Below, piece after piece: positions 1 through 5,121 of a stretch of 5,121 nt of DNA (its first letter is position 1; every line of letters starts with the position of its first letter). The stretch is from a virus. The stretch is taken from the IMG/VR virus record IMGVR_UViG_3300020043_004237, positions 1-5,121 of that record, one strand, 5' to 3'. The position numbers and the translations under genes were made by a program. The notes below the pieces were generated by a model. It was not told the origin of the DNA, did not search any database, and was given only the letters and a program-made list of their open reading frames with translations.

Positions 1-85
1 CACGAACCATTCCGATAGGGTCTAATAAGAAGTTTGCGACTGGGCCAACGGCCCTTTTAATGTCACCTATTGGGTCCCATCCCAT
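1..85 (-). CDS. VP2: Partial duplicate of the 5' end of VP2 (first 28 codons, runs off the window). This is the same gene as 4147..5085, seen twice because of the circular overlap.
   Basis: The ATG at 85-83 on the minus strand is the copy of the ATG at 5085-5083. The sequence is identical to 5001-5085, which encodes MGWDPIGDIKRAVGPVANFLLDPIGMVR. Confidence 0.6.
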   Translation of the reverse strand, partial: MGWDPIGDIKRAVGPVANFLLDPIGMVR

Positions 86-121
86 TAGAACCTCCCGAGT
101 GTTGCTGGTACTGAGTAAGTC
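1..121. repeat. Terminal redundancy copy A. It is identical to 5001-5121 and marks closure of a 5000-nt circular genome.
   Basis: I compared 1-121 with 5001-5121 base by base and found no mismatch. The duplicated segment spans the VP1 stop / VP2 start junction. That fits an assembly overlap of a circle and does not fit a biological terminal repeat. Confidence 0.95.
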
Positions 122-1668
122 ATCATTGGTCTAGCGCATGTGTAATCGAATGCGAAGTCTGCGCGTATTGGAGCACTAAGAGAGGAACTAACTGCAAGTA
201 CACGATCAATAGGAGTATTAGAAACGATGAAGTCTTCGTTGAACTCCGGTAGAGAACCAAATTCTTCCGACATGTGCCATGCATCAAGTGACGTCGCATA
301 GTTAGAGCGGAATTCGCCTCGGATCTCTGATGGGCGGTAGCGGTAATCGGCATAGCGTTCTTGATAAGAGAAAACGTCGTCATCTGCTGATGTTCCTTGT
401 GCGAATATTTCTTTGTTTAAGATTTCTTGTTCACCAAGCCCTTGTAATTTAGGCCAGTAATAATCGTATCGAGTAGAGCGGTTCCACATTCTATACAGGC
501 CTTGTTGGTAAGTGATCGAAGCTTTGAAGGATATAAGTCCGAGTACGATACCGTGCTCGACAAACGATTTAGCGAATCCAAGGCGTCCGCCTCCTGCTGA
601 CATTGTTGCAAAAGCCGCGAGATTCGCTTGAGGCTTGCCTGTTTCCGTTGCTGAATTCTGAGCCACTGGGTGTACGTTAACGTCGACATATGATCCTCCT
701 AAATATTCGCTTCTATGTTGGGCATCTGGAAGCACTGTGTTGAAATGAGCTAATAATAATTCTGGGTATCTTGTTCCGCCGCGTGCGTCTAATTCGAACA
801 AGGATTGCATTAGCATAGCTTCTCGTAAGGCATTGATGGTTGCTGCTGTTGCTGTAGAAAGATCGGCTACAGCGCCAATATCAGAGCCCCAGAATAGTGG
901 TTGAGTAACCGCTTGAGCTGCTCCTCCCATAAATATAGCGTTTGTTCCTGCATTTGCTACTAGGGATTGATTAGCTTGTTGTATAGTAGATACCTGAAGA
1001 GAATGTCCTGTGCTTATTAATGGAGCAGTTGTTCCTAAAGGTAGTGTTACGTCTGGCCCTTTTTGTGGCCAAGGGAGGGACGATGTAAAGTAATCATGTG
1101 CTTTGTTAATTTTCTGTAATGGGAAGTCTGCTGCTACGTCTGGTCCGTCATCCATTGGAACGTCTACAGAATCCTGTAAATTTTGATCTCTGAACCATTG
1201 ATTATAAACTAAATTATAACCACGCAGCGGAAGTGCGTTTTTTACAACAAGATTAGGAACCGCAGTAGGAATGCCGAACTTGTCAAACACAGTACCGACA
1301 GCGAAGCCAGTAACAGCAGGTGCAGTAATCGACGGAGTAAGGTAATCTGTCGTGTCATCGGGGTTCTCCTGTTCTCCCATTTGCTTTTTAAAGTTTTCCC
1401 ATACCAAACGATTTGGAATGTGAAAGAAATGAACTGAAGCGTAAAGTCTGTCCATTAACGGCACTACTTGAGTGTTTACCCGTGCGAACATGTTTACATT
1501 TAAGTTGAAGGTGTCTCCTGGCAATACTTCATCTACGAAGAATGGATACAAATAATCGAATTGATATGTATCTTTTGCCTGGAAGTCTCGCCGGAATACT
1601 GAGCGCGGAGTGTTTACCGCGGGAATTTCTGCGAAACTGTGTTGGTTATGGCGTGAGCCGAATTGCAT
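85..1668 (-). CDS. VP1: Major capsid protein VP1 (Microviridae F-protein family, gokushovirus type)
   Basis: This is a 527-aa ORF. Its N-terminal block HNQHSFAEIP..PRSVF...FVDEVLPGDTFNLN..FARV....P.MD...HFFHIPNRLVWENF matches the capsid signature I recall for gokushovirus VP1. An AAGGAG Shine-Dalgarno (SD) motif sits at 1674-1679, 5 nt before the ATG at 1668. The stop TAA (87-85) overlaps the VP2 ATG (85-83) as TAATG. Confidence 0.93.
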   Translation of the reverse strand: MQFGSRHNQHSFAEIPAVNTPRSVFRRDFQAKDTYQFDYLYPFFVDEVLPGDTFNLNVNMFARVNTQVVPLMDRLYASVHFFHIPNRLVWENFKKQMGEQENPDDTTDYLTPSITAPAVTGFAVGTVFDKFGIPTAVPNLVVKNALPLRGYNLVYNQWFRDQNLQDSVDVPMDDGPDVAADFPLQKINKAHDYFTSSLPWPQKGPDVTLPLGTTAPLISTGHSLQVSTIQQANQSLVANAGTNAIFMGGAAQAVTQPLFWGSDIGAVADLSTATAATINALREAMLMQSLFELDARGGTRYPELLLAHFNTVLPDAQHRSEYLGGSYVDVNVHPVAQNSATETGKPQANLAAFATMSAGGGRLGFAKSFVEHGIVLGLISFKASITYQQGLYRMWNRSTRYDYYWPKLQGLGEQEILNKEIFAQGTSADDDVFSYQERYADYRYRPSEIRGEFRSNYATSLDAWHMSEEFGSLPEFNEDFIVSNTPIDRVLAVSSSLSAPIRADFAFDYTCARPMMTYSVPATLGRF

Positions 1669-1681
1669 GTGTTCTCCTTTG

Positions 1682-2584
1682 TTAGCCTTCGTAATTTCTA
1701 CGAAGATGTTTTAGTTTTTGTTCTTTTATTATTCTTTTAACTTTTAATCGCGATCGCGAATTTTCATAAATGAATTTTGGATCATCCATATAGGTTAAGT
1801 CACGTGATCTGTATTTCATGTATGCGTCAAAGTGGTATTTTTGCAACCAGTTTACATAGTATCTAGGGATTGGTGCTGACGAGCCGTCCGGCAAGATAAG
1901 TTCGTTATAATTGAATATATCGGGCCAATATTTTTCCAGCCATTTTTTTCCTATAGCGTACTGCCTACTAGCTTTCCCGTAATCTGGAGTCCTACCTTCA
2001 TATAACGGGGCCATTTTGCCCGTCAGCTTTTTTACTACGTATCGAGCTATATAAGCGGCTGTTTTGTAATTTGCTTCGCCTATTTCATTAGGTTTTAATT
2101 CTGAGTCATTATGTCCCCATAATTTTTCTAATGTTTCTGAAATGAAGATATCATCTCCCATTTCGTTTTTTCTAAGTAGCATTTTGTCTTTGAAGTCTAC
2201 GCCGAATAGTATTGCGTGGTAGTGGGGTCTGTGGGTTCTATCGCCGTATTCTCCAGCCATGAAGAAGGATATATTCTCGCCGAATTTTTTTCTTAATCTC
2301 TTCATGAACAGCTGAAAATGTTCGTGAAATAAGGTCGGGAGTCCGTCTTTTGTGTACACGAGTTCGCTGTTTTTGTATGTCAAGGTTATGAAACATGAAG
2401 TTTCGTGCATTTGCATTTCGTGAACGCATCTAACGGCCCATTCGCGAGATTTATCAATCCTGCAGCCTATGCATTGTCCGCACTTTATTGTAACGGGTAT
2501 AAACTCTGGATGATGGTTTTTTTCTTTAAAGGTTCTTTCTCCATTGCGATCGAATCCCATTTTTCTAGGATAGTAACAAGGCAT
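1682..2584 (-). CDS. VP4: Replication initiation protein VP4 (HUH rolling-circle endonuclease, phiX174 protein A analogue)
   Basis: This is a 300-aa ORF. It carries a Cys cluster CGQCIGCRIDKSREWAVRC and motif 1 CFITLTY. The HUH motif HRPHYHAILFG has its HYH codons at 2216-2224, verified as CAC TAC CAC. The double-tyrosine motif AAYIARYVVKK has Y178 at 2051-2053 and Y182 at 2039-2041, the same Y-x3-Y spacing as phiX174 A. An AAGAGG SD sits at 2590-2595, 5 nt before the ATG at 2584. Confidence 0.92.
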   Translation of the reverse strand: MPCYYPRKMGFDRNGERTFKEKNHHPEFIPVTIKCGQCIGCRIDKSREWAVRCVHEMQMHETSCFITLTYKNSELVYTKDGLPTLFHEHFQLFMKRLRKKFGENISFFMAGEYGDRTHRPHYHAILFGVDFKDKMLLRKNEMGDDIFISETLEKLWGHNDSELKPNEIGEANYKTAAYIARYVVKKLTGKMAPLYEGRTPDYGKASRQYAIGKKWLEKYWPDIFNYNELILPDGSSAPIPRYYVNWLQKYHFDAYMKYRSRDLTYMDDPKFIYENSRSRLKVKRIIKEQKLKHLRRNYEG

Positions 2585-2601
2585 GTGAACCTCTTTCTTA
2601 T

Positions 2602-2721
2602 TTATGAGAGACGTACGCCTCCGCGCATGCGTCTGATATTTAGATTATTCATTTTTTGAACACCTAAATTTTTTTTAAATACTCGTTTTGAGTTACCTTT
2701 TGACATTTTTGAACGTTTCAT
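2602..2721 (-). CDS. VP8: Small basic DNA-binding/packaging peptide, ORF8/VP8 type (functional analogue of phiX174 J); 39 aa
   Basis: This ORF is not in the track, so I translated it by hand: MKRSKMSKGNSKRVFKKNLGVQKMNNLNIRRMRGGVRLS*. It has 13 Lys/Arg residues and no acidic residue. The C-terminal MRGGVRL resembles the (M/P)RGG(I/R)R(L/F) ending I recall for gokushovirus and SpV4 ORF8 peptides. A GAGGAG SD sits at 2729-2734, 7 nt before the ATG at 2721. The upstream ORF stops only 1 nt before this ATG (TAAGATG). Confidence 0.75.
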   Translation of the reverse strand: MKRSKMSKGNSKRVFKKNLGVQKMNNLNIRRMRGGVRLS

Positions 2722-2722
2722 C

Positions 2723-2848
2723 TTAACACTCCTCTGGTTGAAACTTGCAATATACTTTCTCTACGGAAGGTGCAATTGCATCTGATGATAATCCTAACAC
2801 GGTAGCCAATATTAGAGCAACTATTGAAACAATTAGTCGTTTTTTCAT
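2723..2848 (-). CDS. 41-aa predicted single-pass membrane (signal-anchor) peptide of unknown function
   Basis: This ORF is not in the track, so I translated it by hand: MKKRLIVSIVALILATVLGLSSDAIAPSVEKVYCKFQPEEC*. It has a positive N-region (MKKR), a 16-residue hydrophobic core and a short polar tail with 2 Cys. A strong AAGGAGG SD sits at 2853-2859, 4 nt before the ATG at 2848. The ORF is on the same strand as all other genes and packs tightly against VP8. Confidence 0.6.
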   Translation of the reverse strand: MKKRLIVSIVALILATVLGLSSDAIAPSVEKVYCKFQPEEC

Positions 2849-2879
2849 TTTTCCTCCTTTGATTAGAATATCATCTTTT

Positions 2880-2908
2880 TTTTTACTGACAACCTTAAAA
2901 GGTGTCAG
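2880..2908 (-). promoter_or_regulatory. Possible sigma70-like promoter for the 41-aa / VP8 / VP4 genes
   Basis: The minus strand reads CTGACA (2908-2903), a 17-nt spacer, then TAAAAA (2885-2880). It lies about 30 nt upstream of the ATG at 2848. The -10 element is weak, the call rests on motif matching alone, and it overlaps a hairpin. Confidence 0.25.
2886..2908. repeat. Imperfect inverted repeat / hairpin
   Basis: CTGACA (2886-2891) pairs with TGTCAG (2903-2908), and CC (2893-2894) pairs with GG (2901-2902). A2892 is bulged and the loop is TTAAAA. A T9 run precedes it on the plus strand, which is an A9 run following it on the minus strand. Confidence 0.6.
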
Positions 2909-2909
2909 T

Positions 2910-2944
2910 GGGCATATATTACAACAAGAAGTGAATATATGCCC
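2910..2944. repeat. Perfect 11-bp inverted repeat with a 13-nt loop, immediately downstream of the VP5 stop
   Basis: GGGCATATATT (2910-2920) is the exact reverse complement of AATATATGCCC (2934-2944). The loop is 2921-2933. It starts 14 nt after the VP5 stop codon (2958-2960) on the minus strand. Confidence 0.85.
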
Positions 2945-2957
2945 CCCTGAGGGTCCC

Positions 2958-3221
2958 CTACTGGACTGAAGCCAGTTTTTTAAGCGAGTCTGCTCGCATT
3001 ACGGACTTTGGTACAGCGTTATGGTGAACCGTACCTGTAGCGGTATCGAATTCACCAATGTGATAGAGAACGAAGTCCTCTGGATTAGTACATACTAATG
3101 TTTTTGTGTCGTTCGCCATGTGCTGGAACTGACGCTCGGCTTCGCCGATGCTTTTGTATGTTTGCGGATCTAAAAAGTATCCTGCTTTTTGGTCCTTAAT
3201 TGCTAAAATTTGTTTGATCAT
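2958..3221 (-). CDS. VP5: Non-structural protein VP5 (ORF5 family; proposed phiX174 protein C analogue), 87 aa
   Basis: MIKQILAIKDQKAGYFLDP...GEAERQF......NPEDFVLYHIGEFDTATGTV....PK matches the PEDF.LY.IGEFD..TG core I recall for gokushovirus ORF5/VP5. I prefer the internal ATG at 3221 over the track start at 3260. The ATG at 3221 has an AAGGAG SD at 3228-3233 with a 6-nt spacer, whereas 3260 has no SD. Confidence 0.85.
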   Translation of the reverse strand: MIKQILAIKDQKAGYFLDPQTYKSIGEAERQFQHMANDTKTLVCTNPEDFVLYHIGEFDTATGTVHHNAVPKSVMRADSLKKLASVQ

Positions 3222-3399
3222 TTTGTGCTCCTTTTTTAACGATTTTAACTTTGATTGCATTTGTTTTAGCTAAATTATTTAAAATACTTTGCGCTATTTC
3301 TAATAGCTGTTCTTTTGTACATGAAGGACGAAAGTCCCAAGTTGTATCTCCGTTGCAATGAACGCTAAATAGTTCATGTGATTTATGTTTGTATTTCAT
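3196..3399 (-). CDS. Hypothetical 67-aa protein (ORFan; no family recognised)
   Basis: The ORF is in the track. A GGAG SD sits at 3407-3410, 7 nt before the ATG at 3399. The start overlaps the stop of the upstream 26-aa ORF as ATGA. The 3' end overlaps the VP5 start by 26 nt in another frame. I saw no hydrophobic segment and no recognisable motif. Confidence 0.5.
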   Translation of the reverse strand: MKYKHKSHELFSVHCNGDTTWDFRPSCTKEQLLEIAQSILNNLAKTNAIKVKIVKKGAQNDQTNFSN

Positions 3400-3476
3400 T
3401 TTTTTTCTCCATTTGGTTTAGATCGCATTATTGCGATTTTTTGTTTATTTCGTTTATAGTACGATTTTTTTTTCAT
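3396..3476 (-). CDS. 26-aa lysine-rich peptide (a second small basic ORF); hypothetical
   Basis: I translated it by hand: MKKKSYYKRNKQKIAIMRSKPNGEKK*. It has 11 Lys/Arg residues in 26. An AAGGAG SD sits at 3483-3488, 6 nt before the ATG at 3476. The stop TGA (3398-3396) overlaps the next ATG (3399-3397). The ORF is very short and partly built from an A9 run, so it could be fortuitous. Confidence 0.4.
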   Translation of the reverse strand: MKKKSYYKRNKQKIAIMRSKPNGEKK

Positions 3477-3498
3477 TTATTTCTCCTTAGGTTTTTTA

Positions 3499-3526
3499 AA
3501 GATGTTACTTTAAAAAACTTCGTCAA
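3499..3526 (-). promoter_or_regulatory. Possible sigma70-like promoter for the small-gene cluster
   Basis: The minus strand reads TTGACG (3526-3521), a 16-nt spacer, then CATCTT (3504-3499). It lies in an AT-rich region downstream of the terminator-like hairpin and about 25 nt upstream of the ATG at 3476. The -10 element is poor and the call rests on motif matching alone. Confidence 0.25.
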
Positions 3527-3549
3527 GTTGTTTTGTGATTTTTATTTTA

Positions 3550-3574
3550 TTTTTTTTGGAGGACCCAAAAAAAA
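3550..3574. repeat. A/T-tract inverted repeat
   Basis: T8GG (3550-3559) and CCA8 (3565-3574) are reverse complements around the loop AGGAC. The stem is almost all A-T, so stability is low. Confidence 0.5.
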
Positions 3575-3591
3575 GTGATTTTTTCTTTTAT

Positions 3592-3605
3592 GCACCTATC
3601 GGTGC
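3592..3605. repeat. Small GC hairpin
   Basis: GCACC (3592-3596) pairs with GGTGC (3601-3605) around the tetraloop TATC. It abuts the base of the long hairpin. Confidence 0.6.
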
Positions 3606-3683
3606 GCCAGGCATGGATAAGATGGTATGGAAAAACACCCCCATCCGTGGGGGGTTTTCCCACACCACTTACCCACACCTGGC
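3606..3683 (-). other. 78-nt rod-like imperfect hairpin in the main intergenic region. It could be a structured RNA or an ssDNA element, and its function is unknown.
   Basis: These blocks pair: 3606-3611/3678-3683, 3614-3616/3673-3675, 3618-3621/3668-3671, 3623-3626/3664-3667, 3628-3630/3660-3662, 3632-3635/3655-3658, 3636/3654 and 3638-3643/3648-3653. The loop is TCCG (3644-3647). That gives 31 Watson-Crick pairs. All five mismatches are A/C on the plus strand, which makes them G-U or G-T wobble pairs on the minus strand. Confidence 0.65.
3631..3659 (-). terminator. Intrinsic-terminator-like hairpin closing the VP4-VP1-VP2-VP3 transcription unit
   Basis: The minus strand reads AAAAC-CCCCCA-CGGA-TGGGGG-TGTTTTTCC. 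This is a 6-bp GC stem with a tetraloop and a following T-rich tract, about 85 nt downstream of the VP3 stop. The A-tract / T-tract symmetry would also allow plus-strand termination. Confidence 0.55.
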
Positions 3684-3701
3684 CGAAAAATGAGGACTCG
3701 T

Positions 3702-3711
3702 CGGACGTCCG
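3702..3711. repeat. 10-bp perfect palindrome CGGACGTCCG
   Basis: The sequence is its own reverse complement and lies in the GC-rich island between the VP3 stop and the rod hairpin. It could be a protein-binding site or chance. Confidence 0.5.
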
Positions 3712-3742
3712 CCTGAGAGCCTGCTAGATCGGTCAAATGAGC

Positions 3743-4150
3743 CTATTTTTTTTCTTCGCTCTGCTCCGATTTTTTTATAGGCTCTTCTTTTTTGACCCGC
3801 AGGCCCAGGCGGACTGACTCGTCCACATTTTTAGGGTCCTGAAGGAAGTTGATTAGTTGAGTTGGATCATTACCGAAGCGATTTCGCGTCTCAGAAGGCA
3901 AGAGTTCGAATTGTTGTTTTGCTTTGATGACGGTGTTGAGTGCTCCCTGGAAATCTTTAATTTCCACGAAATCGCCGTAAGTCCCGTCTTTGGACGTGAT
4001 GTGTGTGATTATACCAGTTGTACGGTATTTTTTTATGATGTTGTTGACATTTACCATGTCTCGCATTGATTGCTTTGTTTTTGTTGGTTTCTCGTTGATA
4101 GTTTTGATACCAAGTGAACCATCTTTACGTTTGTATTGTTGTTGTTTCAT
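3743..4150 (-). CDS. VP3: Internal scaffolding protein VP3
   Basis: This is a 135-aa ORF. KQSMRDMVNVNNIIKKY..TG......YGDF....DFQGALN.V..A...F..LP...R..F.N.P..L..FL matches the gokushovirus VP3 scaffold pattern I recall. A GAGG SD sits at 4157-4160, 6 nt before the ATG at 4150. The ATG overlaps the VP2 stop as ATGA (4150-4147). Confidence 0.88.
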   Translation of the reverse strand: MKQQQYKRKDGSLGIKTINEKPTKTKQSMRDMVNVNNIIKKYRTTGIITHITSKDGTYGDFVEIKDFQGALNTVIKAKQQFELLPSETRNRFGNDPTQLINFLQDPKNVDESVRLGLRVKKEEPIKKSEQSEEKK

Positions 4151-5085
4151 TTTTTACCTCTACTTTTGTTAAATTGTTGGATGTATTTATCTCGATCTGA
4201 TTGTGTTGTACCTTTTTGATTATATGTTGAACCTTTTTTTCTAGATTCGTATGAAAACCATTCGTTACGAATATTATTTTCTGTACGTTTACCTGAATAT
4301 GGTGGTTCTGGCATGTCTAAAGGATGTTGTTTAAAGTATTCTTTCTGATCCATATTTTTACGTGCGCGAGTACCTAATTCTCCTGCTCCTTGAATAATAC
4401 GATTTAGGAAATGAGGCATCCAATTTTGAAATTTTTTATTTTCATTAATGTATGTTTCTCCCCATTTTTGTTGTTCTGTAAGTCCTTTCTGTTCTTTTGC
4501 GACTTCTGTTTGTTCTTTAGTTAGATTTTCTGTAGCTTTCATATTTGCTAATTCTTGATCTAACCGTTTTGAAGCCAAGTTGATGTTTTTTTGTGCTTGT
4601 GATGATGCTACTCCTGCTCCAAGTGAGTTTTGTGATGTAGACATTGCTCCGCCTGGTGATGATGCTCCTGCATTTGCTGATAAGATTGGATTTAAGCCTG
4701 CTGCCATAAGATCTTTGACTTCTCGTTGATGTGCTGTTGATGACATTCTTTCTTGAAAAGCCATTTGTTCTCGTGCTGCTGCTCTATTTGCTGCATTGGT
4801 TTGTTCTTGTCCTGCTGCTGTAAGTACACCATCCATGGTAAGACCTATACCTGCTCCTATACCTAATCCTGAAGCTGCTCCTGTAGTACCTGCCGTACCG
4901 GCTGCACCTATTCCTGCTGCTGCTCCTGCATAAGCTCCTGCGCCATATCCTGCGTAAAGCTGGGTGTCATCGACACCCAAGCCTTTTTTGTAAGTTTCAT
5001 CACGAACCATTCCGATAGGGTCTAATAAGAAGTTTGCGACTGGGCCAACGGCCCTTTTAATGTCACCTATTGGGTCCCATCCCAT
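4147..5085 (-). CDS. VP2: Minor capsid / DNA pilot protein VP2
   Basis: This is a 312-aa ORF. It has a Gly/Ala-rich hydrophobic N-terminal third followed by MAFQERMSSTAHQREVKDLMAAGLNPIL. That block matches the conserved FQERMS.TA.QR...D...AGLNP core I recall for gokushovirus VP2. A GGGAGG SD sits at 5091-5096, 5 nt before the ATG at 5085. Confidence 0.9.
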   Translation of the reverse strand: MGWDPIGDIKRAVGPVANFLLDPIGMVRDETYKKGLGVDDTQLYAGYGAGAYAGAAAGIGAAGTAGTTGAASGLGIGAGIGLTMDGVLTAAGQEQTNAANRAAAREQMAFQERMSSTAHQREVKDLMAAGLNPILSANAGASSPGGAMSTSQNSLGAGVASSQAQKNINLASKRLDQELANMKATENLTKEQTEVAKEQKGLTEQQKWGETYINENKKFQNWMPHFLNRIIQGAGELGTRARKNMDQKEYFKQHPLDMPEPPYSGKRTENNIRNEWFSYESRKKGSTYNQKGTTQSDRDKYIQQFNKSRGKK

Positions 5086-5121
5086 TAGAACCTCCCGAGT
5101 GTTGCTGGTACTGAGTAAGTC
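5001..5121. repeat. Terminal redundancy copy B (identical to 1-121)
   Basis: See copy A. The segment 5085-5121 repeats the last codons of VP1. Confidence 0.95.

What the first reader, a model, noticed from the sequence alone, without database searches (positions are those of the whole stretch)
2723..2848. Unannotated 41-aa signal-anchor peptide wedged between VP5 and VP8: candidate lysis or exclusion factor
Hand translation gives MKKRLIVSIVALILATVLGLSSDAIAPSVEKVYCKFQPEEC. It has a positive N-terminus, a 16-residue hydrophobic helix, and then an A-I-A motif followed by Pro. An AXA motif normally marks signal peptidase I cleavage, but Pro at +1 is known to block it. The peptide is therefore more likely an uncleaved N-in/C-out membrane anchor displaying a 15-aa tail with two Cys. 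It has the strongest SD in the genome (AAGGAGG), and its stop is 1 nt from the VP8 start, which looks like a real, co-translated gene. No endolysin, peptidase or phiX174 E-like gene is recognisable elsewhere in this genome, and to my knowledge the way gokushoviruses lyse their hosts is poorly defined. A tiny membrane protein is the format used by the single-gene lysis proteins of small ssDNA and ssRNA phages. Superinfection exclusion or assembly-site anchoring are equally possible.
Basis: partly seen in the sequence, partly recalled or inferred. Interest (0 to 1): 0.7.

Follow-up and report, generated by a model that had tools for sequence, protein, structure and literature searches.

The report
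Portable membrane mini-protein in a gokushovirus
The 41-codon ORF is a real, strongly conserved gene for a tiny inner-membrane protein that has moved alone between small ssDNA phages and tectivirus-like dsDNA phages, where it sits in the lysis-gene slot, so it is a testable candidate lysis factor for phages whose lysis mechanism is unknown.

Summary
The ORF at 2723-2848 (- strand) is a genuine gene. It belongs to a small, undescribed family of 41-48-aa peptides (17 clusters among 5.8 billion proteins, with no Pfam, PHROG, NCBIfam or PDB match). It is under strong purifying selection (9 synonymous to 1 non-synonymous change against its nearest relative, dN/dS about 0.03).

The family shares:
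- a basic N-terminus;
- a 16-19-residue hydrophobic helix with a conserved face of small residues (positions 8, 11, 15, 19);
- an amphipathic stretch;
- an invariant Y-C-x-h-x-P-x-[DE]-C end.

The gene travels alone. It occupies at least three, probably four, different slots in gokushovirus genomes whose VP1 proteins are only 37-51% identical, and closer relatives lack it. It also occurs in about 11.5-kb linear, PolB-encoding, tectivirus-like dsDNA phages. There it always lies immediately 3' of a membrane-anchored SLT transglycosylase gene, the slot PRD1 uses for its holin.

My best reading (about 0.42) is a self-associating, holin- or Hok-like membrane lysis effector. Superinfection exclusion, a MgrB-like modulator and a cleaved periplasmic peptide remain open. 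It cannot explain gokushovirus lysis in general, because most gokushoviruses lack it.

The parts
2723..2848 (-). Coding sequence of the 41-aa mini-protein, stop codon included.
   Evidence: ORF list and sequence. Homologues found. dN/dS about 0.03.
2853..2859 (-). Shine-Dalgarno AAGGAGG, 4 nt upstream of the ATG.
   Evidence: Sequence. Duplex energy -11.6 kcal/mol, tied strongest in the genome. An SD is present before every homologue.
2837..2845 (-). Codons K2-K3-R4, the basic cytoplasmic N-terminus (+3).
   Evidence: Net charge is +2 or +3 at the N-terminus in all family members, and 0 to -3 in the C-tail.
2789..2836 (-). Codons 5-20, the hydrophobic transmembrane helix with small residues at 8, 11, 15 and 19 on one face.
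   Evidence: Kyte-Doolittle and Hessa sums. Column statistics show small residues in 0.88-1.00 of members at positions 8, 11, 15 and 19. AlphaFold2 predicts a helix at 2-18.
2726..2779 (-). Codons 24-41, the predicted periplasmic amphipathic helix ending in the conserved motif [DE]-x-[IV]-Y-C-x-h-x-P-x-[DE]-C (Y33, C34, P38, C41).
   Evidence: Y33, C34 and C41 are invariant, P38 is present in 17 of 18, and position 40 is acidic in 18 of 18. AlphaFold2 predicts a helix at 22-36.
2729..2734 (-). GAGGAG, which is both codons E39-E40 of the mini-protein and the Shine-Dalgarno of VP8.
   Evidence: Sequence, duplex energy -9.4 kcal/mol. In L003, L008 and L011 the extra C-terminal G-G-K codons (GGAGGAAAA in L003/L008, GGAGGCAAA in L011) play the same role.
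2602..2721 (-). VP8 (39-aa basic DNA-binding peptide). Its start is 1 nt after the mini-ORF stop.
   Evidence: Matches phrog_10695. Similar to phiMH2K protein p10.
2865..2892 (-). Promoter-like site TTGTCA-16 nt-(TG)TATTCT just upstream of the mini-ORF. It is a consensus match only.
   Evidence: Four such sites were found against 3.0 expected from shuffles, so this is weak.
2885..2944 (.). Two adjacent hairpins in the VP5-to-mini-ORF spacer: an 11-bp perfect stem at 2910-2920/2934-2944 and a 12-nt, 83% complementary stem at 2885-2896/2898-2909.
   Evidence: Function untested.
2958..3221 (-). VP5 (Phage_ORF5), the upstream neighbour. The SD-supported start is at 3221.
   Evidence: Pfam E=1.5e-23. 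SD analysis. An 87-aa gene call in L001.

Best explanation
The ORF encodes a bitopic inner-membrane mini-protein. The basic N-terminus (MKKR) stays in the cytoplasm. Residues 5-20 span the membrane. The roughly 20-residue acidic tail faces the periplasm as an amphipathic helix, ending in a loop closed or cross-linked by C34 and C41.

The helix carries a conserved stripe of small residues (S8, A11, A15, G19), of the kind that lets transmembrane helices pack into oligomers.

I propose a portable, partner-independent lysis effector of the holin/Hok type. It is made in quantity from a strong ribosome-binding site together with VP8. It accumulates in the membrane, self-associates, and at a threshold damages or depolarises the membrane, or acts through its periplasmic loop on the wall machinery, ending the infection.

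In tectivirus-like dsDNA phages the same protein works next to a membrane-anchored SLT transglycosylase.

Shown: the gene is real and selected, the family features are conserved, the gene moves alone, and the genomic contexts are as described. Inferred: topology, oligomerisation, the disulfide and the lytic activity.
For: - Real gene: purifying selection with dN/dS about 0.03 in two close pairs. An SD plus ATG precedes every copy.
- Family: 12 representative clusters in an exhaustive profile search of 1.84 billion proteins, and 17 clusters at 90% identity.
- Membrane design: N-terminal charge +2 or +3, a 16-19-residue uncharged run, and a C-tail of net charge 0 to -3 in all members. Small residues occur at positions 8, 11, 15 and 19 in 88-100% of members. 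Y33, C34 and C41 are invariant, P38 is near-invariant, and position 40 is always acidic. AlphaFold2 gives two helices, 2-18 and 22-36, at pLDDT 75.
- Portability: the gene occupies VP5|VP8, VP4|VP1, VP2|VP3 and a slot after VP5-orf65 in gokushoviruses whose VP1 proteins are 37-51% identical, while closer relatives lack it. No second accessory gene travels with it.
- Lysis context in dsDNA phages: in three distinct PolB, ITR-bearing phage genomes, seen on four contigs (L013; L014 and L015, which carry the same peptide; L021), the gene directly follows a TM-anchored SLT gene, with a 4-nt ATGA overlap in L013. After it come a 55-61-aa ORF with an N-terminal TM and a coiled coil (weak PHROG holin hit, E=0.0097), then a 114-128-aa protein, then, in L013, the only complete genome, reverse-strand end genes.
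- PRD1 comparison: in PRD1 the gene that overlaps the 3' end of transglycosylase gene VII by 4 nt is holin XXXV, followed by Rz and Rz1.
- Literature: lysis-associated accessory genes of other microvirus families (Families 2, 7 and 14) sit between VP1 and VP4 (PMC9239249). Gokushoviruses lack a known lysis gene (PMC7062461).
Against: - There is no experimental datum and no homology to any holin, Sgl or Hok family.
- The window genome has no endolysin for a holin to serve. In Gram-negative cells membrane damage alone does not usually dissolve the wall.
- In the dsDNA phages the neighbouring 55-61-aa ORF, not the mini-protein, gives the weak holin hit. The SLT protein could be a virion entry enzyme like PRD1 P7, which would make the neighbourhood an entry module.
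- Most gokushoviruses lyse without this gene.
- The conserved part is the periplasmic motif rather than the helix sequence, which fits a specific binding partner as well as it fits a pore.
- A very strong RBS is unlike phiX174 E.
Confidence: 0.42

Rival explanations
1. Superinfection-exclusion or entry-blocking factor. The peptide sits in the inner membrane of the infected cell, and its periplasmic loop blocks genome delivery by later-arriving phages, or blocks a host component they need.
For: - It has a bitopic N-in/C-out design with a conserved periplasmic motif suggesting a specific partner.
- Expression is strong and constitutive-looking.
- It is a rare accessory gene with a patchy distribution.
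- From my own knowledge, small membrane exclusion proteins are common in phages (for example T4 Imm and Sp).
Against: - The same gene is carried by microviruses and by tectivirus-like phages, whose entry machines are unrelated.
- In the dsDNA phages it lies at the end of the late operon beside SLT, in the PRD1 holin slot, not among early or immunity genes.
- PADLOC gives only weak hits to a transmembrane segment.
Confidence: 0.2
2. MgrB-like small membrane modulator. The peptide binds, through its periplasmic disulfide loop, a host inner-membrane enzyme or sensor (a peptidoglycan synthase or hydrolase, a sensor kinase, or a division protein). It retunes that target for the phage's benefit without forming lesions itself.
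For: - The invariant residues are all in the periplasmic tail (Y33, C34, P38, C41, acidic 40), while the helix keeps only its hydrophobicity and its small-residue face.
- The gene functions without a phage partner.
- From my own knowledge, the architecture (MKK, one helix, a tail with two Cys) matches E. coli MgrB (47 aa, inhibitor of PhoQ) and similar small-protein regulators.
Against: - No sequence similarity to any such protein was found.
- No target can be named.
- Adjacency to SLT in three distinct phages points to the wall or lysis rather than signalling.
- If the target were a wall enzyme, this rival merges with the lysis hypothesis.
Confidence: 0.15
3. Cleaved secretory pre-peptide. 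Residues 1-19 are an ordinary Sec signal peptide cut after the invariant G/A19 (V-L-G|L here, A-L-A|L in other members). This would release a soluble 22-28-residue, disulfide-bonded acidic peptide into the periplasm or medium.
For: - Position 19 is always Gly or Ala, and position 17 is permissive in most members.
- The n-region plus a 14-residue h-region is within signal-peptide range.
- Three members give weak hits to the lipoprotein signal model LPAM_1.
- Profile hits in the PDB are to signal peptides only.
Against: - There is no polar c-region before position 19.
- Position +1 is always Leu or Ile.
- Position -3 is Tyr or Trp in three members.
- The small-residue stripe 8-11-15-19 along the helix is conserved, which is not expected of a disposable signal peptide.
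- No predictor such as SignalP was available here.
Confidence: 0.13
4. Natural signal-peptidase I inhibitor. Pro at +1 of an A-x-A site makes the peptide a non-cleavable competitive substrate that jams LepB.
For: - The window peptide has A24-I25-A26-P27.
- 13 of 18 members have Pro at position 27 or 28.
- From my own knowledge, precursors with Pro at +1 inhibit E. coli leader peptidase (work of Barkocy-Gallagher and Bassford, and of Nilsson and von Heijne, 1992).
Against: - Five members have no Pro there. The residue before Pro is E, Q or N in several.
- The motif shifts register between members.
- The invariant residues lie elsewhere.
Confidence: 0.04
5. Spurious ORF: a chance open frame in an intergenic spacer.
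For: The ORF is short and matches no known family.
Against: - 9 to 1 and 17 to 4 synonymous to non-synonymous changes.
- Homologues in 11 or more contigs of two virus realms, with invariant residues.
- An SD precedes every copy.
Confidence: 0.01

Closest known systems
Holin P35 (gene XXXV) of tectivirus PRD1
   Same: - Same genomic slot in the tectivirus-like relatives: immediately 3' of the membrane-anchored SLT transglycosylase gene, with a 4-nt overlap, at the end of the late operon before the reverse-strand end genes.
- Both are small membrane proteins.
   Different: - P35 is 117 aa with two or three hydrophobic segments. This peptide is 41 aa with one helix.
- There is no sequence similarity.
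- The window genome has no endolysin or transglycosylase partner.
phiX174 protein E (single-gene lysis protein, MraY inhibitor)
   Same: Both are very small, single-helix membrane proteins of a microvirus, and both would act without a phage muralytic enzyme.
   Different: - E is overprinted inside gene D. This gene stands alone in a spacer.
- From my own knowledge, E has a functional N-terminal helix followed by a basic cytoplasmic tail and is weakly translated. This peptide has a basic N-terminus, an acidic Cys-bearing tail and the strongest SD in the genome.
- No Pfam or PHROG similarity was found.
Hok/Gef type I toxins (for example HokB)
   Same: From my own knowledge, these are about 50 aa, N-in/C-out, with one helix and a periplasmic tail whose Cys residues form disulfides. 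They kill by membrane depolarisation and ghost-cell formation. That is the same architecture and the proposed action.
   Different: - No match to the Pfam Hok_Gef family at E up to 10.
- No antisense-RNA control is evident.
- The gene is virus-borne and is expressed from a strong SD.
MgrB and similar small inner-membrane regulators
   Same: From my own knowledge, MgrB is a 47-aa MKK-helix-tail protein with two conserved periplasmic Cys needed for activity. Here too the conservation is concentrated in the periplasmic part.
   Different: - No sequence similarity.
- MgrB is a chromosomal regulator of PhoQ.
- No family member was found in 185,579 species-representative bacterial and archaeal genomes by pattern scan.
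Levivirus single-gene lysis peptides (for example LysM, 37 aa, MurJ inhibitor)
   Same: Same size class, a single helix, and carried by a minimal-genome phage that has no muralytic enzyme.
   Different: - From my own knowledge, in those peptides the helix itself is the inhibitory element and there is no conserved Cys-bearing extracytoplasmic motif.
- No homology. The target of this peptide is unknown.

Membership tests
phiX174 E-type lysis protein | The gene is overprinted within the scaffolding gene in another frame. | tested here: not met
   The ORF is stand-alone, between VP5 and VP8.
phiX174 E-type lysis protein | Sequence match to the family profile. | tested here: not met
   No Pfam or PHROG hit for the peptide or for 15-18 family members.
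phiX174 E-type lysis protein | Inhibits MraY, and the lysis depends on SlyD. | not testable with these tools
   Needs genetics or biochemistry.
Holins (any class) | A small protein with at least one transmembrane domain. | tested here: met
   A 16-19-residue uncharged hydrophobic run in all members. AlphaFold2 predicts a helix at 2-18.
Holins (any class) | The gene is adjacent to an endolysin gene in a lysis cassette. | tested here: inconclusive
   Met in the tectivirus-like relatives, next to SLT and in the PRD1 holin slot. Not met in the window or in any gokushovirus carrier, which have no muralytic gene.
Holins (any class) | Similarity to a described holin family. | tested here: not met
   None in Pfam, PHROGs or NCBIfam. 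The weak holin hit belongs to the neighbouring 61-aa ORF of L014.
Holins (any class) | Timed, lethal hole formation that releases an endolysin. | not testable with these tools
   Needs a lambda S-null complementation or induction assay.
Hok/Gef toxins | Match to the Pfam Hok_Gef family. | tested here: not met
   No hit at E up to 10.
Hok/Gef toxins | N-in/C-out single helix with periplasmic Cys residues. | tested here: met
   Charge distribution and invariant C34 and C41 in the tail. The topology is predicted, not measured.
Sec signal peptide cleaved by signal peptidase I | An n-h-c organisation with small residues at -1 and -3, conserved across homologues. | tested here: inconclusive
   The A-I-A|P site is not conserved. 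G/A19 is invariant, but there is no polar c-region and +1 is always L or I. No SignalP was available.
Lipoprotein / o-spanin (Rz1 type) | A lipobox ending in Cys at the end of the h-region. | tested here: not met
   The sequence there is L-G/A-L/I-x with no Cys. The only Cys residues are C34 and C41. PRD1 Rz1 has FAAC.
Core gokushovirus gene set (VP1-5, VP8) | Present in all or most gokushoviruses at a fixed position. | tested here: not met
   Absent from L004-L007, phiMH2K, PV067905, MH992218 and MW202535. The position varies among carriers.

The most novel reading that the evidence does not exclude
The peptide is a stand-alone single-gene lysis protein. Tethered to the outer face of the inner membrane, its disulfide loop would disable or deregulate a cell-wall enzyme, or it would form Hok-like lesions. 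It has been exchanged horizontally between ssDNA gokushoviruses (Monodnaviria) and membrane-containing tectivirus-like dsDNA phages (Varidnaviria). It would be the first identified lysis gene of Gokushovirinae and a new 'protein antibiotic' with an extracytoplasmic mode of action.
Probability: 0.2. Interest if true: 0.85.

Novelty: new variant of a known kind. Interest (0 to 1): 0.6.

Why it matters
How gokushoviruses leave their hosts is an acknowledged gap. They lack the phiX174 E gene, and only a few carry peptidases (PMC7062461, PMC3394797). Here a 41-codon gene, already shown to be selected and portable, can be synthesised and tested in a day for lysis, holin complementation or exclusion.

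If it is lytic, it adds a new peptide family to the single-gene-lysis 'protein antibiotics' and may point to a new envelope target reached from the periplasmic side.

The family also links microviruses to tectivirus-like dsDNA phages by a shared gene. This bears on the conclusion that microviruses are genetically isolated from other mobile elements (PMC9239249), and it suggests that the two phage types share a host.

Tried and rejected
- **Closest sequences.** Megablast of the genome against 50,697 GenBank phage records gave no match. tblastn of family peptides against the same set gave nothing or only chance hits. The Yersinia and Klebsiella phage hits (E=2) are the N-terminus of a 146-aa tail-module protein.
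- **Family and structure libraries.** Pfam, PHROGs, NCBIfam and PADLOC, scanned with single sequences and with every alignment member, gave only weak hits to transmembrane or signal segments: LPAM_1, PspC, PDC-M35B. A PDB profile search found only signal peptides and PsaM helices. Foldseek of the AlphaFold2 model against viral structures found nothing at E<1.
- **Searches for more loci.** A degenerate DNA pattern (MKK...YCxhxPx[DE]C) was scanned over IMG/VR, GTDB genomes and JGI metagenomes. It returned 82 loci, and an HMM re-check kept only the already known L003, L011 and L070. So there are no bacterial or prophage copies and no host clue.
- **Lipoprotein or o-spanin idea.** Rejected, because there is no lipobox Cys.
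- **Signal-peptidase-inhibitor idea.** Kept only as a low-probability rival, because the Pro is not conserved.
- **Co-travelling partner gene.** I looked for one among the small ORFs upstream of VP5 in carriers, and found none.
- **VP1-overprinted hydrophobic ORF.** I tested whether it suppresses synonymous change in VP1. No signal was seen in the one usable pair, and indels limit that test.
- **Rfam.** A scan of the window found nothing.

Full report
**1. The sequence**

The window is a complete circular gokushovirus genome of 5,000 nt, with bases 1-121 repeated at 5001-5121 and 40.5% G+C. All genes lie on the - strand:
- VP2, 4147-5085
- VP3, 3743-4150
- a 266-nt non-coding region
- two small ORFs, 3396-3476 and 3196-3399
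- VP5, 2958-3221
- the target ORF, 2723-2848
- VP8, 2602-2721
- VP4, 1682-2584
- VP1, 85-1668

The nearest GenBank relatives share at most 58% VP1 identity, and Bdellovibrio phage phiMH2K shares 54%.

**2.

The SD pairs at -11.6 kcal/mol, tied with VP2 for the strongest in the genome. VP8's own SD (GAGGAG) is formed by codons E39-E40 of the target.

**3. It is a real, selected gene**

- A word-indexed search of 5.8 billion proteins found only a 98%-identical peptide.
- A gokushovirus with 74% VP4 identity (L003) and another with 63% VP1 identity (L011) carry 45-aa homologues in the same slot.
- An exhaustive profile search of 1.84 billion cluster representatives then found 12 clusters. A third search found 17 clusters at 90% identity.
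- Between close pairs, codon changes are almost all synonymous: window vs L001, 9 to 1; L003 vs L008, 17 to 4; dN/dS about 0.03 in both.
- Every copy has an SD and an ATG, and most are stop-start coupled to the next gene.

**4. What the family conserves**

- The N-terminal net charge is +2 or +3. The uncharged hydrophobic run is 16-19 residues. The C-tail has net charge 0 to -3.
- Small residues occupy positions 8, 11, 15 and 19 in 88-100% of members, which forms one face of a helix.
- Positions 24, 25, 29, 32, 33 and 36 are hydrophobic with amphipathic spacing.
- Y33, C34 and C41 are invariant. P38 is present in 17 of 18 members. Position 40 is always Asp or Glu.
- AlphaFold2 with the 18-sequence alignment gives helices at 2-18 and 22-36, with mean pLDDT 75.

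Pro is at position 27 or 28 in 13 of 18 members. The residue before it is often E, Q or N, and five members have no Pro there. The positive-inside rule, the acidic Cys-bearing tail and the conserved small-residue stripe together favour an intact N-in/C-out anchor that self-associates. Cleavage after the invariant G/A19 cannot be excluded with the tools at hand.

**5. The gene moves, and it moves alone**

In gokushoviruses it is found in these positions:
- between VP5 and VP8 (window, L001-3, L008-11);
- between VP4 and VP1 (L016-18, L106, L107);
- between VP2 and VP3 (L020);
- after VP5 and a 65-aa ORF (L019), which may be a variant of the VP5-side slot.

VP1 identity between the carrier lineages compared is 37-51%. 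Non-carriers (L004, L005, L007, phiMH2K, PV067905, MH992218, MW202535) are 50-60% identical to the window and give no family HMM hit. The other small ORFs of the carriers are unrelated to one another. This pattern indicates repeated acquisition of a single-gene module.

**6. The same gene is in dsDNA phages, in a lysis-type slot**

Three family members lie on linear contigs of about 11 kb or on fragments of them (L013; L014 and L015; L021). These encode:
- a protein-primed type-B DNA polymerase;
- a small packaging ATPase followed by a 30-aa membrane peptide and a 360-aa putative capsid protein;
- many tail-anchored membrane proteins.

L013 also has terminal inverted repeats of about 29 nt. 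This is a tectivirus-like layout.

In all three phages the mini-gene directly follows a gene for an SLT lytic transglycosylase with an N-terminal hydrophobic anchor, with a 4-nt ATGA overlap in L013. After it come:
- a 55-61-aa ORF with an N-terminal hydrophobic segment and a coiled coil (uncalled in L013 at 10134-10304; a weak PHROG 'holin' hit, E=0.0097, for L014);
- a conserved 114-128-aa soluble protein;
- in L013, the only complete genome, the reverse-strand end genes.

In PRD1 the gene that overlaps the end of transglycosylase gene VII by 4 nt is holin XXXV, followed by the Rz-like and Rz1-like spanin genes and then the reverse-strand genes XIX and XII. The mini-gene therefore occupies the holin slot of the PRD1 map.

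SLT is the only recognisable wall-degrading enzyme in these small phages. It could nevertheless be an entry enzyme like PRD1 P7, so the inference is circumstantial.

The peptides of the dsDNA phages are as similar to the gokushovirus peptides (44-56% identity) as the gokushovirus lineages are to each other.

**7. Interpretation**

A gene that works in two unrelated virion types, needs no phage partner, targets the inner membrane, and sits in lysis-type slots is most simply a host-envelope effector used at the end of infection. In tectivirus-like phages the slot is the PRD1 holin position. Among gokushoviruses the VP4-VP1 junction is its most frequent position, and PMC9239249 places lysis-associated accessory genes of other microvirus families (Families 2, 7 and 14) at that junction.

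I commit to a holin/Hok-like, self-associating membrane lysis effector, at about 0.42. The threshold behaviour of such proteins would also give a timing device to a virus with little transcriptional control, and it is compatible with a strong RBS.

Weaknesses of this reading:
- The gokushovirus has no endolysin.
- The conserved residues are periplasmic, which suggests a specific partner.
- The neighbouring ORF, not this one, resembles a holin.

The rivals are superinfection exclusion (0.20), a MgrB-like modulator of a host membrane protein (0.15), a cleaved periplasmic peptide (0.13), a signal-peptidase inhibitor (0.04) and a spurious ORF (0.01).

**8. Comparison with the known**

No Pfam, PHROG, NCBIfam, PADLOC or PDB family matches, and Foldseek finds nothing.
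- It is not a phiX174 E homologue or analogue in gene organisation.
- It is not a lipoprotein or spanin.
- It is not a member of Hok/Gef.
- It resembles Hok/Gef and MgrB in architecture only, and PRD1 P35 in position only.

The literature held here describes no lysis gene for gokushoviruses other than occasional M15 peptidases. phiMH2K's orfN, annotated as 'similar to E and K' and lying inside VP4, has no counterpart in this window.

**9. Novelty and limits**

This is a new small-protein family of a known general kind: phage single-helix membrane proteins. Two features are unusual. It is shared between Monodnaviria and Varidnaviria phages, and it has an invariant extracytoplasmic Cys motif.

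It is rare, with 17 clusters in all, so it does not solve gokushovirus lysis in general. The host is unknown. Samples include wastewater, and no copy was found in 185,579 representative bacterial and archaeal genomes.

Noticed in passing
window 1242-1358 (- strand), inside VP1; also L003 2326-2451, L008 4012-4137, L011 2251-2361: A 36-41-codon hydrophobic ORF is overprinted in another frame of VP1. It is open at the same place in four relatives and is preceded by a GGAG 6 nt upstream. This is a phiX174-E-style arrangement and a possible alternative lysis candidate. In the only usable close pair, VP1 synonymous change is not reduced there (3 in 40 codons), so there is no positive support yet.
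   Followed up: partly
L013 (Logan SRR30597325_6814, 11,495 nt), L014, L015, L021: These are small linear dsDNA phage genomes of about 11-11.5 kb. They have roughly 29-nt inverted terminal repeats, a protein-primed PolB, a packaging ATPase, a 30-aa membrane peptide, a 360-aa putative capsid protein with no database match, and many tail-anchored membrane proteins. They look like an undescribed tectivirus-like lineage smaller than PRD1.
   Followed up: partly
L013 10134-10304; L014 10200-10385; L021 1557-1724: A conserved 55-61-aa ORF with an N-terminal hydrophobic segment plus a coiled coil lies just after the mini-gene in the dsDNA phages. It gives a weak PHROG holin hit (E=0.0097) and was not called as a gene in L013. 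A conserved 114-128-aa soluble protein of unknown function follows it.
   Followed up: partly
window 3590-3740 (non-coding region 3477-3742): A G+C-rich island (56%, against 40.5% for the genome) lies in the long non-coding region. It contains a terminator-like hairpin plus T-run at 3655-3637 on the coding strand, about 90 nt after the VP3 stop. No Rfam family matches.
   Followed up: partly
window 2885-2944 and 2865-2892: The VP5-to-mini-ORF spacer holds two adjacent hairpins, one an 11-bp perfect stem, and a promoter-like TTGTCA-16-TG-TATTCT. This may be a transcription start for the mini-ORF/VP8/VP4/VP1 block or a site for complementary-strand synthesis.
   Followed up: no
window 3396-3476 and 3196-3399 (- strand): A 26-aa very basic peptide ORF (MKKKSYYKRNKQKIAIMRSKPNGEKK) is identical in L001 and L002, and a 67-aa ORF is nearly identical there. 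Both have SDs. Neither is found in L003, and neither matches a family. The small ORFs at this position in other carriers are all unrelated to one another.
   Followed up: partly
window 2958-3260: The mechanical ORF for VP5 starts at 3260, but that ATG has no SD (+1.3 kcal/mol). The ATG at 3221 has AAGGAG upstream and matches the 87-aa gene call in relatives, so VP5 is probably 2958-3221.
   Followed up: yes
window vs L001 (JGI 3300020037): The first 200 or so VP1 codons differ by only 7 synonymous changes, whereas the 41-codon mini-ORF differs by 9. VP1 also has indels further on. This suggests a mosaic or recombinant history between these two close genomes.
   Followed up: no
Logan runs SRR27476770, SRR27476771, SRR27476773 and SRR20958182: A carrier gokushovirus (L018) and the tectivirus-like carrier (L014, L015) come from three near-consecutive runs, likely one study. 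One run (SRR20958182) holds three different carrier gokushoviruses (L020, L106, L107). This is consistent with a shared habitat or host in which the gene is exchanged.
   Followed up: no

What the first reader, a model, noticed from the sequence alone, without database searches (positions are those of the whole stretch)
3590..3742. GC-rich island in the only long intergenic region forms a 78-nt rod hairpin whose mismatches all become wobble pairs on the coding/virion-sense strand
The stretch 3477-3742 has no credible gene. Within it, 3477-3590 is extremely AT-rich with long T/A runs, and composition switches abruptly to GC-rich at about 3590-3742. Bases 3606-3683 fold into a rod with 31 Watson-Crick pairs, and I checked each pair by hand. 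The five non-pairs (3612/3677, 3613/3676, 3617/3672, 3627/3663, 3631/3659) are all A opposite C on the plus strand. On the minus strand all five therefore become U-G or T-G wobbles. The minus-sense molecule would then be paired nearly end to end, with 36 pairs and two 1-nt bulges. The minus strand is the mRNA sense and, for Microviridae, the packaged ssDNA sense. This one-sided pattern is what selection on a single-stranded structure would produce, and a random palindrome would not show it. The arms also carry an internal duplication: GGCATGG 3610-3616 with GGTATGG 3624-3630, and CCCACACC 3659-3666 with 3672-3679. The tip looks like an intrinsic terminator. A 5-bp hairpin (3592-3605) and a 10-bp palindrome (3702-3711) flank the rod. 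Candidate roles include a complementary-strand origin, since hairpins recognised by primase or RNA polymerase serve this way in G4 and Ff phages. Other candidates are a 3' end terminator or stabiliser for the structural-gene mRNA, a small ncRNA, or a recombination/attachment site. Sequence alone cannot decide among these.
Basis: partly seen in the sequence, partly recalled or inferred. Interest (0 to 1): 0.75.

Follow-up and report, generated by a model that had tools for sequence, protein, structure and literature searches.

The report
Conserved strand-specific hairpin in a gokushovirus
A small single-stranded DNA phage carries, in its main non-coding gap, a 78-base hairpin that pairs fully only on the packaged/coding strand and is kept by compensating mutations in relatives; it is probably where the host starts copying the incoming DNA and a weak transcription stop, a known kind of element in a phage group where none has been mapped.

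Summary
Window 3606-3683 folds on the minus (coding and virion-sense) strand into 36 pairs with 5 G·U and two 1-nt bulges (RNA -61.2 kcal/mol, z -10.4; DNA -29.4, z -8.3). The plus strand reaches only 31 pairs. The window is a circular 5,000-nt gokushovirus with all genes on the minus strand.

A homologous rod follows VP3 in six further lineages. The tip is conserved, the outer stem has turned over while staying paired, and each rod has 4-6 wobble pairs on the coding strand and none on the complement. The adjacent 5-bp hairpin also covaries.

The rod is by far the most stable local structure of the genome. The same scan picks the known complementary-strand origins of phiX174 and G4, and the packaging hairpin of M13, which show the same one-sided G·T pattern.

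The tip (6-8 G-C pairs, then U4-5) is the only good terminator-like site on the coding strand, but it scores as weak.

Best reading (about 0.4): a virion-DNA hairpin serving as complementary-strand origin, with a leaky terminator at its tip. An RNA-only terminator or 3' stabiliser is nearly as likely (about 0.33). Function is inferred, not shown. I file it as a new member of a known kind, of moderate interest.

The parts
3606..3683 (-). Rod hairpin H1. 5' arm 3683..3648, loop CGGA 3647..3644, 3' arm 3643..3606. 36 pairs including 5 G·U, with bulged U at 3637 and 3622.
   Evidence: folds and shuffles; most stable 80-nt window of the whole genome; homologous rods with covariation in L015, L016, L017, L023/L025, L024/L026 and L029.
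3628..3655 (-). Tip of the rod, an intrinsic-terminator-like sub-element: CCCCCC-ACGGA-UGGGGG(U)G followed by UUUUU (U-run 3635..3631), preceded by AAAA that pairs with the U-run.
   Evidence: the only strong terminator-like site on the coding strand; tip sequence AAA-C6-loop-G7-TTTT conserved in all rod-bearing relatives.
3592..3605 (-). Mini-hairpin H2, GCACC-GAUA-GGUGC, directly abutting the rod. The loop is of GNNA type in four lineages.
   Evidence: Stem changes on both sides in relatives (GCACC/GGTGC, TCACC/GGTGA, TTCCC/GGGAA, GTTTGC/GCAAAC); 3 of 5 pairs have double changes.
3575..3591 (-). A-rich tract after H2 (AUAAAAGAAAAAAUCAC). In the predicted fold it pairs weakly with the U-run 3684-3693 upstream of the rod, closing a three-way junction.
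   Evidence: A-rich tract present in all relatives; DNA fold. The closing helix is A/T only and is weakly supported.
3684..3693 (-). T-run flank immediately 5' of the rod (UCAUUUUUCG).
   Evidence: Relatives have CGTTTTAC, CATTTTTAC or CATTTTCTTCC at the same place.
3550..3574 (-). Hairpin H3, U8GG-GUCCU-CCA8. Relatives have a hairpin at the same position with a different sequence.
3521..3530 (-). Conserved box CAACTTGACG, a -35-like TTGAC[AG]. No convincing -10 element at 16-18 nt.
   Evidence: [AC]CTTGAC[AG] lies 160-435 nt downstream of VP3 in the window and seven relatives (L015, L016, L019, L023, L024, L027, L034), and CTTGAC boxes are also in the phiMH2K gap. One search finds no full sigma-70 match here.
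3491..3518 (-). AT-rich hairpin H4, GUUUUUUAAAG-UAACAU-CUUUAAAAAAC, between the box and the Shine-Dalgarno site of the next ORF.
   Evidence: The stem covaries (TTTCCTT/AAGGAAA in L015, L023, L024).
3743..4150 (-). VP3 (internal scaffold) gene, last gene of the VP1-VP2-VP3 block. Its stop codon lies 59 nt upstream of the rod.
   Evidence: PF09675, phrog_1642.

Best explanation
The rod is a cis-acting hairpin of the plus-sense single strand, which in Microviridae is both the packaged DNA and the mRNA sense.

Most likely it works first at the DNA level. In the incoming, SSB-coated virion circle it is the one long duplex that stays folded, and it marks where host priming machinery (primosome, primase or RNA polymerase) starts complementary-strand synthesis. 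This would make it a complementary-strand origin in the sense of the phiX174 PriA site or the G4 origin.

Its GC-rich tip followed by a U-run probably also acts in the transcript as a weak, leaky intrinsic terminator or 3' hairpin ending the VP1-VP2-VP3 message, ahead of the next transcription unit.

Shown here: the structure, its strand specificity, its conservation by covariation, its rank as the most stable structure of the genome, and the terminator-like shape of the tip. Inferred: both functions, and which host factor recognises it.
For: 1. Pairing is selected on the coding/virion strand only. There are 36 pairs with 5 G·U against 31 pairs with 0 G·U on the complement. The same holds in all seven versions, 4-6 G·U against 0.

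2. The whole rod is kept by compensatory change, including the part 3' of the U-run that a terminated RNA would never contain.

3. It is the extreme outlier of local stability on the virion strand: DNA parameters z -7.4, -29.4 kcal/mol against -16.5 for the runner-up; RNA -61.2 against -31.2.

4. Calibration. The identical scan returns as top hit the F-G intergenic hairpin of phiX174 (2308-2373), which is the PriA recognition region according to Shlomai & Kornberg 1980 as cited in PMC9865509. It returns the annotated complementary-strand origin region of G4 (3917-3992; primer 3970-3997 in the record). In M13 it returns hairpin A, 5499-5576.

5. Hairpins that I know from memory to act at the DNA level show the same one-sided G·T pattern: M13 hairpin A 5 against 0, M13 minus-origin hairpins B and C 2 against 0 each, phiX174 hairpin 2 against 0. 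The roles are not annotated in the M13 record.

6. It lies in the main non-coding gap.

7. Tip as terminator: only strong terminator-like site on the coding strand. The A-run/C-run/G-run/U-run order is conserved in all lineages while loops and outer stems vary.

8. The gap behaves like an exchangeable cassette. L019 and L027 (VP3 75% and 73% identical) lack the rod and carry other hairpins, while L029 (51%) has it. From my own knowledge, single-strand origins of rolling-circle plasmids behave this way.
Against: - No signature of any known priming system was found. There is no -35/-10 mimic in the stem (reading). A CTG start triplet as in G4 is not conserved, being absent in L015 and L017. DnaA-box-like 8/9 matches cluster in the rod, but their genome-wide count is below chance.
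- Close relatives without the rod must prime elsewhere. A hairpin pair conserved in the window, L016, L017, L023, L024 and L027, whose first hairpin is also present in phiMH2K, lies in the second gap (window 2944..2885) and is an alternative site for replication signals.
- The virion strand and the mRNA have the same sequence, so no computation here separates DNA-level from RNA-level selection.
- The terminator score of the tip is marginal.
- The host is unknown.
Confidence: 0.4

Rival explanations
1. RNA-only element. The tip is the intrinsic terminator of the structural-gene mRNA. The extended helix plus H2 acts in terminated or read-through transcripts as a 3' protective structure, or as an RNase III-type processing site that uncouples the upstream and downstream messages. 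The DNA hairpin is then a by-product.
For: The tip has canonical shape and position: 6-8 G-C pairs, a 4-6 nt loop, then U4-5, 59 nt after the stop of the last structural gene and upstream of a conserved TTGAC box. It is the only such site on the coding strand. The same CCC-ACGGA-GGGGG-TTTT tip occurs as a plain terminator-like hairpin in unrelated phage contigs. G·U pairs and C(GNNA)G mini-hairpins are typical of RNA helices (own knowledge). The helix of 23-36 bp is long enough for RNase III (own knowledge).
Against: A transcript terminated at the U-run lacks the 3' outer arm, so termination alone does not explain covariation of the outer stem. The U-run is short and fully paired, and the score is marginal. 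Hairpins at the same place in sister lineages (L019, L027, phiMH2K) have no U-run. The wobble pattern is equally present in hairpins I know to act at the DNA level in M13 and phiX174.
Confidence: 0.33
2. Another DNA-level role on the virion strand. Examples are a signal used by Rep (VP4) or the procapsid during strand termination or packaging, or a structure that organises the packaged genome. This would be analogous in form to the 78-nt packaging hairpin of filamentous phages.
For: The dimensions are almost the same as M13 hairpin A: 78 nt, 32 bp, 5 G·T, -28.5 kcal/mol, directly after the last gene, against 78 nt, 36 bp, 5 G·T, -29.4.
Against: Microviridae package through Rep-coupled synthesis into procapsids, and no packaging hairpin is known for them (own knowledge). 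Close relatives do without the rod. There are no homologues of filamentous-phage assembly proteins.
Confidence: 0.08
3. A tolerated palindrome without a specific function, for example a remnant of hairpin-templated duplication or of a mobile insertion. In this case C-to-T damage on the packaged strand would create the G·T bias.
For: The window and L016 rods carry a nested duplication of both arms. Rod length varies from 23 to 36 bp. The gap is mosaic among relatives.
Against: Double compensatory changes occur at 11 pairs, and pairing is kept while the outer stem sequence is completely replaced. Wobble positions are conserved across lineages whose VP3 proteins are only about half identical (51% to the window's). 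No copy exists elsewhere in the genome or in bacterial genomes.
Confidence: 0.08
4. A folded single-strand recombination or attachment site: a XerCD/dif mimic as in CTX phage and enterobacterial gokushovirus prophages, or an integron attC-like site.
For: It is a long imperfect hairpin on the packaged strand. GGTGTGGGTAA in the window resembles the XerC arm GGTGCGCATAA at 8 of 11 positions (reading against a consensus from memory).
Against: There is no XerD-arm match in or near the rod. The XerC-like stretch is not conserved in relatives. No prophage or host copy was found in 185,579 species genomes using the conserved tip pattern plus the covariance model. No integrase gene is present.
Confidence: 0.03
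5. A small RNA: a 3'UTR-derived sRNA ending at the tip terminator, or a processed hairpin RNA.
For: The G-rich 5' arm followed by a terminator hairpin and a U-tail has the layout of Hfq-type sRNAs (own knowledge). There is a weak, sub-threshold resemblance to a microRNA precursor model (19.8 bits against a gathering score of 80).
Against: There is no conserved promoter upstream. An sRNA ending at the U-run does not explain why the 3' arm complements the would-be seed. No Rfam family matches.
Confidence: 0.05

Closest known systems
phiX174 primosome assembly site (PriA / n' recognition hairpin, F-G intergenic region) and G4 complementary-strand origin
   Same: Same virus family. It is a hairpin of the packaged strand in a non-coding gap downstream of a structural gene. 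It is the most stable local structure of the virion DNA in the same scan. G·T wobbles occur on the virion strand only.
   Different: No sequence or covariance-model similarity. The rod is much longer and more stable (36 bp against 21 bp; -29 against -14 to -17 kcal/mol). The G4 CTG start is not conserved. The host and priming route are unknown, and no biochemical evidence exists.
Intrinsic (Rho-independent) terminators, including A-tract/U-tract 'extended' or bidirectional ones
   Same: The tip has a GC-rich stem, a short loop, a U-run immediately 3' and an A-run 5' that pairs with it. It sits after the last gene of a block.
   Different: The helix continues 10-24 bp beyond the U-run and that extension is under selection. 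The U-run is only 4-5 long and the classical score is marginal.
Ff (M13/f1) intergenic-region hairpins: A (packaging signal) and B, C (minus-strand origin)
   Same: A cluster of several hairpins in the single large gap of an ssDNA phage. Hairpin A has nearly identical size, pair count, wobble count and stability, and follows the last gene.
   Different: Unrelated virus and assembly pathway. No sigma-70 promoter mimic is seen, and there is no sequence similarity.
Conserved intergenic hairpins reported in 'reekeekee-' and 'roodoodoo-' microviruses (PMC9865509)
   Same: Long intergenic hairpins (up to 64 nt) with compensatory substitutions in uncultured Microviridae. They were proposed but not proven to be the negative-strand initiation site.
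   Different: A different clade and genomic position (near Rep there). The one-sided wobble pattern and the terminator-like tip did not appear in the passages of that paper that I read.
Single-strand origins (ssoA/T/U/W) of rolling-circle plasmids
   Same: Long imperfect, orientation-specific palindromes that behave as exchangeable cassettes among related replicons (own knowledge; compare).
   Different: The conserved RS-B / CS-6 motifs (from memory) are not apparent, and loop sequences vary among relatives.

Membership tests
Intrinsic terminator | GC-rich stem of about 5-14 bp with a 3-8 nt loop, in the sense orientation downstream of a gene | tested here: met
   (6 pairs, 5 G-C, loop 4-7, minus strand 3655..3637). 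Conserved in six further lineages.
Intrinsic terminator | U-rich tract immediately 3' of the stem, strong enough to give a positive classical (d'Aubenton-Carafa-type) score | tested here: inconclusive
   The U-run is 4-5 long, then CCA. Modern energy parameters were used, so the threshold is approximate.
Intrinsic terminator | RNA 3' ends at the U-tract in vivo or in vitro | not testable with these tools
   No transcript data available.
ssDNA-phage complementary-strand origin (phiX174 PAS / G4 oric type) | Stable hairpin of the packaged strand in a non-coding region, strand-specific | tested here: met
ssDNA-phage complementary-strand origin (phiX174 PAS / G4 oric type) | Recognition motif of a known priming route: G4-type CTG start 3' of a hairpin, a sigma-70 -35/-10 mimic as in Ff or ssoA, or the PriA-site AAGCGG (motifs from memory) | tested here: not met
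   CTG is absent in L015 and L017. There is no promoter-like match in the rod. No AAGCGG occurs in any rod. DnaA-box-like matches are not above chance genome-wide.
ssDNA-phage complementary-strand origin (phiX174 PAS / G4 oric type) | Supports orientation-dependent priming or ssDNA-to-RF conversion | not testable with these tools
   Needs biochemistry or a complementation assay.
Any Rfam RNA family | Covariance-model score at or above the gathering threshold | tested here: not met
   The best hit on the rod is mir-2731 at 19.8 bits against a threshold of 80, E = 2.
XerCD/dif-type folded attP | XerC arm, 6-nt spacer and XerD arm formed in the stem | tested here: not met
   No XerD-arm match within the rod at up to 2 mismatches. 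The XerC-like 8/11 stretch is not conserved. No integrated copies were found.
Ff packaging signal | Hairpin recognised by filamentous-phage assembly proteins (pVII/pIX/pI) | tested here: not met
   The gene set is gokushovirus-like (VP1, VP2, VP3, VP4, VP5). The resemblance is physical only.
RNase III substrate | About 20 bp or more of near-continuous dsRNA | tested here: met
   23-36 bp in all lineages. Cleavage itself is not testable here.

The most novel reading that the evidence does not exclude
The rod is the first identifiable complementary-strand origin of a gokushovirus. It would be a cassette-like, host-specific single-strand origin that is swapped among close relatives as in rolling-circle plasmids, that doubles as the terminator of the structural operon, and that may recruit the host through the DnaA-box-like duplex TGTGGGAAA/TTTTCCAT(A/G) in its conserved inner stem, an 'ABC-primosome' type entry site.
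Probability: 0.3. Interest if true: 0.65.

Novelty: new member of a known kind. Interest (0 to 1): 0.42.

Why it matters
Gokushoviruses are among the most abundant ssDNA phages in guts, wastewater and oceans. To my knowledge, none of their cis-acting replication or transcription signals has been mapped experimentally.

This element is a concrete, well-supported candidate. It has a defined structure, clear strand specificity and natural compensatory variants, so it could be tested directly by single-strand-origin complementation, a terminator reporter, or stem-swap mutants in a 5-kb synthetic genome.

Two by-products may be useful for annotating other ssDNA viruses:
- the 'most stable virion-strand hairpin' scan recovers the known origins of phiX174 and G4;
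- one-sided G·T wobbles mark functional ssDNA hairpins.

If the rod turns out to be only a terminator, it is ordinary biology.

Tried and rejected
- **Rfam scan.** Run at a permissive E-value; only chance-level hits. There are no tRNA or tmRNA genes.
- **GenBank phages.** Megablast of the whole genome and blastn of the gap found no match. The closest named phages have VP1 below 60% identity, including Bdellovibrio phage phiMH2K at 54%.
- **IMG/VR pattern scans.** The exact 18-mer gave nothing. The tip-only pattern gave generic terminator-like hairpins in unrelated contigs. The full-core pattern gave only the one relative, L015.
- **Bacterial and archaeal genomes.** The core pattern gave 61 scattered hits. 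None matches the rod model beyond chance (best 21 bits), so this is not a host repeat or a prophage end.
- **Metagenome and IMG/VR scans with a VP3 profile.** Only distant gokushoviruses without the rod were found.
- **Whole-gap strand comparison.** It is uninformative because base composition dominates. The asymmetry belongs to the rod itself.
- **RNA versus DNA from wobble density.** I first took the wobble density and the GNNA loop as favouring RNA. I rejected this after finding the same pattern in the M13 and phiX174 hairpins that I know to act at the DNA level.
- **DnaA box.** 8/9 matches cluster in the rod, but the window holds 8 matches against 12.5 expected by chance. I kept it only as a lead.
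- **dif/Xer site.** Rejected.
- **10-bp palindrome 3702-3711.** Not conserved in relatives.
- **CAACTTGAC box as the Rep nick site.** This remains possible, but a better candidate lies in the other gap.
- **Literature.** Searches for SpV4 and phiX174 terminator papers returned nothing usable.
Full report
**What the window is**

The first and last 121 bases are identical. The window is therefore a circular genome of 5,000 nt assembled with an overlap. All recognisable genes are on the minus strand:
- VP1 major capsid: 1668..85, PF02305
- VP4 replication initiator: 2584..1682
- VP5: 3260..2958
- VP3 scaffold: 4150..3743, PF09675
- VP2 pilot protein: 5085..4147

The order VP1-VP2-VP3-gap-VP5-gap-small basic ORF-VP4 is that of Bdellovibrio phage phiMH2K. 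PhiMH2K is among the nearest named relatives, at only 54% VP1 identity. No GenBank phage matches at the DNA level. In Microviridae the packaged strand has the sense of the mRNAs (established knowledge). The minus strand of the window is therefore both the coding sense and the virion sense.

**Checking the observation**

Every element of the description holds.

| Strand, molecule | Pairs | Energy (kcal/mol) | z-score |
|---|---|---|---|
| minus, RNA | 36 (5 G·U), two 1-nt bulges | -61.2 | -10.4 (0 of 200 shuffles as good) |
| minus, DNA | 36 | -29.4 | -8.3 |
| plus, RNA | 31, no wobble | -43.6 | -6.5 |
| plus, DNA | 31 | -23.2 | -5.6 |

- The five A·C oppositions on the plus strand are at the named coordinates and become G·U on the minus strand.
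- The duplicated heptamers and octamers, the 5-bp hairpin at 3592-3605 and the palindrome at 3702-3711 are all present.
- GC rises from about 0.23 to about 0.56 at about 3590.
- The short ORFs crossing the rod have no family hits.

In a sliding 80-nt scan of the whole genome the rod is an extreme outlier. As RNA it gives -61.2 against a mean of -12.6 (sd 6.1) and a runner-up of -31.2. As DNA it gives z -7.4.

**Relatives**

Contigs encoding the identical VP3 come from several sequencing runs and three JGI samples. They carry the same gap almost unchanged. The single difference inside the rod is at window 3626. It is A on the minus strand here and in two other contigs, and G in five. The change turns an A-U pair into G·U on the minus strand and would be a mismatch on the plus strand.

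VP3 homologues from the protein search led to more distant genomes. One of these sources is labelled wastewater. Folding the region after VP3 shows a homologous rod in L015 (VP3 74%), L016 (87%), L017 (74%), L023/L025 and L024/L026 (71%) and L029 (51%). All share three features:
- The tip AAA-CCCCCC-loop-GGGGGGG-TTTT.
- An inner arm GGTGTGG / CCATGCC with a tandem U·G/G·U.
- An outer stem whose sequence is entirely different between lineages yet stays paired.

Rod length ranges from 23 to 36 bp. The window and L016 carry a nested duplication of both arms. Each version has 4-6 G·U pairs on the coding strand and none when the complement is folded.

On the MAFFT alignment RNAalifold recovers the rod and the adjacent mini-hairpin, and 11 of 27 pairs change on both sides. 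The counting tool gives the following:
- 93.6% of cells are paired, against 45-63% when partners are slid by 1-3 columns.
- 29 compensatory cells are found, against 4-10 when slid.
- No shuffle out of 500 reaches the observed covariation score.

The mini-hairpin H2 changes from GCACC/GGTGC to TCACC/GGTGA, TTCCC/GGGAA and GTTTGC/GCAAAC, mostly with GNNA loops.

With only seven versions these statistics are indicative rather than definitive. The direction of all the evidence is the same.

**Distribution**

A covariance model of the module finds only these lineages. It finds nothing convincing in:
- 61 bacterial-genome loci that share the tip pattern;
- distant gokushoviruses from metagenomes or IMG/VR;
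- phiMH2K, phiX174, G4 or M13.

Rfam has no family for it.

Two lineages as close by VP3 as those above lack the rod: L019 (75%) and L027 (73%). They carry other GC-rich hairpins in the same gap, mostly perfect palindromes without strand bias and without U-runs. The more distant L029 has the rod. The gap therefore behaves as a mosaic, cassette-like region.

**Anatomy of the gap on the coding strand**

1. VP3 stop
2. 59 nt of moderately conserved sequence ending in a T-run
3. the rod (H1)
4. H2, directly abutting the rod
5. an A-rich tract
6. a third hairpin (H3)
7. the conserved box CAACTTGAC[GA]
8. an AT-rich hairpin (H4) whose stem covaries
9. a Shine-Dalgarno site and a 26-codon basic ORF coupled to the next gene

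The box looks like a -35 hexamer, but no acceptable -10 follows.

**Terminator reading**

The tip is the only strong terminator-like site on the coding strand. The order A-run, C-run, G-run, U-run is invariant, whereas loops and outer stems vary.

Three points count against a simple terminator:
- The U-run has only 4-5 residues.
- A transcript released at the U-run would lack the outer 3' arm. Termination cannot explain why that arm is held complementary.
- Sister lineages have hairpins without U-runs at this position.

**DNA-level reading**

I first thought the wobble density favoured RNA. The comparison removed that argument. With DNA parameters, G·T pairs on the virion strand against the complement are:

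| Hairpin | Virion strand | Complement |
|---|---|---|
| M13 hairpin A (packaging signal) | 5 | 0 |
| M13 minus-origin hairpin B | 2 | 0 |
| M13 minus-origin hairpin C | 2 | 0 |
| phiX174 F-G intergenic hairpin | 2 | 0 |

These are the best-studied DNA-level hairpins of ssDNA coliphages. Their roles are from my own knowledge; the M13 record does not annotate them.

The whole-genome stability scan, applied unchanged, returns these top hits:
- phiX174: the F-G hairpin at 2308-2373. This is the region recognised by the primosome protein, per Shlomai & Kornberg 1980 as cited in PMC9865509.
- G4: 3917-3992, overlapping the annotated primer and complementary-strand origin.
- M13: hairpin A, which has almost the same dimensions as the rod (78 nt, 32 bp, 5 G·T, -28.5 kcal/mol).

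In both Microviridae with a mapped complementary-strand origin, 'the most stable hairpin of the packaged strand' therefore identifies that origin. By the same rule the rod is the predicted origin here and in L015, L017 and L024. It ranks second in L023.

**Limits**

- No motif of a known priming route is present or conserved.
- The rod-less relatives must use something else.
- A hairpin pair in the second gap is another possible home for replication signals. It is conserved in the window, L016, L017, L023, L024 and L027, and its first hairpin is also present in phiMH2K.
- DNA and RNA share one sequence, so the two levels cannot be separated in silico.

**Conclusion**

The structure is real, strand-specific and under selection. 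I commit to a virion-DNA hairpin acting as complementary-strand origin, with a leaky terminator or 3' hairpin function of its tip, at about 0.4. The RNA-only reading is at about 0.33. Minor rivals are another DNA-level role, a functionless palindrome, a Xer or att site, and a small RNA.

Conserved intergenic hairpins with compensatory changes have already been reported in other uncultured microvirus clades and tentatively assigned the same role (PMC9865509). This is therefore a new member of a known kind rather than a new kind of element.

Noticed in passing
window 1-121 and 5001-5121: Exact 121-nt terminal repeat. The window is a complete circular genome of 5,000 nt assembled with an overlap.
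   Followed up: yes
window 2944..2885 (minus strand), between VP5 and the 41-aa ORF: Two hairpins conserved in the window, L016, L017, L023, L024 and L027. The first is GGGCATATAT-loop-ATATATGCCC with loop CACTTCTTGTTGTAA. That loop resembles the phiX174 viral-strand origin core CAACTTGATATTAATAAC (from memory) and the loops CTACTTG[AT]TGTAA in L032, L035, L036 and phiMH2K. The second is ACTGACACC-TTTT-AAGGTTGTCAGT followed by an A-run. This is a likely Rep (VP4) nick site / plus-strand origin, and the second most stable structure of the genome.
   Followed up: partly
window 3530..3521 and 3518..3491 (minus strand): Conserved box CAACTTGAC[GA] followed at once by an AT-rich hairpin whose stem covaries among relatives. 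It looks like a -35 element but has no usable -10. Its first 8 nt equal the phiX174 nick-site core, so it may be a promoter, a Rep site or both.
   Followed up: partly
window 3476..3396 (minus strand): Unannotated 26-codon, very basic ORF (MKKKSYYKRNKQKIAIMRSKPNGEKK) with a strong Shine-Dalgarno site (TAAGGAG). Its stop overlaps the start of the 67-aa ORF (ATGA). Possibly a small DNA-binding peptide or a leader (read).
   Followed up: no
window 3399..3196 (67-aa ORF) compared with L003, L006, L007: Among strains with identical VP3 and a near-identical gap, the 67-aa ORF is present in some (window, L002, L004, L008). It is absent in others, where VP5 starts directly after the gap. It is therefore an accessory gene with a recombination boundary at the end of the gap.
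   Followed up: partly
window 2848..2723 (minus strand): The 41-aa ORF upstream of VP4 occupies the position of the phiMH2K 'putative DNA binding protein similar to phiX174 J'.
   Followed up: no
L019:2938-2968, L027:1152-1186, L034:~2132-2160, L105:1739-1775, L106:1353-1400: A second family of conserved gap hairpins, GGGTGTTAGGG-N-CCCTTA(T/C). It occurs in gokushoviruses that lack the rod, upstream of their CTTGAC box.
   Followed up: no
L034:1900-2080: The gap after VP3 contains a C/T/A-rich direct repeat of about 85 nt (…CCAACATACCATCTACACTCTACCCATACCCACTCATCACTCTCACATCTCTCTACCTACT…) in two copies, with almost no G.
   Followed up: no
window 3588-3677: Four of the eight DnaA-box-like (TTWTNCACA, up to 1 mismatch) matches of the window fall in or next to the rod. 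L023 has a perfect match (TGTGTAAAA on the 5' arm). Genome-wide the count is below chance, and the matches are linked by the palindrome and the duplication.
   Followed up: partly
M13 (L102) 5499-5576 compared with window 3606-3683: The M13 packaging hairpin and the rod have nearly identical length, pair number, G·T count and DNA folding energy, and both have a GGTGTGG-type G/T-rich 5' arm. This is probably convergence of wobble-rich ssDNA hairpins.
   Followed up: partly
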